Source: a virus. Taken from it: 64,000 nucleotides of DNA. The first letter of the stretch is position 1, and each line of letters opens with the position of its first letter. Under the pieces are notes generated by a model that was not told the origin of the DNA, did not search any database, and was given only the letters and a program-made list of their open reading frames with translations. Below are positions 1 to 64,000 of this stretch, in pieces. The stretch spans positions 39 to 64,038 of the IMG/VR virus record IMGVR_UViG_3300048855_000163; one strand, 5' to 3'. Made by a program: the position numbers and the translations under genes.

Positions 1-1165
1 TGCTCTGAAACTCAGGGTGGTGGTGGCCATAGACGCGCTCGAACATCTCAGCCGTCATGCCGAGATAGCCGGCGGCTTCCCACACCTCGACGCCACGCTG
101 GGCAAGCCATGTTCCGCAGGTATGGCGCATCACATGGGGAACGATGTCGGGCCCAAGGCCGGCATCTGCACGAATGCCGACCCAGCCCGTGCGGATTTTC
201 CCGACCGGCTCGCCCCCATGATGGATGACGTGTGTGATGGCGATCCCGCGTTCGGCTTCCATTTTGCGATCGGCCGCGTCCCAGCGCCGCAGATGAGCGA
301 GAAGACGCTTCTGCAGGCGCACCGGCGGACGCCGCTTCTTTGTGTCGCGCTCACCGCTGCCCCGCCGGTGCATGACACCGCGCTCAAGATCGATCCATCC
401 GCCGTCAGTCGCCGATACCCATTTCAAGCCGGTCATCGCACTGTGACGCGTGCCGGTGTAGAGCCCGATCAGGATGAAGCGTTTAAGGTGCTCTCGATTC
501 GCCCTTGCGCTTTTCCCGCGGCGCTGCAGATATCCATCCTTATCCCGATAGAAGCCGAGCGCCGCGCCGAGAAGAGCCGCGGCCTGCGGCCTTGTCAGAA
601 ACGTGTTTCGCGGCTGGCTGTCTTCGGGGAGCCAGACGACGGGCAGAGCGGGGAGGGGGTGTTCTGCGTGCCAGTAGTTGACCGCCGCTGAGAGAACGAC
701 GAGTTCGCGTCTGGCCGTCGCCTCCTTAACCGTTCGCGTGCTCGTCTTGGCGTGCCTGATACGCTGCTGCGTTCGCCATGCCACATAGTGGCGGCATGTG
801 GTGCGCCGGATGTCAGAGACTGCCTTGCTTCCCCACCAGTCGAGAAGCTTCTCTATGCGGGAAGCGAGGATTGCCCGGTCGCCTTCATCGGCTGGGGCTG
901 CTTCCCGTCCGTAGAGGTTGAGGACTTCGGCGATATAGACGGTGTCTCCTGTCGCGCGCTGCGACGCACCCGCTTCGGCGTATTTGCGGGCGAGATAGGC
1001 ATTGAGCGCTTTTTCAGCTCCAGGCTTGTCATCCGGGCCGCAGCCTGTGCTAACCGTAGTCGATCCGTCTCGGATGAGGTAGACGGCGGCGTGGGTGACC
1101 CGGCCGTCCTTGTCCCTTCGGGCTGACCGCTTGTAGAGGCGCGGGCCTTTTGACCGCTGCGGCAT
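1..1165 (-). CDS. int: Tyrosine integrase, 3' end beyond the window
   Basis: Absent from the ORF track; manual translation from ATG 1165 (MPQRSKGPRLYKR) gives YTGTR, PHVMRHTCGT, YLGMT and VYGHH catalytic motifs. Confidence 0.93.
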   Translation of the reverse strand, partial: MPQRSKGPRLYKRSARRDKDGRVTHAAVYLIRDGSTTVSTGCGPDDKPGAEKALNAYLARKYAEAGASQRATGDTVYIAEVLNLYGREAAPADEGDRAILASRIEKLLDWWGSKAVSDIRRTTCRHYVAWRTQQRIRHAKTSTRTVKEATARRELVVLSAAVNYWHAEHPLPALPVVWLPEDSQPRNTFLTRPQAAALLGAALGFYRDKDGYLQRRGKSARANREHLKRFILIGLYTGTRHSAMTGLKWVSATDGGWIDLERGVMHRRGSGERDTKKRRPPVRLQKRLLAHLRRWDAADRKMEAERGIAITHVIHHGGEPVGKIRTGWVGIRADAGLGPDIVPHVMRHTCGTWLAQRGVEVWEAAGYLGMTAEMFERVYGHHHPEFQS

Positions 1166-1383
1166 TGCCGGAGCATCTCCTGAATGGCGGATGGCGTAAC
1201 GAAGTCCTTGCCGGCGACGCGAATCAGCGTCAAGCGGCCCTTGTTGGCCTCGGTACGCAGGGAGCGCGGCGTCAACAAGCTGCCGAGCAGGATGGTGCAC
1301 GCCTCGTCCAAGGTCATAAGCTCATGGTCACCCCAATCGGAAGGGGAGGGGCGAAACGACGAGCGGTCAATTCGCGCGTTCAT
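853..1383 (-). CDS. Excisionase-like HTH protein whose tail overlaps the integrase 5' end
   Basis: LMTLDEAC...LTPRSLRTEANKGRL...VAGKDFVT winged-helix pattern directly upstream of int. Confidence 0.7.
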   Translation of the reverse strand: MNARIDRSSFRPSPSDWGDHELMTLDEACTILLGSLLTPRSLRTEANKGRLTLIRVAGKDFVTPSAIQEMLRQCRSGQKARASTSGQPEGTRTAGSPTPPSTSSETDRLRLAQAAARMTSLELKKRSMPISPANTPKRVRRSARQETPSISPKSSTSTDGKQPQPMKATGQSSLPA

Positions 1384-1385
1384 TC

Positions 1386-1664
1386 CTACCTCTTGAACTC
1401 ATCCGGGACGGCTGCCCAGACGGCTTCGTAGGCCACTTGCTGGTCGAACTCGGTTTCGCCCATTGCCCGCGCAGTCGTTGCCGCCATGCTAGAGAGGCCG
1501 CCTGCAACGGCATGGATCATCCGGCTTCTAAGGTCGTGCTTCCATGCCTCGCTGAAAGCATCGAGCGCTGCGCCTGTCAGATCTGGGCCGAACTCCGGCT
1601 TGATCACGACATACCCAGCCTCACGGAGTGCGCGGGCGGCGGCTATGAGAGAGGGGGAGATCAT
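1386..1664 (-). CDS. Hypothetical phage protein
   Basis: ORF tiling the leftward early operon. Confidence 0.6.
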   Translation of the reverse strand: MISPSLIAAARALREAGYVVIKPEFGPDLTGAALDAFSEAWKHDLRSRMIHAVAGGLSSMAATTARAMGETEFDQQVAYEAVWAAVPDEFKR

Positions 1665-1879
1665 CGAGGCTGCTCCTTCTGGATGGCGGCGCGGCCGGCG
1701 AACAGCGAGATCATGCGGTCCATGTGATCCCTAAGCACATTCCACTCGTCGACAGACATGCTGTAGGGCGTGCCGATAATCTGGATCTCTGTCCCGCCGC
1801 CCTGATCGTCGACGATACTGACCTTGACCTTGTACCCTGACGCGTCAGAGTAGGGCAGGATTTCGCTGGTGAGCTGCAT
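1661..1879 (-). CDS. Hypothetical protein (start revised to 1879)
   Basis: GAGG RBS before MQLTSEIL; ATGA overlap with the next gene. Confidence 0.55.
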   Translation of the reverse strand: MQLTSEILPYSDASGYKVKVSIVDDQGGGTEIQIIGTPYSMSVDEWNVLRDHMDRMISLFAGRAAIQKEQPR

Positions 1880-2126
1880 GTCTCGCCTCTGGTTCAAAAG
1901 TCCGGTTGATATTTGGATCCGCGACGGCGTGCTGCTCACGGTGAACAACGTGGCGCAGGCCGGTCGGGTGTTGCTGGAGGAATGGCCGGAGAAATTCGCC
2001 AAGACCCCCAAGCACGAACTGGCGCGGAAGGCCTGCCTCGCGGCTATGGAGGGCAAGGTGCCGGCAGAGAAAGCCGCCGTTGCCTTCGCCGCTGCGGCTC
2101 GTGAGGCCGGACTGTTGGACGACTAG
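1878..2126 (+). CDS. DUF982 family protein, opposite to the operon
   Basis: WF..PV...V..V.QA...LLEEWP...H..ARKACL.AM.G...A..AF..AAREAG pattern. Confidence 0.75.
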   Translation: MSRLWFKSPVDIWIRDGVLLTVNNVAQAGRVLLEEWPEKFAKTPKHELARKACLAAMEGKVPAEKAAVAFAAAAREAGLLDD

Positions 2127-2128
2127 GG

Positions 2129-2431
2129 TCACCACAGGTCCTCGCTGAATAGCTCGCGCAGGCCGTACTTGTCGACGCTGACCTGCCCGGCGGCGACCGC
2201 CAGCGCGAACGCTGTTTTGCGGTCGACGAAGACGCCCGCGCTTGTCAGGAATCCCTGCTCTCCGACGATTGACGTCGAAATTCCGGCCGACACCATCGCA
2301 TGCATGACCGTGTGGTGGCGTGCTGGCCGCGGTGCGGAGAAGATGAGCCCATCTTGGCTGATTGCCGCGGCGACGATCTCTTCTGTTCCGCTGCGGCGCG
2401 TGAGGCGGGGATGATGGAGGAGTGAGGTCAT
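2129..2431 (-). CDS. Conserved phage hypothetical protein
   Basis: IVAAA...RHH...QGFLTS.G.FVDR..A...LFSEDLW motif. Confidence 0.75.
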   Translation of the reverse strand: MTSLLHHPRLTRRSGTEEIVAAAISQDGLIFSAPRPARHHTVMHAMVSAGISTSIVGEQGFLTSAGVFVDRKTAFALAVAAGQVSVDKYGLRELFSEDLW

Positions 2432-2443
2432 GGGCGGCGAACT

Positions 2444-2674
2444 TCAGGGCTCATTGTCGTTGCCTGTCTTCTTGGCCAGAAGGCACCCCGAGCAGGTGAC
2501 ATGATCCTGATCGCCGGCTGTTCGCGCGGAATTAGCAGGAACATCACGACCGCAGAGCGTCCAAAGCAGGAACTCCTGACGTGTCACGTAAGCGCCTTCG
2601 CAAATGTGCGTCACGCCCTTGCGGTCCGTCCACCAGATCGGCTGGCCGTTCTTTTCCCGAATGATATCATCCAT
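2444..2674 (-). CDS. Small Cys/His protein, possibly Zn-binding
   Basis: HIC...TLCG...VTCSGC; start revised. Confidence 0.55.
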   Translation of the reverse strand: MDDIIREKNGQPIWWTDRKGVTHICEGAYVTRQEFLLWTLCGRDVPANSARTAGDQDHVTCSGCLLAKKTGNDNEP

Positions 2675-3809
2675 GGTCTTGGCCTCCGCGGGCGCGCAGC
2701 GCGCCGACTGCCTTGAGAACGCGTTCCGCCTCGACAATGGTGGGCCCGAAGTCGTACTCGCCGCTTACCCCAGGCAGTTCGGATGCGACCCTCTCGGCGA
2801 CGTAGCAGGCGCGCAGAGCGTTGCTGAGGCTGTCGACCTTCTCCCGCTCCTCCGCCAGCGCCTTCTCAGCGGCTTCGGCGCGGGCTTTGTAATGGAGCAT
2901 GGCTTCGGCGCTGTAATCTGCCCGCTTGATGAGATCGGCCGCCGGCTCGGGCTGCGCGAGCGGGACGCTTGCCAACCCGCCGCCGTTGCATTTCGGGCAG
3001 TCGGGCGCCGGTCCTGATGCTGTAAGGCAATCGCACACGCGATAGGCTGTCTCGCCGAGATCATCGAGCGTCTGACCGAGCCACCCGTCCGCCGGCTCGG
3101 GCTGCGGGGCGGGAGGGCACGCGTAGAGGGGAATCGAAAATTCAGATGAGGGGGCGCCAGAAACAACGCCAGCGCAGTGGTGGGGGAGCTTGTCGCGCAG
3201 CGTCGCGGGCGATATGTAAGCCACCGCCGCGTGGGCGGGCGACGGGGCGGCGGGGCGACTGAGAGCCGATCGCACTTCCTGCTCAAATTCTCGAACCAAG
3301 CTCATTGCGCTTGACGCCGCCACGAATTGGCATGTTTCACGCAACACTGCGTTGCCTGACCTCACCGCCTCATCCTGGGCGCGGATGGCCTTCGCGAGAC
3401 GATCGAACCACTCCGCTGCGCCCCATTGGTCAACGTTCTGCGCAAAGAACTGCATGGGGCCGCTTCCCGGCACCCCGACCGCATCCGTCGAAGGGACGGA
3501 GCGGCCCTGAAGAAAACCCTCGGCTTCCTTGACCAAATCGGCGCAGCCAACATGCGCCGCGCGAAGACGTTTGATGGCCTCAGCGACGATATGCTCCGCC
3601 TGCGCACGTCGACTATCCCCGACCGCATCCGTCTTATCGGCTGGCAGGGTGGCGCGGGCTTGCCATGCCTCGAACGTGTATTGCGTGATGGTCTCGACGT
3701 ACCGCTCTCGCGACGAGCGCCAGGTTACGTCGAGACCCGCGTGAAGCGCCCATGCTTCAAAGCGCGCCCGCTCATCGAGCGCCGGCAACCCCTCGGGTAT
3801 GTGCGTCAT
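2667..3809 (-). CDS. Mosaic early phage hypothetical protein
   Basis: 380-aa ORF tiling the operon, with ERARFEAW, AVAY...PLYA and CxxC segments. Confidence 0.65.
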   Translation of the reverse strand: MTHIPEGLPALDERARFEAWALHAGLDVTWRSSRERYVETITQYTFEAWQARATLPADKTDAVGDSRRAQAEHIVAEAIKRLRAAHVGCADLVKEAEGFLQGRSVPSTDAVGVPGSGPMQFFAQNVDQWGAAEWFDRLAKAIRAQDEAVRSGNAVLRETCQFVAASSAMSLVREFEQEVRSALSRPAAPSPAHAAVAYISPATLRDKLPHHCAGVVSGAPSSEFSIPLYACPPAPQPEPADGWLGQTLDDLGETAYRVCDCLTASGPAPDCPKCNGGGLASVPLAQPEPAADLIKRADYSAEAMLHYKARAEAAEKALAEEREKVDSLSNALRACYVAERVASELPGVSGEYDFGPTIVEAERVLKAVGALRARGGQDHG

Positions 3810-4105
3810 GGTTCAAACTCGCCATAGCTGCCTACGTGCCAGGAGTGCACATCATCAACGTGCTCGACGTAACCTGCAGCGACTAGCCATGGCAGGAAGT
3901 CGTCAGGCCTGCATTCGTACCAGTCACCCGCAAACTTAGGTTCCCAAGACTTCCTGTGCTCTTCGCGGAACTGGTCGGCTACTTGGCTCTTGCTAAGTGG
4001 CTTCAAAACACGGACGGGGCCGTTCCAAGTTTTATCACTGTATTCACCCGTTTCGATGATGAGCAATGTTCCCGCACAAAGGGCTTGGTCTAAATCGTCG
4101 CTCAT
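3806..4105 (-). CDS. Hypothetical phage protein
   Basis: ATGA overlap; protein-like composition. Confidence 0.65.
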   Translation of the reverse strand: MSDDLDQALCAGTLLIIETGEYSDKTWNGPVRVLKPLSKSQVADQFREEHRKSWEPKFAGDWYECRPDDFLPWLVAAGYVEHVDDVHSWHVGSYGEFEP

Positions 4106-4108
4106 CCC

Positions 4109-4513
4109 CTAGCCCTCCGGTTGCGTGTTGCGGATGGCTGCGGCGATCCGGTCGCCTGTGCGAGAGTCGTCGCGGTCTGCGATTTCTTCCGCGATCCGCT
4201 CGCACCGCGCCCGTTCCCGAGCCCTGGCGGTGGCGACACGATGGGCGATGTATTCGCCGATCTGTGCTCGTGTTGCTTGCGGAAGGTCCGCGAAGAGCGC
4301 TTCGGCTTTTGACGCCTCGTCCGTCTCCCCCGCCCCAGCGGCAAGCCCGCGCTCGGCGAGGGTGAGGAGGCCATCGGCTGCATTATCCAGAGCCCGCAGC
4401 CAGTCCGCGTGCTCTTTGGTGAGCGCGGCCGGTCCCTGAGCATTCGCGCGCAGCCTCCGCAGCTCCGCAATCTCATCTGCCCCTATGGGCGCATGTTCAT
4501 TCGGGGGGCTCAT
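4109..4513 (-). CDS. Hypothetical phage protein
   Basis: Operon tiling; ERARCERIAE motif. Confidence 0.6.
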   Translation of the reverse strand: MSPPNEHAPIGADEIAELRRLRANAQGPAALTKEHADWLRALDNAADGLLTLAERGLAAGAGETDEASKAEALFADLPQATRAQIGEYIAHRVATARARERARCERIAEEIADRDDSRTGDRIAAAIRNTQPEG

Positions 4514-4713
4514 CGAGAGGGCCTTTCATGACCGCACAGGCCCGCTAGAGGCGTCGGCCGTGCCTGCGTTTCGATCTGCATGATTTCGTAGGTCGCATTC
4601 TCGGCTACGAGGTGCGGTGAGCTGTGGCCATGCTCGATTCTGAGCAGGGCGTCTTTCGCCACCTTGAGGGCACGCTGAAGGACGACAATGCGCTCGTGAT
4701 CACGCTTGCTCAT
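4510..4713 (-). CDS. Hypothetical protein (start revised)
   Basis: MSKRDHERIVVLQRAL helical ORF tiling the operon. Confidence 0.55.
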   Translation of the reverse strand: MSKRDHERIVVLQRALKVAKDALLRIEHGHSSPHLVAENATYEIMQIETQARPTPLAGLCGHERPSR

Positions 4714-5077
4714 TGGAATTGTCCTTGTAGGGGCTGGCGGCGAGGAGAGATCGGAGTATGGCGGCGCATAGGGCGAGCGCGGGGTGTCGGCCGGAACCTT
4801 GGTGAGGGTCGCCGACGTGATCCCGCGTCCAGATCGATGCGAGCTGGCGTTTCCCGCCGAATTCGACGGCACCGCAGGCACCCGGCAGAATGCACTCCAG
4901 CAGCGTGACGGCGTTGTCGATGCTCTCGGTGAATCGTAGCATCGGAACCAACACGCGATCAGCGTCTGGATTGGGAACAACCGCGAGCCACAGATCGAGA
5001 TCAAGGTCGCGATCCGGCCCATCCGCCTCTTCGACTCTCTTGAGGAGGGATTGGAGAGTGAGGAGGTTAGGCTGCAT
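4700..5077 (-). CDS. Conserved phage hypothetical protein
   Basis: L..RVE.A.GPDR.LD...FT.SID.A..L...LPG...PALALCAA.L pattern. Confidence 0.7.
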   Translation of the reverse strand: MQPNLLTLQSLLKRVEEADGPDRDLDLDLWLAVVPNPDADRVLVPMLRFTESIDNAVTLLECILPGACGAVEFGGKRQLASIWTRDHVGDPHQGSGRHPALALCAAILRSLLAASPYKDNSNEQA

Positions 5078-5088
5078 CGGAGATCTCC

Positions 5089-5682
5089 TCAGCAGGCACA
5101 TGTGAAGAAAGATCCCTGCTGATCAACGGGGACTACTTTCCCCCTGTACATTTGGTAGTAGCTCCAGAAGTCAGGATGCAGACTTTCGCCTTCAAATTTC
5201 CCATGGTATCCGTTGCTCTCGGTTCCATAGAAGTATTCGCCCGACTCAAGCCATTGATCAGCAGCCTCCAAGAGAGTGTTGAACCCTTCGTCAATCTCGT
5301 CTGCGTAATTACGTAGCCAGCGTTCTGCTGCCGCCACATCGCTGTCATTCCTCGTCTTCAGCTGATCCTCGGCCGAGGGGAAGGCGGGATGCTCCCAGAC
5401 GTGCCGGAGTGAGGTGATCGTGCGAGGGTAGACGACGAGCCAGAACTTCTGACCTTGGAACACGGGGCCTGGCAGGAACGGATCAACGATGCCAACGGTC
5501 TTCCCGCCGCTCATCGCGATCCCGCCGTCGATCCGGATGTGCTGCCCAGGGAAAAGCTTCTCGCCGGCCTCGACCGGCTCCACCGCGAGGTGAATGGCGT
5601 CGCGGCCGGCGGATGCGTCTATGACGGTGCCGAGCGTCGCAAGCGCGTCGGTGGCGATCTTGTGCGTAACGGGTGTGGACAT
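5089..5682 (-). CDS. Conserved phage hypothetical protein
   Basis: RDAIH.AV.PV.A...VGIVDPFL...FWL..YP.TITSLRHVW.HPAF motif. Confidence 0.75.
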   Translation of the reverse strand: MSTPVTHKIATDALATLGTVIDASAGRDAIHLAVEPVEAGEKLFPGQHIRIDGGIAMSGGKTVGIVDPFLPGPVFQGQKFWLVVYPRTITSLRHVWEHPAFPSAEDQLKTRNDSDVAAAERWLRNYADEIDEGFNTLLEAADQWLESGEYFYGTESNGYHGKFEGESLHPDFWSYYQMYRGKVVPVDQQGSFFTCAC

Positions 5683-5765
5683 TGGAGCTGCTTCCTGTTG
5701 GGAAAGGCAAAAGCGGCAGTTATTGCAGGAGGTTACAAGGCAGAGACGACCGCTCATGTCCGTCC

Positions 5766-6143
5766 TCACGACTGTCGCTGTATCTTCGGATTGACGACCG
5801 GCGTGCCGTCAAAACGGCGCCAGCCTCGAATGGGGTGTTTCGTCTTACGGATGCCGAGGTGGCGGATGCTCTTCTGGTAGACGGCTGATTTCTCGGCTAC
5901 GTCTTCCGCCGTCTTGGCCTTGTGACACCAGTCACACGAAACCTGCATGTTCGTTTCACGGTGCTCGCCGCCGTTGATCAGGGCCACGATGTGGTCGACC
6001 TGCCACTTGTCGGCGGGTGTGAGCTTGCGGCTGCAGCCGGCCTGGCAGCATCCTTCGGCGCGTATCCAGACCCGAGCCCGGACACGCGGCGGAATTGCAG
6101 CATCGGGATGCGCGCCAATCCACTCATCCACTGAGCGCGGCAT
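5766..6143 (-). CDS. HNH endonuclease
   Basis: CxxC...VDHIVALINGGEHRETNMQVSCDWCH. Confidence 0.88.
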   Translation of the reverse strand: MPRSVDEWIGAHPDAAIPPRVRARVWIRAEGCCQAGCSRKLTPADKWQVDHIVALINGGEHRETNMQVSCDWCHKAKTAEDVAEKSAVYQKSIRHLGIRKTKHPIRGWRRFDGTPVVNPKIQRQS

Positions 6144-6586
6144 CAGGCGCGCCCCATCCACTTGAGAAACTCTTTGTCAAGGTCCGACCAAATCTGGGCC
6201 GCGTAGGTCCCCCACAAGATGTCGGCCCGGCTCGTCACTCGGCAGATGCGACGCACATACTCTGCCGGATCGGTTCCGGCACCCTTCTCTTCCGCGAGGA
6301 ACTTACGGAAGGCCGGCTCATTGCAGCGGATCGCAGCCTGTTGTGCCGCGGGCAGCTCATGCCACGCCTTCTTCTCCTTGGTCGGATCGTTAGCAGCACG
6401 ATCACCCGATCCTGCTACTAACCTGGCAATCGCCACGGGGACTTCGGCGGCCGGGTTCGGTGTCCCGAAGGCATCGACGAACTGCGCCCCAGCCTCGATC
6501 GGGATCTCGATCATCACCTGAGCCACCTTCCGGCTCTTGATGAACTTCAGGTCGGCATAGGTGCCTTGGATGACAGCGGCGCTCAT
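6143..6586 (-). CDS. Conserved phage hypothetical protein
   Basis: QGTY.D.K.IKSRK...IE.PIE; QQAAIRCNEPAF..FL; TGATG overlap. Confidence 0.7.
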   Translation of the reverse strand: MSAAVIQGTYADLKFIKSRKVAQVMIEIPIEAGAQFVDAFGTPNPAAEVPVAIARLVAGSGDRAANDPTKEKKAWHELPAAQQAAIRCNEPAFRKFLAEEKGAGTDPAEYVRRICRVTSRADILWGTYAAQIWSDLDKEFLKWMGRA

Positions 6587-7326
6587 GCAGCGTCCTTCCG
6601 GCTAAGCTGGCCCTTCCGATCGCTGAACAGGCGCACAAGTTCGAGGAACTCAGGCGTTCCCTTGACCTCGCCGTCATTCCGATCAACGCCACCGATGACG
6701 CCATGCTTCTTGCGGCTGTCTCTTTCGGCCTGCCACCAATGCTCCAGTTCTTCGACGGTCTCGGCGTTTGCAATGGCGGTGCGCGCGAGGGCCAGATATG
6801 CAAGAGCCTCGCTGTTGTCGGCCTCAGCCGCCGGCGCTCGTTCCGCAATCTCGCGCCGTACCTCGCTGACATATTTGCTGTCGTCGAAGAGTCCCATGTG
6901 GACGTCAGCCGACATGCCCAGGTGCTTCATGGCGTTGCCGATGGCGTCGGTAAAAGCCTTCTTGAAGGCCTCATCGTCGCTTTCCCACCGTTCCGGCCGA
7001 TTACGCTGTGTGTCGGCCCTGATGTAGGAGACGACCTTGTCGCCGCCGACGCCGGGGATGGGGTCAGTTCTTTTCCCGCCGATGACGACCCACAGAGCTA
7101 GCCAGCAATAGACGAGGACTTCCTTGTTCTCCCCGGGTACGACTTGGAAATGGGGCTCGGTAAAGCCCCATCCCTGACCGACCGGGCCGAACTCCTCGGT
7201 CATCTTGTGCATGGTATAGATCGGCTTGATCGCAGTTCCGCGAAAGCCGCCGCCGCGTGTGAAGGCCTTCGTATGCGCCGGGTCCGTTTTGCCGAGCTTG
7301 TTCCAGAGCGTGAGATTGTCGGCCAT
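6583..7326 (-). CDS. Putative ssDNA-annealing recombinase (Sak/Rad52-like)
   Basis: KTDP..TK.F...GGF.GTAI.P...TE.FGP.G.GWG and DEAFKKA.TDA...A...LG..AD..MG motifs; early recombination position. Confidence 0.55.
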   Translation of the reverse strand: MADNLTLWNKLGKTDPAHTKAFTRGGGFRGTAIKPIYTMHKMTEEFGPVGQGWGFTEPHFQVVPGENKEVLVYCWLALWVVIGGKRTDPIPGVGGDKVVSYIRADTQRNRPERWESDDEAFKKAFTDAIGNAMKHLGMSADVHMGLFDDSKYVSEVRREIAERAPAAEADNSEALAYLALARTAIANAETVEELEHWWQAERDSRKKHGVIGGVDRNDGEVKGTPEFLELVRLFSDRKGQLSRKDAA

Positions 7327-7556
7327 CACTCGATCCCTAATTCTTTCTGGCCCTCGCGCCGCAGGCGAAACACCGGGCAAAGGCCATGGTTGATGTCGGT
7401 GCACTTGGCGTAGGGCGGGTCCGGCAGGTAGTCGGGATCGACCGGATTGAAGCCCGTGAGCACCGGGAACTTGCTGCAGCGCCAGCGGTAGAAGGCTTCC
7501 TTCCGCGTAGCCGTGTGCACGTGATCGCAATCCCGGCAGAGGGTGGCCTCTTGCAT
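7326..7556 (-). CDS. Small Cys-rich protein
   Basis: CRDC...WRC...C...N...CP. Confidence 0.55.
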   Translation of the reverse strand: MQEATLCRDCDHVHTATRKEAFYRWRCSKFPVLTGFNPVDPDYLPDPPYAKCTDINHGLCPVFRLRREGQKELGIE

Positions 7557-7561
7557 GGCCT

Positions 7562-7792
7562 CTACTCCGCCGCCTGCAGCCACGGGCGAGGATGGAGCTC
7601 CACGCCCTTCAGCAGAACCTCGTCGATGTCTCGGAGAGCGCTCTCCAGGTGCCCCTTGGCGGCCAGGAGGTCCACCTCGATCATGGTCATCTTTCGTCCC
7701 CGTTCCGCGAGCCAGGACAGCATCTCCGCGTCTATTGCCGCTGCTCGTGCTGCGTTTTTCACGGCGAGGGCTTTTGTGGTGAGCGGGATCAT
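7562..7792 (-). CDS. Hypothetical protein
   Basis: Operon tiling. Confidence 0.55.
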   Translation of the reverse strand: MIPLTTKALAVKNAARAAAIDAEMLSWLAERGRKMTMIEVDLLAAKGHLESALRDIDEVLLKGVELHPRPWLQAAE

Positions 7793-7953
7793 TGATCCAT
7801 CCTCCGTCCGTACGTTGAGGCGTCGCCGTAGGGCTCGTGGTCGTCGTCGTGTCGGGCCGGTTTCGTGGTGACGACGACGTATGCCCAGACCGTGAGGAGA
7901 CCGCCTGTGCCGATGAGAGCAATCCAGGCGAGATTGACGAGGAGATTAGCCAT
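7789..7953 (-). CDS. Small membrane protein (not in the track)
   Basis: MANLLVNLAWIALIGTGGLLTVWAYVVV..., 54 aa, overlapping both neighbours. Confidence 0.55.
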   Translation of the reverse strand: MANLLVNLAWIALIGTGGLLTVWAYVVVTTKPARHDDDHEPYGDASTYGRRMDQ

Positions 7954-8176
7954 TGGTGCTGGCCTCCGCCAAGCGAAGCGCGGCGCGCCCGTCTGCGGTC
8001 AGAATGTATTCCTGCCGCCCTGGCGCACAGACATCGAAGTCCAGCAGTCCGGCCTCGTAGAGGGCCTCTGCGGCCACCCAAAGTGCCGCTCCTGAAATCA
8101 GGTCTGGCTCGTGGTGACCGGCAACAGCGCGTAGTACCTTCACCTCGTATTCGGTGAGGTTGTATGACGTGTTCAT
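7946..8176 (-). CDS. Small winged-helix-like protein
   Basis: LTEYEVKVL...LYEAGLL...YILTADGRAAL. Confidence 0.55.
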   Translation of the reverse strand: MNTSYNLTEYEVKVLRAVAGHHEPDLISGAALWVAAEALYEAGLLDFDVCAPGRQEYILTADGRAALRLAEASTNG

Positions 8177-8361
8177 GCCGCCTCCCTCATGCGTTCTTCG
8201 CGAGCGCGCGCCATGGCATCGTCAATGCAGGCGTGGATTTGCTGATGTGAGAAGCCCTTCTTGCTCAGAAGGAGCCAGCAGGCCAGCCAATCACCGAGAT
8301 TGGCGGTCTCTTCGTTCAGGTCTTTAGCCATCTCGTCGATGAGATCTGAGAGAGTGGTCAT
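8173..8361 (-). CDS. Hypothetical protein
   Basis: ATGA overlaps. Confidence 0.55.
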   Translation of the reverse strand: MTTLSDLIDEMAKDLNEETANLGDWLACWLLLSKKGFSHQQIHACIDDAMARAREERMREAA

Positions 8362-8723
8362 GATTGACCTCGTGAAGACTCGGGAGGATCTGGGAGTGGC
8401 ATCCAGTTGGTTGGTGCGTAGGCCACCAAATCACCATCGGGGTCGGTATAGCCATCGACCCATGCTTGGCGATCCTCGTTCCACCAGCCGTCGAATGAGG
8501 CTTGCGCGTGGGCAAGAAGTACGGGCGTTCCGTTCTTCGGCGCCGTACTGATGTCGCGCCACTCCGCCGCATCCCACCTGCGCTTGATCTCTTCAGCGAT
8601 AGCGAGAGGATCACGCTTGCCAGTGGCGTGGATCGTCGCGAACGGCTCCCCGTCCATGATCAGATCAACGACATCGCCAAGGTTGCGGATTGTCAGTTCA
8701 CCGGGCATTCTCGCCTCCGGCAC
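8358..8723 (-). CDS. DUF551-like protein
   Basis: WRDISTAPKNGTPVLL...PTNWMPLPDPP. Confidence 0.75.
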   Translation of the reverse strand: MPEARMPGELTIRNLGDVVDLIMDGEPFATIHATGKRDPLAIAEEIKRRWDAAEWRDISTAPKNGTPVLLAHAQASFDGWWNEDRQAWVDGYTDPDGDLVAYAPTNWMPLPDPPESSRGQS

Positions 8724-8991
8724 GTTTGCGGGCGGCGATCATCGCTTTCGCGTACTCGTAGTTGAGGTCCGCGATGATCTCGATGCGCCCGCGTATCTTG
8801 GGCTTGTGGCCCTCGTTATAGGGGTTGCGCTGCTTATCCAGCTTCATCTCAAGCGAGACGCGTTCTTCGCTCGGATGCGGCGCGTGTGTCGCAAACCAGT
8901 CGAGGAGCGTCATGCAGCCTATGCCGTTGCCGGCATGGCTGTCTGGCGGGTAATGGCACGGAAACGCCGGCCCACCGTCATCGCGTGCCAT
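8698..8991 (-). CDS. Conserved phage hypothetical protein
   Basis: DGGPAFP...GMTL.DWFA...Y..A.AMIAAR pattern. Confidence 0.7.
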   Translation of the reverse strand: MARDDGGPAFPCHYPPDSHAGNGIGCMTLLDWFATHAPHPSEERVSLEMKLDKQRNPYNEGHKPKIRGRIEIIADLNYEYAKAMIAARKRAGGENAR

Positions 8992-9316
8992 CTGAGGACT
9001 CCAGCTTGGCGAGGAGGATTTCGATTGGCTCAATCAGCTTGTCGGTGTTGTTCACGCCGGAGGCGCGCATGCTCTGAGCAAACTGGATCGCAGCTTTCAG
9101 AAGACGCACGCTCTCCTCGAACAGGGGATCGCGGTCGGCGCGGGGCTCGGGCTGTGGCGCCTTGGCGAGCATGGCCGCATAGCCCTTTCTCGGGTCGTCG
9201 ACCCTCAGACCGTGCGAAAAGCCGTCTTCCTTCGTGGCCTTGTCAATGAAGGCATCGAGCATTTCGGGTGTGGGCTCGACCGGAACGAGCCGCCAGTGCC
9301 TCTCCGTCGCGCTCAT
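8978..9316 (-). CDS. Conserved phage hypothetical protein
   Basis: WRLVPVEPTPEML...Y.AMLA.AP motif. Confidence 0.7.
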   Translation of the reverse strand: MSATERHWRLVPVEPTPEMLDAFIDKATKEDGFSHGLRVDDPRKGYAAMLAKAPQPEPRADRDPLFEESVRLLKAAIQFAQSMRASGVNNTDKLIEPIEILLAKLESSDGTR

Positions 9317-9624
9317 GGCTGGGCCTCGGCGGGATTGCAGTTCGAGCAGTAATCATCCAGAAAATCGAGAGACCACCAGACATGCCCACAACCGCCACAT
9401 CGAAGCTTCTGGGGCTTTAGCTCCCTCTTCGGGAGAGGAAGTGGTCGCATGCGAAGTTCTTGGTCAACGACCATCCAAGCGGTCGCGCCGCCATCGGCAA
9501 CGATGTCATCCGGATCGATGCCGAGGCGCGCGCATTCCTCGCGCGCTTCAATCTCGCGTTCTTGCTCCGGCGTGATGTCGTAATAGCCGCTGTCGATCAG
9601 GTAGTCGCCGTAGGTAATGCCCAT
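9313..9624 (-). CDS. Hypothetical protein with CxxC pairs
   Basis: CGGCGH...CSNC. Confidence 0.55.
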   Translation of the reverse strand: MGITYGDYLIDSGYYDITPEQEREIEAREECARLGIDPDDIVADGGATAWMVVDQELRMRPLPLPKRELKPQKLRCGGCGHVWWSLDFLDDYCSNCNPAEAQP

Positions 9625-9627
9625 CTC

Positions 9628-9996
9628 TCACCCTCCCTCCGCGACACGAAGAGCGGCATCGGCGCGCACATAACGCACCTCCGGCACAAGCATCATGGGC
9701 ACCGAACAACACTGAACTTCGTATCCAATGCCATCAATCGACGTAGCCGACGTGACATAGATATCTGCCGGTAGGTCTGACCAATCGGACATAATCTTTC
9801 GTTTCGGGTGGCTCTCAGAGGCGCGGCTGTCGGCGACCTTACGGACGGCCACGGCAAGTGCGGCCTCGATCGCTTCCCGAGACCAGTAGTGCCAGGGTTC
9901 GGAAGATTGGTTCCACCGCGCGAGCTTGTATTCAGGCTCCCCGAGTTCATCGAAGATCGCCGCATGCAGCTTTGCCAGAAGCTCGCTCTCACCCAT
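9628..9996 (-). CDS. Hypothetical protein
   Basis: Start revised to MGESELL; ends in the YVRAD motif. Confidence 0.55.
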   Translation of the reverse strand: MGESELLAKLHAAIFDELGEPEYKLARWNQSSEPWHYWSREAIEAALAVAVRKVADSRASESHPKRKIMSDWSDLPADIYVTSATSIDGIGYEVQCCSVPMMLVPEVRYVRADAALRVAEGG

Positions 9997-10234
9997 TGCT
10001 GTTGCCCTCCGCGAGACGAAGGGCGGCGCTGGCGATGGCTTCTGCGTCGTTGTCGACGCGCAAGGCTTGTTCAAGAACTGCATCGCACTGAATGCAGGGG
10101 CCATTCCAAAGCGGCCGCCCTTTAGCAAGTTCCCGCCGAGCCTCTACGATCGCATGGCGCAATCGCTTCGCTTCCGAGGTCTCGGCTCGCGTCGCCTGTC
10201 GAAGAGCCGCGCGCAGTCGCTCAAGCTCGCTCAT
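9989..10234 (-). CDS. Hypothetical protein
   Basis: Operon tiling. Confidence 0.5.
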   Translation of the reverse strand: MSELERLRAALRQATRAETSEAKRLRHAIVEARRELAKGRPLWNGPCIQCDAVLEQALRVDNDAEAIASAALRLAEGNSNG

Positions 10235-10587
10235 GCCGCAGCCCTCCGATCGCATTCCGCATCGCCAGAGATGGCGGCGCGCATGCCTTTGGGGGTGTCG
10301 CCGTTGTAGGGGTCGATATCGCCGTCGTTCCAGGCTCGCTGGATATGGGCGACGATCTGGTCGTATGGATCAGAGCCGGCCGTGATGCGCTCGCGGCGCA
10401 GGTAATCGACAGCATCGTCGATATAGATCATGATGCTCTCGATGATTGGCTTGCCGCCGCTCTCGCGCCATTCGATCTCGGCTTCGCCATAAACCAGGGC
10501 ATAGTTTAGATCGACAGAGATGCCGCCGCTCTTTGCTATCGGCATCTTGAGCGGGAACTCGTCCAGCTTGTAGTTGAATGAGAACAT
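10231..10587 (-). CDS. Hypothetical protein
   Basis: Operon tiling. Confidence 0.6.
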   Translation of the reverse strand: MFSFNYKLDEFPLKMPIAKSGGISVDLNYALVYGEAEIEWRESGGKPIIESIMIYIDDAVDYLRRERITAGSDPYDQIVAHIQRAWNDGDIDPYNGDTPKGMRAAISGDAECDRRAAA

Positions 10588-10594
10588 TGTCGCC

Positions 10595-11011
10595 TCACGC
10601 GGCTATGGGCTCAGGCCCGAGATGGACACCAGCCTTCAGCGCGTTCCTACTGAGGCTCTTCATCGCCATCTCAAGGGGATTGATGAATTCAGCGTCGAAG
10701 CCTTTGTCGCGGCCGAACTCGACAGCCTTGGACATAAGGTTCATGAAGTTTCGCATGTTCTGCTCTTCCACTGTGGGAAGGCTATCGAGCCACGCGTTGG
10801 TCGTTTCGATGCACTCTTCCGCGGTCTCGCCATGCATAATTTTGCATCGACCGGGTTTATAGTTGTCGTCTGCAGGGTCAGACCAACCTACATACACCCA
10901 GAAGCTTTTGTTCGGCTCGACCGTGAACTGAACATTGGGCCTGTGCAGCCCCTTCGCGAGGGCAACCGTCTGTATTTGCACGGTAGCTTCACGGATTTCT
11001 TCGGCGTTCAT
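10595..11011 (-). CDS. Hypothetical protein
   Basis: Protein-like composition; GGAG RBS. Confidence 0.65.
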   Translation of the reverse strand: MNAEEIREATVQIQTVALAKGLHRPNVQFTVEPNKSFWVYVGWSDPADDNYKPGRCKIMHGETAEECIETTNAWLDSLPTVEEQNMRNFMNLMSKAVEFGRDKGFDAEFINPLEMAMKSLSRNALKAGVHLGPEPIAA

Positions 11012-11072
11012 CTGCGGCGCTCCTTAGCTGGCCTCTCCTGCAACGGCGCCAGTGACGCCGCTGGGGGAGGGG

Positions 11073-11369
11073 TCAGGCGAGGGCTTTACCTTGGGCTATC
11101 GCAGCCATCTTCTCGCGCACCCAAGCGTCGAACTGGTGTGCGGCGGCAACCGCGCCAGAGGCGGTTGCGCGAGGGCCCTCCTCCCAATCATTGTAAATTG
11201 GGCACGTGTGGTCCTGCGTAGCCTCATCCCAAGCAAATGAGTGGGGGACACCAGCCGGGCGTCTAAACCACCAGCGTCCAGTATACTGATCCTGGAACAC
11301 GCGATAACCGGGCAGCCCCTTAGGCTCGAACCCTTCTTCGCGTGAGGAGGTGTGCTTTCTCTCGGCCAT
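11073..11369 (-). CDS. Hypothetical protein, first gene of the leftward early operon
   Basis: GGAGAG RBS before MAERK. Confidence 0.55.
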   Translation of the reverse strand: MAERKHTSSREEGFEPKGLPGYRVFQDQYTGRWWFRRPAGVPHSFAWDEATQDHTCPIYNDWEEGPRATASGAVAAAHQFDAWVREKMAAIAQGKALA

Positions 11370-11402
11370 CGGGCTCTCCCATCGGGTGGCTGATGGGAGT
11401 AA

Positions 11403-11497
11403 GTTTGCACAAAGCAAACCGAAGGGCAAGCGAAAAAGACTGCGATATGCAAACTTTCCCTGTGAACGATGGGATGCTGGGTTTGCGCAGCGCAATA
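11403..11497. promoter_or_regulatory. Three 17-bp operator-like sites (OL)
   Basis: GTTTGC-ACAAA-GCAAAC 11403-11419 (perfect arms), GACTGC-GATAT-GCAAAC 11438-11454, GTTTGC-GCAGC-GCAATA 11481-11497. Confidence 0.75.
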
Positions 11498-11565
11498 AAA
11501 AGGCCCCGCAAGTGGGGGCCGATTCGCCATGTTCTATTGAGACAGTAACGACTTACCGCATGCGC

Positions 11566-11934
11566 TCAGAAGACATCAGCCTCGGCGCCAAGGACATCGC
11601 CGGGCATTGTCTGACGGATCCAAACGACACGCTCGGCCCAGAGTAGGGGTGTGTCCACCATCGGCTCCCCCGTCACGGATTCTAGCGTCCACAGGAGCGG
11701 GCGGCTGCCCTTCGCTAAAAACCGGATAAACCGCTGTCCGCTAGGGACGGCGCAGACGCATAGCTGCCCGACAAGCTCCTCGCGCGCAGGTGTTTCGTCG
11801 TGGTTGTAGAAGACGAGCCACCCGTCTCTGAGAGCGCCCATTGTGTACCCGCGGATGACAACTGCTACCCCATTGGGGCCAAGCCCAGGCGGCGCCTGCG
11901 TTGTTCGAAATCCGGGGACCGGCTTGATAGCCAT
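11566..11934 (-). CDS. Stand-alone S24/LexA-like C-terminal domain, catalytic residues apparently degenerate
   Basis: VAVVIRGYTM (usually RGDSM), DG.LVFY, LVGQLCV, RFIRFL (usually LVKRL), WAERV.WI. Confidence 0.7.
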   Translation of the reverse strand: MAIKPVPGFRTTQAPPGLGPNGVAVVIRGYTMGALRDGWLVFYNHDETPAREELVGQLCVCAVPSGQRFIRFLAKGSRPLLWTLESVTGEPMVDTPLLWAERVVWIRQTMPGDVLGAEADVF

Positions 11935-12290
11935 CAGTTCGCCCTCCGGCGGCGCGGAGAGCTGCCGCCATCATTCTCAATGTCCCCTACGAGGGCGCGA
12001 ATGACGCGGAGCGCCTGGTCTCGCACTTCTGGGCTCGCCCGACGCAACAGCTCGTCGGCGCTGGGCTGGGCTGGATCTCGAAAAAGATCCTGAGGTTCGA
12101 TCTCAAGCGCCTCTGCGAGGGCGGCCTGCACATTGAACGTCAGATCGCGGCGGCCGTTCTCCCAATTGCTGATCTGGCCCTTGTGGGTGTCGAGGCGAGC
12201 GGCAAGCTGCTCCTGAGTGAGGCCGCGATGCTCGCGCCATTGCTTCAGGAAGTTCCGCCGGGGCTGCCTGGGGCCGATCTTGGTGACCAT
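11934..12290 (-). CDS. CI-like XRE HTH repressor
   Basis: LKQWREHRGLTQEQLA..L...KGQISNWENG; divergent from cro. Confidence 0.9.
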   Translation of the reverse strand: MVTKIGPRQPRRNFLKQWREHRGLTQEQLAARLDTHKGQISNWENGRRDLTFNVQAALAEALEIEPQDLFRDPAQPSADELLRRASPEVRDQALRVIRALVGDIENDGGSSPRRRRAN

Positions 12291-12298
12291 GCTTCATT

Positions 12299-12386
12299 GT
12301 ATGCCTAGCGCAAACCGCTGTCGTCTCACGGCAAGCAAACCTTATCGAAGATGGTGCTTGACGCATGGTTAGCGACATGCAAACCT
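12299..12386. promoter_or_regulatory. OR operators and rightward promoter
   Basis: GTATGC-N5-GCAAAC 12299-12315, half site ending 12340, GTTAGC-N5-GCAAAC 12368-12384; TTGACG at 12358-12363. Confidence 0.7.
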
Positions 12387-12393
12387 AGGCGGC

Positions 12394-12606
12394 ATGTCGA
12401 AACACCCTCTAGCGACCTATCGGGCATCTGTTGGGCTCTCTCAGATGGCATTGGCCGAGATGGCCGGATGCCGGCGGTGGATGATCAATCGGATTGAGGC
12501 CGGCGAGAGATCCCCCTCGATTCACCTGCTGCGCCGGCTCGTCGAGGTCACCGGCGTCAGTGCCGATGAGATCCTGAAATGGTCCAAGGTGCGCGAGGCG
12601 GCGTAA
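12394..12606 (+). CDS. Cro-like HTH protein
   Basis: YRASVGLSQMALAEMAG...INRIEAGERSPS. Confidence 0.85.
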   Translation: MSKHPLATYRASVGLSQMALAEMAGCRRWMINRIEAGERSPSIHLLRRLVEVTGVSADEILKWSKVREAA

Positions 12607-12613
12607 GGCGATG

Positions 12614-12862
12614 TCAATGCTCCCCCGAATGCAATGCGCGTTGCAGACGCTTCACAAGGTCCCTAGCGAGTTTCGAGGGCATCACGAGCCGCGCGATAAC
12701 CCGTCTCTCCGGCTGGTCGTAGCCCAAGGCTGGCACGTCGACCCAGCCGACAAAGCGAACGACGCCGTAAGACAGGGTTTCGATCTCAAAGCCTGTACAG
12801 AACAGGCAATCTCGGACGACCGGTTCCGTCAACGGCGCGCGTTCCGGCTCTTTCTGGGCCAT
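12614..12862 (-). CDS. Hypothetical protein antisense to the rightward operon
   Basis: GGAG-like RBS; E...GVVR.VGW...ERRVIARLVMP pattern. Confidence 0.6.
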   Translation of the reverse strand: MAQKEPERAPLTEPVVRDCLFCTGFEIETLSYGVVRFVGWVDVPALGYDQPERRVIARLVMPSKLARDLVKRLQRALHSGEH

Positions 12863-13022
12863 GGAGTCTTCAATTCGCCATTCCCGCCCCATGGGGGGCC
12901 CCTTTCTGCCACCGTCTCATTAACGGGTAACACTCTAGGCGGTATTGCGATCCCTGCGCTATATGCGCCGCAACATACAGTATTCAGCAAATCGCGAGCG
13001 CAGTGCGTGCTTGGCGAAAGCG

Positions 13023-13049
13023 GGGGCTCAATCGCTGCGATTGAGCCCC
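13023..13049 (-). terminator. Hairpin downstream of the 30-aa peptide gene
   Basis: GGGGCTCAATCGC-T-GCGATTGAGCCCC inverted repeat. Confidence 0.65.
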
Positions 13050-13056
13050 CGCCCGG

Positions 13057-13149
13057 TCACTTGAAGAAATGCCAGAACGCCAGGAGTGCCCACAGGCAAG
13101 CCGCGACGTCCACCTTCAATGTGACCACGATCCGAAGGAATGACCGCAT
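13057..13149 (-). CDS. 30-aa hydrophobic peptide
   Basis: GGAGGT RBS; MRSFLRIVVTLKVDVAACLWALLAFWHFFK; own terminator. Confidence 0.6.
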   Translation of the reverse strand: MRSFLRIVVTLKVDVAACLWALLAFWHFFK

Positions 13150-13751
13150 GGGGTCTACCTCCGGGTCGCGGCGCGCCGCAGACCCAAGGGGTTGCGGTGT
13201 CGGCCGCCATCGAACGGTTTTGCCGCCGTTCATGGCTGCATCGGCCCACCATTGGCGCTCGCGAACCGCCGCCGATGGCCCCACGTGTCCTCCCCGGCCA
13301 TGGAGCAGCGTGCTCCAGGCTCAACCGGTCGGCAGCGCGCCGGCCGAAGGGCATGGGCTGCGAGTTGTTCCGCCTACCGTCTCCGGAGGACTCCCGGATT
13401 CGATAGACGGCTCGCGGCGCGATGGTGGGCCGATGCTTGGTCTCTGTCTAGTTCGAGGTGATGCCAATTACGGCGCCGTCCCGGTGTCAGAAACGACGGC
13501 GCATCCCTTTCCCTGTGCCCGACAGATGGCGTCCCGTAACCCTCGCCATCTGCACCTTACCGGGAGCTACCTGCGCTCCCGGTCTCTTCTCCGTCCCGTG
13601 CGGTTTGGCCTGAGTGTCCCTCTCAAGCCTTCGCACGATGTCTCCCGTGATGTCGCCAAGGTATGCAAAGGTTCCGGCGTCATCGTCCCCCATTCACCAA
13701 CCCCATGTGCCTGTCGTGACCATCAACAGATGACCACGACGAGGGTTCCAC

Positions 13752-14138
13752 ATGGTGCATCAAGCTTTACGAAAAGCGCACAATTCAATGTCGGCTCATG
13801 AATACGTGGGAGAAGCCGCGTCTTGGGCGCGGTATCTCGTCAACACCGAAACTCGAGGGCATGGGGACAAACCCATGGCCATCCGCCGTGTCGCCCGGCG
13901 TGTCGGCGTAAATGCATCCAAGTTCTACTCGCTTGTACGGCGCCCTCAGACCCTGAAGGCGCTCTGCGTCTCTGTCTACTTCCCGCTGAAACGAGCCTAC
14001 GAGGCGGAAGTCCAGCGACAAATACGGAAGCTCCAGGATGAAATTACGCTCACGGCCGAAATTGCCGGCCCTGATAACCGTGCTGTGCGTTCGGCTTCGG
14101 CTCTGGTCAGCAAGGCGCAAGAGGAGGCGCGGACATGA
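13752..14138 (+). CDS. Putative regulator in the CII-like position
   Basis: A..WAR.LV..E.RG.GD...A.RRVARR.G pattern downstream of cro. Confidence 0.65.
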   Translation: MVHQALRKAHNSMSAHEYVGEAASWARYLVNTETRGHGDKPMAIRRVARRVGVNASKFYSLVRRPQTLKALCVSVYFPLKRAYEAEVQRQIRKLQDEITLTAEIAGPDNRAVRSASALVSKAQEEART

Positions 14139-15163
14139 GCGCACCAGCAATCCCAAGATCAAACGAATGTTATCAGGCCGCCGTGTCCGTGCTGGAGGAG
14201 CATGGAGTCGAGTACACGGTTGAGCATGGCGGAAAGCATCCGGCCCTCATCTTCGAGATCGACGGCCGCAGCTATCGCCATGTCGTTCCGAGTTCGTCGT
14301 CAGACGTTCGGGCGGTTCATAACCAGCGGGCGCAGGTCCGCCGATTGCTTCGTGACGCCTTAAATGAGGAGCCCACCCCGATGACATCATCTGAGATGGT
14401 GGTGGCGGATTGTTCAGTGCCTGTCGTGCAATACCAAGGTCAGCGCGTCGTCACCTTTGGGATGGTGGATCGCGTGCACAAGAGGCCGGACGGAACGGCG
14501 GCGCGCACATTCCGAGAGAACCGCAGGCGTTTCGATACGCCGACGGATTTCGTCGTCGTAAGTCGCGAGGAGGCGAGGGACACATGGCCCGGGCTCATTG
14601 GAGATCGGGGCGGCGGTGATCTGATCATGTTGACCCGACGAGGGTACCTCAAAATCGTCAAGCCCATGAACGATGACGTTTCGTGGCGCGTCCAAGGCGA
14701 GATGGTAGACCGCTATTTCGCTGTCGAGGCTATCGCGGAGGCCGCAAACGTCTCGCCAACGGCTCTGTTGGAAGAACTCGCCGTGCTCCGCCGCGAGGTC
14801 TCTGATGTAAAGGCGGCAACCGAGCTTCTGCTCGAAAGCAAACCCCAGGCCGCTATGCCCATTGCTCTGCACCCGCCGAGCCAAGCGAAGGAGTTCGTCT
14901 TGGCCAGCGAAGTGGTCAGCCGATCTGGCGTGAAGGGCATCCATCGCGTCAGGGGCGCCAGCACTGCAGTGACCCGAGCGTTGATCGAGATCTGTGGTCC
15001 GGGTGACGCATGGAAAGCGCCTGCCGCCATTGACCCCCTGCAGAGATGGCGTTTCGCCTCGGCTGTTGCTGATGAGTGGCTTGAGACCACTGGGCGGAGG
15101 TGCCTTACCGATCTCGTTTGTCGCGACATCTGCCGGCGATCGGTGCTCAGGAGGGCGGCATGA
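14135..15163 (+). CDS. ORF6N-domain antirepressor-like protein with N-terminal HicA-like domain
   Basis: YQGQRVVT..MVD.VH.RP.GTA.R.F..NR..F; LTRRGYLK.VK..NDD..W.VQ..V..YF; N-terminal HGGKHP. Confidence 0.75.
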   Translation: MSAPAIPRSNECYQAAVSVLEEHGVEYTVEHGGKHPALIFEIDGRSYRHVVPSSSSDVRAVHNQRAQVRRLLRDALNEEPTPMTSSEMVVADCSVPVVQYQGQRVVTFGMVDRVHKRPDGTAARTFRENRRRFDTPTDFVVVSREEARDTWPGLIGDRGGGDLIMLTRRGYLKIVKPMNDDVSWRVQGEMVDRYFAVEAIAEAANVSPTALLEELAVLRREVSDVKAATELLLESKPQAAMPIALHPPSQAKEFVLASEVVSRSGVKGIHRVRGASTAVTRALIEICGPGDAWKAPAAIDPLQRWRFASAVADEWLETTGRRCLTDLVCRDICRRSVLRRAA

Positions 15164-15756
15164 CCAGCTTGCCGGATCAACGGGCTCGTGAAGTGGCGGA
15201 CCTCATCGACGAGTACGACCAGCAGATCAAAGATCTTCAGGACGGCAAGCGCGAGACCTTTATCTCGGTGCGTGCGGAGCTTGAGAACATGGGGCTGAGC
15301 CGTCCCAACGTCGCGGCTGAGATTGCGGCGCTGAAGTCGGCGATTGCTGCCCGGCGCAAGCGTCGGGAAGCCACGCCCGAGCAGGAAGAGCGTGAGCATC
15401 TCACCGAGGAATATCTCACGATCATCGAAGCTCGCGCGCCGCGCGCCACGCGCGTAGCAACCAGCGTGCCAGCCCCCGTGAATGCGAGGGCGGAGCGGGC
15501 AAAGGCGCGGTTCAGCGAAAGCATGTCGGATCATGCCGAATTCTCAGCCGAGTTGACGGAGGCTGGTCTGATTTCTCCGGAGGCGCATGCGGAGAACGTC
15601 GCGCTAGCCAAGGGTCTAGCTGAGAAGTTCGGCGCCGGACCGAGTGCAGCCGCTCCGGTTCCGGACGCCCCGAAGCGCGAGGAGATCGACATCACGATCC
15701 CTGCCTTTCTCGACCGCCGGAAACCCAACCCCATCATCGACGAGAGCGTGCCATGA
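15160..15756 (+). CDS. Hypothetical protein, N-terminus weakly GapR/DUF2312-like
   Basis: Helical pattern IDE.DQQIKDL...K..I..R.R......E.E.L...YL. Confidence 0.55.
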   Translation: MTSLPDQRAREVADLIDEYDQQIKDLQDGKRETFISVRAELENMGLSRPNVAAEIAALKSAIAARRKRREATPEQEEREHLTEEYLTIIEARAPRATRVATSVPAPVNARAERAKARFSESMSDHAEFSAELTEAGLISPEAHAENVALAKGLAEKFGAGPSAAAPVPDAPKREEIDITIPAFLDRRKPNPIIDESVP

Positions 15757-16427
15757 ACGCCCATTCCGACATCTCACGCTCAAAGAGATTGGCCTTGCAC
15801 GAGCTGATGATGCCGCTGATGCGGATCGGCATGTCGACGCTCGAGATGGCGGCCGATCTCGGTGTCAGCCATTCCACGATCCGCGAGAACCTGCCGAAGT
15901 GCTACAGGGCCGATCCGACGATCCCGCGATATCGCGGTGGAATTCCGGTCGTCGAGGGCGAGGAAAAGGTCAAGCGCCAGGTCGTCAGCGTTCGCCAGCG
16001 GGCCTGTGAGATCTGGGCTAGCCCGGAACCGACCGGCCCTGAAAAGCCCTTCATGTCCAACCTGGAGGCCATGCAGCGCTACAAGATCGTGCTGCCGGCT
16101 CCGGCCGTCGAAGCCGAGTACTCGATCGACGGGGACGTCGCCCAACGCAGCCGGGAGAAGGTCACCGATCTCGTCGTGATGGATTTTTTCGCGGCTGGCC
16201 ACAAGATCGGCGACGGCGAGCGACCCCCGAAAATGCGGGTGACCATCCCGAAGCGGATTTTCGGAGAGCCCCTGTCGAGCGGCGCCGGCTCGCCCATGGC
16301 GTCCTGCGCAGAGATCGGTGGGACGGCAGTCGGCGGCCGCGGCTGGGCCTTCGGCCCGAAGACGCGGCCTGTCACGCTCCCTTACGTCAGCATCCAACAT
16401 TCCAAGATCGCCGGAGAGCTTGCATGA
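15753..16427 (+). CDS. Hypothetical protein with N-terminal HTH
   Basis: GMSTLEMAADLGVSHSTIR. Confidence 0.6.
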   Translation: MNAHSDISRSKRLALHELMMPLMRIGMSTLEMAADLGVSHSTIRENLPKCYRADPTIPRYRGGIPVVEGEEKVKRQVVSVRQRACEIWASPEPTGPEKPFMSNLEAMQRYKIVLPAPAVEAEYSIDGDVAQRSREKVTDLVVMDFFAAGHKIGDGERPPKMRVTIPKRIFGEPLSSGAGSPMASCAEIGGTAVGGRGWAFGPKTRPVTLPYVSIQHSKIAGELA

Positions 16428-16903
16428 AGCCCGGCGAGATCGAGTGGACCGACGACAAGATCGCCGAGATGGCGCGGCTGTACGCGCTCGGCCTGTCCTT
16501 TGGGTCGATAGCGAGGGAAATGGGCGCGCCGACCCGCAATGCCATCGTCGGCAAGATCAGCCGGCTTCGGCAGAAGGGCTCTGCTCTGTTCCCGCCGCGC
16601 AAGATCGAAGCCGAGCGCGCGCGGGATGAGATTCCGCATGTGGTCACCCCGCCGGTGACGCTGCCGGCGCGACAGGTGACCCCGCAACCCAAGCCGCCGC
16701 TCGTCTGTGAGACCGCGAACAGCGTGTTGTTCATCGAGGCTCAGGCGCGTCACTGCCGCTGGCCCCTGTGGGAGACGCATCGCCGGACGGATGTTTCGCT
16801 CAAGAAGGTCTGCGGCAATCCCGTCATTCCCGGCCGTTCATTCTGTGCCCGGTGTCACGGGCTCGCGTTTTCTATCTCGACCAAGACGAGGGCAGCAGCA
16901 TGA
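16424..16903 (+). CDS. gcrA: GcrA-family cell-cycle regulator homologue
   Basis: WTDD.I...L...G.S...IA..MG..TRNAIVGKISRL; CRWP...CG......FC..CH. Confidence 0.88.
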   Translation: MKPGEIEWTDDKIAEMARLYALGLSFGSIAREMGAPTRNAIVGKISRLRQKGSALFPPRKIEAERARDEIPHVVTPPVTLPARQVTPQPKPPLVCETANSVLFIEAQARHCRWPLWETHRRTDVSLKKVCGNPVIPGRSFCARCHGLAFSISTKTRAAA

Positions 16904-17181
16904 AGCGTGAAACACGCAAGATCATCGAAGAGGTCGCGAAGGATTACGGCATAAAGGTTCACCTGCTGTTTTCCTCGATGCGGTCGCCGAAAATTCTCGC
17001 GCCCAAGTACGACATCATGCGCCGCCTGAGAGGTGAGCGCTATATGTCCTCCACGCAAATCGGCCAGATCTTCAACGTCGATCATACGAGCGTCCTCTAT
17101 GCGCTCGGGCGCACGAAGAACGGCAAGGGATTGCGGCACGGGAAGGTGCCTCCGCCTGATTGCGAGGGGACACCAGCGTGA
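16900..17181 (+). CDS. DnaA C-terminal-like HTH protein
   Basis: IIEEVA..YG...R...I...S..QIG..F..DHTSVLYA. Confidence 0.8.
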   Translation: MKRETRKIIEEVAKDYGIKVHLLFSSMRSPKILAPKYDIMRRLRGERYMSSTQIGQIFNVDHTSVLYALGRTKNGKGLRHGKVPPPDCEGTPA

Positions 17182-17522
17182 GCGATGCGATCTCGATAAC
17201 GCTGCCAAAGCCGCCGTCGGTGAATGAGCTGTTCGCCAACGTGCCGGGTACGGGCCGCGTGAAGACGCAGAAATACCGATCCTGGGAAAGGGATGCGGGC
17301 TGGCTCCTACGCGAGCAGAGACCGGGCCATATCGAGGGGCACTACGAACTGACGATCAGGATGCCGAGAGGCCGCGGCGATCTTGGCAACGCCGAGAAAG
17401 CGACCTCTGACCTTCTCGTGAAGCACGGCGTGATCGACGACGACAAATTCGCGCGCCGCATCGTCCTCGAACGTGACGACGAAGCCAAGGATATGGTCGT
17501 GACCGTGAGGGCGGCGGAATGA
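17178..17522 (+). CDS. rusA: RusA-family Holliday junction resolvase
   Basis: LP.PPSVN...RGDLGN..KA..D.L...VIDDD. Confidence 0.82.
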   Translation: MSDAISITLPKPPSVNELFANVPGTGRVKTQKYRSWERDAGWLLREQRPGHIEGHYELTIRMPRGRGDLGNAEKATSDLLVKHGVIDDDKFARRIVLERDDEAKDMVVTVRAAE

Positions 17523-18400
17523 CCGACTGGTTCCGCTCCTGGCATGGCGCCCCGACAGATCCGAAATGGCTCGGAATCGCCAAGCGAGCTGGCGTAGCTC
17601 CTGGGATAGCGGTGGCGGTCGCGTGGGCTCTCATGGACCGCGCATCGCAAGCCGACGACCGCGGGAGCATAGCCGGATACGACGCCGATGGCCTGGCATG
17701 TTTCTTCGGGTGTGAGGCTGAGCAGGTCGAGGAGATCGTGTCCGCCATGCGCGACAAGGGCATGATCGCTGGCGAGCGGTTCACGAGTTGGGAGAAGCGC
17801 CAACCGAAACGCGAGGATGTCAGTTCGCAACGCGTTCGGGAGCATAGGGAACGCAAGAGCCGGCATGTGGAACGCGATGTAACGCAGTGTAACGCACCAG
17901 AGACAGATACAGATAGAGAGACAGAAGAAGAAAATACCTCACATCCTTCGGATGTTCGGCGCGCGAAGCGGCGCACCCGATTGCCCGAGGACTGGGTTCC
18001 CGATGAGCAAGACCTGGACTACGGCCGCCGCCGTGGGATGACGGACAGCGAGATAGCCGTCGAAAGCCCCCGCTTCAAAAACCACCACATCGGCAAGGGC
18101 AGCGCCATGGCCGACTGGCATGCAGCTTGGCGGACATGGGTGGATTCGCCGATCCGGCAGCAAAATAGATCCCCTCCGTCTCGCCGAGCCTCAGAACCTG
18201 GCTGGACAGAAACCGCTGCACGAATGACTGGGATTCTCCCCCATGACGAATTTGACGATCCGTTCCGAAGCACCCCCCGCGATCACGTCGACGATGGACG
18301 TGTCGATCCGCAAGTTTCTGGGCGCACTGGAGCGCCACGGGGATCCCCGCCATTGCTCGATCTCGTCGCGACTGGCTCCGACCGAAGACGAACGGTCTGA
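17519..18400 (+). CDS. Phage replication initiator
   Basis: N-terminal MTDWFR.WHG..TDPK and C-terminal RLP.DW.P...F.NH...DW.AAWRTW (DnaT-like). Confidence 0.75.
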   Translation: MTDWFRSWHGAPTDPKWLGIAKRAGVAPGIAVAVAWALMDRASQADDRGSIAGYDADGLACFFGCEAEQVEEIVSAMRDKGMIAGERFTSWEKRQPKREDVSSQRVREHRERKSRHVERDVTQCNAPETDTDRETEEENTSHPSDVRRAKRRTRLPEDWVPDEQDLDYGRRRGMTDSEIAVESPRFKNHHIGKGSAMADWHAAWRTWVDSPIRQQNRSPPSRRASEPGWTETAARMTGILPHDEFDDPFRSTPRDHVDDGRVDPQVSGRTGAPRGSPPLLDLVATGSDRRRTV

Positions 18401-25932: not shown

Positions 25933-26006
25933 TGGCGGGTCGTCTAACGGTAGGACAGCGGATTTTGGCTCCGCGAATGTAGGTTCGATTCCTGCCCCGC
26001 CAGCCA
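25933..26006 (+). tRNA. tRNA-Gln(TTG)
   Basis: Acceptor TGGCGGG/CCCGCCA, arm GCGGA-TTTTGGC-TCCGC, T-arm GTAGG-TTCGATT-CCTGC, encoded CCA. Confidence 0.93.
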
Positions 26007-26035
26007 AGGGCAATTGACTTCATAGACGGTTATCC

Positions 26036-27604
26036 ATGCTCGCCACCGACGACACGCTGTTTCGGCTGCGGCGGCTGGCGGCTGCCACAAAGCGGCTGAG
26101 GCTGCTCGAAGAGCGTGATGCCTGCGAAAACAGCCTGAGCGACTTCCTTCGGGGCGGCTGGCGCTATATCGATCCATCGCCCTATGTGCACGGCTGGCAT
26201 CTCGATGCAATCGCCGAGCACCTCGAGGCGGTGACCAACGGCGATATCCGCCGGCTGGTCATCAACGTGCCGCCGCGTTCGTCGAAGTCGTCCATCGTGT
26301 CGGTCGCATGGCCGGCTTGGACATGGGCGCAATCGGCTGAGGGCGCGCTTGCCGGCCCACATGTGCAGTTTCTGTCTGCGTCCTATGCTCAATCGCTTTC
26401 GACGCGCGACAGCTTGAAGTCACGGCGTCTGATCACGAGCCCCTGGTATCAGGAGCGATGGGGCGAGCGGTTCACGCTCACCGGCGATCAGAACGCCAAG
26501 ATGCGTTACGAGAATGATCGTGGCGGCTATCGCATCGCAACGTCGGTCGGTGGCGCGCTGACAGGTGAGGGCGCCTCGATCATCCTGATCGACGATCCGC
26601 ACAATGCAACGGAAGCGGAATCGGAAGCCGTGAGGCTGTCCACGCTGGCCTGGTGGGACGAGGCGATGTCGACGCGCCTCAACGACCCGAAGACCGGCGC
26701 CTATGTCGTGATCATGCAGCGGTTGCATGAGGAGGATCTGACCGGCCACATCCTGAACCATCAGGGTGACGACTGGGTTCACCTCATGCTGCCGATGGAG
26801 TTCGAGCCCCATCGGAAATGCGTGACCGTTCTGGGCTGGGAAGATCCTCGAACAGAGGAAGGCCAGCTGCTCTGCGACGAGCGCTTCGGCGTTCCCGAAG
26901 TCGAGATGCTGAAGCGGGCTCTTGGCCCGTATGCAGCGGCCGGCCAGCTGCAGCAAGCGCCGACGCCACGTGGTGGCGGTATCATCAAGCGTGAGTACTG
27001 GGGGCTCTGGGAACAAGAGCACTATCCCGCCTGCGATTATGTGATCGCCTCGCTCGACACGGCTTATACGACCAAGGAAGAGAACGACTTTTCGGCCCTG
27101 ACGATCTGGGGTGTGTTCAGCGAGTCCGGCGTTTCAAAAGCCATTCTCATGTACGCCTGGAAGGATCGGTTGGAGCTGCACGACCTGGTGAAGCGCACCG
27201 CCGAGACGTGCAAGAAGTACAAGGTCGACCGGATCCTGATCGAGGGCAAAGCCTCCGGCAAGAGCGTCATTCAAGAGATCCGCAGGCTTTACGGTCATGA
27301 GGATTGGGCGGTTCAGGAAGTCAACCCCGAGACTGACAAGGTGGCGCGCGCCTATACGGTGCAGCCGACCTTTGCCGCTGGCCTGATCTTCGCGCCCGAC
27401 AAGAAATGGGCTGACATGGTGATCAGCGAGGTTGCTGCCTTTCCCAAAGGACAATGGGCAGACCTTGTGGACAGCACGACGCAAGCTGTGAAGCATCTGC
27501 GTGATGCTGGTATTCTGAAGATGCCGGAAGAACGCGCGGGCGAGCTTGCGGAAGCCATGCGGTACAAGCCGCAGGCAAGCAAGCGGCCGCTCTACGTGGC
27601 CTAG
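26036..27604 (+). CDS. terL: Terminase large subunit
   Basis: INVPPRSSKS Walker A, IILIDDP Walker B, SLDTAY...NDFSA nuclease, IEGKASG, DLVDSTTQA. Confidence 0.96.
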   Translation: MLATDDTLFRLRRLAAATKRLRLLEERDACENSLSDFLRGGWRYIDPSPYVHGWHLDAIAEHLEAVTNGDIRRLVINVPPRSSKSSIVSVAWPAWTWAQSAEGALAGPHVQFLSASYAQSLSTRDSLKSRRLITSPWYQERWGERFTLTGDQNAKMRYENDRGGYRIATSVGGALTGEGASIILIDDPHNATEAESEAVRLSTLAWWDEAMSTRLNDPKTGAYVVIMQRLHEEDLTGHILNHQGDDWVHLMLPMEFEPHRKCVTVLGWEDPRTEEGQLLCDERFGVPEVEMLKRALGPYAAAGQLQQAPTPRGGGIIKREYWGLWEQEHYPACDYVIASLDTAYTTKEENDFSALTIWGVFSESGVSKAILMYAWKDRLELHDLVKRTAETCKKYKVDRILIEGKASGKSVIQEIRRLYGHEDWAVQEVNPETDKVARAYTVQPTFAAGLIFAPDKKWADMVISEVAAFPKGQWADLVDSTTQAVKHLRDAGILKMPEERAGELAEAMRYKPQASKRPLYVA

Positions 27605-27612
27605 GAGATTTC

Positions 27613-27993
27613 ATGGTTAGCGCTGCTCCGATCGCCGCAATGACGGCGGTCAATGCTGGCAACGCCGCACGTGCCGCGCATCGAGCCTATTGTGAAAAGC
27701 TGGTCAACAGTTACGACGCGTCGACCGCGACAGTTGATCAGGCCCGCGAGTACGCCAAGTGCGTCTACACGCTTTATGGCGATGGTCAGCCGCTCGATCC
27801 TGTCGCGGTCCTTCTATTGAAGGCTACGATCCTGTTGGCGTTCGCTGGTGGCGCAATCGGCGCTTGGCATGGCCACCGAAAAGAAGGTTTGTTTGGAGCC
27901 GCCTGTTTCGGCGTCCTGGGGCTTGCCTCCGGGCCAGTTCTGGTCGGTGTGCTTGCGCTGCTGTTCGCCGCCCTTGCATTCCTCGTTTCCTAA
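27613..27993 (+). CDS. Membrane protein
   Basis: Two C-terminal hydrophobic helices. Confidence 0.65.
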   Translation: MVSAAPIAAMTAVNAGNAARAAHRAYCEKLVNSYDASTATVDQAREYAKCVYTLYGDGQPLDPVAVLLLKATILLAFAGGAIGAWHGHRKEGLFGAACFGVLGLASGPVLVGVLALLFAALAFLVS

Positions 27994-28018
27994 CCATGCG
28001 CGCTGCATGAGGAGAGAC

Positions 28019-28228
28019 ATGGCGAAAGCCGGTGAATTCGAGGTCCGAGTGTATGACCCGTATCCGTGCTGGTGCGAGATCCGTTACGAGGGGCGCCCCA
28101 TCATGATCGGTGACGATCGTCACCTACGCATCAATCACATGGAGCTGAGCGATCTGCATTACGCAGTCGAGAAGGCGATGCAGGAGGCGCGGGCGAAGCT
28201 GCCGCCTGACAGCCGCGGTGAAGTGTGA
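28019..28228 (+). CDS. Hypothetical protein
   Basis: GAGGAG RBS. Confidence 0.6.
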   Translation: MAKAGEFEVRVYDPYPCWCEIRYEGRPIMIGDDRHLRINHMELSDLHYAVEKAMQEARAKLPPDSRGEV

Positions 28229-28455
28229 TGGACGCCCGCATGACAGCCTGGCAGCCCATAGAAACAGCGCCGAAGGATGGGAGTGTTCTTCTCGTCTGTG
28301 AGGTGGGTCTAGATTCTAGCATGACTTACGCGGTCGCTTTTTGGGGGGCACAGCAAGACGGTGTGGAAACGTGGTTTGGATTAGACCTTTTGCCATTGGG
28401 TTATAGCCTCACCCATTGGATGCCGCTCCCCGAGCCCCCGAAGGGTGATGCATGA
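28228..28455 (+). CDS. DUF551-like protein
   Basis: WQPIETAPKDG...THWMPLPEPP. Confidence 0.8.
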   Translation: MDARMTAWQPIETAPKDGSVLLVCEVGLDSSMTYAVAFWGAQQDGVETWFGLDLLPLGYSLTHWMPLPEPPKGDA

Positions 28456-28676
28456 GCAGGGGCTTCACCTTAAGCGATGAGAGGCGCATGCGCCCGGTCA
28501 CGCTGTCCGATCTGCGCGCGCTGCCGACCGGCACGTACGAGTTCGACATGTCCGGGTTGCCTGTGATCGTACGCCGCGATGGCGCGTTCACCGATGTCGC
28601 AATCACTAAAGCGATTTCCGCTGATGTGCTGGGCAACTGCTTGGCCGATAAGAACTTCAGCAAGGGTGATGCATGA
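28452..28676 (+). CDS. Hypothetical protein ending KGDA
   Basis: Bounded by junction repeats. Confidence 0.6.
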   Translation: MSRGFTLSDERRMRPVTLSDLRALPTGTYEFDMSGLPVIVRRDGAFTDVAITKAISADVLGNCLADKNFSKGDA

Positions 28677-28945
28677 ACAAGACCGCCAACATTACTATCG
28701 TTAGCCAGAATGATAGCCTTTTCGTTCTGACAGCCCCCTTGGTCGTTCGCCTCCCTCCGACGGTTTACATGGACATCAAGGGCAAGGAGGGCAGCGATCT
28801 CCTTGACGCATTCGAGGGCCATTACGGCGTGCGACCGCCGGAAGAGCTGGAAACGCTGGAGGACGCTCGACAGATGCAACGCCTGATGTCGGCCATTCTG
28901 AGCCGGCCGGCTGAATTCATCGATCCTTCGAAGGGCGATGCATGA
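28673..28945 (+). CDS. Hypothetical protein, paralogue of the next gene
   Basis: HYGVRPPEELETLED. Confidence 0.65.
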   Translation: MNKTANITIVSQNDSLFVLTAPLVVRLPPTVYMDIKGKEGSDLLDAFEGHYGVRPPEELETLEDARQMQRLMSAILSRPAEFIDPSKGDA

Positions 28946-29190
28946 CTGAGGTAGATTCGCTGTTCGCGTTGATTGGGCGCGATATCCTCATCAGCGATCC
29001 CGAGTTCTTCACCCAACTGGCCGGCAAGACATGGGCGCATGTCGCTGATGCCATCGAGGCGCGGTATGGCCTCCGTCCGCCGGAGGCATTGCGAACACGC
29101 GATGATGTCGAGCAGGTGCGCAAACTGATCGCGGTCGTCAATTCACGATTGCCGGCTGAGCCGTTACCGGCTGTTGAAGCCCCCGTCTGA
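28942..29190 (+). CDS. Hypothetical protein, paralogue of the previous gene
   Basis: RYGLRPPEALRTRDD. Confidence 0.65.
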   Translation: MTEVDSLFALIGRDILISDPEFFTQLAGKTWAHVADAIEARYGLRPPEALRTRDDVEQVRKLIAVVNSRLPAEPLPAVEAPV

Positions 29191-29201
29191 GCAAAGCCCA
29201 C

Positions 29202-29411
29202 ATGTCCAAGAAACCCGCTCCCGACGCTCCGGCGCCGGTTGAGAACGCATGCCCATGCAGCGGCACATGTCAGCAGACCATCGCTGATCTCCGCTCCGAA
29301 CTCGACAAGGCCTGGCGCACCATCGCCAAGATGGACGCCCGCACACAGATGACGAGCGAGCGTGTCGACGCGCTTCACAAAGCCCTGTCCGGTATGGGCT
29401 GGGTGCAATGA
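29202..29411 (+). CDS. Small coiled-coil protein
   Basis: IADLRSELDKAWRTIAKM. Confidence 0.6.
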   Translation: MSKKPAPDAPAPVENACPCSGTCQQTIADLRSELDKAWRTIAKMDARTQMTSERVDALHKALSGMGWVQ

Positions 29412-29629
29412 ACGCCAACAACGTCCGCGATCTGTTGGAGCCGGGGCTCTTCGCTATCGACAAGCGCCTGGGCATGGAGATCGACTACAGCGACGGCTCT
29501 TTGGACGTCACGCTCAATGGCCGCAAGGCAAAGCTATACACTGCTGAGCAAATTCGCGACTTCGCGATCGGTCAGCCTGGCTGCATCGACGATATCCGAC
29601 GCGTCCGCGATAGCCTAGACGTCCGGTAA
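29408..29629 (+). CDS. Hypothetical protein, paralogue of 29669-29902
   Basis: VRDLL.P...DGS......GR.A.L..A..I...RVRD.L. Confidence 0.65.
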   Translation: MNANNVRDLLEPGLFAIDKRLGMEIDYSDGSLDVTLNGRKAKLYTAEQIRDFAIGQPGCIDDIRRVRDSLDVR

Positions 29630-29668
29630 CAACCAGTACAACGCTCTTTCAGCAATGGGATGGGTGAG

Positions 29669-29902
29669 ATGACCCGCAAGATTGATGCAGCTTATATTCG
29701 TGACCTTTTGCTCCCAGCCGTTGTGTGCTCCGATCCAAGGGGGCATCTCGAAATATCCGCGGATATTGATGACGGTTCGGTGCACCTGAAATACGGCGGA
29801 CGAAGCGCGCGACTGTTCTCGGCTCAAGAAATCTCCCAGTTGCCGGGTAATCATGATTATCGCGGCGATCTAAAGCGCGTCCGTGATCGCCTAGTCGACT
29901 GA
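29669..29902 (+). CDS. Hypothetical protein, paralogue of 29408-29629
   Basis: Same pattern as its paralogue. Confidence 0.65.
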   Translation: MTRKIDAAYIRDLLLPAVVCSDPRGHLEISADIDDGSVHLKYGGRSARLFSAQEISQLPGNHDYRGDLKRVRDRLVD

Positions 29903-29915
29903 TAAGAACCAGTAA

Positions 29916-32111
29916 ATGGCATCAAACCCCTTCTCACTCGGCAACATACCGTTGTCGAGCCCATCACCTGTGTCTGATGAAGGCACGACGATCGTGGTGG
30001 ACGCTGAGGGGGATGCCACGCCTGGGCTCGATCCGGAGACGGGCACCGTCACCATCGAGCACGACGACGGCTCGATCACGATCGGCCCCGACGAGGACGA
30101 CAGTGTCGAGCGGCAGGAAGAGACGGACGAGAACTTCTATCGCAACCTCGCGTTGGAATTGGATGGATCCACACTCGGGCTGATCGCAGATGATCTGCTG
30201 GAGGGCATCGACTCCGATATCGCCTCCCGCAAAGATTGGCTGGAGCAGCGGGCCGAGATTATCGCCATGCTCGGCCTCAAGCTGGAGGAGCCGCGCGGCG
30301 ATCTATCGGCCTCAGCCGCGCCGCTCGAGGGCATGTCGGTCGTCAACCATCCGCTGCTGCTCGAGGCTGTGCTCCGGTTCCAAGCCAACGCCCGGGGCGA
30401 GCTTCTGCCGGCGGAAGGCCCGGTCAAGGTCAGCGTCGACAGTGAAGCCGACAGCACCGGCACGCAATCGACACTACCGGGCGATACGCAACCGGCGCTC
30501 GATTCCGACAATCTCGCCGAGACGCTTGAGGAGCAGTTCAACTACTACCTGACGGTCACCGCCAGCGAGTACTATCCCGACACCGACCGCATGCTGTTCC
30601 TGCTCGGGGCAGGCGGCACGATGTTCAAGAAGGTGTACCGCTGCCCGATCAGGCGTCGTCCGGTCTCGGAAAGCGTCGATGCCGAGCACATCATCGTCTC
30701 AAATAACGCCACGGACCTGAAGAACGCCCTGCGCGTCACCCACCACATCCGCAACATGAGCAAGACCACGCTCAAGCGGATGCAGCTGCTGGGCGTCTAT
30801 CGGGATATTATGCTCGGCGACCAGACGGGGCCGGAGATCACGGCCGTCGATCAGGTCAAGGCCGAGCAGCAGGGCACTGACCCGAACGCTACCCGGCCGG
30901 AGGACCAGAACCCCGACCTTTACGAGTGCTATTGCAGCCTGGACATTCCGGGCTTCGAAGACACCGACGATAAGGGCAACGCAACGGGGCTCTTGCTCCC
31001 GTATCGCGTGACGATCCATCGTGAGTCCAAGCAGATCCTGGCGATCGTCCGCAACTGGGAGCAGGGCGACGACGACAAGATCGCCCGCGAGGTGTTCGTC
31101 AAATACCCGTTCGTGCCGGGCCTCGGCTTCTGGGATATCGGTCTCGGGCATATCCTGGGCAACACGACGCGGGCGCTTTCGGCGATGTGGCGCATCGCCA
31201 TCGACAACGGCATGTTCGCGAATTTTCCCGGCGGCCTGATAGCCAAGAGTGCCGTCCGGCAGAATTCGAACGAAATGCGGATTCCGCCGGGCGGTTTCCA
31301 GCCCATCGAGACATCGGACAAAGATATCCGCTCGCTCGTGACCGAGCTGCCCTATCGCGACGTGAGCCCGGCATTTCTCAGCCTGATACAGGGCGTCACG
31401 GAAACCGGCCAGCGTGTCGGCGGTACGGCGGAGCTACAGGTCGGCGAGGGCAGGCAGGACGCGCCCGTGGGCACGACGCTCGCCCTGATCGAGCAGGCCA
31501 CCAAGGTCATGGATGCGGTCCATAAGCGCATCCACGCCGCACAGGCCAAAGAATTCCAGCTGCTCAAGGAGCTGTTTCGGCAGAACCCGCAGGACATCAT
31601 CCGCGGGCGCAAAGGCGCCTTGGAAGCCTGGAACGAGGACGAATTCAAGGCGGCGCTTGAGCGCGCCGATATCACGCCGCGCGCCGATCCGAACACGCCG
31701 AGCCACATGCACCGGCTGATGAAGGCGATGAACCTGCTGCAGATGGCACAGATGGCGCCGCAGCTGTTCAACACCTACGAGGTCGCGACGTACGTTCTGC
31801 GGATCTTGGGCATCGAGAATATCGACAAGATCCTCGTGCCGCCGCAACCGGTTGCGCCCGCGCCGCCGCCACTCGCCGATGTTGCCAAGATGATCGCCGC
31901 GCAGGCCCAGCTCGGCCGCAATCAGGTCGCGTCAGAAAAGAACCAGCTTCAGGCGGCCCAGTTGGCTGCCGATAACCAGCACCGCGACGCAGACCGCGAT
32001 GCCGACTTGCAGAAGGCCTCTCTCAACGTGGCGAAGGAACTCATCGTCCATCCCGAGAGTGCGCCGATTGTCGAAAACACGCTCGGTCCACTGAAACCGC
32101 CGACGCAGTAG
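29916..32111 (+). CDS. Portal protein
   Basis: 731 aa after terL; FY.NLA..L...D..SR.DW, HP.L.EAV.RFQA.A..EL.P..GPVK, YPDTDRMLF, GTT.AL.EQA.KVM.A.HKR.H. Confidence 0.88.
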   Translation: MASNPFSLGNIPLSSPSPVSDEGTTIVVDAEGDATPGLDPETGTVTIEHDDGSITIGPDEDDSVERQEETDENFYRNLALELDGSTLGLIADDLLEGIDSDIASRKDWLEQRAEIIAMLGLKLEEPRGDLSASAAPLEGMSVVNHPLLLEAVLRFQANARGELLPAEGPVKVSVDSEADSTGTQSTLPGDTQPALDSDNLAETLEEQFNYYLTVTASEYYPDTDRMLFLLGAGGTMFKKVYRCPIRRRPVSESVDAEHIIVSNNATDLKNALRVTHHIRNMSKTTLKRMQLLGVYRDIMLGDQTGPEITAVDQVKAEQQGTDPNATRPEDQNPDLYECYCSLDIPGFEDTDDKGNATGLLLPYRVTIHRESKQILAIVRNWEQGDDDKIAREVFVKYPFVPGLGFWDIGLGHILGNTTRALSAMWRIAIDNGMFANFPGGLIAKSAVRQNSNEMRIPPGGFQPIETSDKDIRSLVTELPYRDVSPAFLSLIQGVTETGQRVGGTAELQVGEGRQDAPVGTTLALIEQATKVMDAVHKRIHAAQAKEFQLLKELFRQNPQDIIRGRKGALEAWNEDEFKAALERADITPRADPNTPSHMHRLMKAMNLLQMAQMAPQLFNTYEVATYVLRILGIENIDKILVPPQPVAPAPPPLADVAKMIAAQAQLGRNQVASEKNQLQAAQLAADNQHRDADRDADLQKASLNVAKELIVHPESAPIVENTLGPLKPPTQ

Positions 32112-32121
32112 GGGTAAAACA

Positions 32122-32643
32122 ATGAAAGAACTTCGCGCTCAGTCGCGCGCCTCCGCAAAGTCGCGCGTTTCCAAGATCATCGGTACGTCCAGCGTTCCGA
32201 AGACCGATCCCGGTGGGGAGAAGGTCGCCGTCGTCAACCGCACCGGCCCGAAAGAGGCGGCTGCTGTGATGCGCTCGGAAGGCGGATCGTCCAAGCCGCG
32301 TCTCGACCGGCCGAAGCGCTTCGCCCGCGGCGGCCGCACCAAGAGCGGCAAAGGCACCAATGTGAATATCATCATCGGCCAGAAGCCCGATGCGACACCT
32401 GTGCCCATCCCCATCCCGGCGCCTGGTGCAACCCCTGGCCCGGCTCCCGTACCGCCGGCTGCAGCGCGTCCGCCTGTGCTTCCTCCGGCAGGCCTTCCGG
32501 TGCCCGCTCAGGGCGCCGGCCCTGTTCCTCCGATGATGGCGCGCAAGCGCGGTGGCCGCGTGCCGGCGAAGTTCACCGCTGGCGCGGGATCGGGTGAGGG
32601 CAGGCTGGAAAAGACCGAGCACGTGAAGCGCAAGGGCAAATGA
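32122..32643 (+). CDS. Basic low-complexity virion-associated protein
   Basis: FARGGR and RKRGGRV motifs; Pro-rich. Confidence 0.65.
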   Translation: MKELRAQSRASAKSRVSKIIGTSSVPKTDPGGEKVAVVNRTGPKEAAAVMRSEGGSSKPRLDRPKRFARGGRTKSGKGTNVNIIIGQKPDATPVPIPIPAPGATPGPAPVPPAAARPPVLPPAGLPVPAQGAGPVPPMMARKRGGRVPAKFTAGAGSGEGRLEKTEHVKRKGK

Positions 32644-32843
32644 TCACCTTCGGCATTCCGCTCGAAGAAAAGGTCAAAGACGAGATCGCCCAGCAGATCG
32701 CCGCACGCGTCGAGCAGATCTCTCACGGCCAAATGTCGCCCGACGATTACAAGCACAACTGCGGCTACGTGAAGGCTCTCCGGGATGTCCTGGCGATGTT
32801 CGAGGACGCCCACAAATCTGTCAACGCTGACAAGGAGAAATAG
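32640..32843 (+). CDS. Hypothetical head-module protein
   Basis: Y...CGY..AL motif; ATGA overlap. Confidence 0.7.
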   Translation: MITFGIPLEEKVKDEIAQQIAARVEQISHGQMSPDDYKHNCGYVKALRDVLAMFEDAHKSVNADKEK

Positions 32844-32849
32844 CAGCGC

Positions 32850-33278
32850 ATGCCGTATGCTGCCATTCAACACGACAAAGACCCGAAGGAACTCATCCTC
32901 CAGCGCGTGGGGGATGTTTCGGGCTATGAGCTTATCGCCCCCAACAAGGTGATGATCGTCCTCTACACGCGCCCGAGCCGGACCAAGAGCGGCATCATCC
33001 TCACCGACAAGACGCTGGACGAGGACAAATATCAGTCCAAGTGCGGTCTCGTGATCGCCATGGGTGCGCTCGCATTCCAGGACGACGAGAACATCCGCTT
33101 CGGCGGCAAGCGGATCGACATCGGGGACTGGGTTGCGTTCCGTCCCGGCGACGCGTGGCCCCTGCAGCTCCCGAACAAGCTCAAGGGCGAACCCGGCGAG
33201 GACGAGACGGTCCATTGCCGTCTCATCGACGACTATCTCATCCAAATGCGGGTGATCTCGCCCGATCACCTCTATTGA
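32850..33278 (+). CDS. GroES-like co-chaperonin
   Basis: TKSGIILTD...G.VIAMG..A...GDWV.F. Confidence 0.8.
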   Translation: MPYAAIQHDKDPKELILQRVGDVSGYELIAPNKVMIVLYTRPSRTKSGIILTDKTLDEDKYQSKCGLVIAMGALAFQDDENIRFGGKRIDIGDWVAFRPGDAWPLQLPNKLKGEPGEDETVHCRLIDDYLIQMRVISPDHLY

Positions 33279-33285
33279 GGTCGCA

Positions 33286-34266
33286 ATGACCACTGAGACC
33301 GAAAACGATACGATCGTCTTCAATCTGGACGACGACGAAACGGCCGGCAAGCCCAAGACCGAAGAACTCGTCGTTGAGCTTGAAGGCAATGACAAGGGCG
33401 AAGGCGCCCCGAATCCGAAACCCGACACGGAAGACCCCGCAGACGTTCTGAAGCGCCAGCTCGAGGAAACGCAAGCGCGGGAAACGGCGGAACGTGAGCG
33501 AGCCCAGCGGGCCGAACGCGAAGCCGCTGAAGCCCGGCGGGCGGCGGCTGACTACCAGACCCGCGATGCCGAGCGCGAGCTTCAGATCGCCTCGACCGCC
33601 ATTGAATCGGCCAAGCATGAGGCTGACGCCGCCGCACGAGAGCTGAAGGAAGCACTCGAAGCGGGCAATTACGAAGAGGTCGTCAAAGCCCAGCGACGCG
33701 TCGCTCGTACCGAGCAGCGCCTCCAGCAGATGGAAGACGGCCTTGAGATCATCAAGGCGCGGCGCAATCTGCCGCCGCCGACTGAAGGCCGCGTGCAGCC
33801 TCAGCCGCCGGCCGATCCTGTCGAGGCCATGGCTCATGGCCGCTCGGCCAAGACGGCAGCATGGATCCGGGCGCACCCGACCGTTGCGACCGACCCGCGT
33901 CTGAACAAGAAGGCCGTTGCGGCTCACATGGAAGCCGAGGCCGACGGGATTGCGCCCGACACGGACGAATATTTTGCCCGGATCGAGGAGCGGCTGGGCT
34001 TCAAACAGCCGGAACAGGCCCCGCCCGCTCAGAAGCAGAAATCCGTTCCGCCTCCGGCAGCGCCCGGCACGCCATCAGCGCATTCGGCCAGCACCGGACG
34101 CCAGGCCGACGGCAAGATCAGGCTGCCTCCGGCATTTGCCGAGGCAGCGAAAGAGTATGCCGAGGCCAACAGCAGCAATCCCAAAGAGTACCAGCAGAAG
34201 CTTCGCGAGTACGCAGTGAATTTCGAAAAGCTGAAGCGCGAAGGCCGGCTGGAAACCGTCCACTAA
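33286..34266 (+). CDS. Capsid scaffolding protein (putative)
   Basis: Acidic coiled coil between portal and capsid genes. Confidence 0.7.
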   Translation: MTTETENDTIVFNLDDDETAGKPKTEELVVELEGNDKGEGAPNPKPDTEDPADVLKRQLEETQARETAERERAQRAEREAAEARRAAADYQTRDAERELQIASTAIESAKHEADAAARELKEALEAGNYEEVVKAQRRVARTEQRLQQMEDGLEIIKARRNLPPPTEGRVQPQPPADPVEAMAHGRSAKTAAWIRAHPTVATDPRLNKKAVAAHMEAEADGIAPDTDEYFARIEERLGFKQPEQAPPAQKQKSVPPPAAPGTPSAHSASTGRQADGKIRLPPAFAEAAKEYAEANSSNPKEYQQKLREYAVNFEKLKREGRLETVH

Positions 34267-34275
34267 GGCAATCCC

Positions 34276-34797
34276 ATGACAGAAAACACCGAAACTCCGG
34301 TTCGTCGCGGGCCGGAGCGCCCTCCGCTGCGTCCCGAGCTGCGTGAGCCGATCCGCCAGGAAGGCCGCGATCTCCCGCCGATGGGCCTCAGCCTGGACGA
34401 GGACGAGGATCTCAGCGAATTCAAGATCCCGGGCCACTACTTCGCCAACGGATGGGACTACCAATGGAAGACCTATTCCATCTATGGCAAGGAAGATCCC
34501 TACTACATCAGCAAGCTCAAGCGCCGGCACTGGGAAGAAGTCCAGGCCGAGACGCATCCTGATATCGCGCTCCCCGGCCAGACCGGCGCCATCATCAAGG
34601 GCGGCCTCATCCTCATGCGGCGCCCGCGTTACCTGACCGATCAGGCGAAAGCCCGTGAGGAAGCCAAGGCCCGTCAGGTCATGGGCGACAAGCTTCAGCA
34701 GCTCGGTCTTGCGCCGCCCGGCACCTTGCCGCGCACGGCGGACCCGCGCACGGCCCCCAAGGTCAAGACGAGCTACGAACCCATTCCCGAGGAGTAG
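34276..34797 (+). CDS. Conserved head-module protein
   Basis: WDYQWK...G......W..V...HP...GLILM.RP. Confidence 0.7.
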   Translation: MTENTETPVRRGPERPPLRPELREPIRQEGRDLPPMGLSLDEDEDLSEFKIPGHYFANGWDYQWKTYSIYGKEDPYYISKLKRRHWEEVQAETHPDIALPGQTGAIIKGGLILMRRPRYLTDQAKAREEAKARQVMGDKLQQLGLAPPGTLPRTADPRTAPKVKTSYEPIPEE

Positions 34798-34913
34798 TCC
34801 TCCTCTGGTTCATCAGCCGCCGGGCGCTCCGGTGGCTTCTCACGCACAAACACAGGTTTGCGGTTCCGCGGCGCTCGCGGAGGCAGCCATTCCCCTCATC
34901 AGGACAAAGCATC

Positions 34914-35501
34914 ATGGCGAATAATGCAACGCCGTACGGCTTTGATCAGTGGGGCGACGGCTCCGGCGGCGCCCCCACTTTTCAACAGACTGTCGGCCTT
35001 ATTGCCCCGACTGACACCACGGCCATCTTCACGGGTGACCCGGTGGTGCTGCTCACGACGGGCTACATCACCCGCGCCAATCCCGCGGCAATCCCTGCCA
35101 ATGGCATCTACGGCATTTTCGGCGGCTGCGAATACTACTCGCCGTCGCAGAACAGGATCGTACAGACGCCCTATTGGCCGGGCACCAATGACGTGGCCGG
35201 CGATATCAAGGCCTATGTCATCAACACCCCGTTCGCGAAGTTCAAGGTGAAGTCGTCCGCTGCTGCGATCACGCAGGCGGATGTCGGCGCCAATGTGAAC
35301 TTCGTCTACGTCGGCACCACGGGCAACACCTTCAACGGTCAGTCCAACGCCGCCGTAGATCCCACCACCATCGCTGTCACTGCGACCCTTCCGTTCCGCA
35401 TCGTGGAAATTCTCACGATCGGCACCGATCCGACGCAGCCGAACAACGAAGTCGTGGTCGAGATGAACAACCAGTCCTTCCGCACCACGACTGGTATCTA
35501 A
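34914..35501 (+). CDS. Minor capsid/decoration protein (putative)
   Basis: MAN...P.GF...I.TGDPV...G.F.GCEY; immediately before the capsid gene. Confidence 0.7.
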   Translation: MANNATPYGFDQWGDGSGGAPTFQQTVGLIAPTDTTAIFTGDPVVLLTTGYITRANPAAIPANGIYGIFGGCEYYSPSQNRIVQTPYWPGTNDVAGDIKAYVINTPFAKFKVKSSAAAITQADVGANVNFVYVGTTGNTFNGQSNAAVDPTTIAVTATLPFRIVEILTIGTDPTQPNNEVVVEMNNQSFRTTTGI

Positions 35502-35515
35502 CGGGGAGTTGAACG

Positions 35516-36430
35516 ATGCCTATTAATCTCGCACAGATCAAGGATCTGCTGCTCCCCGGTCTGATGTCGGTCACGGGGAAGTACAAAGAGTGGCCGAAGA
35601 TCTATGACAAGATCTTCATCACCCGTAAGTCCACGATGCACACCGAGCGTAGCGCCGCCATGGCGTTCCTCGGGCTGGCTCAGATCAAGCAGGACGGCGG
35701 CCCCATCTCCTTCGACAACGGCGCGAAGGAAATGTACGTCTACAATTTCGAGCACATCGAAATTGCGCTGGGCTACGCGATCACGCGCCAGACCATCGAG
35801 GACAACCTCTACAAGTCCCAGTTCCAGCCGTCGAACCTCGGCCTGCAGAAGTCTTTCTTGCAGACCAAGGAGATGTTCGCGGCCAACATCTTCAACCTGG
35901 GACAGACCTACTCTCCGCAGGTCGGCGGCGACGGCAAGGCGCTCTTTGCCCCGGATCATCCGGTCGTGGGCGGCGCCTTCGCCAATATGCCGGTGGGTGC
36001 GCAGGTGGATCTCAACGAATCCTCGCTGCTCAACGCCCAGATCACCGTCCGGTCGACCTTCGTGGACAACCGCAATCTGCTCATCAACGCGGGGGCGCGC
36101 AAGCTGCTCATCCCGCCGCAGCTCGAGCCGGTTGCCGCGCGTCTCATGAAGACCGAGCTCCGTCCGGGCACTTCGGACAACGACGTGAATGTCATTCCGA
36201 TGGTGGCCGGCGGCATCAGCGATTATGTCGTTGACCCCTATCTCACCAGCCCGACCGCCTGGTTCGTGCTGACCGATGTCGATGGCCTTCTCTATCTCGA
36301 ACGGCGCCCGTTCGAGACCGATATGCAGGTCGACTTCATTACGAGCAACCTGCTCGTCCAGGGCTCCGAACGCTACACCTTCGGCTGCGAGGATCCTCGC
36401 GCGGCCTACGGTTCGTTCCCGACCGCTTGA
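35516..36430 (+). CDS. Major capsid protein
   Basis: LLPGL...H.E.ALGY.IT...EDNLY...GDG.ALF...HP...L.IP..L...W. Confidence 0.88.
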   Translation: MPINLAQIKDLLLPGLMSVTGKYKEWPKIYDKIFITRKSTMHTERSAAMAFLGLAQIKQDGGPISFDNGAKEMYVYNFEHIEIALGYAITRQTIEDNLYKSQFQPSNLGLQKSFLQTKEMFAANIFNLGQTYSPQVGGDGKALFAPDHPVVGGAFANMPVGAQVDLNESSLLNAQITVRSTFVDNRNLLINAGARKLLIPPQLEPVAARLMKTELRPGTSDNDVNVIPMVAGGISDYVVDPYLTSPTAWFVLTDVDGLLYLERRPFETDMQVDFITSNLLVQGSERYTFGCEDPRAAYGSFPTA

Positions 36431-36443
36431 TCGGAGATATCAC

Positions 36444-37352
36444 ATGACCGCAGCCCATTGGGCTGGGCCGGTTGTCGTCTTCGGCGAAGCGCCGTTTGGG
36501 GACAACAATGGGGATCGGGGGCCGTCGCTGTTTTATGCAGGCGGCGGCCTTCTCGACCCTCGGCAGCCCTTCACTTATGCCCCCGGCAGTGCGCGAGCGC
36601 CTCGCGGCTTTCTCGGGTTCACCAATATCCCTGTGGTGAGCGCAGCCCCTGCGGCTGCGACCGCCGCCGCCCTTGCCGCCGCGCAGGCCGGCACGGCCAA
36701 TACGCCGCTCAATCTCGTCACCGCCTCTGGCCCTGGCGTAACCGTCGGCGTCTCGACCACCAACGTCGCCACCGGACAGGCTGTCACGGGGCTGTGCGCG
36801 CTGGATTACAATCCGGCCGTCCCGGAGGTTATCCCCTTCGGACAGGGTTCCGCCCTCTGGAACCCGGCCGCTCTGCTCGCACGCAACGTGACGCTCACGT
36901 CGACGGGCAACAATGCGACCGTCGTCTTCACCGTGAAGGGCTATGACGTTTACGGCTATCCGATGGTGGAAACCATCACGGGCGTGAACGCCAATACCGT
37001 CGCGGGCAAGAAGGCATTCAAGTTCGTTGCGTCCGTGACGCCTTCGGCGAACACGGCGGCGAATGTGTCGGTCGGTATCGGGACCGTGTTCGGCTTCCCC
37101 ATGCTTGTTCCTCAGCGCGGCAACTTCTCCGTGGTCTGGAACAATGTCGTGGGCGGCGGCACGTTCGCCCCTGCCGATGTCACCAATCCGGCGACGGCCA
37201 CCACGGGCGATGTCCGTGGCACGCTCGACGTGACCGGTGGCGGTGGGACGGCTCCGAATGGCACGATCCTGCTGCAGATCTTCGTCACGCCCGATCCGAG
37301 CCAGCTCGTCAGCGTCGAAGGCCTCTTCGGCGTCGCGCAATACGCGGGGTAA
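36444..37352 (+). CDS. Virion structural protein
   Basis: ARNV......FTV.GYD.YG..M.E.I...GKKAFK...GFP. Confidence 0.7.
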   Translation: MTAAHWAGPVVVFGEAPFGDNNGDRGPSLFYAGGGLLDPRQPFTYAPGSARAPRGFLGFTNIPVVSAAPAAATAAALAAAQAGTANTPLNLVTASGPGVTVGVSTTNVATGQAVTGLCALDYNPAVPEVIPFGQGSALWNPAALLARNVTLTSTGNNATVVFTVKGYDVYGYPMVETITGVNANTVAGKKAFKFVASVTPSANTAANVSVGIGTVFGFPMLVPQRGNFSVVWNNVVGGGTFAPADVTNPATATTGDVRGTLDVTGGGGTAPNGTILLQIFVTPDPSQLVSVEGLFGVAQYAG

Positions 37353-37357
37353 TCACC

Positions 37358-37807
37358 ATGAAAGGCAAGCGTGGCCGCTATAGCTGCGGCGGCATGGCCG
37401 GTGGCACGCGCGATAGCGTGATGCAGGAGGCCCATGGTCGGAAGAAGGGCGGTCGGGTCAAGGCCGAGATGAAGGCCGAAGGCGGCAAGTCCCGCCTTCG
37501 TCTCGATCGTCCCGGCCGCAAGCGTGGTGGGCGTGTCGGCGCGGATCTCGCGCCGCTCTCGTCCGCTGCCAAGAGCACGGAACCGTCCGACCAGGAAGAC
37601 GACCGAGGCGCCTACGCCTCCGGTGGGCGCGCCAAGAACTGGATCAAGGGTGCCATCAAGCATCCGGGAGCCCTGCACAAGTCTCTTGGCGTTCCCGAGG
37701 GTGAGAGGATCCCCGCGAAGAAGCTCGATAAAGCGGCGCATTCGGATAACCCGAAGTTGGCGCGCCGCGCTCGGCTTGCTGAGACCCTGAAGGGCCTCGG
37801 CAAGTAG
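37358..37807 (+). CDS. Basic virion-associated protein with repeated xxGG motifs
   Basis: RKKGGRV, RKRGGRV, YASGGR; WIKGAIKHPGALH..LGVP.G..IP..KL. Confidence 0.75.
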   Translation: MKGKRGRYSCGGMAGGTRDSVMQEAHGRKKGGRVKAEMKAEGGKSRLRLDRPGRKRGGRVGADLAPLSSAAKSTEPSDQEDDRGAYASGGRAKNWIKGAIKHPGALHKSLGVPEGERIPAKKLDKAAHSDNPKLARRARLAETLKGLGK

Positions 37808-37947
37808 CCCGCCAAGACGGGCGTTCAAGAACGAAGCTTCCCCCTCTCCACACTTAGCAGGGGCTACGGCCCCTGCTTCTTTCCTGGGCCGCACCAACAA
37901 GAAGAACAGGACCCGCCATGTCCGTACCGAGAAAAGCCTAAATCGAT

Positions 37948-39042
37948 GTGGTGGCTGCGCCGATCGAGCCGCCTGGATATATTCCCGTTGGCCCGAATGG
38001 CGCGGGACCTGGGCAGCCCGGCGGCCCCATTATGAGCGACCCGAACGGGGGCGGCATTGCCGGTACCGTTTCGATCGGCGGCAACAGCGTCACGACGCCG
38101 ATGTCGGTCGGAACGACGACCGCACAGCCCGTCAATTTCATCACGAATAACGCCATCCGGTTTACCCTCGACACAACCGGCAATGTCTTGGCGTCCTCGG
38201 CTGGCGCCTTTGGCTGGTCCTCCCGCGCCAAGATCACGTCCCCGGCGGATGGACAGGTCCTCCTCACGAATGCCGCGGGCAACAGCTTCGACACGCTGTT
38301 CTTCGGCTCCGCGACCGGCACCACGAGCCCGATGCTCAAGGTGGTGCAAGACCAGCTCTATCTTGAGGTGGCGGACAGCAGCCGGTTGACCGCGTTCAAT
38401 GCGCAGGCATTCCTGCAAGGCTTCCTGATGCCGCGATCCGGCGGCATTGCAAGCCCCGAATACACGTCGTTCACATACGACCAGGCTGGCATGACGTTTA
38501 CCAGTAATGCGACGCTCAGCTTCGTTTTCAACAAGGCCGAGTGGGTTCGCTTCGACGCCACCAACGCTGGCCAGTCGGAGCTTCTCCTCCACCAGGACAT
38601 GAGGCTGCTCTGGGGCACGAGCGGCATGGACACGGCGACCCTCGGGATTATGCCAGGGCCCAATAACGGCCTGCTGTTCCTGGGCGACCATATCTTCTCG
38701 ACGAAGTTCATGACGTCCGGCGAAGGCGGGTCCAGCGGTTACACGTTCGAATCAGGGCCGCAGATCATCTCGGATGCCGACGGCGTCATTCGCTTCCTGA
38801 ACAATGCCGGCACGGACTTCGGGCGACTGGAATTCGGCGGCAAAACGAACGCCTTCCCTGCGCTCAAGCGCAATGCTGCTGGGCTTCAGGTCCGGCTTGC
38901 CGACGACAGCAATTTCGCAGTGGTCCAGGGCATCTTGCAGACGGATGCCAATGCCGTCGCAGAGACCCCGACCGCAACCCACACCCTGACCCTCCGCGAT
39001 GCCAGCGGCACCGCCTACAAGGTTTTGGCTCTCGCCGCATGA
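37948..39042 (+). CDS. Fibre-like structural protein
   Basis: Gly/Thr/Asn-rich; FPALKR...LQVRLADDS; upstream in-frame ATG 37918 blocked by TAA. Confidence 0.7.
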   Translation: MVAAPIEPPGYIPVGPNGAGPGQPGGPIMSDPNGGGIAGTVSIGGNSVTTPMSVGTTTAQPVNFITNNAIRFTLDTTGNVLASSAGAFGWSSRAKITSPADGQVLLTNAAGNSFDTLFFGSATGTTSPMLKVVQDQLYLEVADSSRLTAFNAQAFLQGFLMPRSGGIASPEYTSFTYDQAGMTFTSNATLSFVFNKAEWVRFDATNAGQSELLLHQDMRLLWGTSGMDTATLGIMPGPNNGLLFLGDHIFSTKFMTSGEGGSSGYTFESGPQIISDADGVIRFLNNAGTDFGRLEFGGKTNAFPALKRNAAGLQVRLADDSNFAVVQGILQTDANAVAETPTATHTLTLRDASGTAYKVLALAA

Positions 39043-39236
39043 CTCCTGAAGCAACTTTCACTCTCAATCTCGGTCAGCGCGAGGTGCTGCTGATCGGCTC
39101 GGCGATCGATGTGGCACAGCGTGCGCTGGCCGATCTCGCGCTCAATCTCCAGACGCAGGCGAACGCCCAGCTTGCCGCTCAGACGGCCGCGCCCGCAGCG
39201 CCAGAGCCTAGCCCCGCCGACCCCAAGGCACAGTGA
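39039..39236 (+). CDS. Small coiled-coil protein
   Basis: ATGA overlap. Confidence 0.6.
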   Translation: MTPEATFTLNLGQREVLLIGSAIDVAQRALADLALNLQTQANAQLAAQTAAPAAPEPSPADPKAQ

Positions 39237-39246
39237 GAACAAGAAC

Positions 39247-39582
39247 ATGGCCGGTCCTTTAGCCACATACGCCACGATATCGGCGGCGGGCACCTATGGT
39301 CCGTATAATCTCGACTCCTCCATCTGCCCGATGAACGCGACGCTCGGCGTCTTTCTGACGGGCGGGACCGCGACCTATGGCGTTCAATACACGCTCGATG
39401 ACCTGCCGAATGTTTTGCCGGCCAATGTGCGCTGGTTCGACGATGCCAATCTCCCGGCCGGCCAGACCGCATCGGGCGTGACCAACTACATGTTTCCGGT
39501 TACGGGCGTGCGGCTCGTCGTGACGGCGCTTGCTGGCGGAACTCTGGAGCTAAAGATCCTCCAGGGCTTTTCGACGAACTGA
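39247..39582 (+). CDS. Structural beta-strand protein
   Basis: ATYGVQYTLDD...WF...PVTGVRL. Confidence 0.7.
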   Translation: MAGPLATYATISAAGTYGPYNLDSSICPMNATLGVFLTGGTATYGVQYTLDDLPNVLPANVRWFDDANLPAGQTASGVTNYMFPVTGVRLVVTALAGGTLELKILQGFSTN

Positions 39583-39594
39583 GGGGGATCGACC

Positions 39595-40137
39595 ATGTCA
39601 GGTGGCGTTTCCCTCGCGGGCGATGGCGTCAATCTCGTTCCGGCGAGTTCCTCGGCAACCCCTTCGGGGCCGGCCGGCGGCGACCTCACGGGGACATATC
39701 CCAATCCAGATCTCAAGTTTGGCGGGATCGGGGATGCGGCTGGACCGCTGGATGCATCGCAGAAGATTCCTTCGTCCCAGATCCCGGATCCGTCGACGTT
39801 CGGGGGCGTGAAGGCCGTCACCACGGCCAATATCGTCTATGGCACCGGTGCCGCCGGCGTGGTGGCAACCTACGCGCTCGGTCAAACGTCAGCCCAGCCT
39901 AATACGGTTGCCCAGCGGGACTCGGCTGGCGCCATCCAAACCGCCGAGCCCACTCAGGCGGGGCATGCGACCACCAAAGGCTATGTGGACACGGCGGATA
40001 ACCGCACGCCGACCAATACCGTCCGCGGTGGCGTGCTCCAGCAGGCCGCAATTGCCGATTTGACGGCTGCACCGACGCAGCAGGACTTCAACGGACTGCT
40101 TGCCGCTCTCCGCGCCGCCGGCCTGTTGGCAGCCTGA
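39595..40137 (+). CDS. Head fibre-like protein
   Basis: RGGVLQQAAIADL...DFN.LLAALRAAGLLA. Confidence 0.7.
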   Translation: MSGGVSLAGDGVNLVPASSSATPSGPAGGDLTGTYPNPDLKFGGIGDAAGPLDASQKIPSSQIPDPSTFGGVKAVTTANIVYGTGAAGVVATYALGQTSAQPNTVAQRDSAGAIQTAEPTQAGHATTKGYVDTADNRTPTNTVRGGVLQQAAIADLTAAPTQQDFNGLLAALRAAGLLAA

Positions 40138-40139
40138 TC

Positions 40140-40838
40140 ATGGCCACGTCCGGCACCTATGATTTCAACCCCTCGTTCGGGGGCCTGCTGACCGGCGCCT
40201 TGGCGCGTTGCGGCATCAGACGCACGTCCATCCTGCAAGAGCATCTTCAGGACGGCGCGACGGAAGCCAATCTCCTCCTGTCGCGGTGGTCGAACAAGGG
40301 GCCGACGCTCTGGACGATCGATCTCCTGCAGATCGCGCTCGTGGCGGGGCAGGCGAGCTACACGCTCCCTGAAAGCGTAATCATGGTGACGGATGCCTAT
40401 ATCCGCACCTATCCGGGACAGGACAGCAATCCGACGGATCGCGTGATCACGCCGCTCTCGCGGACGGAATATGCGTCTCTGCCGAACAAGGACCAGATCG
40501 GCTATCCGACGACATTCTGGTTCGATCGCCAGATCGCGCCGGTGACGACGCTGTGGGAAGTCCCCGACGACAGCCAACCCTACACGCTCTGCCTCTACTA
40601 CTGGCGGCAGGTGCAGGATGCGGGGCTGGCCGGCGGCATGAACATCGATCTCCCGTATCGCTGGCTCGATGCCTTTGTCGCGGAACTCGCCGTGCGCCTG
40701 GCGCGGATCTATGCGCCGGATCGTCTGCTCGAGCTGAAGGCGGAAGCCAAGGAAGCCTGGGACGACGTGTCCACGCAGGACACGGAGGATGTCGACACGT
40801 ACATCTTCCCCGGCCTGCAATCGTACTATCGGATCTGA
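40140..40838 (+). CDS. Head-tail connector/adaptor-like protein
   Basis: MATSGTY.F...A..RCG...NL....W.N.G..LW...Y..LPNK...G.P. Confidence 0.75.
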   Translation: MATSGTYDFNPSFGGLLTGALARCGIRRTSILQEHLQDGATEANLLLSRWSNKGPTLWTIDLLQIALVAGQASYTLPESVIMVTDAYIRTYPGQDSNPTDRVITPLSRTEYASLPNKDQIGYPTTFWFDRQIAPVTTLWEVPDDSQPYTLCLYYWRQVQDAGLAGGMNIDLPYRWLDAFVAELAVRLARIYAPDRLLELKAEAKEAWDDVSTQDTEDVDTYIFPGLQSYYRI

Positions 40839-40842
40839 CCCC

Positions 40843-41181
40843 ATGGGCTACGGAAAGACGGGACACGCCCGCGTCAACGCGCGGCGGCCGGAAGCCTTTG
40901 GCACATGCGACCGGTGCGGCTTCATCTGGAATCTCAACCGGCTCAACTGGCAGACGGAATGGACAGGCGAAAAGATCACCAATCTGCGCCTTCTCGTCTG
41001 CAAGAACTGCCTCGATGAACCGCAGCCACAGCTCAAGTCCGTCATCCTGCCGCCCGATCCGAGGCCGGTGAACAATCCCCGGCCGTTCGACTACGACCAA
41101 GCCAACAACACCTACCGCATCACGCAAGAGCCTGACGACCGCATCGTTCAGGACGGCCGCCTGCGAGTGACGGAAGAATAA
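40843..41181 (+). CDS. Conserved Zn-finger structural-module protein
   Basis: CDRCGF...LLVCKNCLD.PQPQL. Confidence 0.75.
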   Translation: MGYGKTGHARVNARRPEAFGTCDRCGFIWNLNRLNWQTEWTGEKITNLRLLVCKNCLDEPQPQLKSVILPPDPRPVNNPRPFDYDQANNTYRITQEPDDRIVQDGRLRVTEE

Positions 41182-41187
41182 GAAACG

Positions 41188-43074
41188 ATGGCGAAAGTCA
41201 GAATACCGGATCTGCCCCCGAATGTCGGGCTCAGCGGTGGCGAGCTATTCGAGATCGCGCGGCCGAACACGCCGACGCCCGATCCGAGTAATCCGAACGA
41301 CTGGACCTCGAACAGGCTCCTGCTGACCGATATCGTCGGCTATACGGGCACGCGGCTGTCGGCGCAATTTGTCCCGACGTCGCGGGCAATTCTGACGCCG
41401 AACGGCGGCGGTTTGAGTGGCGGCGGCGCTCTGTCGGCTGACATCAGCCTTATGCTCGATGTCGGCAATCTGAATGATCTCGTCACCGCTCCGGAGGTGG
41501 CCGACATCCTGCCGGTGAAGAGCACGGCGCTCGGCACGACGGTCAAGACGACTGTCGCCAACTTCTTCCGTGGCGTGTTCGGGCTCACGTCCAAGACGCC
41601 GCTCAACGCCGACACCGATTACCTGCTCGTCTACGACAGCGCGGCGGCTGAGGCGGTCAAGACGCCGGTGTCATCGATCACGGCCGCGGTTGCGGGCCTG
41701 CCGGCCGGCGGCGCGACAGGTCAGGTCCTGCAGAAGAACAGCGGGAGCAATTACGATACAGGCTGGGTGACGGCTGCCCTGCAAGGGGATGTGGCCGGCT
41801 CGGGGCAATTCCCGATGGCCACGACGATTCAGTCGCATGCGGTCACCTTTGCCAAGTTCCAGCAGATTCCCGCCACGACTCTCATCGCCAATCCGACGGG
41901 ATCTGTCGCCGAAGCCCAGGCCGTCACGCTCGGATCGTCGCTGGCGTTCTCCGGCACGACCCTGACCATTGCCAGCAATGGCGTCACCTACGGCCAGATG
42001 CAGCAGGTGGGCGCCGCGAAGCTGCTCGGCAATCCGGCAGCAGCGGCCTCCAACGCGAGCGAAATCTCTCTCGGGGCCACGCTGGCCTTCAGCGGCTCTG
42101 CATTGCAGACGGAAGCCCTCACCGGCGATGTGACGACGGCCGCCAACAGCTTCGTCACGGCCATCGCGCCGCATGCGGTGACGAACGCCAAGCTGGCGCA
42201 AATGCCGGCCGGTACCGTCAAGGCCAACGTCACAGGTGCCGCGGCCAATCCGACCGACGCCACGCCGTCGCAGGTCCTTGATGTCATCGGCAACACCCGC
42301 GGGTCAGTCATCTATCGCGGCGCGTCCGGCTGGTCGATGCTGACGCCCGGCACGTCAGGGCAGGTGCTCACGACGCAGGGCTCTGGTGCTGATCCGGCAT
42401 GGACGGCGACAGGCACGGGTAACGTGACAGGCCCCAATGGCGGCGTCGCAGTCGGCGAGGCTCCGGTTTTCGCCAATACCACGGGCCTTCTCCTGACGGG
42501 ATCGGGCAAGAAAATCGCCGATTTGGTCGCCGGTCCGACTGTCGCCGTGGCCGGGCAACCGGTGGTCTTCGCTGATGCCACGGGTAAGGCCGTCAAGGCC
42601 GCTCCTTCTGGGGCGGTCGTTCAGTCAGCATATGCCGAAATGGCAAACTATTTCTCGACGACGGCTGTCATTCCGATCGACAATACGCCGCCCCAAATCT
42701 CCGAGGGGCTCCAGATAGTCACGCTCTCCATAACGCCCGTGGCGGTGGGTAATCGGCTGAGGGTGAGGGCATCATTGCTCGTCAGTAGCGCTGCCGTTTC
42801 GCCCCCAGTGAACGTGGTTAGCGTGGCCCTTTTTATTGGCTCCGGCCCCGATGCGGTGGCAGCGACGGCGCTTTGGAACACAAACCAAATTATCGCTCCA
42901 ACGATCATTGAGGCGGAGGTGGCGATCTCTTCAGCGAGTCCGATCAGCATCCAAGTACGGGCCGGCACAAATAATGCTTCCATGCCCATTTATATCAACG
43001 GGAATCCGACTGCTGGACTCTATGGCCCGGGTACAACGAAGGCGGTATTGATCGCCGAGGAGATCTTGGCATGA
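41188..43074 (+). CDS. Tail fibre protein
   Basis: Repeated AVT.AK..Q.....L.GN units; GQVL motifs; C-terminal beta domain. Confidence 0.75.
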   Translation: MAKVRIPDLPPNVGLSGGELFEIARPNTPTPDPSNPNDWTSNRLLLTDIVGYTGTRLSAQFVPTSRAILTPNGGGLSGGGALSADISLMLDVGNLNDLVTAPEVADILPVKSTALGTTVKTTVANFFRGVFGLTSKTPLNADTDYLLVYDSAAAEAVKTPVSSITAAVAGLPAGGATGQVLQKNSGSNYDTGWVTAALQGDVAGSGQFPMATTIQSHAVTFAKFQQIPATTLIANPTGSVAEAQAVTLGSSLAFSGTTLTIASNGVTYGQMQQVGAAKLLGNPAAAASNASEISLGATLAFSGSALQTEALTGDVTTAANSFVTAIAPHAVTNAKLAQMPAGTVKANVTGAAANPTDATPSQVLDVIGNTRGSVIYRGASGWSMLTPGTSGQVLTTQGSGADPAWTATGTGNVTGPNGGVAVGEAPVFANTTGLLLTGSGKKIADLVAGPTVAVAGQPVVFADATGKAVKAAPSGAVVQSAYAEMANYFSTTAVIPIDNTPPQISEGLQIVTLSITPVAVGNRLRVRASLLVSSAAVSPPVNVVSVALFIGSGPDAVAATALWNTNQIIAPTIIEAEVAISSASPISIQVRAGTNNASMPIYINGNPTAGLYGPGTTKAVLIAEEILA

Positions 43075-43349
43075 ATTACACCATCACTTCCGCGGAATAT
43101 GCAGCAGCAGACAACAAATCAGCGATCGTCTATACGATCGAAAACGGCGCCATGTTCGTCGCAGACTATATGCCTGAATGGGATTGGTTGATGGACTGGG
43201 TTGCTGCAGGACATTCCATTTCAGCATATTCGCCTCCACCGCCTCCGCCGCCGCCCCTCACGCTCGCACAGCAGCTTGTGAGCGGCCTGCAGAATTCACC
43301 AGATGATCTGGCTGCCCTTAAGTCCGTCTTGGGTATCGGCGCGCCGTAG
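43071..43349 (+). CDS. Fibre-associated small protein
   Basis: Follows the fibre with ATGA overlap; W.A.G..I..Y.PP. Confidence 0.65.
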   Translation: MNYTITSAEYAAADNKSAIVYTIENGAMFVADYMPEWDWLMDWVAAGHSISAYSPPPPPPPPLTLAQQLVSGLQNSPDDLAALKSVLGIGAP

Positions 43350-43401
43350 TACGATCCGTAGGGAGCGCCCGTTGGCGGCCTTGCGGAGCGGGGCTGTCTG
43401 A

Positions 43402-44289
43402 TTATCGCGCGGTCCGCTCCGACAGTTGAATAGCCAAGTTGGAGGCTATGAGCTCTCCTACCACCGCAGCGCCTGTGGCGTTTAGGTGAAAGCTATCGTA
43501 AAATAGATTTCCGGACCCTATTTGCTCGGCGTCTATGAGTGGCAACAAAAGAGCCGCGGATGTAGATCGTGTAGCTCCATTCGAGAGCCTGCGCACTTCA
43601 ACGTTTCGTTCGTGCATATCCTTGGTGTGATGCTTTGAGGTAAAGGCATCATACTCCTCACGATGGGCTGTAGTGGCAAGGATCAGGTGTATTCCAAATG
43701 CCCTCGCAGCCTGAGCGAACAGCGTCAAAATTCGTTGTTTGTCGGCACCGGTGGGCTCTCTTTGCTCCGATCCCGCATCAGCCGAAGGGTCATCAAGCGT
43801 CGTGACCCACGGGTCTCCTGTCCAAAAGCTCCGCACATCCGTCATGGCGAAAGTGTCCATAATATTGGACATTAGGACGACCATGCGTGGGCGCATTGGA
43901 ATGATCTTGTTAAGGAACACGTTAAGAAGTGCCAGGGTCGTCGCCCCCGTCACTCCCGCGTTGAGGACGTTGACGCGATAGCCCGCTTCGCGGAGTCGCG
44001 ACTGGATGACCGGGCACAAACGCCCATCTTCGTCGACGAACAGACATTCCACTATGCTGTCGCCAAGAACGACAATGTTATCGGCGCCCTCAATCCTATC
44101 GCCGCCGACCATGAATCCGTCAACATCGGTTCGGAAACGGTAGGGCTTTGCGATAAGCGAGCCATCACACTTCGCCAAGTAATCTGGGGTAGGGCATATT
44201 TCCTCGTTCGTGAGCCGAGGAGCCTCTTTAAGCTTGATCTTACGCTGAACCATCGGTGCGGATGCGGGCTGCTCTATTGTCGCTGTCAT
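43402..44289 (-). CDS. SGNH/GDSL hydrolase moron
   Basis: VLGDS, NAGVTG, MSNIMD and DSFH blocks; lower GC; opposite strand. Confidence 0.85.
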   Translation of the reverse strand: MTATIEQPASAPMVQRKIKLKEAPRLTNEEICPTPDYLAKCDGSLIAKPYRFRTDVDGFMVGGDRIEGADNIVVLGDSIVECLFVDEDGRLCPVIQSRLREAGYRVNVLNAGVTGATTLALLNVFLNKIIPMRPRMVVLMSNIMDTFAMTDVRSFWTGDPWVTTLDDPSADAGSEQREPTGADKQRILTLFAQAARAFGIHLILATTAHREEYDAFTSKHHTKDMHERNVEVRRLSNGATRSTSAALLLPLIDAEQIGSGNLFYDSFHLNATGAAVVGELIASNLAIQLSERTAR

Positions 44290-44396
44290 TGTGACGACCT
44301 GAAGGTACGCGTGACCATATTCATGTGGGGCTCCCCGAACCGGCACAGCGATAACACAAACCACCGCTCGTAGACAGAGATCCTGACACCCCTTTG

Positions 44397-44424
44397 GGCC
44401 ACCTTCGGGCGGCCTTTTTATTGG
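44397..44424 (+). terminator. Rho-independent terminator-like hairpin
   Basis: GGCCACC-TTCG-GGCGGCC followed by a T-run; related hairpins near 45592 and 59392. Confidence 0.65.
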
Positions 44425-44431
44425 GACCACC

Positions 44432-45301
44432 ATGACAAGCACTTTCACCCCCGCCAAGGGATATGAGCTTCCTGCGCGTGGCGATTACGTCGACACGTGG
44501 GACAATCCGCTCAACAAGAACCTCACGACGATTGACCAGAATCTTGGTGGCGTGCTCGGCCTTACCGTCAGTGGCGCCAGTAGAACGCTGACCCCCGCCG
44601 AGGCTGAAAATCTCTGGATCAGTGCGAGCGGCGCACTGACGCAGAACTTCGTGGTGCTTCTGCCGAATACGGTCTGCGGGATCTGGGTCGTCTCAAACAA
44701 CACAACTGGTAGCTTCTCATTCACTCTGCGTTACGCGTCTGGAGGGCAGAGCCTATCCGTCCCACAAGGGTCAAGCTGCGTTATTGCCGGGGATAAGACG
44801 AATATCGCCTTGATAGGGGGGACTGCCTTTCTCCCGAGGAGCGGAGGACAGCTCACCGGCGATTTGTCCATCGCTAAGAGTGGCGCAACTCTAAATCTGT
44901 TCGATCCCGGCGTGACCAACTGGAAGATGAGCACCAATCCTGGTGGTGTGATTACATTTTGGAACGGGGACAACGGACAAATTTATCAGGCGTTCTACCC
45001 TGGCGGCCCGATCAGCACGCAACAGTTGGGTGACCTCAAAACCTACATTGACAACACGGCCAACGGTGCTGCGCAGGGGGTGCAAGCAGTCGTCGTAGAT
45101 TATGTCAACAACACCTTCGTGCGCAGCGTGCGCCGTGGCGGCGAACAGCAATTGACCGGCCAGCCCCTGCAGCTCACTCCGGATGTCCCGGGTTGCTATG
45201 TCACGCGCGCTGCAACGAACAGTGGCAACGCGATCACCGTCGTAGTCCGCGCCTGCCAGATCAACATCAACGGCAACTGGTTCACGATAGGTGACGGCTG
45301 A
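44432..45301 (+). CDS. Second tail fibre/spike protein
   Basis: TW...LN.NL..ID..LGG...G.LT....V..P.....W.V.NNT.G. Confidence 0.7.
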   Translation: MTSTFTPAKGYELPARGDYVDTWDNPLNKNLTTIDQNLGGVLGLTVSGASRTLTPAEAENLWISASGALTQNFVVLLPNTVCGIWVVSNNTTGSFSFTLRYASGGQSLSVPQGSSCVIAGDKTNIALIGGTAFLPRSGGQLTGDLSIAKSGATLNLFDPGVTNWKMSTNPGGVITFWNGDNGQIYQAFYPGGPISTQQLGDLKTYIDNTANGAAQGVQAVVVDYVNNTFVRSVRRGGEQQLTGQPLQLTPDVPGCYVTRAATNSGNAITVVVRACQININGNWFTIGDG

Positions 45302-45564
45302 TGATCGATCACGGCACATTCACGCTCTACCAGCCAGACGAGGACAGCCCCTTCTTCGCGCTCTCACAGACGGCGACGCCGGTTCTCTTCTGCCGCAATG
45401 AACAGGGCGTCGATTGGTACACGATCGTGCAGTCGGCAAAACCCGGCTCAAGGTGGCAACTCGTCGATGCGGGCGGCAACGTCTGCGCCAACGAAACCGA
45501 TCCGAGCAAGCTCTGGCCTCTGCCCGGCCTCAACGTCCGGGTGATCGAGATCCCCGGCGACTGA
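45301..45564 (+). CDS. Fibre assembly-like small protein
   Basis: F..Y.P....LF...E.G.DWY...D.SKL.P. Confidence 0.65.
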   Translation: MIDHGTFTLYQPDEDSPFFALSQTATPVLFCRNEQGVDWYTIVQSAKPGSRWQLVDAGGNVCANETDPSKLWPLPGLNVRVIEIPGD

Positions 45565-45629
45565 CCGCCTGAATCACACTTCGTCCGCCACGGCCGCCTT
45601 TGGGCGGCTTTTTATTGGGTGCGGCCCTC

Positions 45630-46328
45630 ATGGACTACACCACCTACGTCTCCGACATCGCCCAGCTGATGACGGTCGACGCGAGCGATCCCGATTTCCT
45701 GGCGATCCTCACGGCCATCATTAATGCCGGCGAGCAGCGGATCTATCGGGAACTCGATTTCCTCGCGACCGTCGTGACGGATGATAGCCTGACGCTCGCG
45801 GCCAACGCCCGGAAGCTGACAATCCCGACCGATTTCATCGTCGTGAACGCGATCGGCGTCATCACCCCGGCCGGCGCGACCTATGAGACGGGCGAGCTGA
45901 AGCCCCTGACGCCGGTTTCGGTCGACTACATCAACGCCGTCTGGCCATCGACGCAAGGCGCCTCGGTTCCGACCGTCTTCGCCATGCTGACGCAATGGGA
46001 CGCGCTGATAGGGCCGGCTTCTGACGACGCCTATGCCGTGCATGTGATCGGCACGCAGCGGCCCGAACCGTTGTCCGCCGCGAACTCGACCACCTTCCTG
46101 ACGCAGTACCTCTACGACCTGTTCCTCGCGTCCTCGATGATCTTTGGCGCGGGCTACCAGCGGGATTTTGGCGCTCAGTCCGACGACCCCCGGCTCGCCG
46201 CGTCCTGGCAGCAGCAATACGACGCCCTCAAGACGCCAGCTCTGGTGGAGGAGGCCCGCAAGAAGTTTCAGAGTTCGGCGTGGTCCTCCATGTCACCCGC
46301 GCCCGCGGCAACGCCGTCGCGAGGCTGA
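45630..46328 (+). CDS. Tail adaptor/tube A-like protein
   Basis: MDYTTY...I...I...EQRIYREL...P.P..AY...S..N.TT.L....DL. Confidence 0.75.
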   Translation: MDYTTYVSDIAQLMTVDASDPDFLAILTAIINAGEQRIYRELDFLATVVTDDSLTLAANARKLTIPTDFIVVNAIGVITPAGATYETGELKPLTPVSVDYINAVWPSTQGASVPTVFAMLTQWDALIGPASDDAYAVHVIGTQRPEPLSAANSTTFLTQYLYDLFLASSMIFGAGYQRDFGAQSDDPRLAASWQQQYDALKTPALVEEARKKFQSSAWSSMSPAPAATPSRG

Positions 46329-46331
46329 CCC

Positions 46332-48347
46332 GTGCCCGAAATTCCGGTTCGCCTCCGTCCCGGCATCAATGCCGACTTCACGCCTTCGCTCAATGAGGGC
46401 GGCTGGTCGGCTGGCAATCTCATCCGCTGGCGCGACGGCATGCCCGAGAAATTGGGCGGATGGGCGAAGTTCTATCCGTTCACGATCTCCTCGATCGTCC
46501 GGGCGCTGCACGCTTGGGAGGCGCTGGACACGACACGGTATCTGGCCGTCGGCGCGGAAGCCTCGCTCAGCGTCATCTCTGCCGGATACAACAAGGTCAT
46601 CACGCCGCAGACGCTCACGACGAATAACGCGCCCAATTTCACGACGACGTCCGGGAGCAATCAGGTCCGGGTCAATGATGCCGTCGGCGCCGTCACGATG
46701 GACGATACGGTCATCATTCAAACCCCGATCTCGGTCGGCGGTCTCATTCTGAGCGGCGCCTATCCGATCGCACAATCGACCGGGGCGAACAGCTACATCA
46801 TCCTTGCCGCGTCCAACGCCACCGCGTCCGTGACGAGCGGGGGCGTTGTCCCGATATTCGATACGACTGCCGGCCAGCCCTTCGTTCAGGTCACATTCCC
46901 GAACCACGGCTATTCGGTGGGGGACACGGCGAATTTCCCCATCGCCACGAGCGTCGGCGGCTTGACGATACGCGGGCTCTACACCGTCACGACGGTCTCG
47001 AACGCCAACGTCTTCTCGATCACCGCGCCCAATCAGGCGAACGCGACCGCAACCGTCACCATGAACGGCGGCAATGCGCGGCTGCTCTACCAGCTGGCGG
47101 TCGGGCCGCCACCTCTGGGCGTCGGCTGGGGAATCGGCGGCTATGGTCTCGGGGGCTATGGCACCGGCGTCGTCCCGCCGCCGGCTGTCGGAATGCCGAT
47201 CACCGCGACCGATTGGACGCTCGACAACTGGGGCGAAGATCTCGTCGCCTGTCCGAGCGGTGGCCCGATCTATATCTGGTCGCCGAGCAACGGCATAAGC
47301 ACGGCCCGGATGATCGGGCAAGGCCCCATCGCCAACGGCGGCATCTTCGTCGCGATGCCGGAACAGCAGATTATCGCTTGGGCATCTGACGTTGAGGGTG
47401 TCCAGGACCCGCTTCTCGTCCGCTGGTGCGATATCGGCGACTACACGGTCTGGACGGCGGCCTCGACCAATCAGGCCGGCTCCTATCGCATCCCGACCGG
47501 AAGCCGGATCGTCGGGGGCATTCAGGCGAGCCAACAGGGCGTTCTGTGGACCGACATCGACGTGTGGTCGATGCAGTACATCGGCTATCCGCTCGTCTAC
47601 GGCTTCAACAAGCTCGGCTCCGGCTGCGGCCTCGTCGGCAAGCATGCCATGGGGATGCTCAACAACGTCGTCTATTGGATGGGCCTTGATCAGTTCTATG
47701 CCCTTGAAGGCGGCGAGGTCATTCCGATCCCGTGCCCCGTGTGGGATGTGATCTTTCAGGACCTCGACACGACACAGCTTGAAAAGGTGAGGGCGGCTCC
47801 CTCGAGCGGCTTCAACGAGATTGCCTGGTTCTATCCGTCGAAGTCTGGCGGCACAGGCGAGGTGGACAGCTATGTCAAGTTCAACGTGCTGCAAGCCGCT
47901 TGGGACTACGGCAAGCTCTCGCGTACGGCCTGGATCGATCAATCCATTCTCGGGGAGCCGATCGGCGCCGACCCGTCCGGCTATATCTACCAGCACGAGA
48001 TTGCCGAGGACGCCGACGGCCATCCCATGTCGTCATGGGTGCAGAGCGGCAATTGGATGGTCTCGGAAGGCACGAACTTCGCCTTCGTCGATCGCTTCAT
48101 CCCCGATTTCAAGTTCGGGAAGTTCGGATCGACACAGGACGCGCAGAACACCGTCACCATTTCGGGCGTCGCCTATCCGGCCGATCCGCCTTGGGTGAAG
48201 GGGCCTTACCCGGCCAACGAGAACACCCGTTTCATCACGACGCACATGCGAGCCCGCGAATTGGCGGTTCGCATCGATTTCGACCCGCACAACTGGTCGC
48301 GCCTCGGCAATGTCCGCTACCGCGGCGCGCCGGCAGGCAGGAGGTAA
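46332..48347 (+). CDS. Tail nozzle/tube B-like protein
   Basis: 671-aa beta-rich protein; PGIN...GGW...IRWR.G.PEKLGGW, W.LDNWGEDL, LLVRW.D. Confidence 0.8.
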   Translation: MPEIPVRLRPGINADFTPSLNEGGWSAGNLIRWRDGMPEKLGGWAKFYPFTISSIVRALHAWEALDTTRYLAVGAEASLSVISAGYNKVITPQTLTTNNAPNFTTTSGSNQVRVNDAVGAVTMDDTVIIQTPISVGGLILSGAYPIAQSTGANSYIILAASNATASVTSGGVVPIFDTTAGQPFVQVTFPNHGYSVGDTANFPIATSVGGLTIRGLYTVTTVSNANVFSITAPNQANATATVTMNGGNARLLYQLAVGPPPLGVGWGIGGYGLGGYGTGVVPPPAVGMPITATDWTLDNWGEDLVACPSGGPIYIWSPSNGISTARMIGQGPIANGGIFVAMPEQQIIAWASDVEGVQDPLLVRWCDIGDYTVWTAASTNQAGSYRIPTGSRIVGGIQASQQGVLWTDIDVWSMQYIGYPLVYGFNKLGSGCGLVGKHAMGMLNNVVYWMGLDQFYALEGGEVIPIPCPVWDVIFQDLDTTQLEKVRAAPSSGFNEIAWFYPSKSGGTGEVDSYVKFNVLQAAWDYGKLSRTAWIDQSILGEPIGADPSGYIYQHEIAEDADGHPMSSWVQSGNWMVSEGTNFAFVDRFIPDFKFGKFGSTQDAQNTVTISGVAYPADPPWVKGPYPANENTRFITTHMRARELAVRIDFDPHNWSRLGNVRYRGAPAGRR

Positions 48348-48348
48348 T

Positions 48349-48603
48349 ATGGACCAAGTCCCAGGCACGAACACTGGCTTCCTGAAAATCAACGGCCTCG
48401 CCGACATCTTCACGGCGCTAAAAAACGTCGTGATCGCCATTAACGCGATTGCCACCGCCATTCAGAACAGCTTCCCGCAGGCGACCGGCACGGCGACATC
48501 GGCCACGGCCGGCAGCATCACGCCCCCGGGCCAGGTCAAAGGCTACATTACCATCACTCTGCCCGACGGGTCGCCGGGCAAGGTGCCCTATTACGGGGCG
48601 TGA
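48349..48603 (+). CDS. Small structural protein
   Basis: GGAGGT RBS; GYI.I.L..G....VPYY. Confidence 0.65.
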   Translation: MDQVPGTNTGFLKINGLADIFTALKNVVIAINAIATAIQNSFPQATGTATSATAGSITPPGQVKGYITITLPDGSPGKVPYYGA

Positions 48604-48604
48604 G

Positions 48605-48982
48605 ATGAATGAGCCGCTTCATGTCGGCCCGTTGCATGCCGCAACCGGGGGCAGAACCGATGTTCTCAACATCAGCGTGCCTGCGGATTCATTCGTCATT
48701 CCGGCCGATATCGTCTCAGGCCTCGGCGAGGGCAACACGCTCGCCGGGATGAAGATCATGGAACAGATGTTTCCCAATTCGTCGCCCGGCAAAGCACCGA
48801 TGGCGCGCGGCGGCGTGCCGATCGTCGCGGCCGGCGGCGAGTTTGTCGTGTCGCCAGAAGATGTGGCCGCGGTTGGCCAAGGCGATCTCGAACACGGCCA
48901 CAAAGTCTTGGACGCTTTCGTAAAGAAGTCGCGCAAGCAAATCGTCAAGACCACCAGCAAGCTGCCTGGACCCCACAAATAG
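48605..48982 (+). CDS. Small internal virion protein (putative)
   Basis: GGRTD.L...VP..S.VIPADIVS.LGEGNT.AG; MARGGV. Confidence 0.7.
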   Translation: MNEPLHVGPLHAATGGRTDVLNISVPADSFVIPADIVSGLGEGNTLAGMKIMEQMFPNSSPGKAPMARGGVPIVAAGGEFVVSPEDVAAVGQGDLEHGHKVLDAFVKKSRKQIVKTTSKLPGPHK

Positions 48983-48983
48983 C

Positions 48984-49928
48984 ATGAATGACATGACTGT
49001 GCGCACGGCCTGCCCTCGCGACGAGGACGGGATCGTAGAGCTATGCCGACTCGCCCACGCTGAAATCGGACCCTATCCCTTCAGCGGAGCCCGTGTTCGG
49101 GATCGGGTGTCCGCCGCCGTTAACAAGCGGCAGGGCGTCGCCCTCGTCTCTGGCGAGCCCGGCAACCTGACAGGCATGGCGATCGTCTCGCTCGATATGC
49201 CCTGGTACTCGCGCGAGCCGCGGGTCAATGAGCTGGTCAGCTACGTCAGGCCGGAGCATCGCCGCAGCACCATTGCCAAGGATTTCCTGCGCAAGGAAGT
49301 CGAGATCGCCGATTCACTCGGGGCGGCTCTCATTTGTGGTGTCCCGGCGCATGACGCTGCCGGCGGAAAGCGCCGCCTTTACGAGCGCCATCTTGGAGAG
49401 ACCGTCGGGGCGTCCTTCATCTTCAAGCCGGACGGCGCGGACCCGGAGGAGCTTTACCGAGGCTGCCCGGCGGTTCGCATTGCCACACCCGACGATGCAA
49501 CGGCGGTGCGTGACTGCTGCCTGTTGAACCACGCCGAGAACGGCGTCGCGCCGCTCGATGAGGACCGCCTCATGAAGGCGCTCTTTGGCGGCATGACCGG
49601 GCAGGACGGGCTTGTCGGGATCATTTCCCGCAATGGCCGTGTCGAGGGCATCGTCGACCTTCAGGTGACGCAACCCTGGTTCAGCGAGCAGCCGGTCTGG
49701 CTCGAGCGCGGGGTTTACGTCCATCCGCAATGCCGGACGCGCGACCACGGCGCTCAGCTTCTGCGCTTCGCCAAGTTCATCGCGGCCCGCAATGCCATGC
49801 CGCTCGAAATCGGCGTGCTCGCCCGCGTCAGGGTGGCCGCCAAGCTTCGCTACTACCGCCGGGAATTCGGAGATCCGGTGAGCTTCGTCTTCTTGCGCGA
49901 CGGATCCGGCGCGAAATCTGCCGACTAA
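48984..49928 (+). CDS. Tandem double GNAT-like protein
   Basis: Two units VR.A.P.D...PW(Y/F)S.....E...YV.P..R. Confidence 0.78.
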   Translation: MNDMTVRTACPRDEDGIVELCRLAHAEIGPYPFSGARVRDRVSAAVNKRQGVALVSGEPGNLTGMAIVSLDMPWYSREPRVNELVSYVRPEHRRSTIAKDFLRKEVEIADSLGAALICGVPAHDAAGGKRRLYERHLGETVGASFIFKPDGADPEELYRGCPAVRIATPDDATAVRDCCLLNHAENGVAPLDEDRLMKALFGGMTGQDGLVGIISRNGRVEGIVDLQVTQPWFSEQPVWLERGVYVHPQCRTRDHGAQLLRFAKFIAARNAMPLEIGVLARVRVAAKLRYYRREFGDPVSFVFLRDGSGAKSAD

Positions 49929-49940
49929 GGAAAAATAAGA

Positions 49941-52900
49941 ATGGGCAGCAAGGACTCTACGGTTACGCAGCAGACGCAACCGAACCCGATTGCGATGGCC
50001 AACTATCAGGCCGTCATGGGACGGGCGAACAATGTTGCGAGCACACCGTATCAGCCTTACACGGGGCAGCTCGTCGCGGGTCTTTCGCCGACGCAGCAAT
50101 CCGGCATTCAGAACCTGAACAACGCCCAGGGAGCCGCCAATCCCTATTTGCAGACCGCGCAGGGGTTGATCGGGCAGGGGACACAGCAGATCACGCCGCA
50201 AGGGTTCTCGTCGGGAGCCCTGCAGCAGTACATGAATCCGTACCAGCAGCAGGTCATCGACTCGACGATGGCCAATATCGGCGAGACGAATGCGCAGCAG
50301 GCCCAGCAGTTGAAGGGCAATGCGGTCGCCTCGGGGGCCTTCGGTGGGGATCGTGCGGGCGTCGCTCAGGCAGAATTGGCACGCCAGCAGGGGCTTGCCA
50401 GCAATCAGACGCTCGCCGGCCTCAACTCGCAGAACTACAGCCAAGCGCTTGGCGAATTCAATACGCAGCAACAGATGGGCTTGTCCGCCTCACAGGCGAA
50501 TGCCCAGAACGCGTTGCAGGGGGCTTCGCTCTCCGGTGGCCTTGGACAGCTCGCGAGCAGCACGGCCATTCAAGGCGCGATGGCTCAGCTCTATGGTGGC
50601 GGTCTCGACCAGCAGACGCAGCAGAACATCCTCAACAGCGCCTATCAGCAGTGGCAGAACCAGCAGTCTTATCCGTTCCAGACGACCGGCTGGCTCGCCA
50701 ATATCGCTGAAGGCACCGGCTCTCAGATGGGCGGCTCTTCATCATCGACGCAGCCGGGCCCGAGCGCTGCCTCGCAGATCGGCGGCGCTGCACTTGGCAC
50801 GGTTGGCATGCTCGGCGCGACCGGCGCATTTGGCTCGGCCGGTTGGCTCACCGGATTGCTTGGTCTTTCCGATATCCACGCGAAGGAAGATGTTCAGGAG
50901 GTCGGCAAGACCTTCGACGGGCAGCCGATTGTCAAATTTCGTTACAAAGGCGACCCGACCCCTCGCATGGGCCTTATCGCTCAAGAGGTGGAGAAGACCC
51001 ACCCGGAAGCTGTCCATCCCATTCCCGGACTCGGTGGCCTGAAAGGTGTCGACTACGATCTCGCAACGGCGGACTCTGCTCGAAAGGGTAAGTTCGCCGT
51101 TGGTGGCGTGCCGGCGCCCTATGGTCAGGATGCCCCTGGCATCGTGCCCGACCCCGCCATGCAGGTGACGCGTGGTCTTGGGCCGCCGCCTCCACCGAAG
51201 CCGGAGACGCCCGAAGACCCGATGCAGCAGGTCTTCAACGCGATCCCCACGCTAAAGGGCATCCGCAACGACATGGGCGCCGGAAACGCCGCGCCGCAGA
51301 AGGTCGTTTCGCCCATTCAAAATATGGATCTGAACCAGGCCGCGCGCGGTGGTGCGATCCACATGGCGATGGGCGGTGTCCCTTACACCGATGCGCCGCC
51401 GGTCGCGGGCCTCGGCGCGCTCACGCCCGCAATGCCGGGCAACGATAATTCGGATCAGGGCGGCGGCTCTTCCGGTCTCGGGGGGGCCTTCTTCCGCCCG
51501 ATCGGTCAGTTCGCAGCTAACGGCATGCCTGATCCCAACGGCTACCGGCAGTGGAAGGACGCTACCGGCGGAACGATGTCGTTCGATAATTGGCAGAGGG
51601 GGCAGGGCGTTCTTTCAGGCCTCGGCGCAACACCGACGGTCGCCGATGTGGTCCAGCGGGCGCCGTGGATGGGCGGTGATCAAGCCATGCAGCTGCTCCA
51701 GACCGGACATATCGCGCCGGCTGCGAACAGCAACAGCGATATGGTCTCGCGTGTCGCGAATGCCGTTCCTGCGCTTAAGCAGATCCGCGATCGGGCGCGC
51801 GGCGGCGCGGTGCAGGGCTTCGCCGATGGCGGCTCGCCGGATGATGGATTTGTCATTCCCCCGGCTGCCGTTGCTGGGCTCGGCTCGCTCGTCGGCGCGC
51901 CAATGCCCGACATGACGCCAGCCCCGGTCGCCGGACTTGGCGCGCTCGACCTCAGCTCGCCGGCCGTCCGCGGGCGGGTTGCTCCGCTTGCCGGCGATAC
52001 AATCGCGCCCCCGGCGAATGCCCAACGCATCGACAGCTCGCGCGATATGGTCGCCCCGCCGCGAGACCCGGCCTATCGGGTCAATCCGGCTGATACGGTC
52101 GCGCCGGACGGGTCGAACCCCGTCAGCCTCGTCGATGTCGCCCGGCAGAAGGAACAGCAATACAACCTGCCCCCCGGCACGCTCATGGGAACGGTCAATC
52201 TCGAATCCCATTGGAACCCGAACGCGAGAAATCCGAACTCGAGCGCGGCGGGTCTCCTTCAGTTCACGGATTCGACCGCCCGGCAATATGGGCTGACAAA
52301 CCCCTTCGACCCCTACGCCAGCCTCGACGCCGGGGCGCGCTTGGCAGCGGACAATCGCACGACGCTCGAAAAGGCGCTTGGGCGAGAGCCGACCGCGGCG
52401 GAATTGTACCTCGCTCACCAGCAAGGCGCCGGCGGCGCGATCAAGCTCCTGTCCAATCCAAATGCGCTCGCCTCCGATCTCGTCGGCCCCGATGCCGTAC
52501 GTCTCAATGGCGGCGATCCCGGCAGCACGACGGCGGGGCAGTTCGCGAACCTTTGGACGGGCAAGTTCAGCACTGATCCCGACCAATATAGCGCAGGTGC
52601 TCAGGATGGGCAGACTGCCGGGCTCGCTGATCTCCCGGTTGCAGGTGGTCACGAAACGCAGCTTCAGGGGCAAGCCGGCCTCGGGGCGCCCCAGAGCGAC
52701 GATGCCAAACAGAATGCATGGCTGGCCCTCGCGGCGGCCGGCTTCGGCATGATGGGCGGCAAGTCCAAATTTGCCGGTCAGAATATCGGCGAAGGTGCTC
52801 TTGCGGGCCTGCAGACCTATCTAGGGCTGCAGCAGAAAAACCGTCAGTACAACGTTCAGCAACAGGAACTTGGGCTCCGGGGACGCAGCGTCGATCTCGA

Positions 52901-53999
52901 TGCGCAGCGCTTGCAGCAGCAGGCTCAACAGTTCGCGCAGCAGCAGGGGCTTCGCCAACAGGAGGTCAATCTGCAGGGCAAGAACATCGAGAGCGAGGCT
53001 AACCTTCGCAATGTTCAGGCCGGCGCGCAGCGCTATCAGCAGACGATCACCCCGGCCGGCATCATGATCCGCGACACGCAGAACCCGGATCAGCCGCCGC
53101 GTCTTGTGCCGTTCTCTCAGCTTCAGACCGGCAGCACGGGAGCAGCGGCGCCGAGCGCGCCGACCGGAGCGGCTACACCCACGGGGCAGAGCGCTGGCGC
53201 AACGGGAGCGCCCGGTCAACCGGTTGCGGCCCCTTCAACGGCTGGCGCTGCTCCTCAGCCGGAGCCGATTGTGCCCGCCGCTCTCACCAGCGTGACGGAG
53301 CCGCCGCAGAACATCCCGATCAACTCCATGCTGTTTTCGCCGCAAGGTCAGCAGGTCGCCGTTGATCTCACCAAAAAGACCATGGAGAAGGCGAAAGATG
53401 ATTATGACAGCGCCCAGGGCGTGAAACTGCAGCTCGACCAAATGCAGCATGCTTTGCAGGCGCTGCCGGCAAGCGGGCTGTTGTCACAAGGGCCGGGCGT
53501 GAATGCGAGGACGGCATTCGCCAAGAGCGCCAATCAGGTCCTGCAGACCATAGGACTGCAGCCCTATTTCGATCCCAATGCGATTGGTTCGGTCGAAGAG
53601 CTGAACAAGCTGACGACGCGCCTTGGTTTCGATCTGGCGCGGTCTCTCGGCAGCCGCGAGGCCGGCTTCATCGTCAATCAGGCGGTCGCGGCGGTGCCCG
53701 GCGCCGAGAACACCAAGGCCGGTGCGCAGCGGATCATGGCAAGCCTGGATGCGGTCGCCCAGCGGCAGGCTGATTATTATGGCTTCATCCAAAAATGGGC
53801 GCAGCGCACCGGGGGTGATGTGACGGGAGCGGACCAGTATTTCAATCAGGTTAACCCACCGCAGAAATACGTGGATCGGGCTCTGATTTCCGTCGCGCCA
53901 CAGACAGATATCGCTGCCGTTCAGAAAGACCCCCGTCTTGCTACTCGCTTTGACCAGAAGTACGGCCAAGGTCTCTCGCGCTACGTTCTGGGACAGTAA
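49941..53999 (+). CDS. DNA ejection protein with internal S74 chaperone and transglycosylase domains
   Basis: Gln-rich N-terminus; SDIHAKED...MGLIAQEVEK..PEAV...VDY; NLES.WNPNA.N..SSA.GL.QF. Confidence 0.82.
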   Translation: MGSKDSTVTQQTQPNPIAMANYQAVMGRANNVASTPYQPYTGQLVAGLSPTQQSGIQNLNNAQGAANPYLQTAQGLIGQGTQQITPQGFSSGALQQYMNPYQQQVIDSTMANIGETNAQQAQQLKGNAVASGAFGGDRAGVAQAELARQQGLASNQTLAGLNSQNYSQALGEFNTQQQMGLSASQANAQNALQGASLSGGLGQLASSTAIQGAMAQLYGGGLDQQTQQNILNSAYQQWQNQQSYPFQTTGWLANIAEGTGSQMGGSSSSTQPGPSAASQIGGAALGTVGMLGATGAFGSAGWLTGLLGLSDIHAKEDVQEVGKTFDGQPIVKFRYKGDPTPRMGLIAQEVEKTHPEAVHPIPGLGGLKGVDYDLATADSARKGKFAVGGVPAPYGQDAPGIVPDPAMQVTRGLGPPPPPKPETPEDPMQQVFNAIPTLKGIRNDMGAGNAAPQKVVSPIQNMDLNQAARGGAIHMAMGGVPYTDAPPVAGLGALTPAMPGNDNSDQGGGSSGLGGAFFRPIGQFAANGMPDPNGYRQWKDATGGTMSFDNWQRGQGVLSGLGATPTVADVVQRAPWMGGDQAMQLLQTGHIAPAANSNSDMVSRVANAVPALKQIRDRARGGAVQGFADGGSPDDGFVIPPAAVAGLGSLVGAPMPDMTPAPVAGLGALDLSSPAVRGRVAPLAGDTIAPPANAQRIDSSRDMVAPPRDPAYRVNPADTVAPDGSNPVSLVDVARQKEQQYNLPPGTLMGTVNLESHWNPNARNPNSSAAGLLQFTDSTARQYGLTNPFDPYASLDAGARLAADNRTTLEKALGREPTAAELYLAHQQGAGGAIKLLSNPNALASDLVGPDAVRLNGGDPGSTTAGQFANLWTGKFSTDPDQYSAGAQDGQTAGLADLPVAGGHETQLQGQAGLGAPQSDDAKQNAWLALAAAGFGMMGGKSKFAGQNIGEGALAGLQTYLGLQQKNRQYNVQQQELGLRGRSVDLDAQRLQQQAQQFAQQQGLRQQEVNLQGKNIESEANLRNVQAGAQRYQQTITPAGIMIRDTQNPDQPPRLVPFSQLQTGSTGAAAPSAPTGAATPTGQSAGATGAPGQPVAAPSTAGAAPQPEPIVPAALTSVTEPPQNIPINSMLFSPQGQQVAVDLTKKTMEKAKDDYDSAQGVKLQLDQMQHALQALPASGLLSQGPGVNARTAFAKSANQVLQTIGLQPYFDPNAIGSVEELNKLTTRLGFDLARSLGSREAGFIVNQAVAAVPGAENTKAGAQRIMASLDAVAQRQADYYGFIQKWAQRTGGDVTGADQYFNQVNPPQKYVDRALISVAPQTDIAAVQKDPRLATRFDQKYGQGLSRYVLGQ

Positions 54000-56900
54000 T
54001 GATGGCGGATCAACTTCTCCTGCCGAGCGACATCGCCGAACAGCAGCCCGCGACGGACGCGTCGCCGCCCGCTCAAGAGGGGGCACCGTCGCTGATGCTG
54101 CCCAGCGATATCGAGGAGCAGAAAACCTCTCCTTCTGTTGGTCAGCTTGGTTCCCAACTTCCGACAGGCTTCAACACGCGACTGGCTCATATTGCCGGCG
54201 CTCCGGTCGATGTCGTCACGGGAGAGGTCAACAAGGGAATCACGCCGTCCAGCTCGCCCGTCGGGTCGTTCGTCCCCTCTCTGCCCGAATTGGTGGGGCG
54301 TGGCTTACGGGCAGTCGGGCTGGCCGATAAACCTATCGAACAGCCTTTCGCAGGGTCGCAGTCGATCGAGAAGGGCATGGGCGCGCTCGGTATTCATACC
54401 GATGAGCAGCAGCCGGCGACCGCTCCCGAACGGATCGCCAGGGCTGCCGGGTCTGGCGCGGCCGATATGGTCCTCAATCCGGCGCGTGGCCTCTATGATG
54501 TCGCCGCCGGCATGTTCTCGGGCGCAACGGGCGCTGCCACCGGTCAGGGCCTGTCTGAGGCCGTCCCCGATAAGTACAAGCCGATTGCCCAGGTCGCCGG
54601 CAATATCCTTGGAGGCGGGGCGGGTGCGGTTGCATCTGAGGCGCCGCGGGTCGTGGCGAGTGCTGCGCGCCAGGCCGGCGAATATGTTGCCCCCCTGACA
54701 GCAGCGGGACGCGAACGGCTGGCCAGCCAAACGCTCGCGGACTCAGCGACGAGTCGGGCCGCTACCCTCGACGCGTTGGAGAACGAGCCGCGCGAACTGG
54801 TTCCGGGCTCGTCTCCGACGACCTTTCAAGTGACCGGCGATATGGGGCTCGGCGCATTGGAGCGCCGGGTCGCGACGCAGAACCCAGAGGAGTTCAATAC
54901 TCTCCGGGGCGATCAGAACGCCGCTCGCGTTTCGGCTTTGGACAATGTCCAGCCGACGGGCGCCCCGGAGGATGTGTCCAATTTCTTCCGGTCACAGCTT
55001 CAGCAGATCGATACGGATGCACAGCTTAGTGTGGACGACGCGCTCCAGAAGGCGCGCACGTCCGCAGATCAAATTGGCGGCCTCCGCAATCCCGAAGCTT
55101 ACGGCCAGGACATCCGCGACCAAATTCTCCCCAAAATGGATCAAATCAGCCAGGGCGCGAGACAGCAGGTCGCGTCTCTCGGCGGAACGGGGAACTTGGA
55201 GGAATACGGCAGCACGCTTCGGAATGCGCTGCAAAGTGCGAAAGACGCAGCGAAGACTCGCGAAAGATCGCTGTGGCAGGCCGTCGATCCAGATGGCACC
55301 CTTGCGCTCGATGTGTCCCCGCTAAAATCGGCCGCCGCGCAGATCGAATCGCGCATGACGCCCTCGGCCAAGCCGATCAGCGGCGAAGAAAGCGACATAT
55401 TCAACGCAATTCGTACGTATGATCCTGTTACACCATTCAATGAGCTGACGGATCTGCGCAGCCGCATTACCGCAGAAATGCGCGGGCAGTTGCGAACGGC
55501 GGGGGAAACGCCGACTTATGCAAGGCTCGCTCAGTTGCGGGGTGCCGTCGAGAGCAGTATCAATAATGCAATCGAGCGAAAGGCGGCGCAGGAGCAAGCA
55601 GCGGTTGCGATCGGGGCGATGAACCCCGAAGACACGATGGCTGCAAAGCTGCAGCGTGATATTGAGGAATACCGTGCCCGACAAGCTGCCGCCCGGCAAA
55701 ACGCTGGAGCAAGCGTTGGAGCAGTTGGATCCGCAGGAGCGACCGGGATTTCTTCGATTCCTGGAGGAAAAGGCCAGGGCTTCGGGGGATCTGGCATACC
55801 TCCGGGAACTCAAGGCGTATCGCGAAATGTCCCGCTCACTCCCAACCTTGACGAAGATGCCGCCCAAAGACTGAAGGCGGCCACACAGGCGACGAAGGAA
55901 CGCGCCCAGACCTTCGGGCAAGGCCCCGTTGGTCAGACCCTCAAGTCGCAAGGCGCGCAGGGCAATTATCGCCTTCAGGACGCCGCCGTTCCGGCGAAGC
56001 TCTTCCATCCCGGCCCGACCGGCTATCAGGATGTGCAGGCGTTCAGAGCCGCGGTAGGTGACGATGCCGCTGCCTTGGACGCGCTCCAGAACTATGCGTC
56101 CGCTTCGCTTCGCAAGGCCGCGTTGCGTGCCGATGGGACGCTCGATCCAAGCAGGTTCGCGACATGGCGGCGCGCTCATTCTGATGCGTTGCGTGCCGTC
56201 CCTGAACTCGCGGCCCGCTTCAGCAATACTGCAAAGGCGACTGACGCGCTGGAGCAGTTCGCGCCGTTCCGCGCAGACATAGCCCCGTCGCATCTTCCGG
56301 AGGTCTTCTTCCACCCGGGCCAGAGCGGTTTCGAGGGTGTCCAGCACCTACGGCGCCTGACCGGGGATGAGCATGCACTGCCTTTGCTGCAAGATTATGC
56401 CGCAAGTCGGCTACGCCACGTTGCGATGAATCCTGACGGTACGATCAACCCGGCGAAATTGCAGACGTGGCTTCGAGCGCATGACCAGGCTATGCGGGCA
56501 TTCCCGGAACTGCGGGCGAAGTTCCAAGACGCGGCCACGGCTTCACAAGCCGTCTCTGATGCCGCCGCCGCGCGCAAAGCTGCCGTCGACGCCTACCAAA
56601 AGGGGTCCGCCGGCAAGCTTCTGAACGTAGAGGACCCCGAGGACGTGACGCGCGTCGTCGGGGGCATTTTCGGCCAGAAGAATGCCGTCCAGCAGATGCG
56701 CAAATTGGCCGTTGAGGCTGAGAAGAGCCCTGCTGCGAAAGAGGGGCTGCGCAAGGCCGTCGTGGACTTCATCGGCGGGAAATTCATCAGCAACACGGAA
56801 GCTGGCACGTCAGGCCAGAACCTGATGAAGGCAGACGCGTTCCAGACCTTCATCAAACAGAACGAGGGCGCTCTCAAGCAGATCTTCACCGACGAAGAGG

Positions 56901-57346
56901 TCAACTCGATGAAGGCAATCGCGGCCGATCTCAAGCGGGCGAACCGGACGATCGCGGCGGTAAAGCTGCCGGGCCAGTCCAACACCGCTCAGGATCTGAC
57001 GGCCGTGAGGAAGGCCGAGCCGAAGGAAAGGGCCTCACTTCTCAACAAGATGATCGCCGGGGGCGCGAGCGGCTTCGCTCTCCATAGCCTACCGGGGGCG
57101 GCCATCGGCGCCGCATCCGCCGCCGGGCAGCATGTCATCAGCTCTCTCCGGGCGGCCGGAATCGAGAAGGTGGACGATCTTGTGAAAGAGGCGATGCTCC
57201 ATCCCGACATCGCCAAGGCGCTTTTGGCGAAAGCACCCATCAAGCCTGATCGTGGGTCTGAAATCACGCTTGCGCAGAGGTTAAAACGGCTCGCCGTCTT
57301 TGGGGCCGCGCAGGCCGCGGCGGCCAGTATGCAGCCCGCTCAGTAG
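53999..57346 (+). CDS. Large DNA ejection/internal virion protein
   Basis: 1115 aa, Ala/Gln-rich, last virion gene; internal repeats. Confidence 0.75.
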   Translation: MMADQLLLPSDIAEQQPATDASPPAQEGAPSLMLPSDIEEQKTSPSVGQLGSQLPTGFNTRLAHIAGAPVDVVTGEVNKGITPSSSPVGSFVPSLPELVGRGLRAVGLADKPIEQPFAGSQSIEKGMGALGIHTDEQQPATAPERIARAAGSGAADMVLNPARGLYDVAAGMFSGATGAATGQGLSEAVPDKYKPIAQVAGNILGGGAGAVASEAPRVVASAARQAGEYVAPLTAAGRERLASQTLADSATSRAATLDALENEPRELVPGSSPTTFQVTGDMGLGALERRVATQNPEEFNTLRGDQNAARVSALDNVQPTGAPEDVSNFFRSQLQQIDTDAQLSVDDALQKARTSADQIGGLRNPEAYGQDIRDQILPKMDQISQGARQQVASLGGTGNLEEYGSTLRNALQSAKDAAKTRERSLWQAVDPDGTLALDVSPLKSAAAQIESRMTPSAKPISGEESDIFNAIRTYDPVTPFNELTDLRSRITAEMRGQLRTAGETPTYARLAQLRGAVESSINNAIERKAAQEQAAVAIGAMNPEDTMAAKLQRDIEEYRARQAAARQNAGASVGAVGSAGATGISSIPGGKGQGFGGSGIPPGTQGVSRNVPLTPNLDEDAAQRLKAATQATKERAQTFGQGPVGQTLKSQGAQGNYRLQDAAVPAKLFHPGPTGYQDVQAFRAAVGDDAAALDALQNYASASLRKAALRADGTLDPSRFATWRRAHSDALRAVPELAARFSNTAKATDALEQFAPFRADIAPSHLPEVFFHPGQSGFEGVQHLRRLTGDEHALPLLQDYAASRLRHVAMNPDGTINPAKLQTWLRAHDQAMRAFPELRAKFQDAATASQAVSDAAAARKAAVDAYQKGSAGKLLNVEDPEDVTRVVGGIFGQKNAVQQMRKLAVEAEKSPAAKEGLRKAVVDFIGGKFISNTEAGTSGQNLMKADAFQTFIKQNEGALKQIFTDEEVNSMKAIAADLKRANRTIAAVKLPGQSNTAQDLTAVRKAEPKERASLLNKMIAGGASGFALHSLPGAAIGAASAAGQHVISSLRAAGIEKVDDLVKEAMLHPDIAKALLAKAPIKPDRGSEITLAQRLKRLAVFGAAQAAAASMQPAQ
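55674..55874 (+). CDS. Candidate overprinted 66-aa protein inside the ejection gene
   Basis: GAGGA RBS 55664-55668, GTG start, amphipathic helical translation. Confidence 0.45.
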   Translation: MPDKLPPGKTLEQALEQLDPQERPGFLRFLEEKARASGDLAYLRELKAYREMSRSLPTLTKMPPKD

Positions 57347-57789
57347 CAGTTCGTCGTATTACCCCACGTGGTGCAGGAGATCGTCGATCGCGGCGCCGGT
57401 TGTCCAGCCTGCATCATCGCAGCGCCAGCGCCCGCAACTCCGGCCCAGGCCGCTGCATCTGCCGCTTGTTGCGCCTTTTCGGCGACTGAGAGATCGCTGA
57501 CCGCCGAGGCAATTGCGTAGTCACCCTCAGCCGGCGACATCTGTCTGGCGTCCACGCGAGAGGCGATCAGGACACGGTACGCCAATAGCTTCTGCTCTTG
57601 GGGGTTTAGCCGCCCCTGAGAGCGGAGATAGTCGTTCCCCTCGTTCGCCCATTGCGTCCATGTGATCTTGCCGGCGTCACGTTGCGCTTTCAGGTCGAGA
57701 AGCATCGCATTGATCTCGGCGCGCTTCTGCGGCGTGATGCAGCCGGCTAGGGCAAGTGCAATCGCCCCAACGATGAGCAGCTTTTTCAT
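57340..57789 (-). CDS. Lipoprotein moron
   Basis: MKKLLIVGAIALALAGC lipobox; GGGAG RBS. Confidence 0.8.
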   Translation of the reverse strand: MKKLLIVGAIALALAGCITPQKRAEINAMLLDLKAQRDAGKITWTQWANEGNDYLRSQGRLNPQEQKLLAYRVLIASRVDARQMSPAEGDYAIASAVSDLSVAEKAQQAADAAAWAGVAGAGAAMMQAGQPAPRSTISCTTWGNTTNCY

Positions 57790-57983
57790 AAGCCCCCGAC
57801 TCCCCAAAGTGCTGGCGCACCATACCACAGTACGTCTGATTGGGGAGTCGGTGTGCGCAGATCGTACCGAATGCCAAGAAGCCAGTGTCAAGACCCGCGC
57901 CGCTCGATCTGGCGCGTCTCCGACCTCAATTTGAACATGAACATGTTGCACAAACGTCGCATCTGGCGAGAGAGTTAGTAGGA

Positions 57984-58115
57984 ATGTCCAGTGCTCGCGA
58001 TTTTGGGCTTGCAATTGAAAAAATGCCGAGAGACGTTAGATCTCGGGTCAGAGATACGCGGTTGTCTCTCGAAGGGACGACGGATGGGATCCGGGCTCAA
58101 CGGGGCGAAAAATGA
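57984..58115 (+). CDS. 43-aa ORF coupled to the Panacea gene
   Basis: AGGA RBS; ATGA overlap. Confidence 0.35.
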   Translation: MSSARDFGLAIEKMPRDVRSRVRDTRLSLEGTTDGIRAQRGEK

Positions 58116-58684
58116 CGTTATCGTTCCGTCCTGACTTTGAGAAAATCGTCGAGCTTCTCCTCTATCTGGCTCATGCGAAGCCGGGCGCCGATATCTATCA
58201 GGCTGTCAAGTTTTTTTATCTGGCAGACCGCGAGCATCTGAACCAACATGGGCGCCCAATCACGTACGAAACGTATTGCGCATTGCCCTATGGGCCGGTT
58301 GCATCGAATGCGATGGACCTTTTAAACGGCCGGCCGGGTGCGTTGCGCAAGGCCCGTATCGATACGCTTCCGTTCGAAATGACGTCCGCTGTAAGGGGCG
58401 ACCGCGAGGTGCTCTGCCTTGGCCGGCCTAAGCGAGAGGTTAATTTCGACGTATTCTCCAAAAGCGACATCCGTGTCTTCGACATGGTGATTCGCAAATT
58501 TGGCGATAGCTCATTTGATGACCTCTATAACATCACACACAAACACCGTGCCTATTTAAACGCTTGGCGCCGTAGGGGAAATTCCAATATGGCACCAATG
58601 CGTTACGAGGAGATGATTGACGATCGCGGCCGCAGGGAGCAGATAGTTAATGATCTGTCTCCTGTAGCGGCTCATATGAGATGA
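58112..58684 (+). CDS. Panacea (SocA/DUF4065) antitoxin
   Basis: K..YLADREHL..HGRPIT...Y.AL.YGPV...L...TH...AY. Confidence 0.88.
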   Translation: MTLSFRPDFEKIVELLLYLAHAKPGADIYQAVKFFYLADREHLNQHGRPITYETYCALPYGPVASNAMDLLNGRPGALRKARIDTLPFEMTSAVRGDREVLCLGRPKREVNFDVFSKSDIRVFDMVIRKFGDSSFDDLYNITHKHRAYLNAWRRRGNSNMAPMRYEEMIDDRGRREQIVNDLSPVAAHMR

Positions 58685-59061
58685 AGCTTGGCGAAATCTA
58701 TTATTTCACAACGGACCAAGCTGTCGGATATGACTCCCGTCCGAAGTACCACGTCTATCTCGGGGACAGCGTTTGGCCCTTCGACGGGTATATCTTTTTG
58801 TTCATCAGCAAGAGCGACTACGGGGGAGACTATCGAATATACCAGAAGGATTACCCCTTTCTGACATATGAAGATAGCTTTGTGAGCTGCGGGAGCGTGC
58901 TGGATTACAAAGCGGAAGAGTTTCGTGCCGCCAACCCTGAACGCAAGGGTTCGCTTTCTAAACTTCACTTGGCCGAACTACACGCATCAGTCGCTACCAG
59001 CGAAACGATGAGAGCGTCCCACATAAAAGTTGTCTGCGAACTGTTAAAGGTCGCTCTGTAG
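58681..59061 (+). CDS. Putative toxin partner, possibly PemK/MazF-like fold
   Basis: ATGA-coupled downstream of Panacea; GEIY.F...RPKY.V...FL..DSFV.C. Confidence 0.6.
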   Translation: MKLGEIYYFTTDQAVGYDSRPKYHVYLGDSVWPFDGYIFLFISKSDYGGDYRIYQKDYPFLTYEDSFVSCGSVLDYKAEEFRAANPERKGSLSKLHLAELHASVATSETMRASHIKVVCELLKVAL

Positions 59062-59073
59062 ATAGGATCGGGG

Positions 59074-59100
59074 ATGGGCGCTTCGGCGCCCCTTTTTTGT
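59074..59100 (+). terminator. Terminator after the toxin-antitoxin pair
   Basis: GGGCGC-TTCG-GCGCCC followed by a T-run. Confidence 0.7.
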
Positions 59101-59428
59101 TGATACAGGCCGCTCCCGCCGGGCTTCGGGAGTGTGGGTGCGCGTGAAATGCCCGACGGGAGCGCGGAGTTCGGCTCTTCCCCTGCCTTGCCCCGCGCAA
59201 TCATCTGCCGAGCCTGCGGTCTCGTCTAATCAGATTGCGATCGTCGCCTCATGGGTCACGATCAGGAGTCCTGATAACCGCCATCAAAAGAAGAGCCCCG
59301 GCCAAGGGGGCGGATCGGGGGTGATCCGGGGCCGGGGCAGTATGGCTAGAACATAGACAGCCCAACTTAGCATAAGCGTTGCTGATCACCAAGCCGCCTC
59401 CGGGCGGCTTTTTTATTGGAGCGTCCCC

Positions 59429-59542
59429 ATGAAAGAGAAGCTTAAGCAGGCCTTCACCGCGCTCGCCGCTCAGGTCCAGGCGCATCCCTACATCGCCACG
59501 GGCGTGATCATCGCGCTTGTGGTTCTCGCCGTGGTGCTGTGA
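59429..59542 (+). CDS. 37-aa single-TM protein, holin-like position (not in the track)
   Basis: GGAG RBS; HPYIATGVIIALVVLAVVL; TGATG overlap with the lysin. Confidence 0.55.
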   Translation: MKEKLKQAFTALAAQVQAHPYIATGVIIALVVLAVVL

Positions 59543-60459
59543 TGGCGGCAGAGAACTACGACGCGGCCCTCAAGCAAGAGCTGGTGCTCGAGGGAGGCAA
59601 TGTCGACGATCCCCGCGATGCTGGTGGTCGCACCAGCCGGGGCGTCACGCAGCGGGTTTATGACGCTGATCGCCGCCGTCGCGGTCTGCCGACACAGGAT
59701 GTCTGGAAAGCCACGGATGACGAGATCGCGGCCATCTACAAGACCCAGTACTGGGACGTGATCCTCGGTGACCAGCTACCCGCGGGTCTCGATCTGCTGA
59801 TCTTTGATGGATCGATCAATTCCGGGCCGGTGCAGTCCGTCAAATGGGCTCAGCGCTCGCTCGGCAACGTGAGGGTGGACGGCCATCTCGGCAAAGAAAC
59901 CCTCGATGCGATCATTGCCTATCCCGACCACGATCTGCTGATCGCCAGCATTTGCGACCGGCGGATGGCCTTCCTGAAGGCGCTCAAGACGTGGCGCACA
60001 TACAAGAACGGCTGGACGAGCCGTGTTGACCACATCAAACAGGCCAGCCAGGCGATGGCCACCGGCAGCGTTGGCCCCGATCCGTCCTACTTCACGAACG
60101 GCGAGAAGAAGGCCTTCATCAGCGATGCCCGAAAGCCGCCCTCGCTTGCTCCGGCGAGCGCGGTCGGGACGGGCGGCGTGGTGACGATGACCATTCAACA
60201 GGTCACCGGCTCACTTCAGCCCCTTCAAGGCTGGATCCCCATCATCGACCATACGGTTGGCGCGATCACGGCGGCCGGCGGCATTCTCACCGCAGGTGGC
60301 CTCGCTTATGCAGCTTGGGCCAAGCACAGGGCGAACACCATCAACGACGCCCTCAATCTCGGCGAGACGCCCGCGCCTCCCACGGCCGTTGCGCCCGTGG
60401 CTCCTCTGCCGCCTGCGCCGCCCGCCACACCCGTAGCGCCTGCGGGAGGTGCAGCATGA
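59542..60459 (+). CDS. Endolysin, glycoside hydrolase 108 family
   Basis: EGG.VDDPRDAGG.T..GVT, IYK..YWD, LP.GLD...FD..INSG, GW..RV. Confidence 0.92.
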   Translation: MAAENYDAALKQELVLEGGNVDDPRDAGGRTSRGVTQRVYDADRRRRGLPTQDVWKATDDEIAAIYKTQYWDVILGDQLPAGLDLLIFDGSINSGPVQSVKWAQRSLGNVRVDGHLGKETLDAIIAYPDHDLLIASICDRRMAFLKALKTWRTYKNGWTSRVDHIKQASQAMATGSVGPDPSYFTNGEKKAFISDARKPPSLAPASAVGTGGVVTMTIQQVTGSLQPLQGWIPIIDHTVGAITAAGGILTAGGLAYAAWAKHRANTINDALNLGETPAPPTAVAPVAPLPPAPPATPVAPAGGAA

Positions 60460-60755
60460 TCGCATGGTTCCTCTCCCAATTCCCCTGGTGGGCATGGGCC
60501 GTGCTTGGGCTCGGTGTCGTGCTCGCCGTCTGGCGCATATTCGGGCTGTCCGCCGCCTTGGCTGCGCTGGGCGCCGTCGCCACGATCGTCGGGTATCGCA
60601 AGGGCGTGAGTGACGGCGGCGCGGTCGAACTCGCCGATCAGCAGAAAGCCCAGGACCAAGCCGTCAAGGACTTCCAGGCGGTCAAGCATGATGTCACCGG
60701 CCTGACCGACAAGCAGGTCACCGGCGAGTTGCAGGCGTGGGTGAAAAAGCCATGA
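60456..60755 (+). CDS. i-spanin-like membrane protein
   Basis: N-terminal TM segments plus helical tail after the lysin. Confidence 0.65.
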   Translation: MIAWFLSQFPWWAWAVLGLGVVLAVWRIFGLSAALAALGAVATIVGYRKGVSDGGAVELADQQKAQDQAVKDFQAVKHDVTGLTDKQVTGELQAWVKKP

Positions 60756-60958
60756 TCCGGCTCGGTCTTGCCCTCGTCCTGATCGGGCTCGCGCTCGGTG
60801 GGTGTCAGTCCGTCCCCGTGGACACCTTTTGCCGGACGCACAGCGCCGACGATTTCCGGCCGACGGCCGACGAGTTGGCCCATATGTCGCCGGCCAAGCA
60901 GCGCGTCGCTCTCGAAAACCTGCGCTATGGCGCCAAAGCCTGCGGGTGGGCGCCGTGA
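60752..60958 (+). CDS. o-spanin-like lipoprotein
   Basis: LALGGC lipobox; follows the i-spanin. Confidence 0.7.
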   Translation: MIRLGLALVLIGLALGGCQSVPVDTFCRTHSADDFRPTADELAHMSPAKQRVALENLRYGAKACGWAP

Positions 60959-61218
60959 GCGAGACCATCACCGTCTCCAAAGAGGAGCTGCGCGAACTCG
61001 TCAAAGAGGCGGTCAAGGATGCCTTCGGCGACGTTGGTCTGCGCGCAGACAAGCCTGAGCAGGTGGACGAAGCTCGCGAGGACTTCCGGTTCATTCGTCT
61101 GCTGCGCAAGTCTACTTACGGCGCCGCGAGCACCGTCGGTGTGGCCGTCATCGTCTCCGTAGTCGGGGGCGCCATCACGATCCTCTCCCTCGGAGCGCGT
61201 GCGCTCCTGGGCAAATAA
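60955..61218 (+). CDS. Membrane protein with C-terminal TM, holin-like
   Basis: VGVAVIVSVVGGAITILSLG. Confidence 0.6.
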   Translation: MSETITVSKEELRELVKEAVKDAFGDVGLRADKPEQVDEAREDFRFIRLLRKSTYGAASTVGVAVIVSVVGGAITILSLGARALLGK

Positions 61219-61260
61219 TCTCCCGACCTCTTTCTCCCTCCCGAAAAACAAGGACGCCTC

Positions 61261-61908
61261 ATGTCCGCTCGCCTCCCGGCGGCGCTGATTGCGCTCGTCT
61301 TCGGCTGCCTGCTGTCTGCCTGCAGCCTCGATCTCACAACCGCCCCTCGATCCTCGCTCGCCGGCCCTGTCGTCAAGGTCATGATCGGCAATGAAGGCCA
61401 TGGCTCAGGCACTCATCTCGGCAACGGCTACATCTTGACGGCCGCCCATGTCGTCGAAGGACAAAAGACCCTCGGCATCGTCCTCGACAATGGCAAGACC
61501 GCCACAGCCGACGTGCTATGGGCGAGTCCGGATTACGATGTCGCCCTGATCCGAGCGCCGATCGGCGACCTGGCCGGCTCCTCGCATCTGGCGTGTCGGT
61601 CACCGGCTGTCGGCGAGACCATCCATTCCAGCGGTAATCCTGGCCCGCTCGATTTCATCACGACATGGGGGAGGGTGGCGGGCGCAGCCCGAGCCTTCGC
61701 CCCTTGGAAGAGCGTCTTCATCGTTGATGCAGCGATCATTCCGGGGGTCTCCGGCGGCCCTGTCTATGACGGCAACGGCGACGTGATCGGCGTCAATGTG
61801 GGCGTCATGCTCAGCCAAGTGGGCTTCGAGGCTTCCCTGACCAATCTCGGCTTCATCGTCCCGGGCAGCACGGTCTGCGCGCTCATGGGGAAGGGAGTGA
61901 CTGCGTGA
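61261..61908 (+). CDS. Trypsin-like serine protease, putative lipoprotein
   Basis: LLSAC lipobox; TAAH, DVAL and GVSGGP triad motifs. Confidence 0.88.
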   Translation: MSARLPAALIALVFGCLLSACSLDLTTAPRSSLAGPVVKVMIGNEGHGSGTHLGNGYILTAAHVVEGQKTLGIVLDNGKTATADVLWASPDYDVALIRAPIGDLAGSSHLACRSPAVGETIHSSGNPGPLDFITTWGRVAGAARAFAPWKSVFIVDAAIIPGVSGGPVYDGNGDVIGVNVGVMLSQVGFEASLTNLGFIVPGSTVCALMGKGVTA

Positions 61909-63149
61909 GCCCTCCGCAGGTCCCAGACGAGCTTGCACGCGAAGCTGTCAAGGCGCTTGAGGAATTCGGCGACAAGTCGGCAGCAGCGCGAGCGTTGGGC
62001 ATCGCCCGCTCTACCTACCAAAATCGGCTGAAGCGAGCCGCCGAGCGCGGCCTCATGGGCTACCGGCCCGTGCTCCCCGGCTATGCCATCAAGGGCACCA
62101 CGACCGAGCGCGACGCCGATGGCCATGTCACCCGCGAATGGGTGCGCCAGGCCAAGGAAGCCGGCGGCGGATTCGCGATGCCGCCGGGGCACATCGTCAA
62201 GGGCGTCTCGGCCTATCTCGATCCTGACGGCCGGATCTTGGGCCAGTGGGTGAAGACGCGGGAAGACCGTGGCCCGCTTGAGACGGCCGAACTCATCAAG
62301 GAAGCCTTCGCTGATTTCGTGGGCACGGCGCAGCCGTCGCCTGTGCCGCCGTCATCCTCCGAGGACCTGCTCACTCTGGTCCCCCTGGCCGATTGGCATA
62401 TCGGTATGTTCTCCTGGGGCAAGGAAACCGGCGCCAACTGGGATCTCAAGATCGCAGAGGATGTGATCGGCCGGGGCATCGAGAGTTTGATTGATCGCAC
62501 GCCAGCGTCCTCAGAGTGCGTCATTTTGGGCGGCGGCGATCTTCTCCACTCCGACAATAACGAGAACCGCACGGCCCGCTCGGGCAATGCGCTCAATGTT
62601 GATGGCCGCTACCAGAAGGTATTGATGGCTGCGTGCCGCTTGGTGGTGCGCACGATCGACGCGGCCCTGCGGCGCCACAAGCATGTCACCGTCCGCATTC
62701 TCCCCGGCAATCACGACGAGCATTCCTCTGTGGCCGTGTCCTATTTCCTCCTGGCCTGGTACCGGAACGAGCCACGGATCACGGTGAACGTTGACCCTTC
62801 CCTGTTCTTTTGGAAGCGCTTCGGCCTCGTCATGCTCGGGGCGACGCACGGCCACACCGTCAAGATCGAGCAGATGGCGTCGATCATGGCTCACCGCCGG
62901 CCGGAGGACTGGGGCGCCACACGCTACCGCTTCGTTCACGGCTTCCATTGGCACCACTCGCGCAAGATGGTGACCGAGGGCGGAGGCGTCGTTTCCGAGA
63001 TCCATCAGACGCCTATCCCGCAGGACGCGTGGCATTTCGGCGCCGGCTTCCTGTCCGGCCGCTCCATGCAGGCCATCACCTATCACGCGGCCTATGGCGA
63101 GGTCTCCCGCTGTCGGGACGTGATCCTCGATGCGGAGATGGCGGCATGA
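61905..63149 (+). CDS. HTH plus calcineurin-like metallophosphoesterase
   Basis: AAARALGIARST; ADWHIG, GGDLLH, PGNHD, HGH, FHWHH. Confidence 0.85.
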   Translation: MSPPQVPDELAREAVKALEEFGDKSAAARALGIARSTYQNRLKRAAERGLMGYRPVLPGYAIKGTTTERDADGHVTREWVRQAKEAGGGFAMPPGHIVKGVSAYLDPDGRILGQWVKTREDRGPLETAELIKEAFADFVGTAQPSPVPPSSSEDLLTLVPLADWHIGMFSWGKETGANWDLKIAEDVIGRGIESLIDRTPASSECVILGGGDLLHSDNNENRTARSGNALNVDGRYQKVLMAACRLVVRTIDAALRRHKHVTVRILPGNHDEHSSVAVSYFLLAWYRNEPRITVNVDPSLFFWKRFGLVMLGATHGHTVKIEQMASIMAHRRPEDWGATRYRFVHGFHWHHSRKMVTEGGGVVSEIHQTPIPQDAWHFGAGFLSGRSMQAITYHAAYGEVSRCRDVILDAEMAA

Positions 63150-63403
63150 TCGACGACGACGAAATCGAGCGCATTGCCGCCGGCTATGAGGCGCTATGCC
63201 CGGACACTGGCGCCGCCTTGCGCGAGTGCATCCGTGATGCCCTGACAGACCAGAGCGTCTTGAAGGGGCAGCTACAGCGTGCCCTCGAAGCCATCAGCCC
63301 CGGCTATGTCCGGATGCCCAAGGCAAAGCTGTGTCTTATGCCGAAACCACGGCCGGAACCCCTGGACATTCCCGATCCGACGACTCACGATTCGCCACTA
63401 TGA
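63146..63403 (+). CDS. Hypothetical protein
   Basis: ATGA overlap; SPGYVR. Confidence 0.6.
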   Translation: MIDDDEIERIAAGYEALCPDTGAALRECIRDALTDQSVLKGQLQRALEAISPGYVRMPKAKLCLMPKPRPEPLDIPDPTTHDSPL

Positions 63404-63615
63404 TCGCTAAAATCGAAGGGCCCCATCCGAAGGCCGATCTCGTTACGGTCATCGTGGATGGGGACCGGTTCCTACTCTCGATCGAAAGCAGCCCGGACCG
63501 TTATCTGTTTGAGATAAAGCCGAGCACGTTGGCGGCCATCCTGGAGAGAGTTGGGTGCGCGTTCGCTTATAAGTTCGGCGACTGTTGTGCCAAGGACGCC
63601 GGCCTTCCATCGTAA
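63400..63615 (+). CDS. Hypothetical protein
   Basis: ATGA overlap. Confidence 0.45.
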   Translation: MIAKIEGPHPKADLVTVIVDGDRFLLSIESSPDRYLFEIKPSTLAAILERVGCAFAYKFGDCCAKDAGLPS

Positions 63616-63870
63616 ATAGACGGCCTCGGCCTGTCTGGCGGCCTCCTGAGCCGAAGGGGCTAGGCCATTGCCGATCGCCATATTCGTGTTGACGAACCAG
63701 ACCCACTGTCCGCGTTCCGGGCCTCCCTCAACCCAATAGGTGCGTGCGAACTTCGACGTACGGCTATGGCTCGTGCCGAACTCCCATCCGGGGTCCTCCG
63801 CTACATAGTCCCGTCGCTCGGCATCTGGGAAGGTGCGGCGCCAGCGGAAGTGCAGGCTGCGCTCTTTCAT
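63472..63870 (-). CDS. Hypothetical protein
   Basis: WRRT.P...DY.A.D...GGPE.G.W.W pattern. Confidence 0.6.
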   Translation of the reverse strand: MKERSLHFRWRRTFPDAERRDYVAEDPGWEFGTSHSRTSKFARTYWVEGGPERGQWVWFVNTNMAIGNGLAPSAQEAARQAEAVYLRWKAGVLGTTVAELISERAPNSLQDGRQRARLYLKQITVRAAFDRE

Positions 63871-63879
63871 AGCCCGCGC

Positions 63880-64000
63880 CTATTGGGCAGCCAAAGCTAC
63901 CGGGCCGTCCTGCTTCACGCCGCGCGCCACGATCTGCAGCGCCCCATCCGGCAAGGGTCGCTGAAGCGCCTTCGCCTCTTCCCAAGGCGCCTGCAACCAG
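63880..64000 (-). CDS. SOS response-associated peptidase (SRAP/YedK) C-terminus, 5' end beyond the window
   Basis: Manual translation WLQAPWEEAKALQRPLPDGALQIVARG. Confidence 0.8.
   Translation of the reverse strand, partial: WLQAPWEEAKALQRPLPDGALQIVARGVKQDGPVALAAQ

Follow-up and report, generated by a model that had tools for sequence, protein, structure and literature searches.

Is the Gly/Ala/Ser-rich stretch that interrupts a large phage protein simply a flexible linker, or is its composition imposed by a second gene read from the same bases? This question is raised by a locus in a 64,000-nucleotide stretch of prophage DNA (IMG/VR record IMGVR_UViG_3300048855_000163, positions 39 to 64,038; hereafter referred to as the window), in which a short open reading frame is hidden within a longer gene on the same strand. 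Our comparison of this locus with its relatives suggests that positions 55674-55874 very probably represent a real, internally initiated protein-coding gene in the +1 frame; less firmly, we favour a role as an accessory of the virion or ejection module.

The host gene and its linker

The gene that contains the nested frame (53999-57346, plus strand) was defined from its ORF and translation and encodes a 1115-aa virion-module protein (P0001) with >200 homologues. The original prediction had taken it for the large ejection protein. However, the ejection protein bearing the SLT domain is encoded by the upstream gene (49941-53999, plus strand), which specifies a 1352-aa DNA-ejection-type protein with Pfam SLT (transglycosylase) and Peptidase_S74 domains and a match to PHROG 4287 'DNA ejection protein'. 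The host gene is the next gene, and its 1115-aa product has no match in Pfam or PHROG. Searches of a phage GenBank collection with the host protein (tblastn) and with the region (blastn) found nothing.

An AlphaFold2 model of the whole 1115-aa protein consists of two confident helical halves joined by a disordered linker. This linker (residues 568-615; 55700-55843, plus strand) has pLDDT values of 29-45 and no secondary structure, and the values fall to 29-31, again without secondary structure, in residues 568-606. The Gly/Ala/Ser composition originally noted for the main frame over the nested ORF was found in the translation as quoted. At codons 551-600, the main-frame GC3 drops from ~0.70 to 0.33-0.43.

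The host-protein homologues P0005 and P0087 carry InPase / ddrB-ParB modules of phage polyvalent proteins. At the junction occupied by the linker, extra modules are present in frame in some relatives, namely ddrB-ParB in P0087 (residues 575-701) and GNAT in P0101 (residues 576-627), and for this reason the linker appears to be a preferred site of acquisition. Two paralogous host genes (L042 and L043) lack both the linker and the nested gene. Therefore, the host protein can exist without the nested gene in cis.

The nested reading frame

The nested ORF consists of 66 codons followed by TGA (55872-55874), lies on the plus strand in frame +1 relative to 53999-57346, and would encode a protein of 7.6 kDa. 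Its GTG start codon (55674-55676) is preceded at a distance of 5 nt by the Shine-Dalgarno-like sequence GAGGA (55664-55668, plus strand), the anti-SD duplex of which has an energy of -6.2 kcal/mol; the whole arrangement (55664-55874) is present in the sequence as first described. The stop-to-stop +1 frame reaches further upstream, where the first possible start is a GTG at 55656. The GTG at 55674 is the one that aligns with the cluster of start codons in the homologues, 30 codons before an invariant Glu.

Spurious ORFs are common in GC-rich genes, and 55 ORFs of at least 50 aa are present within 8 kb here. Because 21% of the equal-length +1-frame windows elsewhere in such genes are also open in a single genome, the significance of the nested ORF comes from the comparison of homologues only. 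An antisense ORF of 341 aa (55322-56347) was dropped from consideration, because no more than 25-34 of 90 relatives have open antisense frames. No RNA element, internal promoter or terminator was found at the nested locus; the region yielded no match in Rfam, and its RNA fold z-score is -1.46. A look-up of sequencing runs containing the stretch listed no RNA run, but a single DNA run from a soil metagenome, which may be its source.

Occurrence in relatives

An HMM of the +1-frame peptides matched 93 of the 114 homologous loci fetched. The matched loci come from ~20 alphaproteobacterial genera and, being phylogenetically related, do not count as independent events. Cultured strains that carry the locus include Azorhizobium oxalatiphilum CCM 7897, Rhizobium lusitanum and members of Kaistia, Ancylobacter, Xanthobacter and Shinella. 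Each match was single, on the strand of the gene, nested in frame +1 and at the same place, and a diverged nested copy in L017 raises the count to 94. Within a family whose identity has dropped to 31-49%, ~90% of the members have the nested gene, and its junction is the same in every case; the more distant relatives, like L042 and L043, lack it. Its divergence matches that of its flanks, and the identity of the nested peptides tracks that of the flanks (Mantel r = 0.33, 0 of 999 permutations). In five host genomes, the nested copies are the only copies of the domain, and a survey of 401 sampled genomes of the class detected the domain in the centre genome only, together with one borderline match.

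Selection on both frames

Interruption of the frame in close homologues, together with failure to detect a peptide, had been named as what would speak against a gene; the nested frame is open in all of the 93 HMM-matched loci, compared with 21% of the control windows. The host frame, too, runs without a stop through the nested ORF in 89 of 90 distinct loci, whereas synonymous resampling of the nested codons gives an expectation of 7-15%. T at the nested third position before AA, AG or GA was observed once in 1,574 cases, compared with 14.9% elsewhere. The third sense frame is open in 9% of the loci and the antisense frames in 28-38%.

Within the overlap, both the codon constraint and the GC pattern follow the +1 frame. 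In the ungapped 31-codon core, host positions 1, 2 and 3 have entropies of 1.47, 1.05 and 0.99 and GC contents of 0.72, 0.74 and 0.38, respectively; the flanks are normal (H3, 1.55-1.7; GC3, 0.65-0.79). The host third-position entropy is 0.87-1.1 within the overlap versus 1.55-1.7 in the flanks, and the nested third position is the most variable. A host third position that is least variable and GC-poor is the signature of the second position of the nested frame, and it bears out both the predicted synonymous-site constraint across homologues and the proposal that the nested gene imposes the composition of the linker. The pattern has a period of three, with conservative amino acid replacement in one frame only, and the amino acid identity in the core is 44% in the nested frame versus 27% in the host frame. 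Since selection can be seen for each frame separately, this is an exceptionally clear example.

Translation initiation signals

At the aligned start position, 57 of the 90 loci have ATG and 30 have GTG or TTG, the remaining three being without any start near this position. An ATG located 30-38 codons before the invariant Glu is found in 52 of the 90 loci, compared with ~16 expected by our estimate from the frequency of +1-frame ATG elsewhere in these genes (0.022 per codon). The upstream +1-frame stop is never <31 codons from the invariant Glu; the median distance over all loci is 55 codons, and 21 loci have the stop no more than 40 codons away. It is no more than ~8 codons 5' of the start cluster in 21 of the 90 loci and directly precedes the ATG in L003, L009 and L105. 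The proximity of a +1-frame stop to the start in several loci argues against frameshifting. Shine-Dalgarno motifs are weak in many homologues, and the family mean of anti-SD complementarity is -4.76 kcal/mol versus -2.80 kcal/mol for control +1-frame starts (Mann-Whitney p = 2e-15). On this computational evidence, the nested gene is predicted to be equipped with its own translation initiation signals.

Predicted fold and relatives of the nested protein

The AlphaFold2 model of the nested protein, based on a 58-sequence alignment, contains three helices with a pLDDT of 81-90 in the core. Helix 1 is predicted at residues 9-16 (55698-55721). Helix 2 (residues 23-37; 55740-55784) holds the invariant Glu31 (55764-55766), and helix 3 (residues 40-54; 55791-55835) holds a near-invariant Leu43-Arg44 pair. 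A Ser/Thr/Pro-rich tail of low pLDDT, recognized in the model and the alignment, follows (55836-55871; all on the plus strand) and overlaps the conserved host-frame motif L-x-P-N-[FL]-D..A..R-L. The peptide has no Cys, no hydrophobic signal and no membrane segment.

The 58 members had no match in Pfam or PHROGs and no nuclease at Pfam E<=1. Searches of the PDB with the nested protein by sequence profile and by Foldseek, and of the ESM Atlas by features and by shape, returned nothing usable and no match pointing to an activity; the best hit of a wide VIA-align search had a Z of 5.2, which is noise for helices. When the nested protein was modelled in complex with the two folded halves of its host, the score was 0.00, which counts neither way.

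A profile of the domain found 293 representative proteins at E<=1e-3 among 1.84 billion. P0237 is a free-standing gene in a chromosomal context, is not overlapped by another ORF and begins with M-P-D at the position equivalent to the nested start. P0169, likewise free-standing, combines the domain with the same partner but in reversed order. In P0139, the host-equivalent frame keeps an E-P-N-F-D relic but carries stops, and the small frame is intact. The domain further occurs in non-phage genes, fused to other, unrelated domains. P0172 was rejected as a free-standing example, since it has the same nested arrangement and owes its annotation solely to a frameshift of the host gene on a short contig. 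As for clues to function from fusion partners, no relatives of P0173 or of the N-terminal domain of P0169 were found in a set of 5.8 billion proteins; P0237 found nothing in the ESM Atlas, and the free-standing relatives gave nothing usable in Pfam. Three metagenomic calls (P0162, P0195 and P0211) join host N-terminal sequence in frame to the nested peptide at differing points, and these fusions may be sequencing indels or deletions. When ten database members were looked up by name, the only organism-level record was a 'hypothetical protein' of a Devosia genome, in which the host gene is split. Because gene callers forbid a gene lying wholly inside another on the same strand, the family is essentially unannotated.

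Proposed expression and evolution of the nested gene

We propose that the small protein would be translated from the same late mRNA as the host gene, by internal initiation at its own Shine-Dalgarno sequence and GTG. The product would be a free protein of ~66 residues and 7.6 kDa folding into three helices, and the host frame of the same bases would yield the disordered Gly/Ala/Ser linker, for which the only visible requirement is that it stays open. As the constraint falls on the nested frame and the host-frame linker need only stay open, the odd composition of the linker would largely be what the small gene leaves over. On the combined evidence, the small protein is probably made. Its occurrence at the same place and its co-divergence with the host gene across ~20 genera make work with the virion or ejection module the most likely role. 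More specifically, and tentatively, it might help the host protein to be assembled or packaged, to give one example; the chaperone or inhibitor role put forward originally is a conjecture.

The original prediction termed the gene 'overprinted', a word that would make the small gene the later arrival. The data point, if anything, in the opposite direction. A predicted fold, ordinary GC values at its codon positions and homologues that occur as free-standing genes characterize the nested frame, whereas the linker is disordered and is missing from two paralogues, and we infer that the nested frame is the older of the two. It is conceivable, although somewhat short of probable, that a small three-helix gene was swallowed at a module junction and that the host gene evolved an out-of-frame read-through.

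Alternative explanations

The nested gene could be real and yet be an autonomous passenger, namely an accessory ('moron') or selfish cassette that sits in an insertion-tolerant linker and is unrelated to the host protein. This explanation contests only the functional half of ours and is consistent with the hot-spot nature of the linker (ddrB-ParB in P0087 and GNAT in P0101 at the same junction), with the lack of the entire insert in L042 and L043, and with the fusion of the domain to others in non-phage genes; moreover, the ShiLan insertion shows that such read-through insertions exist (PMC11855218). However, the presence of the gene in ~90% of a family of 31-49% identity, at the same junction and co-diverging with its host, does not look like a sporadic homing element or moron, and no nuclease or other mobility domain was found in the protein, a model of three short helices without a Pfam match. 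We consider the passenger explanation unlikely, though deserving of attention.

Programmed +1 (or -2) frameshifting from the host frame, by which the N-terminal half would be truncated and extended by the three helices in the manner of lambda G/GT, appears very improbable. Stimulation of +1 shifting by an internal SD-like element is known from prfB; in many loci, the +1 frame extends without stops well beyond the start in the 5' direction, as the median stop-to-Glu distance indicates, and the three fused proteins mentioned above do connect the host N-terminus with the nested peptide. Yet these metagenomic calls join at different points, the start codons of the family cluster at one aligned position, with a +1-frame stop close 5' of them in 21 of the 90 loci and abutting the ATG in L003, L009 and L105, and the free-standing P0237 starts with M-P-D at the equivalent position. 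Reading of the aligned upstream sequences by eye revealed no conserved slippery motif. It is also very improbable that there is no second protein and that the conservation of the +1 frame simply reflects nucleotide-level constraint (RNA structure or a packaging signal) or the chance absence of stops from a GC-rich gene. The frequency of open control windows (~21%) and the abundance of ORFs in the surrounding 8 kb would fit such a view of a single genome, whereas the period-three pattern with conservative replacement in one frame, the RNA fold z-score and missing Rfam match, the enrichment of start codons and SD-like sites, the free-standing homologues and the confident AlphaFold2 fold speak against it. 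The comparative data thus seem largely to disfavour this possibility.

Relationship to known systems

In the Rz/Rz1 pair of phage lambda, Rz1 lies in the +1 frame of Rz. Two-component spanin genes are known in embedded (lambda Rz1 inside Rz), overlapped and separated architectures (Kongari et al. 2018, PMC6139136). Like embedded spanins, the locus described here places one entire short gene, start codon included, within a longer late gene of the phage on the same strand but in a different frame, and the embedded part of the host tolerates a second frame in both cases. Both products of embedded spanin genes are made, whereas the second product here is predicted from sequence. Unlike the o-spanin (Rz1), the nested protein has no lipoprotein signal, lipobox Cys or membrane segment, and its host is a virion-module protein without membrane-protein features rather than an i-spanin, preceding the lysis genes (endolysin, 59539-60459) that lie downstream. 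By its sequence features, the candidate is a same-strand embedded phage gene: it lies inside a longer gene, both frames are kept open and under selection, and start signals are present.

A further parallel is the ShiLan insertion, an HNH endonuclease gene concealed out of frame within a DNA methylase gene of mycobacteriophages (Arsenault, Gosselin and Gogarten 2025, PMC11855218). In both cases, the host frame crosses the stretch as a loop free of stops, while the other frame, with a GTG start, encodes a structured protein; the nested frame would be the 'real' gene and the host-frame reading a tolerated insert. The product of ShiLan is a homing nuclease, and the insertion occurs sporadically among close relatives; the nested protein has no nuclease or Cys/His motif, and its gene is present in ~90% of a deeply diverged family, co-diverging with the host. 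The InPase and ddrB-ParB modules of the host-protein relatives have been assigned to virion-packaged phage polyvalent proteins (Iyer, Burroughs, Anand, de Souza and Aravind 2017, PMC5512222), a paper in which the words 'overlapping' and 'frameshift' are absent. The linker resembles the junctions of these proteins as a place where modules are added. However, polyvalent modules are in frame and travel with the polypeptide, whereas the module found here lies in a different frame, with a start codon of its own, and would be a free protein.

In overprinted gene pairs, the de novo frame is usually the smaller nested ORF. As in the viral pairs described previously (Sabath, Wagner and Karlin 2012, PMC3494269; reviewed in PMC8227390), one stretch here would encode two proteins, one ordered and conserved and the other disordered with a biased composition. 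The disordered and probably younger frame, however, is that of the large host gene. The usual picture of overprinting would therefore be inverted, in that the makeshift frame appears to be that of the large gene and the structured frame that of the small one, and the composition of a 'low-complexity linker' would be explained by a nested gene. The nested protein also represents a concrete new candidate component for the assembly or delivery of large internal virion proteins. If this interpretation is true and the arrangement is recurrent, the linkers of giant injected or virion proteins would be a general landing pad for complete out-of-frame genes, and phase-switch scans of the linkers in other giant virion proteins would reveal many more hidden genes. 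Such genes would constitute a hidden coding layer in phage genomes that is excluded by design from annotation pipelines.

A nested reading frame in the linker of P0001

All of the sequence elements named in the original prediction of an overprinted gene were found: GAGGA (55664-55668) is followed after 5 nt by a GTG codon (55674) that opens an ORF in frame +1 of the gene for the host protein P0001 and ends at a TGA stop (55872-55874), where the host frame encodes a Gly/Ala/Ser-rich stretch. The GC content around this nested ORF is 63%; 8 kb of the region contains 55 ORFs of at least 50 aa, and 21% of the +1-frame windows of the same length are open in the homologous genes. The nested ORF is not beyond chance from this genome alone, so the question needed a comparison with relatives. 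An antisense ORF of 341 codons (55322-56347, minus strand) also spans the entire region. Long antisense ORFs are typical in GC-rich DNA, and this one is not conserved, the antisense frames being open in only 25-34 of 90 relatives.

The predicted nested protein has 66 residues (7.6 kDa, pI 8.0). Its AlphaFold2 model, built with 58 sequences, contains helices at residues 9-16, 23-37 and 40-54, with a core pLDDT of 81-90 and a floppy Ser/Thr/Pro tail. Family and fold searches with this protein gave no meaningful match.

Genomic context and architecture of the host protein

The window covers most of the length of a 64.9-kb provirus record. The one sequencing run listed as containing it is DNA from a soil metagenome, possibly its source. 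In the late region, the portal gene (29916-32111) and then tail-fibre-like and virion structural genes precede the gene for a 1352-aa ejection-type protein with an SLT domain (49941-53999), and this is followed by the gene for P0001 (1115 aa, 53999-57346) and an endolysin gene (59539-60459). A one-base stop/start overlap at 53996-53999 suggests translational coupling of the SLT and P0001 genes, two large virion genes. Pfam and PHROG family searches with P0001 returned zero matches. AlphaFold2, run with 29 homologues, predicted two confident helical halves (pLDDT 80-94 and 90-96) connected by residues 568-606, which have no secondary structure and a pLDDT of ~30. The C-terminal half includes two tandem copies of an ~80-residue module (residues ~669-844, window 56003-56530), which start with F-[FH]-P-G, contain D-G-T-[LI]-[DN]-P and look like an internal duplication.

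Among relatives, the junction of the two folded halves (window 55700-55843) is a hot spot where additional modules occur in frame. The database relatives P0087 and P0101 carry, at the same junction as the nested gene, an in-frame ddrB-ParB module (residues 575-701) and GNAT module (residues 576-627), respectively, and P0005 carries an InPase module at its N-terminus. InPase and ddrB-ParB have been assigned to virion-packaged phage polyvalent proteins (Iyer et al., PMC5512222). In the relatives with an inserted ddrB-ParB or GNAT module, the nested gene lies just 5' of the module and has lost its Ser/Thr/Pro tail.

Conservation among homologous loci

P0001 has >200 homologues, and the closest of them share 47-49% identity with it. 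We fetched 113 homologous loci from viral contigs and genomes of ~20 alphaproteobacterial genera, among them Xanthobacter, Azorhizobium, Ancylobacter, Kaistia, Rhizobium, Shinella, Aureimonas, Fulvimarina, Devosia, Microvirga and Acidisoma; 76 loci align contiguously across the linker. Almost all of these 76 have an open +1 frame, and conservation is visible in the encoded peptides, which share the motif P-G..L...L..[LM]P..[DE]R..FL...E..A...GD[LF]..LR.I..YR. An HMM built from the +1-frame peptides matches 93 of 114 loci, including 19 left out of its building, and every match is single in its locus, on the strand of the large gene and nested in its frame +1. Locus L017 carries a diverged copy, and L042 and L043 have neither the linker nor the nested ORF. 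In each of two Xanthobacter genomes, the large gene is present as a pair of paralogues, of which one has the linker and nested gene and the other neither: L043 and L084 lie ~11 kb apart on one contig (NZ_VTTL01000006.1), and Xanthobacter autotrophicus AM5 carries L042 and L086. Therefore, the host protein can exist without the segment, at least with a second copy near.

Selection on the two reading frames

Synonymous-site constraint across homologues, proposed as a check in the original prediction, was found as a lowered entropy at host third positions in the overlap. In the ungapped 31-codon core, entropy is 1.47, 1.05 and 0.99 and GC content 0.72, 0.74 and 0.38 at host codon positions 1, 2 and 3, respectively. 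When both were computed in ten-residue blocks along the alignment, the flanking blocks showed the usual pattern (third-position entropy 1.55-1.7, first-position ~1.0, GC3 0.65-0.79), which is inverted in blocks 580-609 (first-position entropy 1.4-1.6, third-position 0.87-1.1, GC3 0.31-0.41). The GC3 drop is likewise present in the window sequence by itself. In the overlap, variability is lowest at a GC-poor position, the second of the nested-frame codons, and highest at their third. Core amino acid identity is 44% in the nested frame versus 27% in the host frame.

The host frame is under selection as well. Over the nested ORF, 89 of 90 distinct loci keep it free of stops, and upon synonymous resampling of the nested codons it stays open in just 7-15%. 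A host-frame stop can arise only by a T at the nested third position before AA, AG or GA; such a T occurs at 1 of 1574 sites, compared with 14.9% elsewhere. For the remaining frames, the open fraction of loci is 9% (third sense frame) and 28-38% (antisense frames). The maintenance of an open host frame, together with the constraint on the nested frame, indicates that the stretch is truly dual-coding.

Access to the nested frame

The nested frame could be reached by internal initiation or by programmed frameshifting. The aligned start codon is ATG in 57 of 90 distinct loci and GTG or TTG in 30. ATG codons peak 32-33 codons upstream of an invariant Glu (Glu31 in helix 2, 55764-55766), and 52 of the 90 loci have one 30-38 codons before it, versus ~16 expected by our estimate from the +1-frame ATG frequency elsewhere in the genes (0.022 per codon). 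This ATG does not simply follow from a single host motif, because different host dipeptides give rise to it (N-D before a conserved Trp or N-E after it). Upstream +1-frame stops are never <31 codons from the invariant Glu and occur within 40 codons in 21 loci; in L003, L009 and L105, a stop is immediately 5' of the ATG. The mean anti-Shine-Dalgarno complementarity of the nested starts is -4.76 kcal/mol, compared with -2.80 for other +1-frame start codons of the same genes (p = 2e-15); the GTG of the window has -6.2, and ordinary gene starts in the window average -4.2. The clustering of starts, the upstream stops and this complementarity point to internal initiation and away from programmed frameshifting. 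A search of the nested-gene region for promoters, terminators, Rfam families and unusual RNA folds found none.

Three metagenomic database proteins (P0162, P0195 and P0211) have host-frame N-terminal sequence joined in frame to the nested peptide, with a different junction point in each; sequencing indels, deletions or natural trans-frame variation may explain them. In the complete genome of Devosia sp. A8/3-2 (L092; CP104974.1, ~3964-4026), two overlapping frames make up the large gene, which is split shortly 5' of the nested gene.

Free-standing relatives of the nested protein

A profile search of 1.84 billion representatives identified 293 proteins at E<=1e-3, of which 117 reach E<=1e-10; most have 55-75 residues. 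The majority of ten members looked up by name are on short contigs, and only one has organism-level annotation: the Devosia 'hypothetical protein' UXN74512.1 (L092), annotated there because the host gene is split. P0172 again represents the nested arrangement, with the host gene frameshifted on its contig. In P0237 (182 aa), the nested-protein domain is N-terminal in an ordinary gene without an overlapping ORF, in a chromosomal neighbourhood of ABC-binding, DUF192 and NRPS genes; P0169 shares its partner domain (40% identity, E = 8e-15) in reversed order. The domain is C-terminal in the singleton P0173 (377 aa), whose gene lies between MaoC and HSP20 genes. In P0139 (229 aa, three samples), the host-equivalent frame keeps a relic of the host motif E-P-N-F-D-Q-A-A-A and is broken by stops, and the small frame is intact; here, the small frame has outlasted the large one. 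P0151 (1411 aa) is a long low-GC repeat protein in which a recurring L-P-x-x-D-R-L-P-F-L motif accounts for eight matches to helices 1-2 of the profile; the resemblance probably reflects convergence of a helical repeat and not homology.

Origin and possible role

The usual picture of overprinting is the reverse of what our data suggest, namely an older nested frame and a derived linker, because the nested frame is structured and normally composed, the host frame is disordered, and both host paralogues without the segment and free-standing homologues exist. Lambda Rz1 inside Rz (PMC6139136) has a similar gene-within-gene architecture; however, the missing lipobox and Cys and a host gene that is not an i-spanin set the nested gene apart from o-spanins. 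The closest case in logic is the ShiLan insertion (PMC11855218), which is read through in the frame of a phage methylase gene and codes in another frame for an HNH nuclease starting at GTG. The host frame is likewise read through the insert here, but the nested frame encodes no nuclease, and its distribution appears to be broad and old. The nested gene and its flanks are about equally diverged (40% versus 44% identity) and co-diverge (Mantel r = 0.33, 0/999), a pattern more easily reconciled with long vertical co-inheritance than with a homing element. A search of the open literature found no account of the nested protein's family or of nested genes in polyvalent-protein linkers.

Taken together, 55674-55874 is very probably a real, unannotated, dual-coding nested gene. 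It might be an unrelated passenger occupying an insertion-tolerant linker, which we regard as somewhat less likely than a link to the virion or ejection module. From the co-divergence, we tentatively favour such a link, in which the nested protein may, for example, help to assemble or package the host protein.
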